Shown here piece by piece: positions 1 through 62,459 of a stretch of 62,459 bases of DNA (position 1 is its first letter; the number at the start of each line of letters is the position of its first letter). Both the position numbers and the translations under genes were made by a program. The DNA is taken from IMG/VR virus record IMGVR_UViG_3300042549_003483, positions 1 to 62,459 of that record, one strand, 5' to 3'. The notes beneath the pieces are model-generated. The model was not told where the DNA came from and did not search any database. It worked only from the letters and a program-made list of their open reading frames with translations. The stretch comes from a virus (lineage: Duplodnaviria; Caudoviricetes).

Positions 1-199
1 TATCAACCACCGGAAGCGAGCAGTGGAAACTGTTTAAGAACGGCGCGGAATGGGATAGCGCAACAATTACGAGCGTCTATACGGGGGTCAATAGCGCGAT
101 AGGTTCGTTGAATGGAACTGGATCATTGTTTCCATTCGACGGCACTGTATCAGAATTGATTTCGTTACCCTCCGTCATCTCCACCACCGACCGCCAACT
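1..199. repeat. Terminal overlap, identical to 62261-62459 (circular assembly)
   Basis: 199-nt identity (tatcaaccac...ccgccaact) at both ends; falls inside one continuous ORF. Confidence 0.97.
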
Positions 200-287
200 T
201 CTTGAGGGCTACCTCGCCTGGAAGTGGGGGATTGAAGCCAGCCTTCCCACTGGGCACCCCTTCCGCAACACCCCACCAACGGTCTGA
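1..287 (+). CDS. 3' part of origin-spanning LamG/concanavalin A-like virion protein (starts at 61723)
   Basis: Frame continues across the overlap to ...LEGYLAWKWG...TPPTV, TGA at 285-287. Confidence 0.8.
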   Translation, partial: STTGSEQWKLFKNGAEWDSATITSVYTGVNSAIGSLNGTGSLFPFDGTVSELISLPSVISTTDRQLLEGYLAWKWGIEASLPTGHPFRNTPPTV

Positions 288-289
288 AC

Positions 290-643
290 ATGAAATACAG
301 AATCTTTCAGGCAAAGGCCGATGCTGAAAACGCAGCCCGAAAACTATACGCCGACGCTGTACGCACACGAGCGGATGAGTTTGATGGGGTGCTCGACGAC
401 TGGAACAATGGACGCGCCAAGGCTTCCGTCGATAATCTGCCCGAATCCCAAATTGACGGCGACAGATTCCCGCTTTATGGCAAGAATGCTGCCACGAGTG
501 AATGGGAAGCGGAGCATGGGCATACAAAGGCATGGGCCATTCCTGTGCAAATTACTGACGGCCGCTGGGTGTTCCAGAGCCCGGACGACGAGGGCGTCGA
601 GGCCGAGCCCGATTGGTGGCATGTCGCCGACCTGACGGAGTAG
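290..643 (+). CDS. Hypothetical protein, probable partner of the LamG-like protein
   Basis: 117 aa, starts 2 nt after the previous stop. Confidence 0.65.
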   Translation: MKYRIFQAKADAENAARKLYADAVRTRADEFDGVLDDWNNGRAKASVDNLPESQIDGDRFPLYGKNAATSEWEAEHGHTKAWAIPVQITDGRWVFQSPDDEGVEAEPDWWHVADLTE

Positions 644-647
644 AGCC

Positions 648-929
648 ATGCTCCTCACGCTGCTCAACACCGCCCGCGCCGACGCGGAGATCGCGGACAC
701 GACCGCGACTAAGCGTTTCCCATATAATGCTTCTATTGATAGAATAGAAGCAGGTGGCCCTTATAGCTTTGGCAACATCCAACTTGTTTGTCGGTGCCTA
801 AATTCTTGGAGGTCCGACACTCCGCTTGACGTCTTTGTAACTATTTGCAAAGCCATTGCTGAATTTCAGACCAAGAAAGAGAGAGAGGTAACTGATGGCT
901 CGCAATCGCGACTATCGATAGCGAAATGA
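648..929 (+). pseudogene. Chimeric ORF: short foreign N-terminus fused to an HNH endonuclease C-terminal remnant
   Basis: GC-rich MLLTLLNTARAD.. joined near 707 to AT-richer ASIDRIEAGGPYSFGNIQLVCRCLN, which resembles the SLDRI..GY..GNV motif of 34815-35291. Confidence 0.55.
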
Positions 930-1164
930 ATACAAAAACTACCAAGGATCACCAGAACAAATTGCCAGACGTTCAAGCCGTAACAAGGCACGTCGGGCAG
1001 CCTTAAAAGCTGGTGTTGTCACCAAAGGATCAAGTGCCGACATCGGACATAAAAATGGCAATCCTCTGGATAATCGCCCATCAAATCTTGAAGCAGTGCC
1101 CAAGTCCGTGAACCGATCTTATCCACGAACCAAGACGGCACGTAAGCGCAACCCAAAAGACTAA
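895..1164 (+). pseudogene. Small HNH-family protein with in-frame amber stop
   Basis: RBS gagagg; MARNRDYR*RNEYKNYQGSPEQIARRSSRNKARR..DIGHKNGNPLDNRPSNL..VNRS; TAG at 919-921; absent from the ORF track. Confidence 0.75.
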
Positions 1165-1877
1165 TGCAAAAGACAATTCAGAAAGACCTGCGGGGTGTGA
1201 AGGTTATGCTTTGCACCCCTGTAATGGATAAATTCACTGTTGAGTACGTTACCAGTCTCCTAAAGACTGTGCAAACAATGCTTCAATATGGGATTATTCT
1301 GACGCCCTTATTCAATGTTGGCGATAGTCTCGTTATGCGAAGCCGAAACAAGCTCGTTAGTTACTTTATGGACAGTGATAACGACTATTTGATGTTTATC
1401 GACTCTGATATCGGATGGGAACCAGAGGCAATCCTACGCCTGCTGGCCTTTGACAAAGATTTTTCCGGTGTCATGTACAGAAATCGGCATCAACACTACT
1501 CTCGATTTACGACAAACATCAAATTTCCAGTCAATCAGTGCCAAGATACAGGTCTTGTAGAGGCAAAACACATCGCCACAGGGTTCATGCTGCTGAAACG
1601 CAGCGTCATTGAAAAGCTTTTTGAAGCTCACCCTGAGCTAAAACTGACTGACGACAATGAAAATGACGCCGACCAGCACTACTACCGCCTGTTCGACACT
1701 GAACAGCGAGGTAACGTGATGTGGGGCGAGGATTTTACGTTCTGTAATCGATGGGTCGAAACAGGTGGAAGCATCTGGATCGACCCAAAGCCTAGTCTAA
1801 AGCACGTAGGTAAGACTTATTATGAGGGCAACTTTGAGGATGCCCTTAATGAAGCTATCAAGAAGGTAGAAAACTGA
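1164..1877 (+). CDS. Glycosyltransferase (GT-A/GT2-like)
   Basis: YLMFIDSDI (DxD), ATGFMLLKR, GEDFTFC motifs. Confidence 0.8.
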   Translation: MQKTIQKDLRGVKVMLCTPVMDKFTVEYVTSLLKTVQTMLQYGIILTPLFNVGDSLVMRSRNKLVSYFMDSDNDYLMFIDSDIGWEPEAILRLLAFDKDFSGVMYRNRHQHYSRFTTNIKFPVNQCQDTGLVEAKHIATGFMLLKRSVIEKLFEAHPELKLTDDNENDADQHYYRLFDTEQRGNVMWGEDFTFCNRWVETGGSIWIDPKPSLKHVGKTYYEGNFEDALNEAIKKVEN

Positions 1878-2134
1878 TGGCAAAATCGCCAGCATGGCAA
1901 CGATCTGAGGGAAAAGACCCTAAAGGTGGGCTGAACGCAAAGGGCAGGGCCAGCTACAACAAGGCCACTGGCGGTAATCTTAAGGCTCCTGCCCCAAATC
2001 CTAAGACCAAGAAGGATGCAGCAAGGCGTAAATCTTACTGCGCAAGGTCGGCTGGACAAGCAAAGATGTGGCCAAAGGCTGCCAAAGACCCAAATAGTCG
2101 TTTGAACAAAGCGCGGCGCGCATGGGACTGTTAA
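1877..2134 (+). CDS. Small basic phage protein (DUF6321-like)
   Basis: GGLNAKGRASYN..RRKSYCAR..DPNSRLNKARRAWDC. Confidence 0.65.
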   Translation: MAKSPAWQRSEGKDPKGGLNAKGRASYNKATGGNLKAPAPNPKTKKDAARRKSYCARSAGQAKMWPKAAKDPNSRLNKARRAWDC

Positions 2135-2535
2135 CTTGTACAAAATGTAAAGTGGAAAAGCCAGCAACCCCGGAGTTTTTCCCCTTACACAATAAAAAGC
2201 ACAACGGCCTAGACAGTTGGTGCCGACAATGCAGGTCTTCATATCGCAGTGAAATACGCCGAGGGCATTATAGGCATTCTACCTCCGATGACGATCTAAA
2301 AATTATGATCGCCTCACAGATTGAATGCATAATTTGTGGATCAGACGAAAAACTCGTCGTAGATCACTGCCATAAAACCGGGGAAGTTCGTGGTATGCTG
2401 TGCAATCACTGTAATCGCGGGCTTGGGCATTTTCGAGACGATCCGATGCTGCTAGAATTTGCGCAAGTATATTTAAAATACTTTGATTCAGAGCGGTCCA
2501 CTGATGCCAAAGAGTACTTAGAGAGGCATTGCTAA
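2122..2535 (+). CDS. Endonuclease VII-like HNH nuclease
   Basis: CxxC..LVVDHCHKTGEVRGMLCNHCNRGLGHFRDD. Confidence 0.85.
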   Translation: MGLLTCTKCKVEKPATPEFFPLHNKKHNGLDSWCRQCRSSYRSEIRRGHYRHSTSDDDLKIMIASQIECIICGSDEKLVVDHCHKTGEVRGMLCNHCNRGLGHFRDDPMLLEFAQVYLKYFDSERSTDAKEYLERHC

Positions 2536-2897
2536 TGAAACCGGAACTAACGAAGCAGCAGAAGACATTTATCCAGCTTTTGCTTGATGAGGAGCTTAAC
2601 GGCGACCCCAAACTGGCTGCTGAAATGGCTGGTTACTCAAAAGCAGACGTTACAACCATCCTAGCCGATCTAAAAGACGAGATTGTCGAGGCTGCACGGG
2701 CTAAAATCGCTGCTCACAGCGTAGAAGCCGCCCATAATCTTATCCTAGGTATGCGTAAACCTGCTGAACCGGGGCGTGAGACGGCGCTAAAGTACCTAAA
2801 TAGTGTCCTAGACCGTGCGGATGTGAAGCCAACAGACAAAATTGAAGTCAAAAGCACAGGTGGCTTATTTGTGCTTCCTGCGAAAGACCCAAATTAA
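2535..2897 (+). CDS. terS: Terminase small subunit (putative)
   Basis: LTKQQKTF..AAEMAGYS HTH, VLDRAD, GGLFVLPAK; upstream of terL. Confidence 0.7.
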   Translation: MKPELTKQQKTFIQLLLDEELNGDPKLAAEMAGYSKADVTTILADLKDEIVEAARAKIAAHSVEAAHNLILGMRKPAEPGRETALKYLNSVLDRADVKPTDKIEVKSTGGLFVLPAKDPN

Positions 2898-3334
2898 TGA
2901 TAAGTACGAGTAAACGGGGCCAAATTGCAGAGCATTTGTTTGTAGTATGGGCGCTTCGAAACAACTACGATGTATATGCGCCAGTTATCCAGAACCAAGA
3001 AGGGCATGACCTTATTGTTGACTTCAAAGATGGCAAAGGCTACAAAAAAATTCAAGTTAAGCTGGCATATATCAACGACACCGGCAATGGCAACGTGTAC
3101 TTGCAAGTCAAAAACGGCGGCAATAAGTCTAGGGGCAGCAAAGAATATACTTACCCTAAGGGCGCCTACGACTATTTAGCCGTTGTTCATATCGACTCGA
3201 ATAATATTTGGATATTTCCACAAGAAGATGTGATTGACCACAGGTGGTTGACGCATAGATATGATGATATACCAAGGCGCGCCAAAAATAAGGGCGTTGA
3301 CTGGAATAGATACCATGTAGGTGAACTGACCTAA
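2897..3334 (+). CDS. PD-(D/E)XK endonuclease (homing-endonuclease-like)
   Basis: GQIAE..HDLIVD..KIQVK..YDYLAVV. Confidence 0.75.
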   Translation: MISTSKRGQIAEHLFVVWALRNNYDVYAPVIQNQEGHDLIVDFKDGKGYKKIQVKLAYINDTGNGNVYLQVKNGGNKSRGSKEYTYPKGAYDYLAVVHIDSNNIWIFPQEDVIDHRWLTHRYDDIPRRAKNKGVDWNRYHVGELT

Positions 3335-3666
3335 TGGCTGTATTACGACTAAAATGGACGACACGAACCAAGAAAGGGAAGTATATTCCCTATGGTTGGG
3401 AGGTGTCAAAGTACGATCAGAAGCTTCTCATACCTCGTGATGACGTGCTAGAGAAGCTTTATGATGCTTATAAATACTGGAAATCGGGCGATTACTCGCA
3501 TCGCAAGCTGGCCGAATGGCTAAATTCGATGTTTTCTGAGTCCCATCGCCCGGTCCACTACAACGGCTTGCTGTTCATCCTCCGACGAACATTCGCCAAA
3601 GACTTGAAGCGATACCGTGTCAAACCAGAAACCGCCTCTGCCGACGCCGAAACCAAGTGTGCGTAA
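3334..3666 (+). CDS. Small DNA-binding protein (recombinase-domain-like HTH)
   Basis: IPYGW..YSHRKLAEWLN motif; immediately upstream of terL. Confidence 0.5.
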   Translation: MAVLRLKWTTRTKKGKYIPYGWEVSKYDQKLLIPRDDVLEKLYDAYKYWKSGDYSHRKLAEWLNSMFSESHRPVHYNGLLFILRRTFAKDLKRYRVKPETASADAETKCA

Positions 3667-5251
3667 AAAAGTCGCGCATGAGGAAAAGGCCAAAACACAG
3701 TTAAAAGAAAAACAGGCTAAGCTACGGGCTAACATTCGTAACGCCCGCAAACTAGCTGCCAAGTCAACGGCTGAACTTGATACCATCCTTGCTCAGCGTG
3801 GTGTTGTTGACAATAAGATCGGTGTCGTTACAGACGACATTATCTCAAAGCTGCCAATTGAACTGCGGGATACGGTCAAGGAAGAAGATATCATCTTTCG
3901 TCCTAACCCCGGCCCACAGACACAGTTCTTGGCGGCTACGGAGAAGGAAGTATTTTACGGCGGTGCCCGTGGTGGTGGGAAGTCCTACGCCATGCTGGCC
4001 GATCCGCTTCGCTACTGTGACAACAAGAATCACCGTGCGCTGATCCTGCGTCGTACGATGCCGGAACTTCGAGACATGATTGCCAAGTCACAGCAACTTT
4101 ACCCAAGGGCCATTCCCGGCGCTAAGTGGCGCGAACAGGAAAAGGAATGGAGATTTCCGTCCGGTGCCCGTATTGAATTTGGTTACTGCGAAACTGATGT
4201 AGATGCCTATAGGTATCTAGGCCAGTCGTACTCGTGGATTGGTGTAGACGAACTGCCGCTGTTCCCGACTCCCGACTTGTGGAACTTCCTGCGTTCTTCG
4301 CTTCGATCACCTGACCCCACGCTGCCAACGTTCATGCGCGCAACGGGGAACCCGGGATGTATTGGGTCGGCATGGGTTCGGGAGATGTTTATTGATCCTG
4401 CGCCACCCAATACCCGGTTCACTATTGACATTGAAGTTCCCACGCCAACTGGCGTCATTCACAGTTCGATAAGTCGTCGGTTCGTACCGGCTACCGTATT
4501 CGATAACCCTTATATGACGTACGATGCTAGCTACATCACGATGCTAGCCTCGCTACCAGAAATTCAACGACGTAACTTCCTATATGGTGATTGGGATGCG
4601 TTTGACAACGCAGCCTTCTCCGACTTTAAAAAGGAAGTACACGTCATTGAGCCGTTTGAAATTCCGCACGGTTGGCAGCGTTTTCGGGCTGCGGACTGGG
4701 GGTATACCAGTCCTGCTTGCTGTCTCTGGTTTGCAGTCGATTACGACAACAACCTTTACGCCTATAGAGAGTTGTACGCAAACAAGCTGACGGCCGACCG
4801 ATTTGCACAGCGTGTGCTGGAATTAGAAGAGGGTGAGTCAATTCGCTACGGTGTGCTCGACGCCTCGGCGTGGGCCAAGCGTGGTGAGGTAGGACCGTCT
4901 ATCGCAGAAACAATGATTGCGAATGGTTGCCGCTGGCGGCCATCTGACCGCAGTCCAAACAGTCGAAAGAGTGGCAAGCTGGAGCTACATCGCCGCTTGT
5001 CTCTAGATGAGGAAGGAAGGCCATCGCTGTTTATTTTTTCAAACTGCCGCAACCTAATCCGTACTCTTCCTAAGCTTCCGCTGGATAATAATGATCCGGA
5101 GGATGTTGATACCACGGCAGAAGATCATGCCTACGACGCATTGCGTTACGGTGTGACCAGTCGCCCCAAGTCAATTGAAATGCCGTGGGACATGTCGAAC
5201 CCGACGAGGCGACCGGGATATGATGTTGCTTGTGGGGTGTTTGGGTATTGA
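3617..5251 (+). CDS. terL: Terminase large subunit
   Basis: [10 protein letters not shown] Walker A, IGVDE Walker B, ATGNPG, AADWG and [10 protein letters not shown] nuclease motifs. Confidence 0.95.
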
Positions 5252-5799
5252 TCACAAAACATTGTAAATGGTGTAATTGTGAAAAATCTATTGGGGACTT
5301 TCACAAGCACCCCGGAATGCGAGATGGCCGACTAAATAAGTGTAACACTTGCGTTGTATCTGCCGTCAGTGCATGGAGAAAAGCAAAGCCTAACGCACGA
5401 TGTAAAGAGCTTAAAAAATGCGCTGTACGCTATAGGACAGATGCCGACTATAGAAATAAGAAACTGGTGCAGTCTGCCGCATGGGCAGCTCTTAATAAGG
5501 AGCGCATAAGGCTAAAAGCTAAAGAGCGGTGGCACAAGCATCCAAGATACAAAGCCCGTAAAGTCGCATATCGGTTAGGTAAACGTCACGCAACACTACC
5601 AAACATAGGACCAGAAATGTTTAACAGGCCGTATGAGTACGCTGCTCTAATGACCGAATTAACGGGTCAGAAATGGCACGTTGATCATATTGTACCATTA
5701 AACGGCAAGAGCGTTTGCGGTTTGCATGTTCCGTGGAATTTGCGCGCAATTCCCGCAATTGATAACCTACGGAAACATAATCATTTTACTCCGCATTAA
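5248..5799 (+). CDS. Free-standing HNH homing endonuclease
   Basis: [22 protein letters not shown]; overlaps the terL stop. Confidence 0.88.
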
Positions 5800-5816
5800 G
5801 GCGGTAAGGAGATACA

Positions 5817-6032
5817 ATGGCTACCAAGAATTTTAGCCCAACTGCTGACTACTCAAAGGTCAGCCCTGTTTATGAGAATGCAGCCAACAATGGCAAGGAG
5901 TCACTTGCCCTACTTGGTCAGGCTACATCAAAGGTCAGTGCTACCTACGAGAACGCTGCAAAGCGCGATGGTGGCAAGGGCGTTGATAAGGCTTTCTGGG
6001 CTTCTGCCAATACCAAAGTAACTGGTAACTAA
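5817..6032 (+). CDS. Small hypothetical protein with an internal repeat
   Basis: RBS aaggag; SKVSxxYENAA occurs twice. Confidence 0.65.
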   Translation: MATKNFSPTADYSKVSPVYENAANNGKESLALLGQATSKVSATYENAAKRDGGKGVDKAFWASANTKVTGN

Positions 6033-8173
6033 TGAACTCATTTCTTCCGACTGATGACGAGACTTCGGCACCAGCGGTAGACGTACAGGTAGCCTTGGAT
6101 GACGTTTCAAGCGTCGAAAAGGCTATCGTTACGCCGGAACGGACAGATATCGTTGCTTACATTGAGGAACGGTTCCGGCGTGCAGAAGATGCCCGACGCA
6201 ACGATGAAGATCGTTGGCTACGATCCTATCGTAACTTCCGTGGCATCTACGGACCAGACGTACAGTTTACCGACACAGAGAAGTCACGGGCATTTATCAA
6301 GATCACCAAAACAAAGGTCATGGCGGCTTACGGCCAGCTTATTGACGTTTTGTTTTCCGGTGGGAAATTTCCTATCAGCATTGAGCCTACTGAACTTCCA
6401 GAAGGAGTTGTCGAGCACGTATACGTAGACCCACGCGAACCTAAGTCTCAGCCGGAAGAAGCACCTGCCCCCATTGATCCATACGGCTTTGCCGGGGATG
6501 GTCGTGAGATTCCTGCTGGTGCCACGCTTACACAGCTACTAGGTCCGCTACAGGAGAAACTTAACGGCCTTGACGTTAAGGAAGGTGTTGGGCAGACACC
6601 ATCTGCAATTACATTCAGCCCTGCTCTCGTTGCAGCTAAGGCCATGGAAAAGAAAATCCATGACCAGCTAACAGAGTCTCAGGCTTCTGTCCATCTTCGT
6701 TCGTTTGCACTTGAAATGGCCCTGTTTGGGGCGGGCGTTATGAAGGGTCCGTTCGTGCATCAGCGCGAATACCCACAATGGGACGCAGAGGGTAACTACA
6801 CCCCTGTCCAGAAGCAGCGCCCACAAGTCGCACAGGTCCGTATCTGGGATGCGTACCCAGACCCTGAGGCCACGAGCATGTCCGATGCAGAGTACTTTAT
6901 TGAGCGCCATAAGCTGTCAAAGTCTCAGCTTCGTGAACTAAAGCGTCGTCCTTTTTTCCGCCGCAAGGCTATCGAAGCCCTCATTGAAACAGGCTACAAC
7001 TATAACAAGAAGTGGTGGGAAGACGATCTGACGGAGACTGAAACCGTCAACTTCCTAGAGCGATTTGAAGTTCTTGAGTATTGGGGCTACGTCGATACAG
7101 AGACAGCAGAAGAGGCTGGCCTAGAGATTCCATCTGAGTTCAAGGATATGGATCAGGTCCAGATCAACGCTTGGGTCAGTGGTAATCACATCCTCCGTCT
7201 CGTCTTTAATCCGTTTAAACCACAACGCATTCCGTATCTTGTATGTCCTTATGAGCATAATCCATACAGCTTCTTCGGTATCGGTGTAGCTGAGAATATG
7301 GAAGATACTCAGACGCTTATGAACGGCTTTATGCGGCTAGCTGTTGACAACGCTGTACTATCAGGAAACGTCGTCTTTGAGATTGACGAAACGAACCTAG
7401 TTCCGGGTCAGGATTTCAAACTGCATCCCGGTAAGATGTTCCGCCGACAAGGTGGTCAGCCGGGCACTTCGATCAACGCCATCAAGATTCCTAACATCAC
7501 GAATGAGTTGATGTTGATCTTTGACAAGGCACGAAACCTCGCTGACGAAGCCACGCTCCCATCTGTTACCCACGGGTCGCAGAATGCGGGCGGTGCAACC
7601 AGCCTACGTACGTCGTCTGGAATGTCTATGCTAATGGGCGCTGCTGGCGTTACCATTAAGACTGTTGTCAAGAACATTGATGATTACCTGCTACGGCCTC
7701 TAGGTGAAGCGTTTTTTGCCTTCAATATGCAGTTTGATTTCGATGAGAAAATCGTCGGTGATCTGGCCATCAAGGCACGCGGTACTGAAAGCCTGATGCA
7801 GAATGAGGTACGTAGTCAGCGGCTTATGACGCTGATGCAGGTTGGAACCAATCCAGCACTTGCACCGCTGATCAAGTGGCCGTACGTGCTTTCGGAAATT
7901 GCTAAGTCTCTGGACCTTGACGCTGAAAAGGTGTCGAACAATCCAGACGAGGCCATGCGACAAGCGCTTCTAATGCAGAGCATGGGTATGAACCCCCAAG
8001 GCGCTCCCCAAGAGGCTCCTGCTGGCGCAAACCCCATGGACCCGACAGGGGCAGGGGGCGGTAATCAAGGCACTGGCGGTGTTCCGCAAATGGGTGAGCC
8101 GGGTTTCACTGGCAATGACTTAGGTGGTGGTAATGGGCAAGGACCAAGCAGCGCGGCTCCTGCCGTTCGTTAA
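6032..8173 (+). CDS. Portal protein
   Basis: 713 aa after terL; podoviral portal-like segments (NFRGIYG, ITKTKV.AAYGQ, FFGIG..ENM.DTQ). Confidence 0.9.
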   Translation: MNSFLPTDDETSAPAVDVQVALDDVSSVEKAIVTPERTDIVAYIEERFRRAEDARRNDEDRWLRSYRNFRGIYGPDVQFTDTEKSRAFIKITKTKVMAAYGQLIDVLFSGGKFPISIEPTELPEGVVEHVYVDPREPKSQPEEAPAPIDPYGFAGDGREIPAGATLTQLLGPLQEKLNGLDVKEGVGQTPSAITFSPALVAAKAMEKKIHDQLTESQASVHLRSFALEMALFGAGVMKGPFVHQREYPQWDAEGNYTPVQKQRPQVAQVRIWDAYPDPEATSMSDAEYFIERHKLSKSQLRELKRRPFFRRKAIEALIETGYNYNKKWWEDDLTETETVNFLERFEVLEYWGYVDTETAEEAGLEIPSEFKDMDQVQINAWVSGNHILRLVFNPFKPQRIPYLVCPYEHNPYSFFGIGVAENMEDTQTLMNGFMRLAVDNAVLSGNVVFEIDETNLVPGQDFKLHPGKMFRRQGGQPGTSINAIKIPNITNELMLIFDKARNLADEATLPSVTHGSQNAGGATSLRTSSGMSMLMGAAGVTIKTVVKNIDDYLLRPLGEAFFAFNMQFDFDEKIVGDLAIKARGTESLMQNEVRSQRLMTLMQVGTNPALAPLIKWPYVLSEIAKSLDLDAEKVSNNPDEAMRQALLMQSMGMNPQGAPQEAPAGANPMDPTGAGGGNQGTGGVPQMGEPGFTGNDLGGGNGQGPSSAAPAVR

Positions 8174-8348
8174 CAACGAACTGTTTGATCGTTTCGTAGA
8201 GTTTATTGAAGATGAATATCAGCGCACGGGTACCCAACTGGACCGTGCGACTGAGGTTCGTGACATTCGTAATCTACAAGGCAAGCGTGAGTTACTTCGA
8301 TATCTCTCACGTTTGCGCGATCATGTAAACGATGCGTCACGGAGATAA
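8133..8348 (+). CDS. Small protein downstream of portal
   Basis: IRNLQGK..LL..L..LRDHV motif typical of post-portal small proteins. Confidence 0.6.
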   Translation: MGKDQAARLLPFVNNELFDRFVEFIEDEYQRTGTQLDRATEVRDIRNLQGKRELLRYLSRLRDHVNDASRR

Positions 8349-8349
8349 G

Positions 8350-9036
8350 ATGGAAGATTTAGATGCAATTGCTAATCGTCTCCCAGAGTTGCTGCAAGCC
8401 GCAACACTACAGGAACTAGAAGCACTTTATAAAGAGGCTATTGAAGCCGGGGAAGAGACTCAAGCTGGTATGGAACAGCTAATCCTCGCTGAAGTAGAGC
8501 GTCGAGGCGGGCCAGAAGCTTTCCTGCAAGAGCCGACTGCAGAGGAAGAGCCAGCCCCAGAACCAGCACCAGAGCCGGAACCTGCCCCTGCTGCACCTAG
8601 CTTCATGCAGATGCCGCAGCTACCACAAGACCCCAACCCACTGAGTGTTGGTCGGCAGATGGCAGCGGGCACACAGGCTGTGCCAAATACACCTGTCGAA
8701 GCCAATCAGATGCTTGGCGGTAAGCCAATGGGTTTTGCCGAGGGCGGTCTAATGGGCGAGCCGGTTGATATGGTGGAACAGGCCGATGGTGAAATGGAGG
8801 AAGTTCCTCCCGGCTCACTTCCTGACGAAGTTAAGGACGATGTTCCGGCTTTCCTAAGTGATGGTGAGTTTGTACTACCTGCTGATGTGGTTCGTTGGCA
8901 CGGACTAAAATCAATTTTACAGCTACGTTCTGAGGCGAAAGAGGGCATGGCCCAAATGCAAGCCGAAGGACAAATTCAGTCACCTTCGCAACAGGGTCTT
9001 ATGGGTTCTGAATACGAAGATGAAATGGACGACTGA
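8350..9036 (+). CDS. Acidic head-associated protein with FAEGG..LSDGEFV domain
   Basis: RBS ggag; FAEGGLM, DDVPAFLSDGEFVLPADVVRWHG. Confidence 0.7.
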   Translation: MEDLDAIANRLPELLQAATLQELEALYKEAIEAGEETQAGMEQLILAEVERRGGPEAFLQEPTAEEEPAPEPAPEPEPAPAAPSFMQMPQLPQDPNPLSVGRQMAAGTQAVPNTPVEANQMLGGKPMGFAEGGLMGEPVDMVEQADGEMEEVPPGSLPDEVKDDVPAFLSDGEFVLPADVVRWHGLKSILQLRSEAKEGMAQMQAEGQIQSPSQQGLMGSEYEDEMDD

Positions 9037-9142
9037 TACATCTGACATAGGGGGACATATGAGTGAAGTTATTAGACCTAATTCTTCTTGTGTGTCTTCC
9101 TATCGTACTAATTGTAATTCTTAACATCATACTTATACTTTA

Positions 9143-9166
9143 GGGCTACTCGCTGAGGCGACCCCC
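9143..9166 (+). promoter_or_regulatory. Leader hairpin with CUAC/CC internal loop before the scaffold RBS
   Basis: GGG[CTAC]TCGC-tgag-GCGA[CC]CCC. Confidence 0.5.
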
Positions 9167-9184
9167 ATAACAAGGAAAAGAATT

Positions 9185-10012
9185 TTGACCAATAAGACTG
9201 TAAAGCCAACTCCGTACAAGAACGCCTATCATCAGTTCCTAGATGACGATGATACGGTACAACCTGATGTAAAGGTTGATACGGCTACGGAGGAGGTAGA
9301 GACAGGCAATCCGCCAGCACAAGATACGACGGATTGGCAGAAGCGTTACTCTGATCTTCGGCGCTACAGCGACGAGCAGAACAAACTTCTGCGCAATGAG
9401 CTAAGCGATGTTCGACGCCAGCTAGGCGATGTAACCCGTACACAGGTTCAACTTCCGGCCACTGAGGAAGAGATTGACGAGTGGGCTAAGAGCTATCCTG
9501 AGGTGGCAAAAATTATCCAGACTCTTGCCATTCGTGAGGCTCGTAAGGTCGAGGAAGTTGCTCTAGGCCAAGTTGAAGACCTAAAGCGACAGCGGCGTGA
9601 GGCCGAGTTTGAGGCTGCTCAGTCTAAGCTGCTTACATACCACGCTGACGCCATGGACCTTCGCCGTGATCCCCGCTTTCACACGTGGGTCAAGGAGCAG
9701 CCCGCACTGCTTGTAAAGCCACTTTACGACACTGAAACGTTTGACGCCCGTGCTGTTGCACGAATCATCGACCTTTATAAGAAGGACGTTGGTCTTGACA
9801 AGCCACGTTCAAAGAAGAGCGACGATGCAGAGGCAGCCGGTGCTGTACGCGGTGCTCGTGGTGGCGAGCCGCCAACTGCTGACAAGAAGTTCCGCTTCTC
9901 AGAGTCACAGGTTAAGAAGATGAGCAACCGTGAATACGAGAAGTACTCCGACGATATTGATGATGCAATTCGTGACGGAACATTTCTTTACGATTTGACT
10001 CGCAAGGCTTAA
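9185..10012 (+). CDS. Capsid scaffolding protein
   Basis: WQKRYSDLRRY coiled coil; C-terminal SESQVKKMS.REYEK..DDI..AIRDG; lies between portal and MCP. Confidence 0.8.
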   Translation: MTNKTVKPTPYKNAYHQFLDDDDTVQPDVKVDTATEEVETGNPPAQDTTDWQKRYSDLRRYSDEQNKLLRNELSDVRRQLGDVTRTQVQLPATEEEIDEWAKSYPEVAKIIQTLAIREARKVEEVALGQVEDLKRQRREAEFEAAQSKLLTYHADAMDLRRDPRFHTWVKEQPALLVKPLYDTETFDARAVARIIDLYKKDVGLDKPRSKKSDDAEAAGAVRGARGGEPPTADKKFRFSESQVKKMSNREYEKYSDDIDDAIRDGTFLYDLTRKA

Positions 10013-10020
10013 AATAGTTC

Positions 10021-10050
10021 TTGACAAATTTATAAATTTGTGTACATAAT
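10021..10050 (+). promoter_or_regulatory. Sigma70-like promoter for the capsid operon
   Basis: TTGACA-N16-TACATAAT; overlaps the 18-bp palindrome ACAAATTTATAAATTTGT; near-copy at 58511. Confidence 0.7.
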
Positions 10051-10064
10051 GCTAACAGTTTACT

Positions 10065-10181
10065 TGCGGACTTGACACTAGTCAGGTCCGCATTTAAGAC
10101 AACACTTTTAAAGACTACCTCACTAACAGGCCCCTTTACTGGACTACCCTGCCAACGAGCCTCTGTAAGAAGTGTGTGTCT
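10065..10181 (+). ncRNA. Candidate structured cis-regulatory RNA in the capsid 5' leader
   Basis: Hairpin TGCGGAC/GTCCGCA, then long stem 10097-10114/10162-10181 enclosing two CTAC-containing internal loops. Confidence 0.55.
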
Positions 10182-10216
10182 ATGAAAATAGCCATACATT
10201 CATTTTGGAGGTTCTT

Positions 10217-11155
10217 ATGGCATTTCCCGCAGCCCCCGGCTACGGCAACCTCCCTAACGGTAACTTTAGCCCAACGATCTTCTCACAGAAGGCACTAAAG
10301 GCATTCCGTAAGGTTTCGGTTGTAGAGGATATCACAAACACCGATTACTTCGGTGAGATTGCAAACTACGGCGACTCAGTTCGTATCATCAAGGAGCCAG
10401 ACGTTACGGTCGTTTCGTACGCCCGTGGCCAACAGCTAATCCCACAGGACCTGCTTGATGACGAGCTTTCGATGACCGTCGATCAGGCAAACGCATTTAG
10501 CTTCCTAGTTGACGACATTGAGCAGAAGCATAGCCACGTAAACTTTGAGACTCTTGCCTCAAATCGTGCTGCTTACAAGCTTAAGGATACTTTTGATTCC
10601 CATATTCTAAACCACATGGCAGTCAACGCAGGTATCGTTTCTGGTCTTGGTACCACGTCTGCTGCAATTGAGGTTCGTACTGGCGCTACTGGCGCTACTG
10701 AGTTCACCCCACTCTCCATTATGAACCGCGTTTCGCGTCTGATGGATCAGGCCAACATCCCTGAGGATGGTCGGTTCTGGGTGGCTGATCCCATCTTCTG
10801 GGAGCAGATGGGTGACGAGAACAGCAAGCTGATCAATCGGGACTTTGTTGCTGATGGCGACATGCTCCGCAATGGTCGTGTCACTGCCAACCGCATCCGC
10901 AACTTCACCTGCTACAAGTCGAACAACCTGCCTGTTGGCGGTACTGGTTCGGCTGCAACTTCTGGCGGCACCAACTACGGCACCATTGTCGTAGGTCACA
11001 TGTCTTCGACTGCGACCGTGAGCCAGATTGCAAAGACCGAAACGATCCGCTCACCTGACACCTTTGCTGACGTTGTTCGTGGCCTACACCTCTTCGGTCG
11101 TAAGGTTATCCGTCCAGAGGCTCTAGCGACTGTTCGTTGGCAAGTTGGTTCGTAA
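10217..11155 (+). CDS. Major capsid protein
   Basis: RBS ggaggt; GYGNLPNGNFSPTIFS, ITNTDYFGEI..YGDSVRIIKEP, FADVVRGLHLFGRKVIRPEAL. Confidence 0.93.
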   Translation: MAFPAAPGYGNLPNGNFSPTIFSQKALKAFRKVSVVEDITNTDYFGEIANYGDSVRIIKEPDVTVVSYARGQQLIPQDLLDDELSMTVDQANAFSFLVDDIEQKHSHVNFETLASNRAAYKLKDTFDSHILNHMAVNAGIVSGLGTTSAAIEVRTGATGATEFTPLSIMNRVSRLMDQANIPEDGRFWVADPIFWEQMGDENSKLINRDFVADGDMLRNGRVTANRIRNFTCYKSNNLPVGGTGSAATSGGTNYGTIVVGHMSSTATVSQIAKTETIRSPDTFADVVRGLHLFGRKVIRPEALATVRWQVGS

Positions 11156-11169
11156 AGGAGTATTGATTT

Positions 11170-11577
11170 ATGGGTACCCATGTTGCTAAGCAGTACCGCC
11201 CCAACGTTTACGTTGCTGAGCGGTACCTTGATCTTCGCCTTCCTGCTTTTGCACACACCGCTGGCGCTCTTCCGTTTACCGTAACTGGTATTTCGGTTCC
11301 TGCTGAGTCAATCGTACTAAATGCTGGTTATGAGGTTGTTACCGCCTCGACTGGCACTGGTACAGGCGCTATCTCAGACGGCACCACGACCTTCGTAACT
11401 GCTACTGCTCTGTCAGCGGCTGGTTACAAGACCCTTGGTGCAACACAGAAGGTGTTTGCTACTTCGGACACACTGGACCTTGTGATTGCTACGGTAATCG
11501 GAACTGACTCCGTGGTTCGTCTTTTTGCAACTATCGTTGACGTGGAAGATCGTCCGCGACCTGTTGCTGCTTCCTAA
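11170..11577 (+). CDS. Capsid decoration/minor head protein (putative)
   Basis: Strong RBS, directly after MCP, beta-rich Thr/Ala/Gly composition, followed by a terminator. Confidence 0.6.
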   Translation: MGTHVAKQYRPNVYVAERYLDLRLPAFAHTAGALPFTVTGISVPAESIVLNAGYEVVTASTGTGTGAISDGTTTFVTATALSAAGYKTLGATQKVFATSDTLDLVIATVIGTDSVVRLFATIVDVEDRPRPVAAS

Positions 11578-11585
11578 CGGAAATG

Positions 11586-11623
11586 AGGGTAGTCCAGCCC
11601 AACGGCGGGGCTACCCTTTTTTT
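11586..11623 (+). terminator. Intrinsic terminator of the capsid operon
   Basis: AGGGTAGTCC..GGGCTACCCT stem plus T7 run. Confidence 0.85.
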
Positions 11624-11633
11624 ATAGGCTGAA

Positions 11634-12323
11634 ATGGCGCTCACATTCCTTGATCTTACGAACACCACGCTGCGCCGATTAAACGAAGTTGAACTTACGC
11701 TGGACAATTTCGCTACCGTAGTAGGTGTTCACTCACAAACAAAAGACGCTGTTAATGCGGCTATTCGGGACATAATTGATATGCACCCCGAATGGCCTTT
11801 TATGCATTCTAGCTATACTCAGACACTCGTCGTCGGTACGCAGGAATACGCGCTGCAGACTTCCACAGACAAAGTGGATTGGGACAGCTTCCGCATCCTC
11901 CGTGACGATGCGAACGAGATTACGGCAAGTTACCTTAAGGCTATCGACTATAATCAATGGCTACAGCGTCGGTATGAAGAGGATGCACAGCGCAACTCAG
12001 ACAATCACGCAAAGCCAGTTTACATTTATCGCACACAGAATGATCGCTTTGGTGTAACACCAACGCCTGATAAGGCGTATCAGGTTCGCTACGAATATTG
12101 GATCACTCCGGTTGACCTAGTTGACTACGACGATGTTGCAGTAATTCCAGATCATTTTAAGAACGTTATTGTCGATGGTGCTATGTACCACACCTATATG
12201 TTTCGTGAGAATTTTGAGTCAGCCCAAAACGTCTTTGCACGGTTCAAGATCAAGACTGATCAGATGCGCCGTAAGCTGATTCCTCATCCCGATGCAATGC
12301 GAGATACGCGAGTTAAGTTCTAA
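11634..12323 (+). CDS. Tail tubular protein A / head-tail adaptor
   Basis: TFLDLTN..LRRLNEV, WPF, PTPDKAY, IPDHF..VIVDGA. Confidence 0.8.
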   Translation: MALTFLDLTNTTLRRLNEVELTLDNFATVVGVHSQTKDAVNAAIRDIIDMHPEWPFMHSSYTQTLVVGTQEYALQTSTDKVDWDSFRILRDDANEITASYLKAIDYNQWLQRRYEEDAQRNSDNHAKPVYIYRTQNDRFGVTPTPDKAYQVRYEYWITPVDLVDYDDVAVIPDHFKNVIVDGAMYHTYMFRENFESAQNVFARFKIKTDQMRRKLIPHPDAMRDTRVKF

Positions 12324-13870
12324 TGCCTGATCGTTTCAAAACGTTCCCCGTAGAGTGTCAGGGGGGTTTGTATGTAAACGCCAGCCCTCTTGACCTTGCA
12401 CAAAAAGTGCCGGGGGCTGGAACGATTCTTCTGAACTTTGAGCCAGATACACGTGGTGGCTATCGGCGTATCAACGGTTATACGAAATACAGCACGACAG
12501 AGGTTACTGGCGAGGGCCGTGTCTACGGTGTTGGCCTAGAGTATGGTCGCGTGTATGCTGCGCGAAAAACTGTTGGCGCTGCTACTTACGACATCTACTA
12601 CTCAACAGGCACCACATGGACAAGCGTCCTTACTGGACGTACGAACATCGCTGCAAACCAGCGTGTGCGATTTGTAAATTACAACATTACAGCCCCTTTT
12701 CTAATGGTGACTGATGGTACGAACCATGCACTGAAAGTGGCATCAGGCAGCACTACTGTCATCAATGGCACTGGTGCTCCTGCTGATCCCAAGTTCGCTG
12801 CTGAGTTTCGGTCGCGTATCGTACTGGCTGGATACAGTTCCAATCCTGCTGCAGTTATCCTGTCAGAACCCAACACCGACACAGGATTTCGCGTTTCTCA
12901 TGGCGCTATTGAGTTTAACGTCGGTGATGAAATTGCAGCTATTCGCTTTCATCGTGACGCGCTCTACATCTTCTGCCGAAACAGTATCAAGCGACTTGTC
13001 GGTAAAACTTCATCAGACTTTGCTGTCGAGGAAGTTACGCAGCGGCTAGGTCTGTATGCAGATGATACGGTTGAGGAAGTCAACGGCGATCTGTTGTTTC
13101 TAGCTCCTGACGGCATTCGTCCAGTCAGCCAGACAGAGCGGGTGGATGATGTTGAGCTAGGTACAATTAGCCGATCCATTCAACCGATTGTGCGTGAATT
13201 GATTGATATCTATGCCTCCAACGAGTTTGTAGCTGTTCCAATCCGTGCCAAGAACCAGTATCGACTGTTCGCATCTGACCCTGATATCGGTGATGGCGCT
13301 ACACAAGGCATCCTTGGCGGTCTTCGGAATGCGCAGAATGGCCTGACGTGGGAATGGTTTGAACTGACTGGTATCCGCCCAAGCTGTTGTGCAGCACGAA
13401 TCATCAACAGTGACGAACTGATTGTTCACGGCGGCTACGACGGCTTTGTGTATCGCCATGACACAGGTAACAACTTTAACGGCGGTGACATTGAGTGGGT
13501 TTACACAACGCCATTTTATGATGTTGGTGATCCTACGATTCGCAAGGCTCTCTACAAACTGGACGTATTTTTCCGCACTGAGGGTGCTGTAGGCGGTACG
13601 ATTCAGACGCTGTTTGATTACGATTCACCGACTGTTGTGTATCCGCCCCCGATCAACTTTAGCATTGGTGGTAACAACGTAGCAATCTACAACAATCCTT
13701 TTTCTCTTTATGATACTGCTGTGTATGATGAAGGACAGAATAACAAACCTACCTACAATCTAATTGGCTCTGGTGTTTCCTTTGCCTATCAGTTTGCAGG
13801 AGCGGACCAAAATCCGCCGTTCACTATTCAGTCCCACGTCACACAGTACAACGATATGGGTAGACGATAA
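12323..13870 (+). CDS. Tail tubular protein B / nozzle
   Basis: 515 aa, beta-rich, follows the adaptor; NFEPD..GGYRRI.G, GDL.FLAPDGIR. Confidence 0.8.
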   Translation: MPDRFKTFPVECQGGLYVNASPLDLAQKVPGAGTILLNFEPDTRGGYRRINGYTKYSTTEVTGEGRVYGVGLEYGRVYAARKTVGAATYDIYYSTGTTWTSVLTGRTNIAANQRVRFVNYNITAPFLMVTDGTNHALKVASGSTTVINGTGAPADPKFAAEFRSRIVLAGYSSNPAAVILSEPNTDTGFRVSHGAIEFNVGDEIAAIRFHRDALYIFCRNSIKRLVGKTSSDFAVEEVTQRLGLYADDTVEEVNGDLLFLAPDGIRPVSQTERVDDVELGTISRSIQPIVRELIDIYASNEFVAVPIRAKNQYRLFASDPDIGDGATQGILGGLRNAQNGLTWEWFELTGIRPSCCAARIINSDELIVHGGYDGFVYRHDTGNNFNGGDIEWVYTTPFYDVGDPTIRKALYKLDVFFRTEGAVGGTIQTLFDYDSPTVVYPPPINFSIGGNNVAIYNNPFSLYDTAVYDEGQNNKPTYNLIGSGVSFAYQFAGADQNPPFTIQSHVTQYNDMGRR

Positions 13871-16227
13871 TGGCAGGTTATGTACGGCAATCTGCTGCCT
13901 TGATTGTGGCCGGTCAAACTATCCGCGCTGCACATCACAACGCAGAGTACAATGCGCTACAGACGGCTTTCAGCACAGGTAGTGGACACAAGCACGATGG
14001 TACGGCAGGAGAGGGCGCTTACGTACCTCTTATTCGAGAGGGCGACACGTACATTGAAGTTGACGATACTGGCACTGGCCTAGCTCGTTTTGTAGTAGAT
14101 GGTGTTACACAAGCACAGCTTATTACACCATCTGTGCCGACGAATAACAACGAACTCGTTACGAAAACTTATGTAGACGGGGTTGCGTTTAACACATCAC
14201 TACCGTCTCAAACGGGTAACGCAGGTCGGTTTGTAACAACAAACGGTACTACTGCGTCGTGGGCGCTGCCGTTTGCAGATCAGACTGGTAATTCGGGCCG
14301 TTTTCTTACTACAAACGGGACAGCAACATCGTGGGCACTTCCCATTGCCGACCAGACCGGTAATTCTGGCCGTTTTCTTACGACAAATGGCGCAGTAACA
14401 TCCTGGGCATTGCCGCTTCCTGATCAAGCCGGCAATAGTGGTCGTTATCTTACGACCAACGGTTCTGCGGCTTCTTGGGCCAATGTTTTTGGTGGTTCCG
14501 GATCACTTACGACTGCCACAACTCTAACGTCATCATCATCCCGTGTTCAGTCCGTAGCAATGACAACTGACGCGCAGTCCGTCACTCTTCCTAGTGCTAC
14601 GACACTACTGACCGGTGGCCCGCAATTTATCCTAACTAATACAGGTTCACGCACGTTTGGAGTACGCGATACTGCTGGAACCCTGCTCGCCGCCGTTCCG
14701 GCCGGCGGGGTGGCCGAGTGCTACCTGCGGGATAATACAACTCCTGCCGGCACTTGGTCCGTCTCCGGCCGCGACCTCCAACCCGCCCTGACGATCTGCG
14801 ACGCGACGCTCGCCAGCACGTTGACGCAGACCGTCGAGGTGGCGGTGCGGCTGACGGACACGTTGAGCCTCCACTTCGCGCGCAACGCCTCGGGCCATCC
14901 GTTCGTGTTCGCGGTGGACCACTCGACGGCCCCGGCGACCGTCGGAACGGCGGTGCTGATCAATGCCACAAGCGGTTCCATTATCAGTGCCTTCCGCATC
15001 AGCAACACGAAGGCTTTCATTGTCTGCTCGTGGAACAGCCCGGCACCGCTCTACAACATCACTGTGAGTGGCACGACTTGCACGGTTTCATCCGGGGCGT
15101 CGTCGGGGTTGTGGGTTAACGCCACGTTCACTGGTGCACCGTTAATCGCGCAATGTGGTGCAAACATCGATCAGTTCGTCGTGCTGTACGCAAGTGGAAC
15201 CACCATCGGTGCCCAAGCCTGTGATGCAAGTGGTACAAATCCGACAGTGGGCACGCAAGTCAATATCTCAGCGCTCGGGTCGTCGGACGTCGGCGTCAGC
15301 GGCATCTATCGCGTGAGCGACACGACCGCGCTGGCGATCTACACCGACAACAGTGGCACCGCCGGCACTCCATTCTCGATCCGTGCGGTCGTGCTCTCGC
15401 TTTCCGGCACGACGGTCACAGTCAACACGCCGGCCGGGTTGAACGACGTGACCACTCAGGGATCGATGGCGCTGGCCAACTGCCAGCTGTCGGCGACGTC
15501 CTATATCGTCGGCTTCCTGGACGCGACGAACAGCGATCGCAGCGCCGTTCACATCGGCGTCTCCGGAACGACTGTGACTTTCGGCACCAAGTTTGCCGTC
15601 GAAGTCGGGACGTTCGGCGACAACAACACCTTCATGGACGGGAACTCCAACCGGTTCCAGCCGTTGCTGTATCCTTTGTCTGCTACGACCGCTTTGTACA
15701 CTTACGGCGATAATGGCGCCGCGGATCGCCATGTCGTCCTGACGAATAGCGGCGGAACTCTCACCGCGGGCACCATTCTGTATGGACTGTGCAACTTCGC
15801 GGCCGGCGGAAACTTCCCTCAAGCGAGCGATGGATTTCTCGCCTACAGCGCGGTGACGAGTGAGAACTCTTTCTCCGCGATCACAATCTCGGGAACCTCG
15901 CTTTCCGTAACTGGTACGTTCATCCGCGCTGATGTGATGCCTCAGGCGACCGCGGCTGCAATCTTCGGCTTGTCGGGTGGCGTTCGCGGGATGCAGCAAG
16001 GATCGGTGGGGTTAAACAGCTATGCGTATTGGAACCTGTTCCGGTTCCGCGCGAATGCCGCGCCGCAGTTCCTAGGGTCCGTAGCACTAAACGATCGCGC
16101 CCGGAACACGGCGAACACCCCTGTCGAAGTGGCGGCAAATAAAGTCGCCATAACCGGCCCGTCCATGACCGGCCCGAACGCAAGCGATACCTACGTCAAA
16201 CTGTCCATCCTGGAGTTCGCCGCATGA
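13870..16227 (+). CDS. Tail fiber / receptor-binding protein
   Basis: N-terminal GHKHDGTAGEG anchor, four 24-aa repeats, long Thr/Ser/Gly-rich distal region. Confidence 0.85.
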   Translation: MAGYVRQSAALIVAGQTIRAAHHNAEYNALQTAFSTGSGHKHDGTAGEGAYVPLIREGDTYIEVDDTGTGLARFVVDGVTQAQLITPSVPTNNNELVTKTYVDGVAFNTSLPSQTGNAGRFVTTNGTTASWALPFADQTGNSGRFLTTNGTATSWALPIADQTGNSGRFLTTNGAVTSWALPLPDQAGNSGRYLTTNGSAASWANVFGGSGSLTTATTLTSSSSRVQSVAMTTDAQSVTLPSATTLLTGGPQFILTNTGSRTFGVRDTAGTLLAAVPAGGVAECYLRDNTTPAGTWSVSGRDLQPALTICDATLASTLTQTVEVAVRLTDTLSLHFARNASGHPFVFAVDHSTAPATVGTAVLINATSGSIISAFRISNTKAFIVCSWNSPAPLYNITVSGTTCTVSSGASSGLWVNATFTGAPLIAQCGANIDQFVVLYASGTTIGAQACDASGTNPTVGTQVNISALGSSDVGVSGIYRVSDTTALAIYTDNSGTAGTPFSIRAVVLSLSGTTVTVNTPAGLNDVTTQGSMALANCQLSATSYIVGFLDATNSDRSAVHIGVSGTTVTFGTKFAVEVGTFGDNNTFMDGNSNRFQPLLYPLSATTALYTYGDNGAADRHVVLTNSGGTLTAGTILYGLCNFAAGGNFPQASDGFLAYSAVTSENSFSAITISGTSLSVTGTFIRADVMPQATAAAIFGLSGGVRGMQQGSVGLNSYAYWNLFRFRANAAPQFLGSVALNDRARNTANTPVEVAANKVAITGPSMTGPNASDTYVKLSILEFAA
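14200..14482 (+). repeat. Four tandem 72-nt (24-aa) repeats in the tail fiber
   Basis: Unit LPxxDQTGNSGRFLTTNGxxxSWA repeated four times. Confidence 0.9.
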
Positions 16228-16340
16228 CCACCCTCATCCTCGCCGGCGAGGTGATCGTCGCCGTGGCGAGCCTCGTTGAGACGACCGAGAGTAAAATTGC
16301 CAAACACAAATATACTATGGAGAATTATAATGGCTGTTAA
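16224..16340 (+). pseudogene. Truncated remnant of a foreign tail-fiber partner gene
   Basis: GC-rich MTTLILAGEVIVAVASLVETT.. resembles the N-terminus of the 16330 gene, then runs into AT-rich sequence and stops. Confidence 0.55.
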
Positions 16341-16710
16341 TATTGTTGTCGCTAATAAAATACTTATTAGCGTTGTAGAAAACTATGATATTACCGAAAC
16401 AGCCGTTGTATCCACAGAAGGTATTTTTCCTTTTAACGCCGGTGTAACAGGGGTCGTAAACGTAGCTGAACTCCCTTCGGATTTTTGTATCTCCAAGTAC
16501 GAATATGAGGAGGGGCAGCTAGTACGGCTGCCCGATCCAGAACCGGCGCCGACTACAAAGACAGAAGCTCAAAAACTTTTGGCGGAACTAGATAAAAAAT
16601 TCGACCCCCGCTGGTTTGAAGATTTAGTAACCGGCTCGCCTATGCATGACAGATATGTTGCGTGGTCTTCTCGTCGGGAGGAACTACGAGAGATTATTAG
16701 GAATGGATAA
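16330..16710 (+). CDS. Tail fiber assembly/chaperone-like protein
   Basis: RBS ggag; follows the fiber; C-terminal W..RREELRE. Confidence 0.6.
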   Translation: MAVNIVVANKILISVVENYDITETAVVSTEGIFPFNAGVTGVVNVAELPSDFCISKYEYEEGQLVRLPDPEPAPTTKTEAQKLLAELDKKFDPRWFEDLVTGSPMHDRYVAWSSRREELREIIRNG

Positions 16711-16714
16711 ATAA

Positions 16715-18109
16715 ATGTCAGAGTACAGTACGGAAGGCGGTGGCAATCCATTTGGTGATCCTGCCGACTCAAAAGCGGAGGCAATGGACAAAGACAGCCA
16801 GTCCGTAACTGGTCTTGGCGAATCTCCCGGCGCGTGGAACGACTATTCTGATAACGCAAAAGGCAGTGGTCCGGGCGATGCCAACATTGGTGGCGCGCCT
16901 GAAAATAATCTAAAAACCACATCTGCAACTGACCCCAGCAAAGAAACAGAGGAAGAAAAGAAGGCTAAAGAAACCTTCAAAGCTACCGTTCCTACAGTCG
17001 GCGGTCAGGATATTAACGCGTACATGCAGGGTCAGGCTACTGATCCTCGTCTACCTGCCGGGACACAGATCAATCCTGCAATGATCTACGACAGTCCCGG
17101 TATGAATGTTGCCAACGCTGACACTCTTCTAAATCCTAACGCTGCCCATCAGGCACAGGTCCATCTTGCTACAGCCACGACAGCCAAAGCCCCTGACAAG
17201 GTTGATGCTGCTACCTACGACGCTGCGACTATCGGTAAGGACGTTCCTCAGGCCGAAGCTGCTCAAGGTACGATGGACAAGATGGCTACCGTACAGGGCC
17301 AGCTATCCGGCCTTATGGAACAGTTTGAAGGTGGGAATAAGCCGGTCTGGGCACGGGCTGCAATGGAAGCCGTCGAGAACACGATGGCTGGTCGTGGTCT
17401 GGGTGCCAGTTCTCTAGCCGCTGGTGCGATTGTAGAAGCTGCAATGCGATCTGGTATCGACGTTGCCAAGCTAGACGCACAAAGCTACAAAGAACTTATG
17501 CTGGCTAATCTAAATAACCGCCAGCAGACAAATCTCGTAAACACACAGCTACGTTATCAGGCTATGGTTTCAGATGCGTCTATGGTGAACGCTGCAAAGC
17601 AGTTCAACGCCACTTCGCAAAACCAAGTCGGTATGTTCAATGAAAGCCTAAAGTCTGACATTGAAAAGTTTAACGTGCAGCAGGTTAACGCCATGGCTCA
17701 GTTCAACGCTGGCCAGCTTAACGCTGCAGAGCAGTTAAACGCACAGCTTCGTGAAAACCGGGCACAGACCTACGCCAAGATGCAGACTGAAATCAATCAG
17801 TCTAACGTCCAATGGCGTCGTCAGGCCAACATGGCTAATACTGCCATGATCAATGCTGCCAACGAAACCAACGCAATGAACTTGCTTGGTATTCAGCAGA
17901 CGGCATTGAACAACGTCTGGCAAGCCTATCGTGACGAGGCAGCTTGGGCATGGACTTCGGGCGAGAATGAACAGACTCGCGCCTACAACATGGCTATTGC
18001 CGCAATGGATCGTGACTATGCAAGTAGCGTCGGCACCAAGAACAAGCAAAATGCTCTGTATGGTGCTGCCGGTACTTTCGCTATCAACCTACTGGATAAG
18101 CTACTATAA
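16715..18109 (+). CDS. Internal virion/ejection protein (Q/N/A-rich coiled coil)
   Basis: ATVQGQL, RGLGASS, repeated AxQFNA. Confidence 0.7.
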   Translation: MSEYSTEGGGNPFGDPADSKAEAMDKDSQSVTGLGESPGAWNDYSDNAKGSGPGDANIGGAPENNLKTTSATDPSKETEEEKKAKETFKATVPTVGGQDINAYMQGQATDPRLPAGTQINPAMIYDSPGMNVANADTLLNPNAAHQAQVHLATATTAKAPDKVDAATYDAATIGKDVPQAEAAQGTMDKMATVQGQLSGLMEQFEGGNKPVWARAAMEAVENTMAGRGLGASSLAAGAIVEAAMRSGIDVAKLDAQSYKELMLANLNNRQQTNLVNTQLRYQAMVSDASMVNAAKQFNATSQNQVGMFNESLKSDIEKFNVQQVNAMAQFNAGQLNAAEQLNAQLRENRAQTYAKMQTEINQSNVQWRRQANMANTAMINAANETNAMNLLGIQQTALNNVWQAYRDEAAWAWTSGENEQTRAYNMAIAAMDRDYASSVGTKNKQNALYGAAGTFAINLLDKLL

Positions 18110-18348
18110 TGTTTGGATCAATTGCAACTGCCGTTATTGGCGCTGCTGCTAGCTCTTTTGGAAAGAGCAAAGGTGGCGGAACTCAAACCGTTCCACAAGA
18201 GGAAATGCCACGTCTCAAGACGCTTGGTATGTCCACCATGAGTCGGCCTATTGAGAGCACACAAACACAGCCAGCCAAGCTAGCTGATTATGATCGGATT
18301 GAGCAGAAGTGGCTTGGCCGCATGAACGCTTTTAGGAGCCTTGATTAA
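18109..18348 (+). CDS. Small internal virion protein (putative)
   Basis: 79 aa, translationally coupled, glycine-rich N-terminus. Confidence 0.55.
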   Translation: MFGSIATAVIGAAASSFGKSKGGGTQTVPQEEMPRLKTLGMSTMSRPIESTQTQPAKLADYDRIEQKWLGRMNAFRSLD

Positions 18349-18815
18349 TGTTTGAAGGTCCAATTCCTCTACAGTCTTTGACAACTCCTCCGGGTGGCTC
18401 ACCTTGGGAGCAGCCTCCCCGGCATGTTCGTGTTGACGAAGCTGCTGAGGAAATCTTTGAGCGCATCACCAATCCTGAGTCGGCAGCACAGCTATTTGCG
18501 CTGCTTGACTCTGGGATGAGTATCGAGGCTGTCACACGTATTATTCTGTTCTCTGGTTTTGTAAAGGGTCACTGGAACGTTGATCTAATGATCCTTCTTA
18601 TGAAGCCTGTCTATTACATGATTGCAGGATTGGCTGAGCGAGCCGGTATCAAGGCACGTGGTCCTGAGAAGGATCGCACTGCCTTAGACGATATCATGGA
18701 CGATCTGACCGATCTGAAGGCGTCTGAGCCGCAAGAAGACGCACCTACACCTGCACCAGCCCCTTCTAAGCTGGCACCAACTGGCGGTCTAATGGGCTTG
18801 CCCACGGAGGAATAA
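18348..18815 (+). CDS. Phage protein (putative virion)
   Basis: PIPLQSLT..PWEQPP..G.WNVD motifs. Confidence 0.6.
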   Translation: MFEGPIPLQSLTTPPGGSPWEQPPRHVRVDEAAEEIFERITNPESAAQLFALLDSGMSIEAVTRIILFSGFVKGHWNVDLMILLMKPVYYMIAGLAERAGIKARGPEKDRTALDDIMDDLTDLKASEPQEDAPTPAPAPSKLAPTGGLMGLPTEE

Positions 18816-19928
18816 TTGTCTGGATTTACATCATTTCTGACGGGTGCGCTCAATCAGATGAACCGTATGCACGAGGACGAGCGGGATAACGAACGTCGTT
18901 TTGCAGAGAAGTATGCGGCTCGTTTTGATGAGGCTTTGTCCGTCTACCGCACCAAGTCGGCGGCTGCTGATGAACGCCGCAAGCAAGGTGAGGCCATGCG
19001 TATGCAGGGTGTTCCTGATCCTGTCATTCGACAGATCATCCGTGGTCAACTCAAGCTGGAAGACTGGCAAGAGGGACGTGTCAAGCTTCGGAGCGGGCAG
19101 GTTATTGAAGCCGGTGCCCCTGATCCTGTCGTTCCTGACGGCCTAAGGCAGTCGCTTGCGCCTCAGCCAACTGGCCCAAGTGTGCCGGGGCAGGGTGCTC
19201 CTGCGCCTCGTGGGGATGATGTTTCCCAAGCTGGTCGTATGCTCTTTGGTCGCCGGTCTGGCCAGGAACTTATCGCTGCTGGTCGTCGGGCTACAGGTAT
19301 GGAAGATGGCATGATTGATCAGGTCATGTCTGGCAAGACACCTGATCCTGCGGAGTCGTTCGGCGGCGATCCTAACGCTACTGTCACGGTACAGGGTGAT
19401 CCGCTGGAAATCCTCGCTAAGCGCCGTCTACAGCCGGATGATTTCAAGGATCAGCCATCGTTCCAAGCTGCTATCGCTGCCCTTCGTGAAAACCCAAGTG
19501 CTGATATCAGCCAGTACATTGATCCGGAAGCTAAGGCACGTCGGGCTGCTGGAAGCCGTCAGGAACCTGCTAGTGCATGGCGTGAGAAAGAGATGCAGCG
19601 TCTCTACCAGATTATGTACGATCAAACCCAAGCTCCCGGAGCACGGCAAACGGCGCAGCAGCAATTCAATACGCTGACACGTATGACACCGAGTAACCAG
19701 CTTACACAAGGTATGCTGAATGAGGCTGGCATTCTTCCGGGTTTAGGCCCGTCTGATACACCGGCACCTACAGCAGCCGCACCTGATCCTACACAGGTAA
19801 AATCTGCAGCAGATCAAATTGCTCAGCAGAACCCGAATGATCGGGCAGCACGAGCAAGGGCTGTAGCAGGTTTGCCAGAGCCAATGCGTCGGCCAGTTGT
19901 TGATGAACTAAGAAAGATGGGAATGTAA
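18816..19928 (+). CDS. Internal virion protein (putative)
   Basis: 370 aa in the ejection-protein position. Confidence 0.6.
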   Translation: MSGFTSFLTGALNQMNRMHEDERDNERRFAEKYAARFDEALSVYRTKSAAADERRKQGEAMRMQGVPDPVIRQIIRGQLKLEDWQEGRVKLRSGQVIEAGAPDPVVPDGLRQSLAPQPTGPSVPGQGAPAPRGDDVSQAGRMLFGRRSGQELIAAGRRATGMEDGMIDQVMSGKTPDPAESFGGDPNATVTVQGDPLEILAKRRLQPDDFKDQPSFQAAIAALRENPSADISQYIDPEAKARRAAGSRQEPASAWREKEMQRLYQIMYDQTQAPGARQTAQQQFNTLTRMTPSNQLTQGMLNEAGILPGLGPSDTPAPTAAAPDPTQVKSAADQIAQQNPNDRAARARAVAGLPEPMRRPVVDELRKMGM

Positions 19929-19929
19929 C

Positions 19930-22900
19930 GTGGACGAATATGATCAAGTCCTAAACGCTAGCACAGGTACCGTGCCCGATGAGTACGACCTTATCGTGCC
20001 CGGTGCCAAGACAAGCTTTAAAGACCTTTACAAAGATAATCAGCTTATTGATGTAGCCCGTAGCTACTTCTCTCAGCGTGATGGACGTGATCTATCTCAG
20101 GCTTCTCCTGAGGAAGTTGCTGATCTGTTCGTGTCAGACCGTACTTGGAAACAATCCAATACGGTTTCGATCCTGCGTGAGTTGAACTACATCACTGGCG
20201 GAACCGTAGATGAAGCCGACGCTGCCCAAAAGCAGCGTTTGGCTTTTTTGCGTAAGCGGTGGGATGAACTACCCGGCTTGTTTGATAAAGGCGGTCGTGG
20301 CGTAAGCGGTGCGCTTTCCAACGTGTGGCGCGGTGCCCTAGACCCATCCATCGTAGCTGGTGGTGCTGCTGGTAAAGCTGCATCAACGCTTGTTGGTAAA
20401 GGCGCTGCAACAGCCGCAGGTATTGCTGCCGGTACTGCTGTCGATGCCGGTATCAGTGCTGGCGTTGATGCTGCCAATCAGCAGGTTGATGTAGAGACTG
20501 GTCGTCAGACTGAGGTTGACCTTGGCCAAGCTGCTGTAGCTGGTGCCATTGGCGGTGCTGCGTCACTTGGTGGTCAAGCCCTTGCCTCATGGCTCAACGC
20601 TAGGGGAGCTGGGAAGGCCGCTGGTGAAGTTGCAGAAGAGGTTGGTACTCCTAAGCCTACTTCCGCTGAGCGCGCTGCTGAGGCCATTGCAGGGGTAAAA
20701 ACGGACAATCCTGCAATCGTAGCTACAGAGGCTCTGATCAGTGCCCGTAGTGGGCAAGGTCCATCTACTACACCCGCCATGAACTTCTCCACGATCAAGA
20801 ACGATACCGATATCGTCAAGGCCATGAAGGGCCTGATTGATATCAACGGTAACTATGCTGATCCGGATGCAGTTCGTCGTGGTACGGTTAGTACGGCACA
20901 GACGATTCAAGACGCATTCTCGTTTGCTGATGATCCCAAATACATTGAAAATTATCTAAGCCGCCAGCGCGGTATGGGCTTCGTCAACACAGAAGACGTC
21001 GTTGCCGCAAAGCGTGTGATGATGCACATGTTCCAGAATGCTGCAAACCTTAACGACATTGCCAAAGCTGCAGGAGCAACTGCCGAAGACAAGGCACGTG
21101 CGCTACAGGCTATGCAGGTTGCTGGTCGGTCTTTTGAAGTGTTTACTGGCGCCCGTACGGAACAAGGTCGTGCGCTACGTGCGCTACAGATTATTCCGGG
21201 TGAGTCTCCTGAGAAGACGCTACAGATGTTCTTTGAGAACCTCAATAAGAGCAAGGGAACTGGCGCTGGCGTCGGCAAGATTGGTATTGGCTACGATGAT
21301 TTTGATAGCGTCAGCAAAATGTTTGACCAAGCCATTAAGGATGGCAACGCAAAGGGTGCTGCTGCTGTCGGCAAGGCTCTAGCTGATCCAACAGGATGGG
21401 ATAAGTTCCGTGAAGCCTACATCATGGGCCTACTAAGCAACCCACAGACGCTCATCGTTAATGCATTTGGTAACAGCCTAGCCCTAGGCATGAACATTGC
21501 GGAAACTTGGGTAACTGCTGGCGTTGGTGGTATGCGCGCTGCTGTCGGCTCTAAAGCACCACGTGTCACTTTTGAGGAAGCTGCTGCCAAGACCGGGGCT
21601 ATGTTTGCAGGTATCCGTGATGGCTCTCGTATGTTTATGAAAGCTCTCACTGACGAGAACTTTGCAGATAGCTACTACGGCATGGCACTAGAGCAGGTTC
21701 GTGGTCCTGCCATTGGTGGTGTCACCGGTAAGGTCATTAGAGTTCCCGGTCGGTTTATGGCTGCTACGGACCAGTTCTACCGCGCCCTTGCCAAGCACAT
21801 GGCAGAGCAAGAATTTGTCATGCGTGAGGTTGCTTCTGGTCGGCTGGCTAAAGAAGACGTGTCGAAGCTGCTACAGAATCCCACCAAGGAAATGATGCAG
21901 CATGTTGCCAAAGAAATGGACTATTGGACGTTCCAAAAGGAACTTGGCCAAGCTGGTAAAGCTCTACAAAGTATTTCACAGTCCAATGCAGTCGGTACTG
22001 TGCTGATGCCGTTCGTACGTACGCCGATTAACCTTCTTAAGTTCGTAGTCGAGCGCACACCGATGGCTAACATGCTTATGTCTGAGAGCCGCAATGCTCT
22101 CATTCCCGGTGGTGTTGGCAGTCTGGCGACTCCTGCTGGCCTAGCTGAACTTGTGACCAAGCACAGCATCGACCGGGACGTAGCTGTGGCCCGACTTCTG
22201 ACAGGCTCAATGCTGTTCTCCCTTGGTGCAATGATGGCACAAGCTGGTGTCCTTACTGGATCAGGACCGGCCGACAAGGACCAGAAGCGGGTATGGGAAG
22301 ACGCCCATAAGCCCTATTCGATTTGGAACCCGCTTAATAAAGAGTGGGTACAGATCAACAAACTTGATCCTATCGTAACATTCCTAGGTCTAGGGGCTGA
22401 TATTGGCTCTCTTGTAGAGGAAGTTATGGAGAAGGACAAGGGGGATATCTTTGCCGCCATTCGTCGTATTCACGGGGACAAGCAGTTTGAATACGTAATG
22501 AATATTCTCGGCTCAAACATCGCTGAAAAGACGATGCTGACTGGTATTTCAAACGTAATGGAAGCTTTCCAGAGCGAGAACATGTTTCAGAACTGGCTCA
22601 ATAACGTTGCCCGTACTGCGGTGCCACGTGTTGTTGCACAGGCTGAACGTGTTTTTGATCCTACTCAGCGTGCGCCAGAGAACATCGGTGAAGCCATTCA
22701 GCAGGATATTCCGGGGCTGTCTAGCGCCGTTCGTCCTCTTGTCGGTGCTTTTGGCGAAGAGCGTAAGCAGGGTGGCTCGACAGCTATTGCGGAAAATATC
22801 GGACGAGAAAGCGGGCCTATTCGTTCTCTGGACGATTTTCTTAGCCCTACAACTCTTGTTGATTTTCTCAGCCCATTCTGGAAGACGGTAGATAAGCCTA

Positions 22901-23310
22901 ACAAGTTCCGTGATGTAGTTATTGAAATGCACGAAGACCTTTATAGCCGTGGTAAGACTGGTCTTGTTATCAAGCCAGCCGAGCGGGACTATAAAGGTGT
23001 CAAGCTAAATCCGGAGCAGTATCAGTATCGGCAGACAAGGCTTGGTCAGCGTACAAATGAGTTTGGTAATTACTATGTAAAACAACCTTATTGGGAAAGG
23101 TTGCGAGATGACCAGAAAGCTCTTCTACTAGAAAGAGCTATTACGTTTGCTCGTGAGGTATCCAACAACGAACTGCTGGCTAAGTTCCCAGAACTAGAAA
23201 AGCAGACCAAGTACAAAGAGATGGATAGAATGTTCAATAACTTTACCCCAGAAAATGTTGAGCGGAATCTAAACCGTCAGTTGGGGCCACGTAACGAAGG
23301 GGCAAGGTAA
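19930..23310 (+). CDS. Large internal virion/ejection protein
   Basis: 1126 aa; LLSNPQT..VN..GN, PFVRTPINL, GVLTGSGP, PYSI motifs. Confidence 0.75.
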   Translation: MDEYDQVLNASTGTVPDEYDLIVPGAKTSFKDLYKDNQLIDVARSYFSQRDGRDLSQASPEEVADLFVSDRTWKQSNTVSILRELNYITGGTVDEADAAQKQRLAFLRKRWDELPGLFDKGGRGVSGALSNVWRGALDPSIVAGGAAGKAASTLVGKGAATAAGIAAGTAVDAGISAGVDAANQQVDVETGRQTEVDLGQAAVAGAIGGAASLGGQALASWLNARGAGKAAGEVAEEVGTPKPTSAERAAEAIAGVKTDNPAIVATEALISARSGQGPSTTPAMNFSTIKNDTDIVKAMKGLIDINGNYADPDAVRRGTVSTAQTIQDAFSFADDPKYIENYLSRQRGMGFVNTEDVVAAKRVMMHMFQNAANLNDIAKAAGATAEDKARALQAMQVAGRSFEVFTGARTEQGRALRALQIIPGESPEKTLQMFFENLNKSKGTGAGVGKIGIGYDDFDSVSKMFDQAIKDGNAKGAAAVGKALADPTGWDKFREAYIMGLLSNPQTLIVNAFGNSLALGMNIAETWVTAGVGGMRAAVGSKAPRVTFEEAAAKTGAMFAGIRDGSRMFMKALTDENFADSYYGMALEQVRGPAIGGVTGKVIRVPGRFMAATDQFYRALAKHMAEQEFVMREVASGRLAKEDVSKLLQNPTKEMMQHVAKEMDYWTFQKELGQAGKALQSISQSNAVGTVLMPFVRTPINLLKFVVERTPMANMLMSESRNALIPGGVGSLATPAGLAELVTKHSIDRDVAVARLLTGSMLFSLGAMMAQAGVLTGSGPADKDQKRVWEDAHKPYSIWNPLNKEWVQINKLDPIVTFLGLGADIGSLVEEVMEKDKGDIFAAIRRIHGDKQFEYVMNILGSNIAEKTMLTGISNVMEAFQSENMFQNWLNNVARTAVPRVVAQAERVFDPTQRAPENIGEAIQQDIPGLSSAVRPLVGAFGEERKQGGSTAIAENIGRESGPIRSLDDFLSPTTLVDFLSPFWKTVDKPNKFRDVVIEMHEDLYSRGKTGLVIKPAERDYKGVKLNPEQYQYRQTRLGQRTNEFGNYYVKQPYWERLRDDQKALLLERAITFAREVSNNELLAKFPELEKQTKYKEMDRMFNNFTPENVERNLNRQLGPRNEGAR

Positions 23311-23540
23311 TGGACTATGAAAAAATCCTAGATGATCTATATGCAGATATGGAGGCGAACCCCGCGCCTCCATCCCCTGTCGGATCGCGTCTAGTTCCGG
23401 GTGGGCAGACTCAGAGGGACGATAGCTGGTTCACAGGTTGGCGTAATGATCAGCGCAAGATGCGGGATCAGATGAAAGAGCAGGGCCAAGAAGAGGCAGC
23501 ATTTCGTCGCCAATGGAATGATGCTTTTCTTAACCGCTAA
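23310..23540 (+). CDS. Hypothetical protein
   Basis: 76 aa, coupled to the upstream gene. Confidence 0.55.
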   Translation: MDYEKILDDLYADMEANPAPPSPVGSRLVPGGQTQRDDSWFTGWRNDQRKMRDQMKEQGQEEAAFRRQWNDAFLNR

Positions 23541-23598
23541 AGCAATGGGCGTAGCAGGTGTCGCCGGCCCTATATTTTCTGATAATGAGGAGCGTTAG

Positions 23599-23880
23599 GT
23601 GGGAGAATGGCAACTATTCCTTATGATCGGAGGGTTCATTCTTATACTCTTCGCTCAAACATGGGCAGTTATTACGTATCTGCTGAACAAAATCTCAGAG
23701 GGTGATAGAGACGTGAAGACTGCTGTAACAGCCCTCCAAGATAAGATTGTGACAAGATCAGAATATGAGCGGGATGCCGGTAACACACAGGCAGAAATCC
23801 GAGCTATGAGGCAAGAGTTAAACAGCAAGTTTGACATGTTGTTTACTGCCCTGATTAAGAAAAAGGAAAGTAATGACTAA
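23599..23880 (+). CDS. Holin-like membrane protein
   Basis: N-terminal TM plus coiled coil, directly before the endolysin. Confidence 0.5.
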   Translation: MGEWQLFLMIGGFILILFAQTWAVITYLLNKISEGDRDVKTAVTALQDKIVTRSEYERDAGNTQAEIRAMRQELNSKFDMLFTALIKKKESND

Positions 23881-24550
23881 GCAACTACCGCGTGGCGTAC
23901 GTCTTAATAACCCCGGTAATCTGGAAAAGAATGGTACGCCATGGCAGGGTCTTGCAAAGGACCAGCCTGACGAGCGGTTCTATAAGTTTGATGATGCTGC
24001 GTGGGGTATTCGGGCTATGGCCCGTACCCTGATCACGTATCAGGACAAGCACAACATCAAGACCGTACGCGGGATCATCAATCGTTGGGCACCGCCACAC
24101 GAGAACAACACGCAAGCCTACATGATGCATGTGGCTGAACTGTTGGAAGTGTCGGTTGATGAGGAGATTGACGTTCACCAGCACACTGTTACGGCACCGC
24201 TGGTCAAGGCAATCATCCGCCACGAAAACGGTCAACAGCCCTATTCGGATGATGTGATCAACGAGGGCCTAAAGAGGGCAGGGGTACTTGCTCCGGCAAA
24301 GCCCCTAACCAAGTCCCGCACTGTGCAGGGAACCACTGTAGCCGCTGCTGGCGGCGCTGTAGCAGCCACCGTAGGCGTTGCTGAGGCTGTCCAGCCGCTT
24401 GTGGAGAACGTCGGTATCCTTGCCCCGATGGTACAAACTATCATCGGTCTTGATCCGACAGTGCTGGCTGTAGTCGGCGCTATTGCCGTAGCTGGTGCTC
24501 TATACGCCCTATATGCACGTTGGCAGGATCGTAAGAATGGGATTCATTAA
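23873..24550 (+). CDS. Endolysin (lysozyme-like) with C-terminal hydrophobic helices
   Basis: PRGVRLNNPGNL, IINRWAPPHENNT, AIIRHENG. Confidence 0.85.
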   Translation: MTKQLPRGVRLNNPGNLEKNGTPWQGLAKDQPDERFYKFDDAAWGIRAMARTLITYQDKHNIKTVRGIINRWAPPHENNTQAYMMHVAELLEVSVDEEIDVHQHTVTAPLVKAIIRHENGQQPYSDDVINEGLKRAGVLAPAKPLTKSRTVQGTTVAAAGGAVAATVGVAEAVQPLVENVGILAPMVQTIIGLDPTVLAVVGAIAVAGALYALYARWQDRKNGIH

Positions 24551-24770
24551 TACAATTTGGCTTAAGCTAGCCGGTGCGCTGGCAGCTATTGGCGCTGTTC
24601 TCGCTGTTCTTGGTATGGCTAAGCGTGCTGGACGCAAGGAGGCACAGGCAGAGCAGCTAGAAATTCAATTTGAGAAGGTAGAGAATGCTAACAAAGTTGA
24701 AGATGCTGTTCGCAAGCTTGGCGATGGCACTGCTGCTAGCGAGTTGCGCTCAAAGTGGAGCCGCGATTGA
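24537..24770 (+). CDS. i-spanin (Rz-like)
   Basis: N-terminal TM, coiled coil, ends LRSKWSRD. Confidence 0.65.
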   Translation: MGFINTIWLKLAGALAAIGAVLAVLGMAKRAGRKEAQAEQLEIQFEKVENANKVEDAVRKLGDGTAASELRSKWSRD

Positions 24771-24882
24771 TCATTGTAGTTGGGTTAATCCCATTTATAT
24801 TAGTCAGTCTGATGTGCTTTCTGATGGAACCGCGCGGCAAATCCTGACACATAACCAAACATGGTCAGTGAACTGTAAGTAA
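24703..24882 (+). CDS. o-spanin lipoprotein (Rz1-like)
   Basis: Lipobox LLLASC; overlaps the i-spanin in another frame. Confidence 0.7.
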   Translation: MLFASLAMALLLASCAQSGAAIDHCSWVNPIYISQSDVLSDGTARQILTHNQTWSVNCK

Positions 24883-24886
24883 AACG

Positions 24887-24927
24887 AAAAAAGCCCCAAG
24901 GGAGAAATCCCAAGGGGCTTTTTTTTT
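24887..24927. terminator. Bidirectional terminator between the converging arms
   Basis: A6-GCCCC..GGGA-gaaa-TCCC..GGGGC followed by a long T run. Confidence 0.9.
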
Positions 24928-25112
24928 TATTTTAATTCTATTTTTCTACGGCGCTCGTCAAGCTGCGCTAGGCACGCTCGCTTCTCATCATTCTCCATTA
25001 CGGACCAGCTTTTAATCTCTGCAATGTTACGGTAGCAGCCCGCACACAGCCAGCCCCGAATCAGCGTACAGACACCGATACAGGGGCTGGGCCACTCTTT
25101 AGATGAGGACAC
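24927..25112 (-). CDS. DUF1289-like small Cys protein
   Basis: SPCIGVC..CAGCYRNIAEIKSW. Confidence 0.75.
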   Translation of the reverse strand: MSSSKEWPSPCIGVCTLIRGWLCAGCYRNIAEIKSWSVMENDEKRACLAQLDERRRKIELK

Positions 25113-25713
25113 TGAGCGCCGTACCTACAGCTAGACCAGTCAGGATTTCACCCTTCTCAATCACACCCTTCGCACCTTCAATCGGAGGATCAGGCAGGAA
25201 GCGTGCAATGATGTAGGCCAACGGTGTTAGCAACGTCATTGCCAGCACGAACTGCCATGCTGCAACTGCACCGGCAAAATACCACATGGGCGCTAGGAAA
25301 ATAAGACCACGGAGCAGTCCCGTAAATCCGCCATGCACAAAGTCCGTGAGCAGCTTCCACCACTCCGGGTCTTCCCGGCGATAACGCCAACCCAGATTCC
25401 AAAGCCACTCAGTGTGCCATTCGGAATCGCTGTATGTTTGGGTTGGTCTGATCCACGTACCTGCATCTTGAAAACAGCTATGGGCAAGAAGCATAGTCAG
25501 AAATGCAGCTAGGCTCATGCTTGCTGCGAACAGCGGGTTGAAGGTGTTTAGCAGAGTGATTAAGAAGATGGGTGAAGCCCACCACACCACACGCTGCTTG
25601 AAGCTGGTATGAGGCCATACCTTCTCATGTCCTCGAAACCTATACGACAGCCCTGCAAAAACTGCATCGGCTGCAACACGTAGAAACTCAATCACGATGT
25701 GAGAGCCTCCCAA
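25099..25713 (-). CDS. Multi-pass membrane protein
   Basis: 204 aa with several hydrophobic segments. Confidence 0.6.
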   Translation of the reverse strand: MGGSHIVIEFLRVAADAVFAGLSYRFRGHEKVWPHTSFKQRVVWWASPIFLITLLNTFNPLFAASMSLAAFLTMLLAHSCFQDAGTWIRPTQTYSDSEWHTEWLWNLGWRYRREDPEWWKLLTDFVHGGFTGLLRGLIFLAPMWYFAGAVAAWQFVLAMTLLTPLAYIIARFLPDPPIEGAKGVIEKGEILTGLAVGTALSVLI

Positions 25714-26354
25714 CTAACTGGAAAGAGCGGTTGAATTACGTCACCGACCATCTTGGCAAGGTCTTGGATTTCTTTCTGCGCATGGTCGTCTGTGCGTTGC
25801 TTATAGAACCGTGCGTAAGCGGCAAGAGAGCCGGTCCAATACCAGCTAGTCATCATCGACTGCGGAAGTACCATACGTGCTTGTTCTGGTGCTACGCCCT
25901 CCTCAATCATCTGTTTATACAGACTAAGAATGTCCTCACAATATCGTTTGTATGCTTCGGACAGCTTGATGTTAACCCCATCATCACCAAACCAAAACAC
26001 AACAGGATCAATCAGTTCATCAGAAGAACCTTGCTTCTTATTATCAGCCCGCTGACGCCAGCCGTCAGGTACAAAGAACGTAGGCTCCGCATCAACATAG
26101 CGACGGCTAACCTCGTTCCATACAAACCCCACCACATGCTTCTGGCACTGCCGAGCAACGAAGATAGGCGCTGTAATACGTAGACAAATTTGGGGATGTG
26201 CTAGCGGACTCCAATGAGCATGGTCTGCCAAGTATTTGATAAGCCGGGTGTTTTGTTCTGGGCTGTAGTTCTCATGGGTTTTGTCGAATGACACACGGGC
26301 TGCATCGACCACCCGCATGTCATCTCCCATATGGTCGATGTATTCAGCTTTCAT
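25692..26354 (-). CDS. thyX: Flavin-dependent thymidylate synthase
   Basis: AARVSF, HWSPL, PIFVARQ, NEVSRRYV, EQARMVLPQS, HAQKEI. Confidence 0.95.
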   Translation of the reverse strand: MKAEYIDHMGDDMRVVDAARVSFDKTHENYSPEQNTRLIKYLADHAHWSPLAHPQICLRITAPIFVARQCQKHVVGFVWNEVSRRYVDAEPTFFVPDGWRQRADNKKQGSSDELIDPVVFWFGDDGVNIKLSEAYKRYCEDILSLYKQMIEEGVAPEQARMVLPQSMMTSWYWTGSLAAYARFYKQRTDDHAQKEIQDLAKMVGDVIQPLFPVSWEALTS

Positions 26355-26595
26355 TAAAATACTTTTCCAAATCTGTGTAACCGCCAATTAGCGTGTCACC
26401 GTTGTAGATAATGGGAACCGTCTTGAACCCCTTGGCCATCATCCGCTCACGGATAGTGGGGTTCTTCGTAAGATTAATATACGCCCACCACATTTGTTTC
26501 TGCTCTAGAAGCTGTTTTGCTTTGACGCAGTATGGGCAGTTGTCCCGCCCATAAATCAGGAATGCGTCAACTGATTTGGTTTCCTCGGTCGTCAA
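26344..26595 (-). CDS. Glutaredoxin
   Basis: CPYC, TVP, IGGYTDL. Confidence 0.93.
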   Translation of the reverse strand: MTTEETKSVDAFLIYGRDNCPYCVKAKQLLEQKQMWWAYINLTKNPTIRERMMAKGFKTVPIIYNGDTLIGGYTDLEKYFNES

Positions 26596-26779
26596 AGTAC
26601 TTATGTCCGTCCTTGTATTGAATGGCCATGCAAGCAGCAGTTTTAACCGCGCTTAGTGCAGCCTCTTCGGTTTCATACGAGCTATAGTAAGCCCAATTAG
26701 GATACTCAGGCGAGCCCACATTTACGTCAACACGAAAGACGCCGCATAAGTATGCAATTCTATATTTACGCATTCTCAT
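26567..26779 (-). CDS. Hypothetical protein
   Basis: Fills the gap between phoH and glutaredoxin. Confidence 0.45.
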   Translation of the reverse strand: MRMRKYRIAYLCGVFRVDVNVGSPEYPNWAYYSSYETEEAALSAVKTAACMAIQYKDGHKYFDDRGNQIS

Positions 26780-27426
26780 AATCCTCAAACGCCTGTACCC
26801 ACATGGCACAGCTTTCACTACGAACTACATCACGTCGTGAAAACTGAACGACAGGAACAGGCAGACGTTGGGTTTCAATGATATGCAGGATCGACGCTAG
26901 GCCGTTCTTTTTGTACACGTCAGTCTGTGCCAGATCGCCTGTCACGACAATCTTGGACCGTTGTCCAGCCCGTGTCAGGAACATCTTAATCTGGTCGTAG
27001 GACGTGTTCTGAGCTTCGTCTAGCAGCACGAACGCATCATCGAAGGTACGACCACGCATGGTGCTAAGAGGGGCAATTTCGATCTGCCCTTCCTTCATTG
27101 CAAACTGGCGTCGGGCTTTGCCCATGCGGCGATCTAGAGCCTCGATTACTGGAATCACCCAATGACCGAATTTCATTTCCATATCGCCGGGGAAGTAGCC
27201 TAGCTCCTCACCGCCAGCGCCGATCACTGGCCTCGTGATGACGATCCGGTTGATCTTGCCATCCATGAACGCATCCAGTGCCAGCAGGACCAGCGCCGAT
27301 AACGGCGTCTTCGGATAGAACTGATTTGATATAGGTTTTCTGCTTGTCATTGAGAGGTACTAACGGCTCCCTTTGTGGCGGAATTTTACTTGGTGCGTTC
27401 TTACGTACTGGCTTTGTTCGTGGCAT
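26766..27426 (-). pseudogene. phoH: PhoH-family ATPase, frameshifted by a deletion at Walker A
   Basis: One frame ends ..GAGPAGTG and another starts ALDAF..; MRGRTF, LDEAQN, FLTR, GDLAQTD intact; KT of Walker A missing. Confidence 0.85.
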
Positions 27427-27589
27427 TGGTTCGCTTTAGGTTATCGAAATAAGCTGCGTTCACACCGGCTTCCCACTCTTTGTTGGGCAGGGTACCCGGC
27501 TTGTATGGATTGTCCCATAGACGTCCATACCGGAAGGCGTCCCGACCTTGGTAGAAAGCCGGGAGCCGATCAGACTTAGTTGGTGTCAA
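27401..27589 (-). CDS. RMF-like small protein
   Basis: AFYQGRDAF..NPY....KEWEAG motif; TTG start. Confidence 0.5.
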   Translation of the reverse strand: MTPTKSDRLPAFYQGRDAFRYGRLWDNPYKPGTLPNKEWEAGVNAAYFDNLKRTNATNKAST

Positions 27590-28043
27590 ATTTGTTACCT
27601 TTACTAAGGTTCTCTTTTGCAGGAAGATATTGTAGGTTCCAAGGAACATGAAGCCCGCACACAATTTCATTTGTGATCGGCACTATGTGATCCACGTGAT
27701 ACCCCGGTGGGCACCCTATATACACAGCTTCAATGTCTGCCTTGGTTAGCTTAGATAGCCTACAGTTCCACATAAGAATACGACGGAGAGCTTCTCGCGC
27801 CCTGTATCGTGGTTTGTTTCTTTTATAGTGTCCTCGTGACGAGATACGTTTAATTTCTAGCCATCGCTCTCTATTTTCACTACGCCAGCGGTACATGGTG
27901 GCGCGGACAGTTTCCCAATTTTCAGCACGGTATTTTTTACCGTGCTGCCTGTCATATTCTTTCTGGTGCTCTGATGTGGCACGGCGGCGCCTCATATACT
28001 CGCGCCGAAACGCTCGCCGCTTCTCAGGATCAGCGTACGGCAT
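27576..28043 (-). CDS. Free-standing HNH homing endonuclease
   Basis: [30 protein letters not shown]. Confidence 0.88.
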   Translation of the reverse strand: MPYADPEKRRAFRREYMRRRRATSEHQKEYDRQHGKKYRAENWETVRATMYRWRSENRERWLEIKRISSRGHYKRNKPRYRAREALRRILMWNCRLSKLTKADIEAVYIGCPPGYHVDHIVPITNEIVCGLHVPWNLQYLPAKENLSKGNKFDTN

Positions 28044-29719
28044 TAAATACCGCAGCTACCGCCCTTGCCGGTCACGTCACAGATATCGACGTGGACCACG
28101 TTCTCATCGAAAGTTTTACCTAGGTTTTCCACAGCTTCTGAATAGGAAACGGCAGTGATTGGCTGCCCGCCTCTTGCGCCATCGCTGTAGCAGGTGAACC
28201 CACGTAGGCGGTGTGCATATTTGGCCAAAGTCTGTGCAAACGGCGCTACTGTATCCTCATTGTTCAGTCCCGAACCCCACCGGGGAAGATTGATCGTGGA
28301 ACTGATTGCCATATCCACATAATCCTGCACGTCAGCTTGGAATTTGATACGCTTCTCAAAATCGTTGGCTAGGTCTAGTGCACTTTCGATCTTGTCCGGA
28401 TCAGCGCCATACCTGTCGATCAGGTCACGGGCAGCACCATCAACTACGTATTGATACTTCCACTTTGTTCCGTCGAGGAACCGCCGCTTGTACGCAACAG
28501 CAAAGATAGGCTCAATACCAGTAGAAGTCCCGGCAAGAATACCAATAGTGCCAGTTGGGGCGATAGCACGGTTAGCAACAGGGCGAGAGATACCAAGTGC
28601 ATCAGCGTACTCTCTAGAAACCTTATCAGACACGCTCTTATAAACGGCCAGCCAACGATGGAGTTCTGGACCGACTTCATATGGAAGTCCTCGCTGAATA
28701 AGCCACTCGTGAAGGCCCATGAGGCCAAGCCCTAGCCGCCGGTTCTTGGCACGTACGGCATGTACCTTCTGGAAAGGTAGATGGGCACGAAGAGTGCCGC
28801 AGATTAGGAACTGTGTGGCTAGTGTTACAACATCAACTAGCTCTTCTAGAGAGCTAATACGGCTAAGGTTAATAGACCCAAGGTTACAAACATCAGAGTC
28901 ATCCTCAGACGTAACCTCAGTACATGCATTACGTAGTGTCTCTCGCTCCTTGCCAAAGAAGTTGAAACTAAATCCCGGCTCTGCCGAAGAAAGCGCCTGA
29001 CGTACGTTCTGCAGGAATGTCTCACCAACATCACCTGTCTTCCAATAGTTGAGAAGCCAATCTGTATCGTAGTTCAAACTGATATTGGTCATGTCCAGCG
29101 GGGCAGGGAAGTTGAAGTCCTGCTGCTTAATATCCCACAGCGTCTTGCCCGTACCGCCGACCGGCATAGAGTGCCAATCCTTAGCCTTGAGAAAGGCACC
29201 AGCATCAGGATGCTTCCAGTTGAGGCTGGCGTAGATGGCGGAACGACGGGAACCACCCTGCATAATCTCACGACCGATTTCGTTGATCATGCGCATCTTG
29301 CTGATCGGACCAGACGCCACACCACCTGTGCGGCTCAGCTTGGCACCGGAAGGGCGGTACACAGAGTAGTCAACACCAATGCCACCACCTGTGGCTAGGC
29401 AGGACTCAGCACGCCAGCTAAGGTCAGCCCAATCCTCTCGGGTATCCTCTTCTGCACGGAGTAGGTAACAGTTGTTATAAAAACGATTAGGGCGGCCAGC
29501 GTAGTACAGATAGCGGCCACCCGGAATAAAGCGCATTTCAGCGATATGCTTTGCAAGGTCTGCCTTGTCGGTAGGAGGCATGTTAATACCGACAACATCC
29601 TCAACCAGTGTTACGGCCAGTTCATCCCATGTCTCTGCACCGTCATGGGCATACTTCTGGTCGAAAATTCTCTCAGCAAACTCTGTGCGAAATGCTGGAT
29701 TACGATTAGACTTCCACAA
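28043..29719 (-). CDS. nrdJ: Class II (adenosylcobalamin-dependent) ribonucleotide reductase
   Basis: PGGRYL, NNC, NACTE, CNLGSIN, RRLGLG, APTGT, C-terminal Cys pair; no beta-subunit gene nearby. Confidence 0.9.
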   Translation of the reverse strand: MWKSNRNPAFRTEFAERIFDQKYAHDGAETWDELAVTLVEDVVGINMPPTDKADLAKHIAEMRFIPGGRYLYYAGRPNRFYNNCYLLRAEEDTREDWADLSWRAESCLATGGGIGVDYSVYRPSGAKLSRTGGVASGPISKMRMINEIGREIMQGGSRRSAIYASLNWKHPDAGAFLKAKDWHSMPVGGTGKTLWDIKQQDFNFPAPLDMTNISLNYDTDWLLNYWKTGDVGETFLQNVRQALSSAEPGFSFNFFGKERETLRNACTEVTSEDDSDVCNLGSINLSRISSLEELVDVVTLATQFLICGTLRAHLPFQKVHAVRAKNRRLGLGLMGLHEWLIQRGLPYEVGPELHRWLAVYKSVSDKVSREYADALGISRPVANRAIAPTGTIGILAGTSTGIEPIFAVAYKRRFLDGTKWKYQYVVDGAARDLIDRYGADPDKIESALDLANDFEKRIKFQADVQDYVDMAISSTINLPRWGSGLNNEDTVAPFAQTLAKYAHRLRGFTCYSDGARGGQPITAVSYSEAVENLGKTFDENVVHVDICDVTGKGGSCGI

Positions 29720-29780
29720 AATACTACTCCCTCAAATTAAGACAAAAGAGGGTATATATACCACAGTACAGTAGAGTTGG

Positions 29781-30221
29781 TCAAGGCTTTTTTACCAGAT
29801 CAGTAAGGTTTACCTTGGGATGATCGGCTGGCTTTACTAGCTTTCCATCCTCACGAATAGTACCGTTCTTGATCTTGGCTAGATTGTTCTCATGGATACG
29901 GGCACGAGCAATGCTAACGGAAGAGGAGTCAAAGAACGTAGCAAGGAAGTAGTGCAGAACATACTCTAGGTCGAGAGCTTCCTTTAGAACGTTCTCTGCT
30001 GGCTCGCCAGTATTGACGGCAGTCTCTAGCTCGTTAATCTCCTCATTGATCAGGTTGGCGCAAAGCTCTAGGGCATCTGCGTAGGTCTGGCCAGCGTTAG
30101 CCACACTCAGTTGCCGGGTTACGCCATAGTCGAAGATGTTGCCCTGTTGCCCCTTGGTTTTCGTATGAATGGCCTCAAGGAAGTAGTTGAGATTGTGCTC
30201 AGGCTGCTGGTTGATTAACAT
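29781..30221 (-). CDS. MazG/PRA-PH-like nucleotide pyrophosphohydrolase
   Basis: LINEEINEL..LKEALDLEYV..IHENN.AK..REDGKLVKP. Confidence 0.8.
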   Translation of the reverse strand: MLINQQPEHNLNYFLEAIHTKTKGQQGNIFDYGVTRQLSVANAGQTYADALELCANLINEEINELETAVNTGEPAENVLKEALDLEYVLHYFLATFFDSSSVSIARARIHENNLAKIKNGTIREDGKLVKPADHPKVNLTDLVKKP

Positions 30222-30777
30222 ATAGGTCCCACATTGGATTAAAAAGTCTGTTAAAACGGCGGAGGAACATTTCTTCGGCTTTTGCCGGTTTCCAACACGC
30301 AATAATTGTCATATCGAGAATAGGCTTAACTTTATCTAGGCCCCACGTCGAGGTATCTACTTCTGGTTTTAGATGAAGTACCTCAGTAACAAGCATTCGA
30401 TCATCAATGTTATGCACTGCGTCTGGCATTGGGTATTGAAGACCGAAGTGCTTAAAGATGGCAGCATGCAGCGTCTCTTCGTATTCGGCTAGGCCCGGAA
30501 TGGCGTACTTGATAGGTCGTGGAATATCTCCGATGTAAGCCTCAGAAGCATCATGCATCAAAGCTTCTCGCATGTAACGAGTATCACTGACGTAGAAGCT
30601 GGCCCAATAACTATGTTCAGCTACGGAATAAAACTCAGAACAGTGTCCGTTGAACCGGCACTGCTTTGACAGAGCATTTGCAATGTCACGGATATTGAAC
30701 TCTGACTTGCTGAAATCGCCGGGGTAAAACCGGCGACCCTCACCTAGTGTGAGAAAGCGGGTCGGATCAACCTGCAT
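30199..30777 (-). CDS. HD-domain phosphohydrolase (YfdR-like)
   Basis: RFNGH..YSVAEHS..LMHDASEAYIGD. Confidence 0.88.
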   Translation of the reverse strand: MQVDPTRFLTLGEGRRFYPGDFSKSEFNIRDIANALSKQCRFNGHCSEFYSVAEHSYWASFYVSDTRYMREALMHDASEAYIGDIPRPIKYAIPGLAEYEETLHAAIFKHFGLQYPMPDAVHNIDDRMLVTEVLHLKPEVDTSTWGLDKVKPILDMTIIACWKPAKAEEMFLRRFNRLFNPMWDLYVNQPAA

Positions 30778-31339
30778 CCACCTTCACCCGATCATCGTTG
30801 CCGATCTTGCGCATGGCGTACGTGTAGAGGGCGATTGCATTCCATGCCACTGCAATCATATGGTGTGTCCCTGTCTCGTTGTCAAGGTCCTCACCCTGTG
30901 CCCATGCCCAAGAGTGCCGCTGCATGGACGCAAAGCACTTGCCCCAATCCATACCCCGCTCCCAATTGCGGTCAGCGTACTTTCGTGCGCCCCGCTCGTA
31001 GTGGGCTGCCAGTTCGATCATGGCCTCGGGCGGTACTAGGTCGAACCGAGGCTTGCCGCTGTCGTACCGAAGACCACTGTTAGTGGTTGGGGATGCTGTG
31101 CGAAAGACCTTCCCCGGAGTGTCAGCAGTAAGGATTTTTCTTAGCTCATATTCGGAAATGACAGGAGTGGCAGTAGCGACAGGATCACGAAGCGTAACAG
31201 CATCCTTAGTTGCAGCTACCACATCGAACTTGGCGTTGTTGTGGTCAACCCACTCCGTATAGTCTTCAGGCGGGCCAGAACGGTCTGGATGTAGGTCAAT
31301 CTCATCTTCTTGCATGGTAAGGGAGGTTGGATTAGGCAT
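30767..31339 (-). CDS. dATP/dGTP diphosphohydrolase-domain protein (DUF5664-like)
   Basis: YDSGKPRFDLVP..GARKYADRNWERG..ETGTHH..AWNA. Confidence 0.85.
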   Translation of the reverse strand: MPNPTSLTMQEDEIDLHPDRSGPPEDYTEWVDHNNAKFDVVAATKDAVTLRDPVATATPVISEYELRKILTADTPGKVFRTASPTTNSGLRYDSGKPRFDLVPPEAMIELAAHYERGARKYADRNWERGMDWGKCFASMQRHSWAWAQGEDLDNETGTHHMIAVAWNAIALYTYAMRKIGNDDRVKVDAG

Positions 31340-32108
31340 ATAGCTTCCTCATTCGGTCAAGTGAAACACGCTCTAGATCGTAAATACCGTCTTGTACATT
31401 GTGCTTGACTACTACACCCCGCCACCAATCCTTGACGGTATCAGTTGCATAAGGTGGGTTGAAGTCGATGAAGCACCCTGCGGCTAGGCCCATGATGTAG
31501 CGGCCGTCACCAGTGCTATCGTCTGCCACATCAAAGGTGTGAATGTGGCCTACAGTTACGGAACAGTGCAGCTTGTTCAGAAGCTGGCGGGCAATGTTCT
31601 TGCCGCTGATAGGTCGTCCGCTGGGGCCGGTCGGGAAATGATGACAGTAGGAAACCCCATCAACAACGACTGGCTTTTTGTATGGAATGTACTCTGACCA
31701 GAATTGGGAATAGCGAAGGTTAGCCAGAGAAACAAACTCATGCAACTCAGGGTGATCTTGGGTTACTCGCTCAATACGTCCTTCGTCATGGTTGCCGCCT
31801 AGTAGGATTGTACGAGGGCTGTACTGCCTGATCTTGAAGCGACGACAGCGGTTGTTATGCTCTATCAATGGTCCGAACATGCGCTGCTGTGCGTCGATCA
31901 CAGCATCTACGTCACGCTTGTACCGGGCACCCTCAAACGAACGCCGCCCTTTGTCGTACGAAGACAGGCTAGGCATACATCCGAAATCACCAGCACACAA
32001 AATGACTTCGGGGCGACGATCCATGATCATAGCCCCGAGAAGGTCAAATCGTACGTTGTCGTGATCTGGGTTGGCGTGCGGATCAGGTACAACTAAATGG
32101 GTAGACAT
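31332..32108 (-). CDS. Calcineurin-like metallophosphoesterase
   Basis: PDPH, GD, GNHD, H, GHIH. Confidence 0.85.
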   Translation of the reverse strand: MSTHLVVPDPHANPDHDNVRFDLLGAMIMDRRPEVILCAGDFGCMPSLSSYDKGRRSFEGARYKRDVDAVIDAQQRMFGPLIEHNNRCRRFKIRQYSPRTILLGGNHDEGRIERVTQDHPELHEFVSLANLRYSQFWSEYIPYKKPVVVDGVSYCHHFPTGPSGRPISGKNIARQLLNKLHCSVTVGHIHTFDVADDSTGDGRYIMGLAAGCFIDFNPPYATDTVKDWWRGVVVKHNVQDGIYDLERVSLDRMRKLYA

Positions 32109-32398
32109 TAGTGAATTTCATCAGACGACGGTGCGTTTTGTGCAGAGTCGTTCATAAGAACCTCAACACCAACACCAGTAATGAACTCAGGATCGTCTAC
32201 AGCCAAGAATGCTAGGCCGCGACCAAGAGCCAGAAAAAACTGGTCATCCTCAAAGTCGTCCGTCGTATCATCCTCTAGGTCTGACTTGGCACCGTAGAGA
32301 ACGCCAGCCTCATACGTATCCTCACCATTTGGTGTGACAATGACGAGTAGCTGCCCACGGATCAGCGCATCTTTTAGTTCAGAGAAGTTTTCTGCCAT
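32108..32398 (-). CDS. Acidic hypothetical protein
   Basis: 96 aa in operon. Confidence 0.55.
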   Translation of the reverse strand: MAENFSELKDALIRGQLLVIVTPNGEDTYEAGVLYGAKSDLEDDTTDDFEDDQFFLALGRGLAFLAVDDPEFITGVGVEVLMNDSAQNAPSSDEIH

Positions 32399-32735
32399 TT
32401 AGAATATCCATAAAGTGTGTAGCCGACACGATGGCGAGCGGCGGTTTATTATTCATTTTGATGACCAGTAACGGTTCATCCGTACCATGTGACGCAGCTT
32501 GCTCATACATGCGGTACACTGTTGTAAAAATCTCTTGATTTTTAGCTTCAATCGAATATGGAAACAAGGCTTTTGCAGCCGTTGACAACTGCACGTCAGC
32601 CCCGGTTTGACCCATTCCAGTAGAGCGAACATCATCGGCGGTGAGCGTTGGGTAGCGTTTGAGAATTTCGGAAACAATCCACGCCTGTAACCTTCTTCCC
32701 TTAGCCTTCCGTGCCGCTACTGTCTTCGCTGGCAT
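32379..32735 (-). CDS. Holliday-junction-resolvase-like PD-(D/E)XK nuclease
   Basis: KAKGRRLQ, MGQTGADV, SIEAKNQE. Confidence 0.75.
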   Translation of the reverse strand: MPAKTVAARKAKGRRLQAWIVSEILKRYPTLTADDVRSTGMGQTGADVQLSTAAKALFPYSIEAKNQEIFTTVYRMYEQAASHGTDEPLLVIKMNNKPPLAIVSATHFMDILNGRKLL

Positions 32736-32979
32736 CTGTGATTGGGATGGTTACACATGACACAATGCGGTGTTTTAGTAGACCCCATGTTTGACCCTTT
32801 ACGTCAACGATAGCAATAGGGTCATTGATCATCGGGTCTAGGCCGCACATACGTTCGCTAAACCACTGCACGAAGTCGTCTTCCATATCCGCATCAACAA
32901 TCAGTTCAAACTGCCGGTTCTCACCGGGGGCAACCATGTAGTTGATGCCGAGTGCGTACTTACTCACTTTTTGTGTCAT
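32701..32979 (-). CDS. Hypothetical protein
   Basis: 92 aa in operon. Confidence 0.5.
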   Translation of the reverse strand: MTQKVSKYALGINYMVAPGENRQFELIVDADMEDDFVQWFSERMCGLDPMINDPIAIVDVKGQTWGLLKHRIVSCVTIPITDASEDSSGTEG

Positions 32980-33868
32980 TTGGTGTGTGCTTTACTTCTG
33001 TGTACCACTCCCACTCTGGGCTTGCGGATTTGCTATGAGTCTTAGGGCGATACTGAGCATCAGGCCAACAGGCCCGCTTGAATGGGCAGAACTGACAGCT
33101 ACGTGAGAGCACACGGTTGCCGGTTTCTTTCTTGTAGTAGGTTTCAACTTCGTCAGTAAACTGACGCTCAAAAGGGGCGTTTGTTACGATCTTTGTTACG
33201 TTTGTGTATAGACCACCTAGAGCGATACGACGTGCTGTCTGATAAGCATCCATATCCCTAGGTGTTTCAAGAACCGTAAACTCACCCGTCTCTTTGTTTA
33301 CTGCGATCCATCCACCAAAAAGTGCATTGTCTGCGGCGGCATATCCGAAACCTTGGGCGACGTATCCGAATGGATCGTCTCTGGCAAAAGCTTCAAAGGT
33401 GCCTGAAAATTTATGGCGGAACGAATAGCTGCTTGCCGATTTGATATCGTAGATCGCATTGTTGATCTTGACGTCATATGTGCCATTCAGAGATACCGTA
33501 TCAGTTTGGTTGATGGGGATCGTCATTGACACTTGCTGACTGACCGCTTGAATTGGCACGCCAGCAAGCCGCATAATTGCGAGAGTAGCAACTTCGGTCA
33601 GATCACCGAACAACATCCTCATGCGCAGACTGTAGGATGGTACTTCGGATGGTGCTCCGTCTCGCTCCATCTGTAGCTGGCACAGAGGCTTGCCTACATT
33701 GGACATGCGGAGCGTAAAACCACGTGAGGCAGACTGCTCTTCAATCTGCCTCCGTAGAGCCTCACGACACTGCGCCGCAAACTCGTCCAAAATCTCGTCG
33801 GGCACCTTGCCCGGTGCGTGGCTCAATCCATCTAGGTAGCTTTGAATTTGTACGAGGATTGGCGACAT
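32960..33868 (-). CDS. PD-(D/E)XK (Cas4-like) exonuclease
   Basis: LRMSNVGKPLCQL, GTYD, YDIKSAS, YVAQ, CQFCPFKRACW. Confidence 0.85.
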   Translation of the reverse strand: MSPILVQIQSYLDGLSHAPGKVPDEILDEFAAQCREALRRQIEEQSASRGFTLRMSNVGKPLCQLQMERDGAPSEVPSYSLRMRMLFGDLTEVATLAIMRLAGVPIQAVSQQVSMTIPINQTDTVSLNGTYDVKINNAIYDIKSASSYSFRHKFSGTFEAFARDDPFGYVAQGFGYAAADNALFGGWIAVNKETGEFTVLETPRDMDAYQTARRIALGGLYTNVTKIVTNAPFERQFTDEVETYYKKETGNRVLSRSCQFCPFKRACWPDAQYRPKTHSKSASPEWEWYTEVKHTPNDTKSE

Positions 33869-33871
33869 TAA

Positions 33872-34732
33872 TTAGATGTTGTCCAGTGAGGCATTACCAA
33901 AGTCATCATCAAGCGATGATCCTACGGCATCAATCACGTCATCGGCGTCATCATTCTTGGAAGTCTTTGACACAGCCTTGCGATGCTTAGCCAGTACTGC
34001 GTCATTTTCAAACTTGATTGTCTCTTGGAACTTGGTAAAGAGTTCCATGTCGCCAGCGGTAAACTGAACAGACTTGGTTAGATCGACTGACACCACAGGT
34101 ACGTAATAAATGGTCGCGCCATTCTGCTTGCGAACAGGCGTGCCAAGATCAAGGTTGTGATTAAACATCAGTCGCTTGTTCTTGTTGAGTTCGTCAATGG
34201 CATCCTGCGGAACCATGAACGACTCGCCAGATAGACGCCAGTAGACAGGCTCGTTCTCTAGCTTACGCTTGTTGCCCTCTTGATCAACACCATCAACAGT
34301 GACGGTGCCGTACATCAGGCGATAGGTGCGAATTGCCTTCTGGGCCTTAATGACAGACTCAGGCTGGCCATCAAGCTGTCGCTTGGTCAGCTTGCCACAG
34401 CGCATTCCGCCCAACTCGTCGGGCTGGTCTTGACGCCAATCGGTGAAGATCACCGACTTATTAACGTACTTGTTTGTGTCCGCATCATACACAGAGTGCT
34501 GATACGCATTGATGAATGGTCGGAACTGGATCGGCCTACCGAATACGATGCTGGCATCTGGCAGTGTGACGGCGTAGCGTCCTACGGGATAAGGCTTATC
34601 GTCGTTTGGACCGACGTCCTTATTGATCCATAGTCGCGCTAGGGAAGGTGCCGACTGCTCAGTCTGCTGACCAGTAAGGGCCGCAATCTGCTCGTATGAA
34701 AGGTCAGTGATGTTTGCTGGAAGATTAGTCAT
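33872..34732 (-). CDS. Single-stranded DNA-binding protein (putative)
   Basis: Between polA and exonuclease; acidic C-terminal tail; GGMRCGK. Confidence 0.6.
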   Translation of the reverse strand: MTNLPANITDLSYEQIAALTGQQTEQSAPSLARLWINKDVGPNDDKPYPVGRYAVTLPDASIVFGRPIQFRPFINAYQHSVYDADTNKYVNKSVIFTDWRQDQPDELGGMRCGKLTKRQLDGQPESVIKAQKAIRTYRLMYGTVTVDGVDQEGNKRKLENEPVYWRLSGESFMVPQDAIDELNKNKRLMFNHNLDLGTPVRKQNGATIYYVPVVSVDLTKSVQFTAGDMELFTKFQETIKFENDAVLAKHRKAVSKTSKNDDADDVIDAVGSSLDDDFGNASLDNI

Positions 34733-34758
34733 GCATATCCTCAATTGATATGAAGTAT

Positions 34759-34788
34759 ATATATGGGGATGATCTGTAGAATTTCAAG
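34759..34788 (-). promoter_or_regulatory. Promoter for the ssb operon
   Basis: ccccTTGAAA-N16/17-(C)ATATA, like 41058 and 55742. Confidence 0.5.
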
Positions 34789-34814
34789 GGGTGCTGTACA
34801 AAAAAAGTTGTGGT

Positions 34815-35291
34815 TTACGTTTCTTGAACGATTAAATTTTCATAGAAAATTAGGAGCGACCGCATTTGTGCAATAGTTGCGTTACGTTTCATGGCGTTGG
34901 CAAGAACAGAAACTACAACAACATTACCTTTAATATACCCTCGTTCTGGTATAATGCGATCTAGAGAAGGGCTATTGTCACAAATTTTTCCTTGTCCTAA
35001 AAGTATTGGAATACCTATTGCTGGACAAACATCAGGAACGACAATATCTTCAACAGAAATATCAAATGGGAGGTTTCGTTTTTTTGAGCGCGATTTAGCG
35101 CTTTCCCACAATCGTAAAGCAGGATTTGTATGATATTTATTGTTGGCTTTTGCGTTTCGTTGTTCTCTGTGTTTTATTAAACAATCTCTGTTTATTTGTA
35201 AATTTTTTTCAGGGTTGTTTTGTCGCCAGCGACGTACATTTTCTCTGTGTCGCTCTGGATTACGACGATGCCATGGAATGTTGTCTGACAT
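34815..35291 (-). CDS. Free-standing HNH homing endonuclease downstream of polA
   Basis: CPAIGIP..SPSLDRIIPERGYIKGNVVVVS..AN; AT-rich; own promoter near 35321-35350. Confidence 0.85.
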   Translation of the reverse strand: MSDNIPWHRRNPERHRENVRRWRQNNPEKNLQINRDCLIKHREQRNAKANNKYHTNPALRLWESAKSRSKKRNLPFDISVEDIVVPDVCPAIGIPILLGQGKICDNSPSLDRIIPERGYIKGNVVVVSVLANAMKRNATIAQMRSLLIFYENLIVQET

Positions 35292-35347
35292 TTACACCTT
35301 TAATACTGTTGCATGTACAGTATTAAATACTCAAAATTGCATAAATG

Positions 35348-35850
35348 TCAAGATAATTCTTTTGTGTCAAGCCAATTTGGCCCTGCTTTTATTTCACATT
35401 CCAAGTCCAATTGCATCGCGTATCCATATCGCTTTTCAATTGCGCTGCGTACGTTTCTCATTTCATGCGCCATTATGGCCGCAGCCTTATTTACTTCATC
35501 AGCAGGGGCGTCTAGAACAACGGAATCATGTACTGAATTTATCAGAACTGCCCGTAAACCCTCGGCTTTGAGACGGCGATGGATCGCAATAACCGCCAGC
35601 GGCACAATGTCGGCTGTGGCAAACCCCTGTACCGGATAATTTTTAATCTGGGTCGAACCGGCGACGTAGCCGTACTTGTTACGGCGGGCGTTAGGGAACG
35701 AGTATTGACGACCAGAAGGGAGCGTAATGACTTTCTGACTAACTGCTGTAGAGAGTAGTACTTCGTGCCATTTGGCAACTCCGCCGTACTTTTCAGCGAA
35801 AGCTTTATAATAAGATTGCTCAGCTTCCGTTCCCGAGGAGCCACCGTATA
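35348..35850 (-). CDS. polA: DNA polymerase A, exon 2
   Basis: (L)YGGSSG..TQIKNYPVQGFATADIVP..NSVHDSVVLD..GPNWLD. Confidence 0.92.
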
Positions 35851-36564
35851 CATTATGTTCAATGCAGTTCGCTAAGCTGCACCCGCTTTTCAGCAGCTAC
35901 ACGTCGCCGTGTAGATCAGACTATATCATCATCCCATAGGGATGCCCGGCGCTTCCGCCCGCTTGGGCGTACTCCATTACTGGATAGTCGTTGCACCTTC
36001 AAATGCTTTCCAACATTCATGCTCAACCTGATGACACCGCTTACACAAAAGCTCTAAATTGTCTTTTGCGTAGTTGTATTGGTTATGATCGCGGTGATGG
36101 ATGACCCACATATAGTGGGTGGCTTCTTCTAGGTTGGTAGCGCAGCGTTCACAACACTTGCGCTCTGCACGAATTTCACGACGTATTGTTTCGTAAGTGT
36201 AGCGCCCATGTTTGAATAGTGGGTGGGCTTCTCCACGATGTGGGTAGCCGCCCTTGCCTACACCGGGCATTTTTGCACGCTTACGAATTTGTCGCGTTAC
36301 AGCTTCTTTGCGTTTATCAGCAGCACACGTAACACAATACTTTGCTGCTGGTCCTGTGGGCGTAAACGTCACACCGCAGCAGGAACAACTCTTATCTTTA
36401 AGCAACGTATCTTCAATCCTTGGATTAAATGTATGTTGCTTATATACACTAAAAGCTGTAAATTGTCAAGACATTTGTTTGGATCAGGATTATCTCGTAG
36501 AGACTTCCCCTGAGTTCACCGGGTTTTCATAGCGCAGTTACCTGCACTAGCCGCTATATGTTTA
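35851..36564 (-). ncRNA. Group I self-splicing intron in polA (714 nt)
   Basis: Exon CCGU pairs with intron GCGG (U.G at 5' splice site); terminal G; core elements CAACGACTA and GATATAGTC; splicing restores KPLYGG and a 696-aa ORF. Confidence 0.93.
35977..36405 (-). CDS. Intron-encoded HNH homing endonuclease
   Basis: CERC..IHHRDHN..N...NLELLCKRCHQVEH; internal promoter TTGACA-N17-TATATA near 36441-36469. Confidence 0.9.
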   Translation of the reverse strand: MLKDKSCSCCGVTFTPTGPAAKYCVTCAADKRKEAVTRQIRKRAKMPGVGKGGYPHRGEAHPLFKHGRYTYETIRREIRAERKCCERCATNLEEATHYMWVIHHRDHNQYNYAKDNLELLCKRCHQVEHECWKAFEGATTIQ

Positions 36565-38152
36565 ACGGTTTGAACGTGTGAGATTTCGCCCCTTGACGGT
36601 CAGTAGTTTGTCCCGACTCCGTGAGAATTTGTGCTGTGTACGAATGTACGTCAAACTTCGATAATACATCCTGCTTTACCTGCTCATCACCACTCAACTC
36701 TCCTGCGACCCGAAATTCAAGCTGAGAGAAGTCAGCTTCGATAATTAATCCTCCATCGAAACGGGATACCACGCAACGACGGATAGGGAACGTTTTCCCT
36801 CTGGGTTGATTCTGGAAATTTGGATCGCTAGATGACAGCCGGCCTGTGGCGGTAATACACTGATTAAATCGTGGATGTAAGATACCGTCCGGTCGGGTGT
36901 TACGTCGGATGCCCCCAACGAAACTGCTGAGATAAGTTTCGATTGCATTTACTCGCACCATAGCTGATAGAAAGTCGGCAGCGTCCTTGTTACCCTTGGC
37001 TGCTGCCGCTTCCGCCAAGTGTGTTAAGGTTTCTTTATCTGTGGCAAATCCGTTTGCGGTGCAGTCCCAGATGTTTCGAGGTGATTGGCGCAGACCGGCG
37101 TACTCTGCCAAATCCGTGTATACGACTCCCGATCCACCGCAAGTAGGGCATTTGTTTGGGCGCTTATGAAATTCTCCATTGATGCGCGTTCTGTAGTAAT
37201 GCCCCGTACCTTTGCAATCCACGCATTGTTTAGCCTGAGTCTTGCGAACAAGGGTAGTTTGTTCTCGGACATTTGCAGCAAACCTCCCGGCAGACATGTC
37301 GGGCCGAGGCAAAGGCTTACCACGGGCATTTAGCCCAATGCTAAACGTCTCAGCCCAAGCCTTCTTGTCCTTAACACGCCGAGAGTAGATAAGACAACTT
37401 AACTGTTCTGGTGAAGCTAGGTTGATGGGCGTGTCACCCATGACCTTATGCTTAATCTCCTCTAACCGAATGGTTAGGTTGGCAAGTTCTTTTTTGTACT
37501 CGGCTTCAACAGCGTCAAGGGTAACTAGGTCAATCTTGATGCCGTTTCGTTCCATGTCTGTAAGAACGTACAAAAACTCATTCATCATATCCCGTGTCGG
37601 GACAAGACCTACGTTGTACGGATTTGCATAAAGTTTTTGCTGACTGATAAAAAGATCAGCAGTTGAAACGATATCTCCCTCGCCGTATTCCCGCAATTCA
37701 TCAATGGGAATTTCGGCTACTGAAACACCCTTGTCAAAATACTTGTGGAAAATGTCAGACTTTTTAAGTGTGACACCACGCCGGATGCAGGAACCCTCCA
37801 GCGACAGGTCGTCCTTGAGGCCCCGGCTGAACACATACTCACCGATCATCGTGTCGTAGCACGCACCACTGTAGGTGAAGCCAGCTTCCAGAAGCCAAGC
37901 CAGATCGTGCTTGAGGTTATGACCGACGAGTAGGGTTGTTTTATCCAGAACCGATTGGATGTACGAAATATCCTGCGGTGTGCATTTGTATTCCGAATGG
38001 TCGATGAACACGTACGGCAATAGCTGTACGTCACCATCCACGACATGACCCAAGCCCACGCTGACGAGTTTGTTACCCGGATTGTATGGGCTTAGGTCAA
38101 TGCCTCTTTCGTGTTTGGTAACTGTGTTCTCTACGTCAGCGATTGTGATCAT
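36565..38152 (-). CDS. polA: DNA polymerase A, exon 1 (3'-5' exonuclease, DnaJ-type Zn finger, polymerase)
   Basis: ADVE, GHNLKHD, CxxCxGxG twice, TGRLSS..NFQNQPRG, ADFSQLEFR, RQGAKSHTFKP. Confidence 0.95.
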
Positions 38153-38161
38153 TCAATTCTC

Positions 38162-38344
38162 TTAGTAAGGTCCATCAAATGTAGCTAATGCAAAAAGCAT
38201 AAGCGCACCAACCCAGAACATTGACAGAAAGAACGCTGGCCAAAAAGGTAGCCAGCTAATAAACCAAAGCCCTAGGCTCAATGCGCCTACTCCCGCACTT
38301 ATCATGGCACCATAGGCAGCATAATCAAGCAGTTTTTTAGACAT
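38162..38344 (-). CDS. Small membrane protein
   Basis: Two hydrophobic segments. Confidence 0.55.
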   Translation of the reverse strand: MSKKLLDYAAYGAMISAGVGALSLGLWFISWLPFWPAFFLSMFWVGALMLFALATFDGPY

Positions 38345-39597
38345 TAGCTTTCATACCTCGATACTTGCGGATTAAGGATGCACGTAACTGGCCCATGCCA
38401 GCCCGTAAGTTTGTTCTTCGATACATACAGAGTACGAGTAAGATCGTCATTCGGTCTGCCGGGGTCGATATCGACGCCGATACCGATGATCAGGTCTGCC
38501 TCGCCAGCCTTGCCTGTTTTTGATCCTGCGAGGGTGGAGTAGTGAACATAGGCTTTGCCCTCTGCATCGGCACTGGCTTGGCAGATAGCGAAAACCGCAC
38601 AGTTGTTACGTTTAGCAATTTCACGGGCTCGGCGGTAAAGCTCAGTAAGGCTTTCGTCGCCACGGTTGAATTGTCCATCAATTTGCACCTTATCTAGCTG
38701 GTCAACGATAACAACATCAGGCTTGTGCTCTGCAACTAGAACCTCCAACTCCTTAACGCTGACCGTAGCCGCGTCGATAACGACGAGATTGCGCCGGATC
38801 GTGTCCCACTGTTTACGGATTGACTCCGGGTCTGCGAGGAGTTGTTCTTTGGTCTTTCCCGTGCAGCAAGTGAGCGCTCTAAGGATCGTACGATTAGCCG
38901 GTTCCTCGTTACAGATGGCGAGGACTCTGGCTCCTTGGTCAAGGAACCCGCCGGGGAATACCTCTCCCGTACTAGGACTGGTTCTTGCTCCCGCTGCCAC
39001 CAATGTGACCCAGAAGGCGGTCTTACCGATCTCGGGTCTGGCAAAGGCGATTGCAAATTCTCCGCCTGAGATACCTGCGACTCGCTCAGCCAACGTTGGG
39101 ATTGCAAATTTCCACGCTGCAAATCGGTCTGTCGCAGCAAGGATTGTATCGAGTCCTGTATCAACCACGGGTAGTGTCGAGGACTGATCGACAGTCCCCG
39201 CATTATCAAGTAGTCGGGCAACTCCCGAGAAATCGATCTTTCCATCTCCGAAATCGAGCGCTGCATCTGCAATCCTTCGTGCTAATTCCGTACGCCAGAT
39301 CGCAGATAAAACGTCACGCGCTACATCAGCACCAATTTCGTCTGGCAATTCCCCGACTTCATCAAGCAGGGTAGCCACCTCCGTACGGGTGGCACGGGTC
39401 AGGGTTGGGTTGTTTGAGAAATGTAGAGACTGGATTTCGCTAACGGTAAGGTTCCGTTGATAACGCTCGTGAGCGTCGGCAATCGTATCGAAGATTGCGT
39501 CAATCGGGTTTGGGAACATTGACCGTGTTAGCTTGGCCCGGTTCTCTGTAAAGAACGAATGATCAAGTAGTAGCTTTAGTAATTGCTTTTCTTGCAT
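38344..39597 (-). CDS. DnaB-like replicative helicase
   Basis: ARPEIGKT, CNEE, VDQLDK, SKTGKAGEADLIIGIG, SKNKLTGWHG. Confidence 0.92.
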   Translation of the reverse strand: MQEKQLLKLLLDHSFFTENRAKLTRSMFPNPIDAIFDTIADAHERYQRNLTVSEIQSLHFSNNPTLTRATRTEVATLLDEVGELPDEIGADVARDVLSAIWRTELARRIADAALDFGDGKIDFSGVARLLDNAGTVDQSSTLPVVDTGLDTILAATDRFAAWKFAIPTLAERVAGISGGEFAIAFARPEIGKTAFWVTLVAAGARTSPSTGEVFPGGFLDQGARVLAICNEEPANRTILRALTCCTGKTKEQLLADPESIRKQWDTIRRNLVVIDAATVSVKELEVLVAEHKPDVVIVDQLDKVQIDGQFNRGDESLTELYRRAREIAKRNNCAVFAICQASADAEGKAYVHYSTLAGSKTGKAGEADLIIGIGVDIDPGRPNDDLTRTLYVSKNKLTGWHGPVTCILNPQVSRYES

Positions 39598-39785
39598 TGA
39601 GAACCGTATTCTTTGCAAACACCTATGACATTTACATAATGTACAATACGTACGCCAGCATAGCCAGTGCTACTAAACCTAGGAACAGCACTAGAAAAGC
39701 CGGAATACCAAATGCTTCCATAAACAAGTAAGAAAAGGTATAAGTAAAAATACCCACGACTATGGCCACAGGATGCATAGAACAA
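39576..39785 (-). CDS. Hypothetical hydrophobic protein
   Basis: Fills the gap before the helicase; start uncertain. Confidence 0.3.
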   Translation of the reverse strand: MFYASCGHSRGYFYLYLFLLVYGSIWYSGFSSAVPRFSSTGYAGVRIVHYVNVIGVCKEYGSQCKKSNY

Positions 39786-39802
39786 TGTTCCTACATATAT
39801 GG

Positions 39803-39837
39803 GAAAAAGAAGGGCAGGGGGATTAGCCCTGCCCTCA
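39803..39837 (-). terminator. Intrinsic terminator
   Basis: GAGGGCAGGG stem followed by a T-rich run on the - strand. Confidence 0.7.
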
Positions 39838-39883
39838 GTTTATTAGAGTGTGTGCATCAACTGCATTTCGTATATATAGGAAC

Positions 39884-40153
39884 TTACGCCGCGTTTGTCA
39901 AGAGGTCGTTGTTGATAACGCCACGGCTGACGGTACGGGGCTTACGGGTCTTGGGGGCAGGGGAGGCGATCACCTCCTCAACGACCTTGGGGGTACGAGG
40001 ACCACGACGCTCCTTGAGGTCGAGTTCCGAATCCTCAGCCTTAAACTCAGTGACCAGATCAGCAAGGGCCTTGGCCAGCCGGTCTTCCAGCTTGGCAGCA
40101 TCGCGGAAACCATTGGCCTCCACGTCAAGGGTGAGGGTAGCACGCAGCTTCAT
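39884..40153 (-). CDS. Small protein downstream of primase
   Basis: RBS aggag; strongly biased codons; KERRG motif. Confidence 0.7.
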   Translation of the reverse strand: MKLRATLTLDVEANGFRDAAKLEDRLAKALADLVTEFKAEDSELDLKERRGPRTPKVVEEVIASPAPKTRKPRTVSRGVINNDLLTNAA

Positions 40154-40161
40154 GTTAACTC

Positions 40162-41001
40162 CTACAGTTTAAGGATGGAACGTATCTGTTCCGGGTTGTA
40201 GTACTTCAAATCGTCTGGAATGCGCACAACTTCAGTGTCAACAATATACCTTAGCTTGGCTGCTATGTCAAGTGCCTTACGTATGGCATCAGGGTCCAGT
40301 GCAACTAACACCTTTGAGAACTGCCTTAGTGGTGTGAGCATAGCATCAGCTAGGTTCGTACCCATCAGGGCCACACCAGCAACACCGGCAGCAGACACGG
40401 CACATGCACTGGCTGCGTCTTCTACGAGGACAGCAGTATCCGAAGCAGGTTGAAGATTACGATTAGTAGCTTTAAGAGTACTAGCAAGATCGCTATACTC
40501 AAACTTGCTATTAGTATAAACGATAAAAGGAAAACTGCTTCGGTCATATCTCCACCATTTAGGTTTGTCGTCTTTATTCAGTGCCCTACCTACGGCACCA
40601 ACGATATCAGCACCATTACGATTGACGAAGACACAGCGATGCAGTTTAGGATCATAGCGAATATCAGCAGTGCGCCTAGAATACGCAGCAAGGCAGTTGT
40701 TCCTTTTGAGATAGGAGACAGCAGCCTCATTGCTTAGCACGTTAACGAAGTGATCTGGTAGTGTGAAGATGGTAGCCGTATGTTCAGATTTCCTACGTAA
40801 TCGTAGATCGTCAATGGATCGTCCGACAGAGGCTTTTCCCTTCGTACCACAGGAGGCACGATAGCAATGCCAGAGGAGTAATCCATCGATCTTTGAAACG
40901 GAAAACGTATTGGGGCCACCACAGAAAGGACAGTTGGTACGGGCATGGTTGTTGTTATTTAGTTTTATGGATTGAACTATATCAAGTGGTTTCAGTGCCA
41001 T
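40162..41001 (-). CDS. DNA primase (Zn ribbon plus TOPRIM)
   Basis: CPFC..CYRASC, LVEDAASA, ALMGT, ALDPDA, DDLKY. Confidence 0.9.
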   Translation of the reverse strand: MALKPLDIVQSIKLNNNNHARTNCPFCGGPNTFSVSKIDGLLLWHCYRASCGTKGKASVGRSIDDLRLRRKSEHTATIFTLPDHFVNVLSNEAAVSYLKRNNCLAAYSRRTADIRYDPKLHRCVFVNRNGADIVGAVGRALNKDDKPKWWRYDRSSFPFIVYTNSKFEYSDLASTLKATNRNLQPASDTAVLVEDAASACAVSAAGVAGVALMGTNLADAMLTPLRQFSKVLVALDPDAIRKALDIAAKLRYIVDTEVVRIPDDLKYYNPEQIRSILKL

Positions 41002-41057
41002 GGGCTTTGAGTGGCTGTGGGTATATGTGACCCCCGTGAATGAACTAAGGTTAATTC

Positions 41058-41090
41058 TATATGGGTATGCGTAGGAGGTTTGTCAAGGGG
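41058..41090 (-). promoter_or_regulatory. Promoter for the replication genes
   Basis: ccccTTGACA-N17-CATATA; near-copy at 55742-55774. Confidence 0.75.
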
Positions 41091-41160
41091 TAAGACTAAA
41101 ATAATTTTTATCGTTGAGGTCGTACATCACTTCCTCTCCTTCCCGGTCAGCCACTCCACC

Positions 41161-41499
41161 TTAGCCTCCAGTTCCGCGACGCGGGCGGCGAGGGCCGCCG
41201 GCCGCCGCGACGGTTCGCCTGCCGATACCGCTTGGCCATGGCGCACTCTCCTTTAGCGCGGTGGCCACGATGGGGCCGAGGTTGAAAGCGCGGGCGTCCA
41301 GCCGGCTGCCGAGCCGCAGAAACCCTACGCTGAACTCCGGGACTATGCCCGTCTGCGGCTGCAATTCTCCGAAGCGATCAACGCACGTTTCGCAGCGGTG
41401 AATTTCGCGATCGGGGGCCTGCGGGAAGCCGCTATAGACCATCTGCCACATCGCGCGCGGGGACGCTTTGAAGAAGCGGCCACAACAGTCGCACTTCAT
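41161..41499 (-). CDS. Hypothetical Cys-containing protein (GC-rich cassette)
   Basis: RBS ggaggg; MKCDCCGRFF..CETC. Confidence 0.45.
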   Translation of the reverse strand: MKCDCCGRFFKASPRAMWQMVYSGFPQAPDREIHRCETCVDRFGELQPQTGIVPEFSVGFLRLGSRLDARAFNLGPIVATALKESAPWPSGIGRRTVAAAGGPRRPRRGTGG

Positions 41500-41837
41500 C
41501 ACGCCCCCTCCCGGTCCAGCCGGCCGGCGGCGATGCCCTCGTGCAACGTAAAGTGCGCCAGCAGGTCTTGAGCGTCGTCCATTGGATTGCTCGCCCGCAC
41601 CATCTCTATCGTGGGCTCCACCGGCACCACCGCCGCCTCCCCCTTGATCATCGCCTCCGCCGCCGCGTCGCCGACCCGGTTGAGGAGCGCGAGGGCGCGG
41701 GCGATGTGGGGGTCTTTCAGAACGGTGCGGACCGAGATGCGGTCTATCTCCCGCCAGTCCGAGTGCGAATGCGTGTTGTCGTGGTGCGCCTCGCGTATCG
41801 CGACCGCGCACCGCTCGATCAGGTCATTTCTGTTCAT
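41499..41837 (-). CDS. Hypothetical protein (GC-rich cassette)
   Basis: DLIERCA.AI..VVPVEPTIEMVRA. Confidence 0.6.
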   Translation of the reverse strand: MNRNDLIERCAVAIREAHHDNTHSHSDWREIDRISVRTVLKDPHIARALALLNRVGDAAAEAMIKGEAAVVPVEPTIEMVRASNPMDDAQDLLAHFTLHEGIAAGRLDREGA

Positions 41838-42145
41838 CGGACCTTCTCCGGGGCACGAAGCGGAACGTGTCGCGTTGCCTCTCCGAGGATGTGCCGCACG
41901 CGGTCAAATGGCACGGAACCCCATCCTGTGTGCGCGCTAGCCCCGTTGGTGTTCGGGCGTATCCACTCCCCGCGGTTGGCAGGCCCCGACTCCGGCCGGG
42001 TCTCAAAGACCATCAGCGACGCGCCCCGCGCGGGCGTCGCGTGGTTCGCCCATACGTGTGCGGCGCGGCCTCGGCCTCCTATGGCGCGGATTTCTGCGGC
42101 GGCGACGTTCAAATCGTGCTCAAAATCCGCGAAGACGTTTCGCAT
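41834..42145 (-). CDS. Hypothetical protein (GC-rich cassette)
   Basis: RBS ggaggagggg; coupled start. Confidence 0.55.
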   Translation of the reverse strand: MRNVFADFEHDLNVAAAEIRAIGGRGRAAHVWANHATPARGASLMVFETRPESGPANRGEWIRPNTNGASAHTGWGSVPFDRVRHILGEATRHVPLRAPEKVR

Positions 42146-42741
42146 CACCCCTCCTCCCCTGTCTTCACGCCGGCCAGGACGGCGGCGAGGTCGATGGCGT
42201 CCATTCTGTGATGGTTCCGGGCGTCGCCATACGTCCCGATGACCGCCTGCTTGCAGGCATCCCGCACCGCCTCGGCAACGCGATGGGCGAGGGCGGCGCG
42301 GTCGGCAACCATTCGCTGGATCGCCTCTTCCGGGTACACGGTGCCGCCGTCGGGCGGGTCCAAGAGGAAGCGGTCGGGGATCGCCCTGCACACCGCGTCA
42401 TGATCCCGCGTCAGCCGCTCGTTCTCGGCCCGAAGGCGGGCGATCTCGTCGGCGGCTTCCGGGGTCAGGTTGCGGAGGAGGAGGAGGTCGTGCATTCCAG
42501 TCGGGCTATTTTCCGGCCACAACCTCACGCGATCATATGCCCCCCGCAACCGCTCCACGATGTCCGCTTTCCCGTCCGGGACATCCGCCCCCGCCGGGGC
42601 GCCATCGGACGCGGGAGTTTCCCGCTCGGGATGCCGCACGCATCCGGGGCGGCCGGTGCAGGATGGGTCGCGCCACTCGCCCGGCCCGCCGGGATCGACG
42701 ACGCGGATTACGCACGCCGGGCAATTCAGATTGCCGCTCAT
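42145..42741 (-). CDS. Hypothetical protein (GC-rich cassette)
   Basis: DIVERLR..EAADEIARLRAENERL. Confidence 0.6.
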   Translation of the reverse strand: MSGNLNCPACVIRVVDPGGPGEWRDPSCTGRPGCVRHPERETPASDGAPAGADVPDGKADIVERLRGAYDRVRLWPENSPTGMHDLLLLRNLTPEAADEIARLRAENERLTRDHDAVCRAIPDRFLLDPPDGGTVYPEEAIQRMVADRAALAHRVAEAVRDACKQAVIGTYGDARNHHRMDAIDLAAVLAGVKTGEEG

Positions 42742-42903
42742 CGCGGGCCTCTGTAGTTATCAATCTCTACAACATGTTCAAACTTGAGTATATCAACCAT
42801 GTTCAATCTCCATACCTATGATAGTATTAGACCTCTACCGTCCATTTGCGAGTGACGGTACCCGTTGGCCATGTACGGTGGGCAAAATACAAAACACACT
42901 CCA

Positions 42904-42933
42904 TAAAAAAGTGGCGGGGCCTTACGCCCCGCC
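42904..42933 (-). terminator. Intrinsic terminator after the peptidase gene
   Basis: GGCGGGGC stem plus T6 on the - strand. Confidence 0.8.
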
Positions 42934-42943
42934 TTGGTTGAAA

Positions 42944-44581
42944 TTACTTCTGGCCGATGCGATCACGGAAGGCAGACAGTTCGTCTTCTAGATTGTTGTT
43001 CTCTTCGATGATGTATCGGTTCTCTTGCAGCAGTTCCATAAGCGTCACTGCCATTTCGTCATACGTCACACACTCACGAACAAGGAAGGCAGTGATGATA
43101 CGCTTCATGGCGACATTGGACACGCCGTCGATAAGCCCGTCTGCGGGCTCCCACTTGGGAACCTTGTTGAGCGGTGTATCGGCAGTAACCTCGTCAAGTG
43201 GAACAACGTTAGTGTCTCGATTAGCGATAGCAGTACGAGTGGTGACGTGGGTGTTAGTCCCAGTCGCCGTACCCGAAAGCTGCACTACGTTCGTACTTCC
43301 GGTTGAGGTAGGTGACGAGGTAGTGCCAGCTACGTTTGTAGGGCGCGAGCCGGTTTTATCCTCCGGGTACATGCCCTTCCACTTGTCCTGCGGGTAGCGA
43401 GAGATGTCATCCTTGAACTCCTTTTCATACCAGTTATCGAAGTCGTGACCATGCACACCCACGCCCCGGTATGTGCCATAGCCGCCATGAAAGGAGTACG
43501 AAGTATCGTTGACATCACGGACAGTGGGTAGCGTAGACCAGTTGACTGACAACAGCGCCGGAATGAAGATTGCCTCTAGCCAGATCAAATCGAAATTTTC
43601 ATTGGTCGTGTGCTCGCTATTGTAACCGCACGAGACATTAGTGCATTCTGGGATCAGGCCAGTATATTCGGCGGTGTCTGTGTAAACACCATGCGATGAT
43701 GGTGCAAACTTAGGTGCCATGTTAGGCGTGTGTGCATTAATCTGATCAGCAAGAGCACTAGCAAACTCATTAGATGCGCACTTACCACCAGACTGATGTG
43801 TAATGATGTCCGTATGTCCGCGACGATCAAAGGCAATCGCACGCTTGATGCCCTTAACCACTTCAGGGCTGCGAGTAGAGATATGCCGAGAGCCGACACC
43901 ACCAGACTCCTCGCCAACGTGGAAGATGTACAGACCCCCCACATTTTCCTTGATCAGCCGGCACATGATGTAGCAGCCAACCTTATCGTCAGCGCCAAGC
44001 CCAGATGGGTTGTAGATTGGCTCACCTACAACCTTGGTCAGAAGCACACCATCACGCTTGACCATCTTGCCATTCTCAATGACGAAGAAGTCAAACTGCT
44101 CGTTGCCCTTGGCGCTGGTACCGTTACGCTTTAGGCTGAAATGCTCGCTGTCTGCAATTTCCTTGGCAAAATCCTTGAGGTCCGTAACCTTGATCTTACG
44201 ATTGGTGTGGACTTCGTGGAAGTACACGTTTGAGTTCTTAGTCGAGCCGTAGATATAGCCCTCGCGCTGCGAATCGCCTGTCGTAATAACAGGGGTGATA
44301 CGACCGGATGCCGCAGACACGGTGTCCATATGTGATGAGAACATCGTCTCATGTGGGCCGTCGCCAACAGTGACGATCAGATTACCGACACTATCCGTAT
44401 TGTAGATGATCTTGTGCGGAAGACGGTCGAGGAAGTGAGTGATGATCTTCTCGACCTTATCCTCACTGTGGCGTGGGCTACCCTGCTGTAGAAGATCATA
44501 CAGAAGATCAGGGATATCCTTACCGCGTACCGCTTCTCGGAAGGAAAGCTGCGTACGGTGCGTAAAGCTGGCGTAAGACAT
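42944..44581 (-). CDS. M20/M28-family zinc peptidase-like protein
   Basis: SHMDT, GADDKVG, GEE, AFDR, C-terminal EH metal ligands; long insert and low-complexity tail. Confidence 0.85.
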   Translation of the reverse strand: MSYASFTHRTQLSFREAVRGKDIPDLLYDLLQQGSPRHSEDKVEKIITHFLDRLPHKIIYNTDSVGNLIVTVGDGPHETMFSSHMDTVSAASGRITPVITTGDSQREGYIYGSTKNSNVYFHEVHTNRKIKVTDLKDFAKEIADSEHFSLKRNGTSAKGNEQFDFFVIENGKMVKRDGVLLTKVVGEPIYNPSGLGADDKVGCYIMCRLIKENVGGLYIFHVGEESGGVGSRHISTRSPEVVKGIKRAIAFDRRGHTDIITHQSGGKCASNEFASALADQINAHTPNMAPKFAPSSHGVYTDTAEYTGLIPECTNVSCGYNSEHTTNENFDLIWLEAIFIPALLSVNWSTLPTVRDVNDTSYSFHGGYGTYRGVGVHGHDFDNWYEKEFKDDISRYPQDKWKGMYPEDKTGSRPTNVAGTTSSPTSTGSTNVVQLSGTATGTNTHVTTRTAIANRDTNVVPLDEVTADTPLNKVPKWEPADGLIDGVSNVAMKRIITAFLVRECVTYDEMAVTLMELLQENRYIIEENNNLEDELSAFRDRIGQK

Positions 44582-46356
44582 TATGCTGCGATCCTTACTT
44601 CGGTTGCAGTGGTGACGGTGGTAAACTCAGGGATAGCAGCAGCAGTAATTACGCCATCCATGGGAGCAAGCCATTCGATCTTGGGGAAAACAATGTCGTT
44701 GCTAACTGGTACAAGCGACATAGGTTCAAACAACGTAGCCGGATCAAACTTCATAGAACGTACACTTTGTAGAGCAACACTTCTGATCCGCGCAGCGTAG
44801 CGGGACATAATACGTCCCCCTCCGTGAGTCATCCTCCTAGTGGCATCTCTGTTTGTGTTGTTAATGCGCACACCAACACGGGTCATATTGTGTTCGCTTA
44901 AGTCTGGCGAAGTATGACGAAATACTACAATGTGAGAAGCGTATGACAGGTCAGCGTACTCATTCTCTTCCATTACCGTTTCTTGAAACGATGTGCAGAT
45001 CGACTCGGCTGCACGACGGTTTGTGAAGAAGTACCCATCTGTGGACTCATAAACATCCGGCGTACGACTGGTCCAAATGGTTGAACCGTCGTTCCGAATT
45101 GCACTGACCAGACCCTCAGCCCGAGCATGCGCTTCCGAACAGAACACCCGATCATCGGTGTCGCTGTAGATTGCGTCATCCGGGTGGAATGCCCCACCAC
45201 AATGGTCGCAGGTAAGTCGTACGTAATGGCGACTGTTAATGTAGCCAGTCGTGGAATCTGTGTTGTTGTAGTTACCTTCCCGATAACGCTCGCAGTGTGT
45301 GACGTGAAACTCCTTCGTAGCCTGATCAAACTTAATATCGAAGGAGCCGGCGATGTTATCGAAGTACGGCATGGGTGCGTGCCACTCATCGCGAGTAGCG
45401 TGTTTGAGACCCGGCATCGTAAAGCTGCACCCACGAGCGAAGCTGTCGGTAAGCTGGGTCGTACCAGCCTCTTCCAGCATCTTGACCAACTTCGTAGACC
45501 ACATATCACCGCCCGGATATACACGACCGTAGCGCCAGCCCTTCCTCGTTTCATAGACGATGCAGCGGGCTACGACACGGTTGCCACGAGTGATAAACGC
45601 ACCCCGAGTGTGGGGGTGATATGCGAAGAACGAAGTTGGGCAGTGCTTGTTGGTAAGCAGCGTGTGCCAGTGTTCCACATTATGGCGGGGGTCGCCGTCC
45701 CCACGAACGAACATGCACGAGCCGGGACCGGAACCGTACATGATCAGGAAGTCTTCCGGCTTGTCTGCATAGGTGATTTCCAGCGGACGACGCATGTCTT
45801 CGATGTACTGAGACATGTTGCGCACTAGATGATCACCAATACCCAGTTCCTTGACGTTAGAGAAGCGAGACACGGCACGGGCGATAGTCATCTCCTCATA
45901 CCGCTTGAGCCGACGCCATGCACGGTTAGTAGTGGCCCATGCCTGTGCCCGACGTGGGTCAGCCAGATCGTCCTTGAGTTTTGTGAGGAAGTCGGGGAGG
46001 GCCTCGTCGTAGCAGAAGAACGGCGTGCAGAACTTGTAGATATCGTCACTTGCCGTACCCGTCATGCTGATGTTTGTGAATACACGAACCGTGTCCGGTT
46101 TGGACCCGAACATGATGGGGGCGGTGAAAGCGAAGCGAGTGTTCTGCAAATTCTCACAGGCATACCGGCGAAGCTCCAGAAAATCCTTGGAGACAAACCG
46201 GACAATGCGCGCTGCCATGGCAAGCGGCGCGCTGTTGATGTTGAAGTCATAGCCCCCGTTGGCCATGACCTCATCCGGATTCTGCCCCTGCTCCTTAATG
46301 GCAGCGCGCAGACAATTGATTTGTTCTCGTGTGCTCAGTGTGAACATGCGAGTCAT
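44581..46356 (-). CDS. Large hypothetical protein with SCM motif and Zn-ribbon-like segment
   Basis: GPGSCM, VARCIVY, GRVY, PYFD, CDHC..FCSE.H; coupled to the peptidase. Confidence 0.7.
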   Translation of the reverse strand: MTRMFTLSTREQINCLRAAIKEQGQNPDEVMANGGYDFNINSAPLAMAARIVRFVSKDFLELRRYACENLQNTRFAFTAPIMFGSKPDTVRVFTNISMTGTASDDIYKFCTPFFCYDEALPDFLTKLKDDLADPRRAQAWATTNRAWRRLKRYEEMTIARAVSRFSNVKELGIGDHLVRNMSQYIEDMRRPLEITYADKPEDFLIMYGSGPGSCMFVRGDGDPRHNVEHWHTLLTNKHCPTSFFAYHPHTRGAFITRGNRVVARCIVYETRKGWRYGRVYPGGDMWSTKLVKMLEEAGTTQLTDSFARGCSFTMPGLKHATRDEWHAPMPYFDNIAGSFDIKFDQATKEFHVTHCERYREGNYNNTDSTTGYINSRHYVRLTCDHCGGAFHPDDAIYSDTDDRVFCSEAHARAEGLVSAIRNDGSTIWTSRTPDVYESTDGYFFTNRRAAESICTSFQETVMEENEYADLSYASHIVVFRHTSPDLSEHNMTRVGVRINNTNRDATRRMTHGGGRIMSRYAARIRSVALQSVRSMKFDPATLFEPMSLVPVSNDIVFPKIEWLAPMDGVITAAAIPEFTTVTTATEVRIAA

Positions 46357-46487
46357 CGTAGATACCTCACGTAGATTTTGCCTGTTTGGATTGAGCGCAA
46401 GAAGACGTGCTTAATCGTCTTGTTGACGTAGCGCCACTTAAGGTACGTCAACCAACTGGGAAACTTATGATTAAACAGCTTCTTCAT
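46353..46487 (-). CDS. Small basic hypothetical protein (44 aa)
   Basis: Coupled at both ends; below the ORF-track cutoff. Confidence 0.45.
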   Translation of the reverse strand: MKKLFNHKFPSWLTYLKWRYVNKTIKHVFLRSIQTGKIYVRYLR

Positions 46488-46969
46488 CAAACTACGACGG
46501 TTGCCTCGATACCGAACGTGCCGATGGATCGACCAACGTTGTGCTGATTGATGTCAGAAATCAGCGTGCCGTTGTTAAGGTCTAGGCCGTACCACGTCGC
46601 ACGATCACTGATGCCGAGTAGACCGATAGGAACCATCTTGTCCTCACGCATAAGCGTGTTGGTAATGATGACGTTACCCGGCTGGAAATTGTTAACACTA
46701 AGAGCGTCTTGATTACTCTTGTATGCTTCAAGTTTAGTGAATTTGATCTTGCCCATACCAACAATCGTTGCATCGCGCCCCGATAGGCCGAGGGCTAGCG
46801 AATGAGAGCGAAGGTTGATGCTGAGATACCGATCAAATGGGTCTACCTTGCCAAGATTTAGAAACAGTGACGAGCCAGTGCCACGATCCGTCTTAAAGAC
46901 GGACAGCATGGGCACGTCTTCGCGTCGAACTGTGACGAATGCAGAGCCGTCACGAGAAAGAGTAAGCAT
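46487..46969 (-). CDS. Hypothetical protein
   Basis: 160 aa in operon. Confidence 0.6.
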   Translation of the reverse strand: MLTLSRDGSAFVTVRREDVPMLSVFKTDRGTGSSLFLNLGKVDPFDRYLSINLRSHSLALGLSGRDATIVGMGKIKFTKLEAYKSNQDALSVNNFQPGNVIITNTLMREDKMVPIGLLGISDRATWYGLDLNNGTLISDINQHNVGRSIGTFGIEATVVV

Positions 46970-46975
46970 GGTTCA

Positions 46976-47371
46976 TCAATCCTGTAGTGGAGTGGAGGAG
47001 ACAGTTCGATACATATTTGCTGCATCGAACAGAAACTTAGCAACAGTAGTTGGTCGCATGTTGCGCATGATTGCTGGATTGGGATTAGGCTGTGACTGGA
47101 CAACGCCAACAACATCTTCTCTTGTCATGCGTTTTAGGTCACGTGCCTGCACTTGCTTGGGGTGTTGCAGGAAATGAGGAAGCTGCGTTGACCAGCGATA
47201 GAGAAATGGATCACGGTACGCAAAGATGCGCCGTGCTACTGCTTGCACTTGGTAACGGCTGTTCCTATACCCCACAATACGACCAAGGATTTCTGTAGTG
47301 GGATCGTACCTAGCAAACCTAATAGGAAAGGTTACAACCTCTCCTACATCGAACATCCTACGTCGAGCCAT
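46976..47371 (-). CDS. Hypothetical protein
   Basis: RBS aagga; 131 aa. Confidence 0.55.
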   Translation of the reverse strand: MARRRMFDVGEVVTFPIRFARYDPTTEILGRIVGYRNSRYQVQAVARRIFAYRDPFLYRWSTQLPHFLQHPKQVQARDLKRMTREDVVGVVQSQPNPNPAIMRNMRPTTVAKFLFDAANMYRTVSSTPLQD

Positions 47372-47424
47372 TGATGTCCTTTGTTTTTTATTGTTATGAA
47401 TTATAGCCTAAAGAGGTATCTATG

Positions 47425-48321
47425 TCAAGCCGCCTTACGACTGTAGACCTTTTGGAACCAGTCGAGTTTCGCTTGATCGAAATTCGCATTAGTGTTGCGC
47501 ATGGAACCTTCGGTAAGGAACATGCGGATAGCCTTGTCCTTACCAATGATGCTGTTCTCTTTGTTATCCTCCCGTGGACCCCAGCCTAGGCGCAGCATGA
47601 AGTTTAGAAGGGCATCAGGAGAGTAACCGCGATCACGATAATCAAGGAGAGAAGCAGCACCATCACGCTTACTCATCTTCTTCTTGTCTTTGAAGATCAG
47701 ACCGACATGGGCGAACTTAGGTGGTGGCGCACCATGTAGTTGATCACGGTCATCACACTTCTGAATAGCTGACCAGATAGCTAGCTGCTTGGCCGTGTTA
47801 GTAATGTGGTCGGTGCCACGAATAATAAAATTAACACTCATCAAGTAGTCATCAATAACACTGGCGAACTGGTACGTCGGCTCACCTAGTTTGTCACCGC
47901 CGCGTAGCAGTACGGTACGCCCGTTAATCTGCTCGATATTGGTGTCGGTAATAGGGATTCTATCGGCAACTTCATCACGCCATGAGCGAGGCATGAAGTC
48001 CTGCCAGTTGAGGATGATTGCGCCATTGTCGGCACGGAACGCAAAGCCATGTTCCAGAAGACGCTCGGCTTCCGCCTTGTAGATGGACGTGCGCTGAGAC
48101 TGGCGCTCAAAGCGATCCCAATCCAGCCCAAGCCACTTCAGCCCATCATAGATAGGTTGGATGGCCTCAGGCTTATTACGCTCAGTGTCCGTGTCATCCA
48201 AACGAAGGATGAACTGGCCACCTGTAGCCTTGGCAGCAAGCCAGCAGAAGTATGCTGTGCGTGCCGTGCCGAAGTGCATCATCCCGGTAGGGGACGGGGC
48301 GATGCGAGTAACATATTCCAT
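47425..48321 (-). CDS. Glutamyl-tRNA synthetase catalytic-domain paralog (no anticodon-binding domain)
   Basis: RIAPSPTG, HFGT (HIGH), LRLDDTD.ER, RQSQR, TYQFASVIDD, IIRG.DH, KMSKR, ANFDQAKLDW then stop; 298 aa. Confidence 0.92.
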   Translation of the reverse strand: MEYVTRIAPSPTGMMHFGTARTAYFCWLAAKATGGQFILRLDDTDTERNKPEAIQPIYDGLKWLGLDWDRFERQSQRTSIYKAEAERLLEHGFAFRADNGAIILNWQDFMPRSWRDEVADRIPITDTNIEQINGRTVLLRGGDKLGEPTYQFASVIDDYLMSVNFIIRGTDHITNTAKQLAIWSAIQKCDDRDQLHGAPPPKFAHVGLIFKDKKKMSKRDGAASLLDYRDRGYSPDALLNFMLRLGWGPREDNKENSIIGKDKAIRMFLTEGSMRNTNANFDQAKLDWFQKVYSRKAA

Positions 48322-48331
48322 GTGAGCACTC

Positions 48332-48688
48332 CTATGCTGCACGAAGGTTCTTATGAAGATACTTAACTGCTAGGTCTGACCTAGACATAGCTAGCTTTCT
48401 AAGCGAATTTCGTCTTACAATAACAAGGTATGGACCGGCTGTGGTAATGCCACTACCATGGGTTAGGTACGCGTCCATACCATTTGAAAAAACTTTATCT
48501 AGTGTAAAGGCTTGAAAGCTATAGTCGTCGAACAAGACTCTACCTGTGACGAACATAGTTCTGTCCGACCAGCGATCAATAATGCTGTAACTAGCCTCTA
48601 GGGCTGATCGCACATGGGTATGGGAAAAGACTTCCGCCCCTGCTACGTCGTATGGTAAGCCCATCGTCTCAGTAATGGGGTAGATCAT
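48332..48688 (-). CDS. Hypothetical protein
   Basis: 118 aa in operon. Confidence 0.5.
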   Translation of the reverse strand: MIYPITETMGLPYDVAGAEVFSHTHVRSALEASYSIIDRWSDRTMFVTGRVLFDDYSFQAFTLDKVFSNGMDAYLTHGSGITTAGPYLVIVRRNSLRKLAMSRSDLAVKYLHKNLRAA

Positions 48689-48873
48689 GTCATACCTACC
48701 AGTTTAGGGTTGATGACCAATTCTTCTCGCTTGGTAACGAGCATATAGTTGCTCTTGTGGAATGGAATAACTGTGCGCACAGGCGCAGGGCTACCACAGT
48801 CAAGGCATGTGCGATAACCTAGCTGTAGGCGTGCAGTGGGATACTCTTCCCCGCATTTGCAGCAGTGGGCCAT
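48685..48873 (-). CDS. DksA/TraR-type C4 Zn-finger protein
   Basis: CCKCGEEYPTARL....TCLDC. Confidence 0.65.
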   Translation of the reverse strand: MAHCCKCGEEYPTARLQLGYRTCLDCGSPAPVRTVIPFHKSNYMLVTKREELVINPKLVGMT

Positions 48874-48892
48874 TGCCGACTCTCCATAACCG

Positions 48893-48935
48893 GATTATGC
48901 ACATATTATAAGATAAACATCCTACTATGTCAAGT
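48893..48935 (-). promoter_or_regulatory. Consensus sigma70 promoter upstream of the GluRS-like/peptidase run
   Basis: TTGACA-N17-TATAAT; flanks related to the promoters at 53029, 55099 and 55651. Confidence 0.85.
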
Positions 48936-48942
48936 CGGCAAG

Positions 48943-49359
48943 TCAGAAAGCTGCAGCAAAGCTGCCATCGGCTACGTTCCACACCTCGGGCTTGTCATCC
49001 GTGGTGTAGAATACGCGCCGAACACCCGCTTGACGAATGATCGCTTGGCAAACAGTGCAGGGTTTGGCAAGGGCTACAGAACCGTCGCGCTTGACCCGTG
49101 ATACAGCCAGATCAACGCCATGGCTGGCATCGAATCCGGCATGTAGAATGCAGCTAGACTCAGCGTGTAGAAACGGCCACGGACTGTATCTAGCCAGCTT
49201 TGGATGAGTTTTGAGTTCATTATGTTTTGCCGATATTACATGGTTGCCAGAGAAAAGAACGGCACCAACCCGGAAGTTAGTGCCGTTGCGACCGCCTACG
49301 CCGGGACCAGATAAAGCTACCGCTTTAGCTGCTTCCAGCATTCGCCCGATTCGGGCCAT
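48943..49359 (-). CDS. Zn-dependent cytidine/adenosine deaminase-fold protein
   Basis: VGAVL, HAE, AKPCTVC, VFYT. Confidence 0.88.
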   Translation of the reverse strand: MARIGRMLEAAKAVALSGPGVGGRNGTNFRVGAVLFSGNHVISAKHNELKTHPKLARYSPWPFLHAESSCILHAGFDASHGVDLAVSRVKRDGSVALAKPCTVCQAIIRQAGVRRVFYTTDDKPEVWNVADGSFAAAF

Positions 49360-49561
49360 CGCGCAACTCGCGCAGCATCCTGTTTACTGGCTTTTCTCCA
49401 TATCGGTGTACAAGATATTCATACTTGTGCCACGGCATGTTTGCCATGCGCCGTGCTTCTGCACGAAGATTACGAGTTGTTTGGTCGAGGCGAGGCTCTT
49501 GCGTGATAGTTGGTGGCACGAACGACGGATCGCAGAGTTGGCCTTTGAAGGATAGACTCAT
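49325..49561 (-). CDS. Hypothetical protein
   Basis: 78 aa in operon. Confidence 0.45.
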   Translation of the reverse strand: MSLSFKGQLCDPSFVPPTITQEPRLDQTTRNLRAEARRMANMPWHKYEYLVHRYGEKPVNRMLRELRDGPNRANAGSS

Positions 49562-49637
49562 TTGTGTAAACCTTTCTCAATTTTGTAAGCGTGGTAACAA
49601 ACCATGACGATGTAGGCGAATACAGCTAGGCTAATAA

Positions 49638-50573
49638 TCAAGGGGTGATTTCCCCATTCTCAAGCCAATGCTTGTACGTCTCGGGAAAATTCTTGATTGC
49701 CATCCGCATAAGGTCTTTGTGAAACAGGCGGTAAAGCATGTTCTTGATATTTGTCTCCTCCTCCTCAGAGATATCAGTGACGATACTCTTCATAAGAGGG
49801 CCGATATCACGAACAGTGCCAGTCAGTGTGCCGTCCTCACGAGCACGCTGGATTGCCTTACGCCAGCGAGCCTGACTGTTGTAAGCAGCACCGATCTGCT
49901 CTAGGGCAGAAGGATTGGACTGCTTCCAACCGTCAACGTGCTTCTCCTTGAACTCAGCGCTGACCAGCTTAGCGAAGGTGCCGAGGTAGTCCTTGCCGTT
50001 GAAGTGGCAGGGACGGCTATAGTTTTTGACGACCACACCTTCCATGGTCGCTTTGCCTAGTGCTGACTCCTTACCCATGAAGGAGTGAAGCCACTCACGC
50101 CCCTCAACTACATCAGGGGCAGGGCCTTGGTAAAGCACAGGCACAGGCTCGCAGCCTAGACGCTCAGCCCATTCTGTACGATCAGCCGCATGGCTTTCGG
50201 GAGTTGTGTAGACAGGGCGCTCAGTAAGGTAGGTAATCCCAAATAGCATGAAGTGTCCTTTGGGGACACGTGCGTAGTCCAGCGTATTGTGCTTGGGTGA
50301 TTGGAGATATTCGCCGTGAAAGATGGCGTTGCTTGGCAGCTTGTCTTCGATGCTCTTCACATACTCCTTGGCAGCGTTGAACATCTTATTGGAGTCACCG
50401 TGGAATACATTAGCGTTCTTGGAACGCATGTATACAATGCCATCCAGCTTGCCGAAGTTGAACTGGCTGCCGTCGATCTTCTCCGTTACTTCAACAACGG
50501 CATCTTTAAGCATTCCGTGAGTAGGATGATCACCCCACGAGAATAGCTTTTGAAAACCTTGGATCATTGCCAT
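49638..50573 (-). CDS. RNA ligase (Rnl2-like)
   Basis: EKIDGSQ (motif I), HGEY, FMLFG, EGVVVK, AKLVS..FKE; helical C-terminal domain. Confidence 0.85.
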   Translation of the reverse strand: MAMIQGFQKLFSWGDHPTHGMLKDAVVEVTEKIDGSQFNFGKLDGIVYMRSKNANVFHGDSNKMFNAAKEYVKSIEDKLPSNAIFHGEYLQSPKHNTLDYARVPKGHFMLFGITYLTERPVYTTPESHAADRTEWAERLGCEPVPVLYQGPAPDVVEGREWLHSFMGKESALGKATMEGVVVKNYSRPCHFNGKDYLGTFAKLVSAEFKEKHVDGWKQSNPSALEQIGAAYNSQARWRKAIQRAREDGTLTGTVRDIGPLMKSIVTDISEEEETNIKNMLYRLFHKDLMRMAIKNFPETYKHWLENGEITP

Positions 50574-50639
50574 AGTAAAACACCTAGAAAGGGAACAATG
50601 AACGCAATTAAAATAATCCCGACTGTGCTTGTTGCGTAA

Positions 50640-50768
50640 TCAGGATGTGTCGATCTTTTTGACTTTGGCACGGATATATTTCTTTCTATTCAGTTTCGCC
50701 TTGGGCGTAAAGAAACGTAACGCAGCAGCAATGCCGTTGCGCTTACGCTGTTTCTTACGCTGTTGCAT
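50640..50768 (-). CDS. Small very basic peptide, ArfA-like
   Basis: MQQRKKQRKRNGIAAALRFFTPKAKLNRKKYIRAKVKKIDTS; absent from the ORF track. Confidence 0.45.
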   Translation of the reverse strand: MQQRKKQRKRNGIAAALRFFTPKAKLNRKKYIRAKVKKIDTS

Positions 50769-51102
50769 GACGGCCTTTCGCAAGCACAGCTTGGCGAAAG
50801 TTTAGAAATGCCTTTTGCTGTGGCGTGACAGCGTAAGGATGAAAGCAGTCATCTGGCAGAAACCACGTCCGCGCACGTCTACCATCTGGGAGATAGCCTC
50901 CTACGTCTTGTTCATCCTCTTCAAAATTTGTAACGCACCAACTACTCTTGTAAAACCCCGTACAGATTACTTGGTCCAAAACGGAATTATAAGAGTAGTT
51001 ATCGTACGCGGAAAAACAAGTTGGAAAACTTGAGATACCAACAAATGCACACTGAGCACGAGTTGCTACAATAGTAACACGATCACCTTGATTGTAGTGC
51101 AT
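50755..51102 (-). CDS. Hypothetical protein, paralog of 51083-51436
   Basis: YNQGDRVTIVAT..WFLPDDC..TPQQKA..F. Confidence 0.6.
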   Translation of the reverse strand: MHYNQGDRVTIVATRAQCAFVGISSFPTCFSAYDNYSYNSVLDQVICTGFYKSSWCVTNFEEDEQDVGGYLPDGRRARTWFLPDDCFHPYAVTPQQKAFLNFRQAVLAKGRHATA

Positions 51103-51436
51103 GGCACTTCTCCTTGAACAAATACAATGCGCGTCGTTGTGGAGTGCTAACGCGAGGCACCACACAGTGCTCTGGAAACCACCAGACACCAGCGCCCCGC
51201 GTAGGTACTAAGTGAATACGGTCAGGGTTGCGAATTTGCACAAGTGTAATTGGACGACCTTTAAGGACGCGCCAGTTGGGCCTTAGTTCACCAGTTGCCA
51301 CGGCGTGGAATGCGACAGTATCGCTTATATGGCTGAAATTAGGAAACGACTCAACGTGGTAAAAATCCAGACGAACCATATGGAGGTCATCACTAGTTGC
51401 AACAACCTCAACTTCATCACCACGATTAAACGGCAT
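51083..51436 (-). CDS. Hypothetical protein, paralog of 50755-51102
   Basis: FNRGDEVEVVAT..WWFPEHC..TPQRRA..F. Confidence 0.6.
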   Translation of the reverse strand: MPFNRGDEVEVVATSDDLHMVRLDFYHVESFPNFSHISDTVAFHAVATGELRPNWRVLKGRPITLVQIRNPDRIHLVPTRGAGVWWFPEHCVVPRVSTPQRRALYLFKEKCHALQSR

Positions 51437-51488
51437 GACAACCTCCAACAGAGATAGCCCCACCCTATCGCTAGGGCAGGGCTATTAC

Positions 51489-51666
51489 TCAGCGAATACG
51501 CGACAACTTAACTAGGGCAGCAGCACCCAGCACTGTGAAGATCAGACCAGCGATAACGATAGGTGCCCACCAGATAATCCATACCAGCGCGGGCACAGTG
51601 AATAGACCAGCCGCTTCCATCAGCAGCACGGCCATGGCGAGTAGTACCCACCCAAAGAACGGCATG
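51489..51666 (-). CDS. Small membrane protein
   Basis: Two TM segments from MPFFGW; start approximate. Confidence 0.55.
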
Positions 51667-51939
51667 TTACGCAGCCTTCTTCTGCTTGGGAAACAGGATA
51701 CCGGCGTTGGTCGTGCCGAAGTCCTCAGCACACACCACACCGTTACGGAAGTGGCTCATCACCCGCGAATAAGTGAAGGGATCACTCTTGTCACGAGACT
51801 GCGCAAAGCTGGCGCAAACATGGGCCACTTTCTCCGCACGGTCAGGCAGTAGCCGCCCGAAGGCGGCTAGTTCTGCCCGATGCTCACGAAGAGCAGCTTC
51901 GGGACGGTCGAACGAGAAGTGGTTGTTCTTGTCAGCCAT
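51667..51939 (-). CDS. Hypothetical protein
   Basis: 90 aa in operon. Confidence 0.55.
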   Translation of the reverse strand: MADKNNHFSFDRPEAALREHRAELAAFGRLLPDRAEKVAHVCASFAQSRDKSDPFTYSRVMSHFRNGVVCAEDFGTTNAGILFPKQKKAA

Positions 51940-52294
51940 TGGTCAGGCCCTCGCCTTCGGTTAGGGTTTCAATGATATTCAGTTCACGAACAGCAAACAC
52001 TTCTCGTGAACCCATGGGGAGCGGTTCACTACTTAGCAGACTGGTTCCATCGTTGAACACGATGAGCCAGCGTCGGACAGTAATTGTACGCTTTACTGGC
52101 ACGTTGACTAGATCGAAAGGATGTATCGACGAACTGCGCGAGTTGCCCTCTGCGTAATAAGGATGCGCTGCTTCAGAGCCATCGAACATAGTTACGAGAG
52201 CGATAATAGGGAAAGAACTCTTTGCGTCTGTACAAAGGATTCGGGCGGGACGACCATCTCGCGTCTGGACCGGCTTCTTAGGATCGAAAGCCAT
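51932..52294 (-). CDS. Phage hypothetical protein
   Basis: KPVQTRDGRPARILCTD..PIIAL..DL. Confidence 0.65.
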   Translation of the reverse strand: MAFDPKKPVQTRDGRPARILCTDAKSSFPIIALVTMFDGSEAAHPYYAEGNSRSSSIHPFDLVNVPVKRTITVRRWLIVFNDGTSLLSSEPLPMGSREVFAVRELNIIETLTEGEGLTNG

Positions 52295-52308
52295 TGCATA
52301 CACTCCTG

Positions 52309-52509
52309 TTAGTTGATCTTGGCGTTGACGATGCGGGCACCCACAGTGCGGGCAGCGGCTTCCTCAGCACGGAGAACAGCCGTCAGCTTGTCAGCCTTGC
52401 CACCCTTGTTGACATGGGTGACGGGGAACTGAGCACCGTCAGGATAAACGCGGGTGTAAGTCAGCGTAGCAGTGTTGGTCTTGGCTGCCGACTTTACTTC
52501 CTTAGCCAT
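52309..52509 (-). CDS. Hypothetical protein
   Basis: 66 aa, biased codons. Confidence 0.55.
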   Translation of the reverse strand: MAKEVKSAAKTNTATLTYTRVYPDGAQFPVTHVNKGGKADKLTAVLRAEEAAARTVGARIVNAKIN

Positions 52510-53018
52510 GAAAGAACCTCATCAAGTGGAATAGGGCTGTACTTAGTGTGCTCTACGCACACGTTGATGTAGCGTGTGTCAGGTACAAGCACGTCTGAGA
52601 ACGGATCGTCGTACTTGGCAACACGCACGATTTCATCATGCAAATGTCCGTGGACATTCGCTTTGAACCGACCTAGTTGAAACGGGTGGATGGGAACATG
52701 CGTCAGCACACAGTCCGCAAGGACATGCATTGCACGCACATCACGAAAATACTCAGCATAGGCACTGAGAGAAGCAACATCATGGTTGCCCTTGATTAGT
52801 ACCTTGTTGCCATTACATTGACCAATTAAGTGCAACCATTTGGAGTTTATTGTTACGTCCCCAAGATGGTACACTTTGTCCTCAGGACGAACGACTGTAT
52901 TCCAGTTGGCGATCAACTGGTCGTTCATTTCTGTGATGGACCGGAATGGTCGGTTGCAGTATTCGATGATATTACCGTGTCCGAAATGCGTATCGGACGT
53001 TAAGAATACGTCGGGCAT
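52494..53018 (-). CDS. Calcineurin-like phosphoesterase
   Basis: SDTHFGH, HLGD, GNHD, THVP, HGHLH. Confidence 0.9.
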   Translation of the reverse strand: MPDVFLTSDTHFGHGNIIEYCNRPFRSITEMNDQLIANWNTVVRPEDKVYHLGDVTINSKWLHLIGQCNGNKVLIKGNHDVASLSAYAEYFRDVRAMHVLADCVLTHVPIHPFQLGRFKANVHGHLHDEIVRVAKYDDPFSDVLVPDTRYINVCVEHTKYSPIPLDEVLSWLRK

Positions 53019-53028
53019 CGAACCTCTC

Positions 53029-53073
53029 TTGATTATGGGTATATTATCCCATAAATCAGGGCCTATGTCAAGT
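53029..53073 (-). promoter_or_regulatory. Early promoter with inverted repeat around -10 (copy 1)
   Basis: TTGACA-N17-GATAAT inside TTATGGG..CCCATAA. Confidence 0.85.
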
Positions 53074-53541
53074 CGGGACAGGCCAAACCATGCCTTCGTG
53101 AGGCACGAACTCGTCTTTCATGCGGGCGATAGTGGCCAGCGGCACACCATGAGTGTTGCGCTTGGCACACTCCTCAACATCCCACGCCCAAGGCGTCTCA
53201 GGCACGACATACTGCACAGACCAGTTGTTACGAGTTGCCAACTGCACGTAAGGCAGCATATGAACAAGGCGGATGTTGGTGTTGTCCACGATCACGAATG
53301 GAAGGAAATGCTCCTCAACAGTCTTGCGCACCTGTTCCTGATTCCACGCATGAGCATGGCCCAGCAAAGACGGGTTGAAATCATAATAACCGTCAGGGCG
53401 AAGCCAGTAATTGTCGGTGCTGTAAATGGCCTCGTTGTCAAGGAGCCACATGTCGTCGGTATAAAGCTTGTCGAACAGGGCTTGGGCAGCAGTGGACTTA
53501 CCAGAACCCGGCAGTCCGCGCATGATGTACATTGTGGGCAC
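53068..53541 (-). CDS. P-loop polynucleotide kinase-like protein (AAA_33/N4BP2-type)
   Basis: MRGLPGSGKST, STD, IVDNTN, RNTHGVP; RBS aaggagg with GTG start. Confidence 0.85.
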   Translation of the reverse strand: MPTMYIMRGLPGSGKSTAAQALFDKLYTDDMWLLDNEAIYSTDNYWLRPDGYYDFNPSLLGHAHAWNQEQVRKTVEEHFLPFVIVDNTNIRLVHMLPYVQLATRNNWSVQYVVPETPWAWDVEECAKRNTHGVPLATIARMKDEFVPHEGMVWPVPT

Positions 53542-53569
53542 AGTTGCCTCCTTGTTAGCGTGATAGTTC

Positions 53570-53752
53570 TTACTCAGGCTTCCAATCTGCATGATCCCTG
53601 ATCACGCAGCTAAGAGCACTGTTCATTTTCTGCACAGCCGTAAACATATCACGGACAGTGAAGAGCATGTTATTTCCTAGGTATTGGCGCATGTGGGGGA
53701 CGTTATGCACATCCATCACCAACTCATGCCAGAACATTTGCATTTGTTGCAT
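53570..53752 (-). CDS. Hypothetical protein
   Basis: RBS gaggag; 60 aa. Confidence 0.5.
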   Translation of the reverse strand: MQQMQMFWHELVMDVHNVPHMRQYLGNNMLFTVRDMFTAVQKMNSALSCVIRDHADWKPE

Positions 53753-53783
53753 TGTTCACACTCCTCGCTGTTGTTGAACGCAT

Positions 53784-53816
53784 AAAAAATCCCCACCAAT
53801 GTTGATGGGGATTTCT
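53784..53816 (-). terminator. Intrinsic terminator
   Basis: AAATCCCCA stem with T run on the - strand. Confidence 0.7.
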
Positions 53817-53826
53817 AATGCACACG

Positions 53827-54015
53827 CTATGAAGCGTGTTTGTTAACTGCTTTGATCTGTGCTTGGCTAACCACCAGATCACGTCGAAATGGTGGTGCTG
53901 GCCAAACGGTTCCAAAGCCAGCGCATTGCGGACATGCCACATAGGCTGGCTTGGTAGTGGTGCGGAAACCTGCGAACAGGCATCCGCTACCACCACAATG
54001 AAGGCAGGTTCTCAA
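53827..54015 (-). CDS. Small DnaJ-type Zn-finger protein
   Basis: CLHCGGSG and CPQCAGFG. Confidence 0.55.
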   Translation of the reverse strand: MRTCLHCGGSGCLFAGFRTTTKPAYVACPQCAGFGTVWPAPPFRRDLVVSQAQIKAVNKHAS

Positions 54016-54369
54016 TCAATCTTCCACTCGAATCCCGCCCTCAATCTTCTTGTCGAGGTAGTCGAGATAGTCCCGCTCGCTGATCCATGCCATGTAGGCA
54101 GAGTTGCGAGTTTCCACGAGAACAAGCAGTTCTCCGCGATCACTCACATCTGCGCCCATTTCCAGCATGGAAACGATGTAGGACGAGCGAAAGTAGGGCG
54201 AGTCCCCTAGCGAACCCATCAGGAAAGCATACCCACGGCCGTAATAAATACGACCGTTACGCACCAGCCCACGGAAGGGCTTGCCGATTCCGACCGCACT
54301 GGCACGGGCTGCATTGTGCAGCATGGCGCGAGTGGTGGGCGAAACAGGGTCACGAGCAATGGTAGGCAT
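54016..54369 (-). CDS. Early hypothetical protein
   Basis: RBS ggagtgtgt; GRIYYG..RSSYIV..VETRNSAY. Confidence 0.6.
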   Translation of the reverse strand: MPTIARDPVSPTTRAMLHNAARASAVGIGKPFRGLVRNGRIYYGRGYAFLMGSLGDSPYFRSSYIVSMLEMGADVSDRGELLVLVETRNSAYMAWISERDYLDYLDKKIEGGIRVED

Positions 54370-54735
54370 TTACACACACTCCGTTGGTTTGTTGTTTAGA
54401 AGTCGCCACGCATTTCGATGCGGGCGTTTTCTTCACGCACGATGGGCTCCCAGTCCACACTGTAAACACACAAAGCCAGCACACAGATGGAACCACGATC
54501 CGCTGTGGTCAGCGTGCCCTCACACAGCTTGCGCCACGCACGGGCATAGGCTTCCGCTTTGCTCATCACATGTCCTCCCCTTCCGCACCGAGCCAGAAGC
54601 AGAACGAGCGGAACTGCTCCTCTGGCATAGCGGCTTGATAATCGGTGAAAAACTCTGCGTCAGTGTGGACAGCCAATCCCGGATGGGTCAGCCGTCATAC
54701 CAAATACCACGCATCACACACTCCTCTTCTGGTTG

Positions 54736-55083
54736 TCAGTTGTCGTAAACTGCGTTGAGCGCCCAAGTATGCCCGGCCCCATACCAAGCCAGACGAGCAA
54801 CGCGCATTTGTATGTGCGCGATGCGTAGCGTCCTTTGTTTGATACGGCTAGGTATATTGGGCACCATACCCGCGCGCATACCGCCAACAGCAAGGGACGA
54901 TGCCTCGTCTGCTACGGCAGCTATGCTAACGTCCGCACCGTTGCACCATCTTTCAACCTGTTGCAATAATTGCCCGGCCTTGCGTATTCCGCCTGAGAAA
55001 TCGTCACCAAAGTCGATTATCTCAGCCCGCACACGGGGAATTAGTGCAAGTATGGCGTGGGCGGGTTGAGTAGCCTCGTCCAC
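54736..55083 (-). CDS. Early hypothetical protein
   Basis: RBS gaggag; directly behind promoter copy 2. Confidence 0.55.
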   Translation of the reverse strand: MDEATQPAHAILALIPRVRAEIIDFGDDFSGGIRKAGQLLQQVERWCNGADVSIAAVADEASSLAVGGMRAGMVPNIPSRIKQRTLRIAHIQMRVARLAWYGAGHTWALNAVYDN

Positions 55084-55098
55084 AGCGCACTCCTCTTC

Positions 55099-55142
55099 TG
55101 ATTGTGGGTATATTATCCCACAATTCTGGGGTTATGTCAAGT
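55099..55142 (-). promoter_or_regulatory. Early promoter with inverted repeat (copy 2)
   Basis: TTGACA-N17-GATAAT inside ATTGTGGG..CCCACAAT. Confidence 0.85.
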
Positions 55143-55204
55143 GGGCACAAATAATCCCTGAGTATTTCATCAGGGATTACTTACGACCACTTATGGCAGA
55201 GAGA

Positions 55205-55348
55205 TTACATCTCTGCCAACTGACACGCCTCATGGTAAGAGGCGAGGCTATAGCCCCGCTCCCACTCAGCACGGGCATCGGTGCCAACATCGAATGGATT
55301 GACTTTGCTGCTATAGAAAGCAGCATAGCCCATGTCGAATGGAGACAT
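55205..55348 (-). CDS. RMF-like small protein (47 aa)
   Basis: PFDMGYAAF..NPF.....AEWERGY; coupled to the upstream gene; absent from the ORF track. Confidence 0.5.
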   Translation of the reverse strand: MSPFDMGYAAFYSSKVNPFDVGTDARAEWERGYSLASYHEACQLAEM

Positions 55349-55611
55349 TAAAAGTCCTCCGGGTCGGGGGTTTCGTTAAGATCGCGGAACTCGTGCCACA
55401 GATCATACGGCACGTAGAGAACTGCCGTAGTCTCATCGGTGGTGACAACAGCAACCAGAACGTCGCTGTCGGCATTGAAGTCGGTGGCCAGCACCTTGAT
55501 CGTGCCGGGAATGATAAGAAGGGGTTCGACCACCGCAACCCCCTCATACGTCGTCAGAACGACGCCACGCTGCTTGTTAGCAGCAAGGCGATAAACGGCA
55601 GGTGAGTACAT
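55348..55611 (-). CDS. Early hypothetical protein
   Basis: RBS ggagtgtgt; 87 aa. Confidence 0.6.
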   Translation of the reverse strand: MYSPAVYRLAANKQRGVVLTTYEGVAVVEPLLIIPGTIKVLATDFNADSDVLVAVVTTDETTAVLYVPYDLWHEFRDLNETPDPEDF

Positions 55612-55650
55612 GACACACTCCGTTGTTGGTGGTGGTTGCTCATGTCTTCC

Positions 55651-55695
55651 TTGATTATGGGTATATTATCCCATAACCTAAGGGCTATGTCAAGT
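55651..55695 (-). promoter_or_regulatory. Early promoter with inverted repeat (copy 3)
   Basis: TTGACA-N17-GATAAT inside TTATGGG..CCCATAA. Confidence 0.85.
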
Positions 55696-55741
55696 GGCAC
55701 ATAGGGTATGTTACCCCGGAGTAATAAAGGAAGGTTATATC

Positions 55742-55774
55742 TATATGGGTATGCAAATGACGTTTGTCAAGGGG
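55742..55774 (-). promoter_or_regulatory. Promoter in tandem with copy 3
   Basis: ccccTTGACA-N17-CATATA with an A/T-rich upstream element. Confidence 0.75.
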
Positions 55775-55972
55775 TAAAGAAAAATATATTTTCATGGTTA
55801 CGTAAAAACCATAACCACAGACATAGCGTTACGCACATAATTTTGACATACGACAACATCTCTACTTCGCACAAACATAGCTTTATCCTGACCTACGCAG
55901 GCAGCGAACTTGCCAGCGAAATGATAGTAGACAACTTATGATAGTTCGGCCCTGCCGCCAAAATTCGGGCAC

Positions 55973-56004
55973 AAAAAAACCCCCGACCTTTCGGCCGGGG
56001 GCTT
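55973..56004 (-). terminator. Intrinsic terminator after the first early gene
   Basis: CCCCCGG..gaaa..TCGGGGG plus T7 on the - strand. Confidence 0.85.
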
Positions 56005-56021
56005 CGATGTGGGGTTGTGGA

Positions 56022-56942
56022 TCAGGCGGCGGCGCTCAACTTGGGCGCGTTCTCCTTGTCAACCGGCTTAATGGAGAACGTCCCATCATCCATGACATGC
56101 GCGTCAAGGGTGACGTAAAGGTCCGCCATGGCGTTGCGGAGGTTTTCGGTCTTGGCGATAACCGCGCGAACCTTGCTGGACTTAACCGCATTGACCATCG
56201 CACCGATCAGGGCGAGAAGGTTAGTCGGGTCCTTCAGATCGGACGCAATCTCAGCAAGGGTTTCGGCAGGGGTGGCGGTCTTACCTTGTCCCGCACCAAC
56301 ACCATTCTTGCGCTTTTCGGCTGTCAACTTGCCCGCACCATTCGACCCCTTGTTCTGGATCAGGATGGCGTATGCCAGATCAATTTCCGCGCGGCTACCC
56401 GGCTCGTCGATGGACGGGCGGGTTTCGGTAACGGTCTTCTTCTTGACCGTCTTTTCGATATTGGGGGCGTAGATCGACTTATTCAGCATGAGGAGCCGCA
56501 CCCATCCCTTGCCGGCCGGGCACGCAACAGACTTACTAACCTGTTGCTTGCTGTTTTCGACGCGCCACCATCCGACGTAAACACCAGTCCGGGCACCCTG
56601 CGACACAAGAGCGGCCGCTTTCCGCGCCGTCACCAAGTGGCTGTCAAGCGTCTTATACGACGACGTGGCGTTTTCCTTTCCGCCCATCGCGTCGTGAACA
56701 AACGCAGTGGCATCCTTTTCGGCCGGCCACTGTCCGTTCTGGCAGAAGTACAGCGCATAGAAGTCCGCGACGGACACGATCAGGTTAGAGAGATTGCTTT
56801 CTTCGATCTTGACCACTGCGGTTGCGATGGCGGAAGCCGCTACCGCGACGTTCTTACGCACAGCGTCAAGGTTATCGACGGTAGGGGTGTAGCCAAAAGC
56901 CGAAACCTTGGTGACATCATGCTTCTTTGCGGTGACAGACAT
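56022..56942 (-). CDS. First early gene, Lys/Ala-rich protein of unknown function
   Basis: Own promoter, RBS ggagtgt and terminator; 306 aa. Confidence 0.8.
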   Translation of the reverse strand: MSVTAKKHDVTKVSAFGYTPTVDNLDAVRKNVAVAASAIATAVVKIEESNLSNLIVSVADFYALYFCQNGQWPAEKDATAFVHDAMGGKENATSSYKTLDSHLVTARKAAALVSQGARTGVYVGWWRVENSKQQVSKSVACPAGKGWVRLLMLNKSIYAPNIEKTVKKKTVTETRPSIDEPGSRAEIDLAYAILIQNKGSNGAGKLTAEKRKNGVGAGQGKTATPAETLAEIASDLKDPTNLLALIGAMVNAVKSSKVRAVIAKTENLRNAMADLYVTLDAHVMDDGTFSIKPVDKENAPKLSAAA

Positions 56943-57013
56943 TTGACACTCCGTAGGTTTGCCCACCTTTAGGGCGGTTTCGTTGGGGCGGAATTGCCTT
57001 CCAACTGTTGATA

Positions 57014-57042
57014 AGTGTAGTCCCTTTTAACCCCTATGTCAA
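57014..57042 (-). promoter_or_regulatory. Sigma70 promoter of the first early gene
   Basis: TTGACA-N17-TACACT. Confidence 0.8.
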
Positions 57043-57228
57043 ATCATTGGCTATGCGTTTTCGGAAGGGTTGACCCCACAGTTTTGCATTTACCGGTAGA
57101 TGCATAAATGAGAGGTCCCGAAAGGGTAGCTATGCATTTTTGTGGTATCTCCCACGGTTGCATCCCTCACCACAAAGGGTTGCATCTTTCGTGTATGTAT
57201 AAGGTGTGGTCCTATACAAGTAGTCGTG

Positions 57229-57285
57229 AGACTAGCCTAAGACAGTTTGGAGTATCGTATAGATTCCTAAAGACTAGCCTAAGAC
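57229..57285. repeat. 15-bp direct repeat AGACTAGCCTAAGAC, two copies
   Basis: 57229-57243 and 57271-57285. Confidence 0.85.
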
Positions 57286-58078
57286 TAGAGAAGGGGAGTT
57301 GATGGGGTGCAAGTAAAGGCGAAGATGACGTGAAGTATTGCCTAAGTGTAGATGATCGGTTGTAGAAGTCTGATAGATGCAACCGCTCCACCCCCATTCC
57401 TAGGTTTAGGAAAATGATCTGGGCGCTAGGCTGTCTGGGGTGGCTCTACGTGCGTCCTAGCTGGCACCATGTCGTGGTATGGGTGGAGTCACAGGCGGTC
57501 CTAGGGCGATCCTAGAGGCTTATGGCAGGTACAACCAACGCGCACATAGCACAACTCACGGGTGTGACAGTAACTACGGGTTGAAGATGTGGTATAGGTG
57601 TTCTACTGTTTGGTGTATTGGTGTAGTGTACGAATGGTTGCAGTCTGTATTAATCAACCCCATCCCCGGTTGCATTTGGAATGGGCATAGGACTGTTTCA
57701 ATAGGTGAAACAAGGATGATCGGGGGGATGGCTGGAACAACCTTTGACGCATGATGATCGGAACACACAACCAACGATGACAGTACGTCCATAGTCCTAT
57801 TTGAGCGTGTGGGCTAGGATTTCTACCCTATTTTGGGACTATGGTCACAAGCATTGGGCTTGGGTGGGCAAGGGGCAGAGGGGGTACGGAGGAACGTATA
57901 TACACGGTTGGGATAAAATCTCTAAAATAAAAGTCGTACACTACTCTGTAACAATCTGTAACAATTCAATGTATACACCCCATATTGGTATCAAGTGCAA
58001 CTAAAATATAGTGTTGAAGAATCTGTACACTAGTGTTTAGGCCATGGCTTTAGTAGTGGCATTCGCCATTAACAGAAT

Positions 58079-58117
58079 AAAAAAAAAAAACACAGGCCCT
58101 ATAGAGGAACCTGTGTT
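58079..58117 (-). terminator. Intrinsic terminator on the - strand in the non-coding region
   Basis: ACACAGG..CCTGTGT stem with a long T run. Confidence 0.7.
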
Positions 58118-58455
58118 GGTGGATTGTTAGCTGGTGGTTAGGCTTATATAATGCCATTCGGCAATTGTATTACAACAGCCAGTACCAGTTGGGCCATGAC
58201 CTAAGCTAGCTTATAATAGGGGAGGGGGTATTTTTTGTGAGTGGGGATATATTAGATCCCTCAAACAAAGCTCTTATTAAATACCACATTTTTAAAAAAA
58301 GTCAAGCAGATAATTAATATAGAGTGAATATTTTTTATCCGAGGTAGGTTGATATATGTTAACCCCGGAGATATAATCAATAGATGTATATCTATGAACA
58401 CTTTTTGAGCAAAATTATTCCATAGAAAATTTAAAAAAGTTAAATATTTTTTTTC

Positions 58456-58540
58456 TTGACAAATATCCAACTTTGTGGTATAAGTTTTTATCAATTGAGT
58501 AAAATAATGCTTGACAAATTTTTATTCTTGTGTACATAAT
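58456..58540 (+). promoter_or_regulatory. Tandem rightward promoters for the structural arm
   Basis: TTGACA-N17-TATAAG and TTGACA-N16-TACATAAT. Confidence 0.7.
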
Positions 58541-58772
58541 GACAACATTAGAAAAACTATACCTTCTCGCGAGGAAGGGTGATCAATTCCGCCTTTACGT
58601 GCCGGGTTCTTATGTGATCTACACACGGTGGGCGATTTACGAAAAGACCGGCATCTGGCTAGAGCCAGAACAAGTAGAGCAATACCTTTATGAAGAAGGT
58701 CTGTTGCCAAAACACGAAATCCGGTCTGTAAAAAAGGCTCTAATTGAGCGACGACAGATTAAAGATGGGTAA
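58539..58772 (+). CDS. Hypothetical protein, first gene of the + arm
   Basis: LEKLY..YVP.S.V.Y.R.AIYEKTG...VEQYLYEEGL. Confidence 0.6.
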   Translation: MTTLEKLYLLARKGDQFRLYVPGSYVIYTRWAIYEKTGIWLEPEQVEQYLYEEGLLPKHEIRSVKKALIERRQIKDG

Positions 58773-58917
58773 GACATTCAAAGACCGTCCTGAGCAGGAT
58801 GATGATGCAGACTTCCGCCGTAAGGTCATCAAGCGACGGGAAAATACCAAAAAGAAAAAGTCCACGCTTGAAGCGGATAATCTGGACCTTTTCGATAAGT
58901 ATGGTTTAGGTGGATGA
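58765..58917 (+). CDS. Small charged protein (50 aa)
   Basis: MGKTFKDR..; overlaps both neighbours. Confidence 0.5.
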   Translation: MGKTFKDRPEQDDDADFRRKVIKRRENTKKKKSTLEADNLDLFDKYGLGG

Positions 58918-59252
58918 AAGCGGTTATCGCATTTCTCGTAGCTTTGTTTATTTCTGTTGGTGCTCAAGCCCAACTTGCCACAAGTTTTGTCTGTAAAGAC
59001 CCTGCACCGTATTTCAATGCGGAACAGGTTTACAAATCAGAAGGCAACCAAGGCGCTGTGACATACATGAATATGTCTGTTGCGACTGGTCAATGCCTCG
59101 TACTTCCGGTGCCCGTACCTGTAGAGGTGGTTCATGAAGTGGGCACCATCAATGTTGACGGTGATCAAATCGTCGTTGTGCATGTTCGTAATGCAGCCGG
59201 TGGAGAGGGCTACGCCCTAGTATCTCCAAAAGACCTTCCCGGTAATCTTTGA
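58914..59252 (+). CDS. Predicted exported protein
   Basis: Signal peptide MKAVIAFLVALFISVGAQA; two Cys. Confidence 0.65.
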   Translation: MKAVIAFLVALFISVGAQAQLATSFVCKDPAPYFNAEQVYKSEGNQGAVTYMNMSVATGQCLVLPVPVPVEVVHEVGTINVDGDQIVVVHVRNAAGGEGYALVSPKDLPGNL

Positions 59253-59521
59253 TGCCAAAGCCCAAGATTCTAAAACGGCTAGAATATCAGCTTTCTCAGA
59301 AAGGATATTCTGAAGAAGCCGCAACTAAAATTGCTGTAGCTGGTTTGCAGAAAAGTGGCAATCTTAAGCCCGGTTCTACGGAGCCTACTGCAAAAGGTGT
59401 TAAGCGCGGTAACATGACCGCTGCTGAGCGCGCTAAGGATAGAGCAGCTAAAAAGACTGGGCGAAGCGCGTCAGAGTATAAATACAACCAGCTAAATAAT
59501 ACAGCTAGGTTGAAAAAGTAA
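59249..59521 (+). CDS. Small basic protein
   Basis: PKILKRL..QL..LQKSGNLKPGS..MTAAERAKDRAAK. Confidence 0.65.
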   Translation: MMPKPKILKRLEYQLSQKGYSEEAATKIAVAGLQKSGNLKPGSTEPTAKGVKRGNMTAAERAKDRAAKKTGRSASEYKYNQLNNTARLKK

Positions 59522-59524
59522 ATT

Positions 59525-59606
59525 GGATGGGCTGTCACTGGCGAGACTAGCTGACTGTAAATCAGTGGCTTTGGCTGTGGTGGTTCGACTCCATCCCCAT
59601 CCACCA
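59525..59606 (+). tRNA. tRNA-Tyr (GUA)
   Basis: Acceptor GGATGGG/CCCATCC, anticodon arm GCTGA-CTGTAAA-TCAGT, long variable arm, TTCGACT loop, encoded ACCA. Confidence 0.92.
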
Positions 59607-59667
59607 TGCTCCAACCCTGTCATCCCTGATGGCGGGGTTTTTCTTCATTTGAAAGGAATCCCCCACT

Positions 59668-61044
59668 ATGGCAGGGAAGGGTACCAATCCAACAAGCAAG
59701 GCTCGAAACACACGAGCCAAACCCCCCGCTGCAAACGCTGCTGCTGAACCAGCAACTAAGTCCTCATCTCCTCGCGTAGCACGCCCAAAGCCCGCTGCAA
59801 GCCCGCCTGAGGCTCCTTATCGGCCAGCCCCGGCCCCACGCCCTGTGGTCAGCCCAAGCCCGGATGCGCGTCCTGTAGGCCCTGTTCCCGGTGATCAGCC
59901 TATGAACGGTCGTCAGGCACTAGCTCGTAACGTAGAGCGCGTAAGCGGCTCTCCCAACGCTGCTCCGAACCGGCTTACTCCCCAGCCTAACCCAAGCGCC
60001 CGTGCTGCTTTCAACAATCTGAGCCCTGTGGCTCGTGCTGGTGGTGTGCTTGCTGTCGGCGCTGCTGCGGCCCCTATCCTTGAACAGCTTATTCGACGTG
60101 CCCAAGACAATGGTGTGTTTGATCGTCTTAGTCCGAACAACCTATCGCAACGTCAGCAGGATATGGCTCGTCGGCGTGAGCAAGAGCGTTTGGCAGCAGA
60201 TGGAAATCGTTCAATGGCCGAGGGCCGTCGTGAATCACGGGTTGACTACGGGCTAGACGATATTGCAGAAAACAATTTGCGTCTGGAGTCAGCCCCGCGT
60301 GCTGCTCCTTCGGCACCAGCCCGTCCACAGCCCCGGCCTACTGCTCGTCCGCGTAACGAGAGTGACGACATGGCTGCATCCCTTAATCGCGCCATGCTGT
60401 CGCGGCAGGGTCGAGAATTTGTAAACAATGAAGCACCGGGCATTTCGGATGCCAGTGAATTGAAGCGTCGTCTTGGCGGATTCTCCCCAGACGTCGAAAT
60501 GGCCCGTGGGGGCATGGTTAAAATGTCAAGAGGTGGTGACGTGAGCACATTTGGTAAAGCATTTCGTGAGGCCCGTGATTCCGGCCTAAAGGAATTTGAT
60601 TGGAACGGTAAGCGGTATAACACTCGTACCCGTGAGGAAGAGAGCCGCAGCCGTACTGAGTCGGTTCGCCCAACAGCAAAGCCTTCACTAGCTGATCGCG
60701 CTAAGGCAGCTTCCAGCGGTTCGACTGATGACTACAAGGACACATCAAAGCCGATTGATCGGGCCAGTGCTCTTCGTGAGACAGATCGCGTCAGCCGTGG
60801 TGTAAAGATGGCCAAGGGCGGCATGGTGTCATGCGATAAGCCAAAGAAGATGGCCAAGGGTGGTCTGGCCGGTACATTCGATATGCCCGGCATGTCTGAC
60901 ACTCCGGGTCGTGCCCCGCAGAATCGTCGTCCCAAAATGATGAAGTCTGCTGCAAAGCCAAAGGTTAAGGCCACGATGAAGGCTAAGAACAACATGCCCA
61001 TGCCAAAGATGGCCAAGGGCGGCATGTCCAAGCGAGGCAAGTAA
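59668..61044 (+). CDS. Pro/Arg-rich low-complexity protein with five M[AS][KR]GG motifs
   Basis: RBS aaagga; FGKAFREARDSGLKEFDWNGKRYNT mini-domain. Confidence 0.75.
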   Translation: MAGKGTNPTSKARNTRAKPPAANAAAEPATKSSSPRVARPKPAASPPEAPYRPAPAPRPVVSPSPDARPVGPVPGDQPMNGRQALARNVERVSGSPNAAPNRLTPQPNPSARAAFNNLSPVARAGGVLAVGAAAAPILEQLIRRAQDNGVFDRLSPNNLSQRQQDMARRREQERLAADGNRSMAEGRRESRVDYGLDDIAENNLRLESAPRAAPSAPARPQPRPTARPRNESDDMAASLNRAMLSRQGREFVNNEAPGISDASELKRRLGGFSPDVEMARGGMVKMSRGGDVSTFGKAFREARDSGLKEFDWNGKRYNTRTREEESRSRTESVRPTAKPSLADRAKAASSGSTDDYKDTSKPIDRASALRETDRVSRGVKMAKGGMVSCDKPKKMAKGGLAGTFDMPGMSDTPGRAPQNRRPKMMKSAAKPKVKATMKAKNNMPMPKMAKGGMSKRGK

Positions 61045-61046
61045 GC

Positions 61047-61331
61047 ATGACTGCTGCGACACTCACCAGATTTCGGAATGGCCAGTCTAACGCTGGCCTA
61101 TTTTCGGCTTCATCTGTATTTGCAATTGTGCCATCGGACAGCGCCGATCTTACCCCCAATTTTGCACGAGGGCTTTGGACTGGCACTGGTGGATCAATCT
61201 CCGTAATTCTTGTAGATGACACTACTGAAATTACACTTACAAACGTACCTGCTGGCACAATTCTGCCGCTATTTGTAGCGCGTGTTCGCGCAACTGGTAC
61301 AACTGCTACTAACCTACGAGGTTTTCGTTAA
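61047..61331 (+). CDS. Small virion accessory (spike-base-like) protein
   Basis: PSDSADL..RGLWTGTGG..VPAGTILP..RVRATGTTA. Confidence 0.65.
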   Translation: MTAATLTRFRNGQSNAGLFSASSVFAIVPSDSADLTPNFARGLWTGTGGSISVILVDDTTEITLTNVPAGTILPLFVARVRATGTTATNLRGFR

Positions 61332-61723
61332 TGACCAATGCGTCAAACTATCTAGAGAGTTCCATTGCCAACTGGCTTCGTGGTACGACTCTTCCTGCTG
61401 CTCCTGCATCCCTCTTCGTTGGTCTGTTCAATGGTGATCCAACTGATGCCGGTTCTGGCGGTACTGAGGTAACGACCACAATCCGCGTTGCGGGTCGTGT
61501 CGCTGTCACCCTAAGTGCTCCGTCTGATGGCGTGATGACCAACTCTGCAGAAGTCAGCTTTGGCGCTGCGGCCGGGGCTGCAACCGTCACACACTACGGT
61601 ATTTTCGACGCTGCGTCATCGGGCAACCTACTTATTCACGGTGCTGTTAGCACATCTCGTACGTATGCTATTGGGGATACCTGCCGGTTTGCTGCCGGTG
61701 CGCTGAGTGTAACCGTAGCCTAA
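61331..61723 (+). CDS. Virion accessory/minor tail protein
   Basis: SNYLE..LFVGLF..DPTDAG.GGTEV..VTHYGIFDAASSGNLL. Confidence 0.7.
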   Translation: MTNASNYLESSIANWLRGTTLPAAPASLFVGLFNGDPTDAGSGGTEVTTTIRVAGRVAVTLSAPSDGVMTNSAEVSFGAAAGAATVTHYGIFDAASSGNLLIHGAVSTSRTYAIGDTCRFAAGALSVTVA

Positions 61724-62459
61724 TGCAGTTTGGATTTGGCATGGGCATGTTATTCTTGGCCTTTACGATAGATCGTCCGTGGACACCCGCGCAACTGCCG
61801 GGCTTGGCGCTGTGGCTGGATGCCGCCGACGCCAGCACGATCACGCTCAACGGATCGACCGTCAGCCAGTGGCGGGATAAGAGCGGAAATGCTCGGCACG
61901 TCTCACAAGCAACCGCAGCCAATCAACCAACATTGACTGCTGCTGGTCTGAACGGAAAGCCAGAAATCAGTTTTGATGGCGTGGATGATTATTTAGCTGC
62001 CGCTTCTCCGCTTATTGACACAACTCACAGTTTGTTTGTTGTATTCACACCGACGATTGAAAATCAAACTGGGTCTCTTTTTGGGCAGTGGTCTGCTGGG
62101 CAAAATGGCCGTTTTACAATTCTTGTAAACCAAATTTCAAGTGGAGCTCCGGGGGCGGGGTTTTTGAACATGTTCAACTCTTCAGCGACGGGAGGCGGAG
62201 GAAGCGGTGGTCTCGCCGTAGAAGTTGCTATTTCAAATACACCCACTTTAATCACATCTATATCAACCACCGGAAGCGAGCAGTGGAAACTGTTTAAGAA
62301 CGGCGCGGAATGGGATAGCGCAACAATTACGAGCGTCTATACGGGGGTCAATAGCGCGATAGGTTCGTTGAATGGAACTGGATCATTGTTTCCATTCGAC
62401 GGCACTGTATCAGAATTGATTTCGTTACCCTCCGTCATCTCCACCACCGACCGCCAACT
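61723..62459 (+). CDS. LamG/concanavalin A-like virion protein (274 aa, wraps to 287)
   Basis: LALWLDAAD..VSQWRDKSGN..QP..FDGVDDYL; missed by the ORF track because it spans the contig end. Confidence 0.8.
   Translation, partial: MQFGFGMGMLFLAFTIDRPWTPAQLPGLALWLDAADASTITLNGSTVSQWRDKSGNARHVSQATAANQPTLTAAGLNGKPEISFDGVDDYLAAASPLIDTTHSLFVVFTPTIENQTGSLFGQWSAGQNGRFTILVNQISSGAPGAGFLNMFNSSATGGGGSGGLAVEVAISNTPTLITSISTTGSEQWKLFKNGAEWDSATITSVYTGVNSAIGSLNGTGSLFPFDGTVSELISLPSVISTTDRQ
62261..62459. repeat. Terminal overlap identical to 1-199
   Basis: Direct sequence identity. Confidence 0.97.

Follow-up and report, generated by a model that had tools for sequence, protein, structure and literature searches.

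A virus-borne glutamyl-tRNA synthetase catalytic core without an anticodon-binding domain and its probable use of tRNA-Glu-type RNAs

The gene and the conserved features of its product

The window, that is, the whole 62,459-nucleotide stretch analysed here, corresponds to a complete virus record that carries direct terminal repeats, and its terminase, portal/adaptor and capsid resemble those of HMO-2011-type podophages. Our ORF listing gave a reading frame at 47425..48342 on the minus strand (305 aa, GTG start), and translation from the ATG at 48321 yielded an intact 298-aa protein without internal stops. Because an AGGAG lies 7 nt 5' of this ATG, overlapping the stop codon of an upstream 118-aa ORF, 47425-48321 is the likely gene. 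It comprises a Rossmann fold, a shortened acceptor-arm insertion and domain III, named the D-arm-binding domain of glutamyl-tRNA synthetase (GluRS) (PMC12088422). The features of the locus are as follows.

47425..48321, minus strand: gene for a 298-aa stand-alone GluRS catalytic core (ORF and translation, PF00749, TIGR00464, AlphaFold2, Foldseek)
47425-47427, minus strand: stop codon of the gene (ORF)
47665..47679, minus strand: KMSKR, the class I KMSKS-type ATP loop, aa 215-219 (alignment A1)
47818..47874, minus strand: Tyr150, Asp158 and Arg168, aa 150-168 (conservation, spacing relative to T. thermophilus)
47914..48033, minus strand: remnant of the acceptor-arm-binding insertion, aa 97-136 (alignments to E. 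coli GluRS and to GltX and GluQ-RS references)
48196..48198, minus strand: Asp42 codon, a signature of the short clade (column statistics)
48265..48306, minus strand: beta-1 Arg6 and the HIGH-type motif HFGT, aa 6-19 (translation, conservation)
48329..48333, minus strand: Shine-Dalgarno-like AGGAG, 7 nt upstream of the ATG (sequence reading)

PF00749 was the only Pfam domain in the protein (E 9.6e-59), and the Pfam search found Anticodon_2 (PF19269, domains IV-V) neither in the protein nor in the rest of the window. Nor was an anticodon domain that might act in trans found, PF19269 being absent from the window and from five large viral records. The match to the gltX_bact profile (TIGR00464) ends at position 318 of 470, and the protein itself ends at the domain III/IV boundary. 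Residues 97-136 correspond to residues 98-169 of the E. coli GluRS chain 8i9i and are thus about 32 residues shorter; the CxC...C block of full GltX is absent in the alignment to GltX and GluQ-RS references, and neither of the two cysteines, C26 and C188, lies inside the Zn-insertion region. The pZBD-deleted GluRS 8jpv aligned to the query without a break, as did the 410-450-aa representatives P0165 and P0173. Domain fusions were dropped as a functional clue, since the longer family members (P0122, P0123, P0124, P0118 and P0134) carry PF00749 followed by low-complexity tails only. The AlphaFold2 model of the protein had a mean pLDDT of 95.8, and its top Foldseek matches were bacterial GluRSs (TM 0.83-0.87).

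These results agree with a sequence-only reading of the same DNA by a model, which had placed the gene at 47425-48321 and described a GluRS catalytic core without an anticodon-binding domain or the Cys-containing Zn insertion. The early stop it had noted is real, the C-terminus lying 10 residues past ANFDQAKLDW, and all the motifs that it named are present: RIAPSPTG (aa 6-13), HFGT (16-19), LRLDDTD (39-45), TYQFASVIDD (149-158), IIRGTDH (166-172) and KMSKR (215-219). It was equally correct that the phage has a single tRNA, Tyr-GTA (Tyr-GUA), which we located at 59525-59606.

The conserved residues include those expected of a glutamate-specific enzyme. Both the short clade defined below and GltX retain R6, P9-G13, H16 and G18 at 90% or more, and Arg6 is the residue that we take to be the equivalent of T. 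thermophilus Arg5. The spacing of Tyr150, Asp158 and Arg168 is identical to that of T. thermophilus Tyr187, Asp195 and Arg205. According to passages of PMC2978374, T. thermophilus Arg5 binds the glutamate side chain, and Arg5, Tyr187, Asp195 and Arg205 form a glutamate-specific hydrogen-bond network. Alignment A1 (120 sequences) revealed Y150, D157, D158, R168 and G169 to be invariant, and conservation at these positions reaches 90% or more in the clade as well as in GltX; K218 and R219 are likewise invariant in A1, with K215 and S217 at least 90% conserved. The protein therefore has a class I catalytic domain with HIGH and KMSKS-type motifs, together with the Arg/Tyr/Asp/Arg network (R6, Y150, D158, R168). 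Column statistics for 71 short-clade rows versus 92 GltX rows showed Asp at column 42 in 99% of the short clade, as opposed to Glu in 96% of full-length GltX, and a second signature, G207, where Pro is otherwise conserved; the window protein carries both. These replacements of Glu by D42 and of Pro by G207 at otherwise conserved sites count against reading the protein as an anticodon-blind GluRS.

Placement on the GltX side and distribution of the short form

Profile searches scored the protein at 267.1 bits with gltX_bact, under the equivalog cut-off of 289.95, and at 81-143 bits with the GluQ-RS models (TIGR03838, NF004312-NF004315), whose cut-offs are 250-453; the best of these were 143.4 against a cut-off of 250 and 138.7 against 276.7. 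In direct comparison, E. coli GluRS reached 183.6 bits versus 63.9 bits for YadB. The short clade, with the window protein inside it, was supported at 95% in FastTree (85 rows, 80 of them at most 340 aa long) and at 99% in IQ-TREE (37 rows), and in both trees six GluQ-RS references split off at 98%. Ten residues common to GltX and the clade, including H172, are present in at most one of these six references. By the measure of its sequence, the predicted product is GltX-derived and not a GluQ-RS, and the loss of the anticodon domain arose independently of the GluQ-RS lineage.

At E <= 1e-3, 2682 proteins matched, and the best 120 of the 2682 were 55-99% identical and 282-388 aa long, so the short GluRS form is not a chance product. 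Over 100 proteins, 55-99% identical, have a 280-325-aa form, which was also found in 30 of the 38 IMG/VR loci examined. The window protein shares with this family its length (280-325 aa), the lack of pZBD and anticodon domain, the D42/G207 pair and its place in a monophyletic group. Carriers of the clade are almost exclusively viral contigs, namely 60-kb podophages and huge phages, along with one phage-like Methylobacterium plasmid; several members sit on viral records of 230-608 kb, with a terminase match in three of the five records tested. No clade member was present in 401 alphaproteobacterial genomes, and the best of the 80 loci kept from species-representative genomes was 40% identical. 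A metagenome scan returned, among the matches listed, mostly ordinary GltX and at least five complete short forms (L145-L149). A search of open-access papers and bioRxiv found no account of an anticodon-domain-less phage GluRS clade or of tRNA-Glu-like RNAs paired with one.

Clustering of 1188 ORFs from the 38 IMG/VR loci and the window, and a relaxed comparison of three genes on each side, revealed no protein partner common across lineages. A conserved protein partner was consequently rejected, synteny being confined to phage backbones, and no kinase or toxin link appeared in any neighbourhood surveyed. A 591-aa neighbour ('SCM') and a peptidase co-occur in four podophage loci with a short GluRS (the window, L007, L026 and L045), the position of the gene relative to this pair varies among relatives, and most family members, which belong to huge phages, are without the pair. 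The 591-aa protein had no Pfam or PHROG match and none in 50,697 phage records (INPHARED); in Atlas its only matches were clusters of hypothetical viral proteins, with a weak lead to PcfJ, and it showed no likeness to a 421-aa neighbour in the locus L020.

tRNA-Glu genes and tRNA-Glu-like RNAs in relatives

ARAGORN called 111 tRNAs in 30 distinct short-form loci, 23 of them Glu, the latter distributed over 9 of the 30 loci. Among same-strand tRNAs within 1 kb upstream of the gene, 18 of 26 were Glu (UUC and CUC) and 2 of 26 Asp, and the nearest upstream tRNA was Glu in 5 of the 11 loci having one within 1 kb. In relatives the gene lies directly downstream of phage tRNA-Glu arrays. The linked loci are spread over several subclades, the label needing five changes on the tree; four of them (L009, L010, L013 and L014) share one phage backbone, so the independent cases number about six and not nine. 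Among whole records from relatives, 11 of 18 had a tRNA-Glu or tRNA-Glu-like gene at 57 bits or more, but since huge phages carry many tRNAs, presence anywhere in a record is weak evidence and adjacency alone counts. Of the phage tRNA-Glu genes (23 found, 22 parsed), 15 combine U11-A24 and U13-G22 with a 4-nt variable loop, the features outside the anticodon that give E. coli tRNA-Glu its identity (PMC9976931). Neither a tRNA-Glu nor a tRNA-Glu-like RNA is encoded by the window phage, an unfiltered model search topping out at its own tRNA-Tyr with 15.6 bits; for this reason, the strongest evidence on function is the association in relatives.

Four relatives (L007, L026, L045 and L030) and the phage-like plasmid pVL1_2 encode tRNA-Glu-bodied RNAs with non-canonical anticodon arms, those of the closer podophage relatives having other hairpins in place of the anticodon arm. 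A CCA end is encoded in all except L030. In alignment A2, counted with a corrected structure line, pairing was seen in 99.5% of the 368 cells of the acceptor, D and T stems, and 12 of the 16 pairs showed compensatory changes; the U11-A24 and U13 pairs are not independent evidence, because the pattern used to choose the A2 rows already required U11-A24 and a purine (G or A) at 22 opposite U13. The search model R1 effectively consists of the acceptor and T stems plus sequence, its D-stem and anticodon-stem columns being misregistered (26% and 40% pairing). Short introns were considered for the aberrant RNAs and set aside, as no consistent anticodon loop could be restored by eye. The RNAs and the GluRS gene lie in a common gene block in relatives, and in two of these the RNAs are just upstream of the 591-aa/peptidase pair. 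None of five cultured HMO-2011-type phages had any tRNA or tRNA-Glu-like match, and none of the five is among the 41 matching records. Co-occurrence with tRNA-Tyr was also dropped: Tyr-GTA was called in the window, L026 and pVL1_2, and the call in L026 is in fact a tRNA-Glu-bodied RNA.

Proposed function, alternatives and known systems

We consider an anticodon-blind GluRS that would recognise the acceptor and D arms to be the best reading of these data, with a probability of roughly 0.55. The protein would be an active, glutamate-specific class I synthetase cut down to GluRS domains I-III, and it most likely attaches glutamate to tRNA-Glu-type RNAs without reading the anticodon. L-glutamate would be activated by ATP and then moved to the 3' end of tRNA-Glu-bodied RNAs, recognised through the acceptor arm and an 'augmented D helix'; the anticodon would go unread because the enzyme lacks an anticodon-binding domain. 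In huge phages the substrates would be the phage tRNA-Glu(UUC) and tRNA-Glu(CUC) arrays just upstream of the gene, and in the closer podophage relatives they may be the RNAs with other hairpins for the anticodon arm. The enzyme of the window phage would have to use host tRNA-Glu, because this phage encodes neither RNA type, and could charge it independently of host GltX, anticodon state and modification. An anticodon-blind synthetase had been one of four ideas in the sequence-only reading, and the tRNA-Glu linkage makes it the best supported of them; its proposed substrates, damaged or non-cognate tRNAs, give way to tRNA-Glu-type bodies, to which the data point. Passages of PMC4381286 indicate that natural GluRSs can charge tRNA-Glu despite deletion of pZBD. 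E. coli GluRS relies strongly on the anticodon bases for tRNA identity, and its efficiency drops 100-fold when the U34 modification is missing (PMC9976931), so an enzyme without the domain may be slow.

A more specific proposal, which we regard as tentative and rather unlikely, is a private anticodon-free glutamyl carrier system, in which the GluRS would be paired with the CCA-ended tRNA-Glu-bodied RNAs that have no anticodon loop. Its purpose would be non-ribosomal because such RNAs cannot decode. The charged RNAs could serve as glutamyl donors for a transferase, perhaps the co-occurring 591-aa protein with its peptidase, or as charged-tRNA mimics that manipulate tRNA-directed defences or the way in which the host senses uncharged tRNA-Glu. 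A glutamyl donor for the 591-aa/peptidase pair had also been suggested in the sequence-only reading and may apply: the gene changes place relative to the pair among relatives, but in two of them the RNAs lie just upstream of it. The same enzyme would form a self-contained GluRS/tRNA-Glu(UUC+CUC) pair in huge phages, and the window phage would have lost, or never had, its RNA partner.

An amino-acid ligase that passes glutamate from Glu-AMP to a protein or metabolite seems improbable. Such a role has parallels in PoxA/EpmA (LysRS core, acting on EF-P) and MshC (CysRS core, small molecule), and truncated synthetase paralogs with non-tRNA acceptors are reviewed in passages of PMC9437257. The acceptor might be tied to the 591-aa protein and peptidase, given that the former is unmatched in the 50,697 phage records yet occurs with the peptidase in four short-GluRS podophage loci; D42 and G207, specific to the clade at otherwise conserved positions of the active-site region, would also fit. 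However, the gene shifts relative to this pair, which most members lack, no neighbour within three genes is kept across lineages, and the tails of longer members are of low complexity only. Moreover, GltX-specific residues beyond the Glu/ATP pocket, including domain III, are conserved, and the RNA linkage would have no role in such a model.

We give still less weight to a decoy or sponge that would absorb a host toxin aimed at GltX or sequester tRNA-Glu, with catalysis dispensable. In GltX, the KxSKR loop is phosphorylated on its Ser by HipA-type kinases, and the KMSKR loop is conserved here together with its Ser; a decoy or back-up against such kinases had been another idea in the sequence-only reading. 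A HipA-GltX relation is on record in the abstract of PMC10627512, and the window phage does not encode a tRNA-Glu. Conservation of the whole Glu/ATP pocket is nevertheless unneeded for a decoy, and the surveyed neighbourhoods offer no kinase or toxin.

Slightly less probable again is an enzyme resembling GluQ-RS that, as E. coli YadB does, would activate glutamate without tRNA and form an ester on queuosine-34 of tRNA-Asp or of the phage tRNA-Tyr(GUA), the latter having been suggested in the sequence-only reading. Tyr-GUA is a Q34-class tRNA and the only one in the window, the architecture of about 300 aa without an anticodon domain is that of YadB, and the model matched the GluQ-RS structure 4a91 at TM 0.75. 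The Zn motif is also missing in 15 of 61 GluQ-RSs according to a table in PMC4381286. Against this stand the sub-cut-off GluQ-RS profile scores, the separation of the references in two trees, the ten residues shared with GltX, the predominance of Glu over Asp upstream in relatives and the reassigned 'tRNA-Tyr' of L026. The window also contains no TGT. A link to 7-deazaguanine or Z-base DNA chemistry was set aside too, the window having neither a TGT nor a PurZ-type adenylosuccinate synthetase. A functionless, decaying fragment of a captured host gltX hardly deserves credence: two parts of normal GltX are missing and the score falls under the gltX_bact cut-off, but similarly short homologs recur in other phages as a supported clade with invariant catalytic residues, and the gene is free of internal stops and preceded by a proper ribosome-binding site.

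If the anticodon-blind reading is true, the family would be a second, independently evolved GluRS lineage without an anticodon domain besides GluQ-RS, this one virus-borne, and a natural test of the extent to which glutamate identity can rest on recognition of the acceptor and D arms. Charging with glutamate would then be a step that phages of 60 kb to 600 kb bring along themselves, in some cases together with a tRNA-Glu set. This bears on phage escape from host control of translation, for instance through toxins directed at GltX, through anticodon nucleases or through charging that depends on modification. If charged, the anticodon-less tRNA-Glu-like RNAs of relatives would represent a novel type of aminoacyl carrier that does not decode, and the GluRS/RNA pair is a candidate natural orthogonal synthetase/tRNA scaffold. 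Plasmid pVL1_2 of Methylobacterium indicum VL1 provides a cultured handle.

Among known systems, bacterial GltX (TIGR00464; E. coli 8i9i, T. elongatus 2cfo, T. thermophilus 1j09) is nearest by sequence and fold, sharing HIGH, KMSKR, the glutamate-binding Arg/Tyr/Asp/Arg network and domain III. Unlike it, the phage protein is without domains IV-V and pZBD, scores below the cut-off, carries D42/G207 and belongs to a near-exclusively viral group. GluQ-RS/YadB (TIGR03838; 1nzj, 4a91), which according to passages of PMC9437257 acts on Q34 of tRNA-Asp, has the same core-only architecture and use of glutamate; it is a separate lineage, whereas the phage family is linked to tRNA-Glu-type genes. Natural pZBD-deleted GluRSs, described as functional in passages of PMC4381286 (Methylacidiphilum, Akkermansia, phytoplasmas, Neorickettsia GluRS1), likewise lack the acceptor-arm Zn domain. 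In contrast to the phage protein, they are cellular housekeeping enzymes that keep the anticodon-binding domain (Anticodon_2 in P0165 and P0173). A C-truncated E. coli GluRS engineered by Dubois et al. in 2009 (Biochemistry 48:6012) is reportedly specific for tRNA-Glu and would be a precedent for the proposed mechanism, although it is a laboratory construct. Huge phages, as Al-Shayeb et al. are said to have described in 2020 (PMC7162821), carry synthetase genes of their own, and these phage-borne translation genes stand beside tRNA arrays, as do members of the short GluRS family.

Domain content and ancestry of the short synthetase

The gene for the short GluRS is an unbroken ORF on the minus strand of the window (47425-48321), of which a dead gene fragment is a less likely reading. 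The ORF call runs from a GTG at 48342 (305 aa), and the ATG at 48321 (298 aa) has an AGGAG 7 nt to its 5' side in the window sequence. Translation recovered every catalytic motif quoted in the sequence-only reading, in the order given there, and PF00749 (class I Glu/Gln synthetase catalytic domain; E 9.6e-59) was the sole Pfam family in the protein. Anticodon_2 was absent from the protein, and the profile search found none elsewhere in the whole window. The Zn insertion is also missing: the alignment with E. coli GluRS is interrupted there (query 97-136 against chain 98-169), the multiple alignment shows nothing in place of the CxC...C block that full GltX and GluQ-RS have, and neither of the two cysteines lies in that region. 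The original observation, a GluRS core devoid of both anticodon domain and Zn insertion, is confirmed.

In T. thermophilus GluRS, the pocket specific for glutamate is described as Tyr187 together with an Arg5-Asp195-Arg205 network under strict conservation (PMC2978374), and R6, Y150, D158 and R168 of the window protein are spaced exactly like it. Across the family, these four residues and the HIGH and KMSKR motifs are either invariant or conserved to at least 90%. It is reasonable to suppose that the short GluRS would activate glutamate, because the pocket residues and both motifs are present and conserved; a pure decoy, as had been suggested against HipA, is less likely. A survey reports that 7 of 212 bacterial GluRSs have the Zn domain deleted and proposes GatB contact as its core role (PMC4381286), and Methylacidiphilum GluRS (8jpv) aligns with the short GluRS in one unbroken run. 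Absence of the Zn domain does not speak against tRNA charging by the short GluRS.

A GluQ-RS-like modifier had also been put forward, and the comparisons spoke against it. The top NCBIfam model was gltX_bact (267.1 bits, slightly below its cut-off of 289.95), and the GluQ-RS models, whose cut-offs are 250-453 bits, gave 81-143. In the search of solved structures, YadB scored 63.9 bits and bacterial GluRSs 114-184. A confident AlphaFold2 model built from 120 homologs (mean pLDDT 95.8) retrieved bacterial GluRSs first in Foldseek (query TM 0.83-0.87); GluQ-RS 4a91 reached 0.75. A word-indexed protein search returned 2682 matches at E <= 1e-3, the best 120 of which are 282-388 aa long and 55-99% identical, many from contigs of 62-70 kb. 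An exhaustive search of representatives yielded about 45 clusters of 260-340 aa aligning in one stretch; full-length GltX ranked below them and aligned in two stretches because of the insertion. FastTree (199 rows) gave 95% support to a clade of 85 rows that includes the window protein, 80 of those rows being at most 340 aa, and in IQ-TREE (64 rows) the short clade comprised 37 rows on a long stem with 99% support. Six GluQ-RS references lay across a 98% branch in both trees, and ten positions kept in the clade and GltX, including H172, occur in at most one of the six. GluQ-RS identity was rejected on these profile scores, structure matches, two trees and ten residues, leaving that reading less likely. 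As judged from sequence comparison, the clade is an offshoot of bacterial GltX, truncated independently of GluQ-RS. Its signatures are Asp42 (Glu in 96% of GltX) and Gly207 (Pro in 90%). The five longer members checked have tails of low complexity only, and their full-length tree neighbours do carry Anticodon_2.

Two atypical cases were seen (L-numbers denote loci with homologs, P-numbers homologous proteins). FastTree put the 286-291-aa pair L030/L031:10001-10876 and P0190 at the clade base, and IQ-TREE put it apart from the clade, beside pZBD-less full-length GltX, without strong support; the pair may represent a second independent truncation. L030/L031 also has a tRNA-Glu-like RNA nearby. 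At L029:9968-10660, on a record of 332 kb, the homolog's open frame is just 230 aa long and stops within the KMSK region; this homolog may be a frameshifted copy. YadB is the only GluRS paralog that a review lists (PMC9437257), and we found no published description of the short clade in the open-access literature.

The window phage and the carriers of short forms

The window spans an entire virus record, which has direct terminal repeats. Compared with its terminase, the one of Pelagibacter phage HTVC033P shows 58% identity, and the terminases of Roseobacter CRP phages, Puniceispirillum HMO-2011, Rhizobium RHph_N3_19 and Sinorhizobium phiM6 show 47-52%. PHROGs recognise portal/adaptor, capsid, DNA polymerase, helicase and ribonucleotide reductase, and Pfam recognises ThyX, PhoH, an HD-domain protein and a MazZ-like diphosphohydrolase. 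The synthetase lies within a minus-strand block.

Features of the window
30199-30777 and 30767-31339, minus: adjoining HD-domain (YfbR-like) protein and protein with MazZ-like dATP/dGTP diphosphohydrolase N-terminal domain (PF18909)
42944-44581, minus: peptidase (phrog_4191, by PHROG), adjoining the 591-aa protein
44581-46356, minus: 591-aa protein holding the 'SCM' motif, synthetase-block neighbour
48943-49359, minus: small deaminase, synthetase-block neighbour
same block, minus: Zn-ribbon protein and three ORFs without matches, neighbours of the synthetase
49638-50573, minus: Rnl2-type RNA ligase (PF09414, phrog_548), four genes upstream of the synthetase
59525-59606, plus: tRNA-Tyr(GTA), the only tRNA

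The nearest cultured-phage matches of the RNA ligase are in Bacillus and Staphylococcus phages (27-31% identity). Neither Pfam nor PHROGs matched the 591-aa protein, and tblastn gave no match to it in 50,697 phage records; it is common to the window, L007, L026 and L045, adjoined by the peptidase in every case, and the Atlas groups it with large viral clusters of hypothetical proteins and gives a weak lead to PcfJ. The tRNA-Tyr scores modestly with the Rfam tRNA model (34.4 bits) and reaches 36.4 bits with tRNA-Sec, under that family's cut-off. The HD/MazZ-like pairing resembles that of Z-genome phages, but a PurZ-type adenylosuccinate synthetase is absent from the window.

In INPHARED, 41 records match the short GluRS, all below 60% identity and none closer than 37%. 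IMG/VR gave 40 loci, of which 38 were evaluable (30 forms of at most 340 aa, eight of at least 472 aa). Short forms are carried by podophage-size records (L007, 68 kb, 100% complete; L026, 63 kb) and by very large records of 230-608 kb; among five of the latter tested, three had a terminase match and four were at least 93% complete by CheckV. Two records of 54-59 kb are only 11-12% complete. In species-representative bacterial genomes the best 80 loci listed are only 33-40% identical, and six of 401 alphaproteobacterial genomes match at E <= 1e-30 (33-47% identical, all frames at least 343 aa). The sole bacterial replicon found with a true member (62.7% identity) is Methylobacterium indicum pVL1_2, whose neighbourhood is phage-like (RusA, YqaJ recombinase, SSB, helicase, rows of small same-strand ORFs); this 'plasmid' looks like a phage or phage-plasmid. 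It is circular, 128 kb and non-mobilizable (L225, NZ_AP024147.1 59002-89874), also holds a toprim protein, a radical SAM protein and a MiaA-like tRNA isopentenyltransferase, and has tRNA-Trp, -Tyr and -Met genes in addition to the synthetase.

tRNA-Glu genes and anticodon-less RNAs beside relatives

In the neighbourhood survey, tRNA genes recur beside the synthetase, whereas no protein neighbour is kept across lineages. A non-RNA acceptor of glutamate, perhaps one linked to the 591-aa/peptidase pair, is a less likely reading. ARAGORN detected 111 tRNAs in 30 distinct short-form loci (duplicates removed), 23 of them Glu. Same-strand tRNAs within 1 kb upstream of the short GluRS were Glu in 18 of 26 cases, and the nearest was Glu in 5 of the 11 loci having one. 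In five loci, three or four tRNA-Glu (UUC and CUC mixed) end 4-511 nt before the start codon.

Arrays of divergent tRNA-Glu copies upstream of the short GluRS in huge-phage records
L010:9515-9768
L012:8887-9142
L013:9753-9988
L014:9413-9752
L028:9572-9978

In L009, L037, L148 and L149, tRNA-Glu lies within 0.8-3.2 kb of the synthetase. Since L009, L010, L013 and L014 share one backbone, the linkage spans about six lineages; its label needs five changes on the tree. Of 22 parsable phage tRNA-Glu (23 found), 15 combine U11-A24 and U13-G22 with a 4-nt variable loop, which are major E. coli tRNA-Glu identity elements beside the anticodon (PMC9976931), and 16 have G1-C72. Loss of the U34 modification lowers efficiency 100-fold (PMC9976931). 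tRNA-Glu-type matches of at least 57 bits occurred in 11 of 18 other whole records searched. tRNA-Arg(UCU/CCU) genes lie downstream in L009, L010, L013 and L014. Other translation oddities close to synthetase genes in large viral records (L021/L023:2842-3193 and 8640-8715; L016:9533-9616; L036:16376-16458; L032:20119-20192) are a tmRNA, a UAA-suppressor-type tRNA, a CUA ('Pyl') tRNA and tRNAs for which ARAGORN calls four-base anticodons.

L007 holds a 92-nt gene matched by the Rfam tRNA model and missed by ARAGORN, with tRNA-Glu acceptor stem, D arm, 4-nt variable loop, T arm and encoded GCCA end, and about 36 nt in place of the 17-nt anticodon arm. Pattern scan, covariance model and folding uncovered further such RNAs in podophage and plasmid relatives with short GluRS: three in L026, one each in L045 and L030, and three in pVL1_2, two of which have 80-90-nt inserts. 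ARAGORN overlooks such RNAs or miscalls them Thr, Tyr, Pro or Ser, and labelled two of the three in L026 Thr and Tyr.

tRNA-Glu-bodied RNAs in relatives
L007:1494-1585
L026:5263-5337, 5463-5538, 5544-5634
L045:1848-1936
L030:3910-3980, without encoded CCA
L228:1501-1581 and 1586-1723
L229:1501-1650

All share an acceptor stem of 7 bp, a D arm of the form GUCUAG..AGGAC, a variable loop of 4 nt and a T arm, with encoded CCA except in L030, and the anticodon arm is swapped for 5-8-bp hairpins with assorted loops. In a 23-row alignment, its rows picked by a pattern fixing U11-A24 and a U13-purine pair, 99.5% of the 368 cells of the acceptor, D and T stems were paired, and 12 of the 16 pairs showed compensatory changes; these counts use a structure line corrected for two misregistered helices. 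In L007 and L026 the RNAs sit immediately upstream of the 591-aa/peptidase pair, and in L045 immediately upstream of the synthetase. In the window, the model with filters off found only the tRNA-Tyr (15.6 bits), and five cultured HMO-2011-type phages, which are not among the 41 INPHARED records matching the synthetase, had no tRNA or tRNA-Glu-like-model match.

A proposed charger of tRNA-Glu bodies

The mechanism best supported by these comparisons would be an anticodon-blind GluRS acting on tRNA-Glu bodies. By keeping the acceptor-arm and D-arm domains and shedding the anticodon domain, the enzyme could have become a dedicated charger of phage tRNA-Glu isoacceptors, with charging independent of anticodon identity or modification state. 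An enzyme with acceptor-arm and D-arm domains only fits the tRNA-Glu linkage and the identity elements. Because the window has no tRNA-Glu-type RNA of its own, its enzyme must, given this mechanism, use host tRNA-Glu; tRNA-Gln might also serve if the host is an alphaproteobacterium with the transamidation route. The phage could become independent of a host GltX that has been shut down, could tolerate anticodons that are altered or unmodified, or could gain plain supply. That the anticodon-less RNAs of relatives act as a non-decoding glutamyl carrier seems rather improbable. GluRS domains I-III are the Rossmann core, the acceptor-arm insertion and the D-arm-binding domain (PMC12088422), and the short GluRS stops at the boundary that, in T. 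thermophilus GluRS, separates the N-terminal part (1-322) from the anticodon-binding part (PMC3927822).
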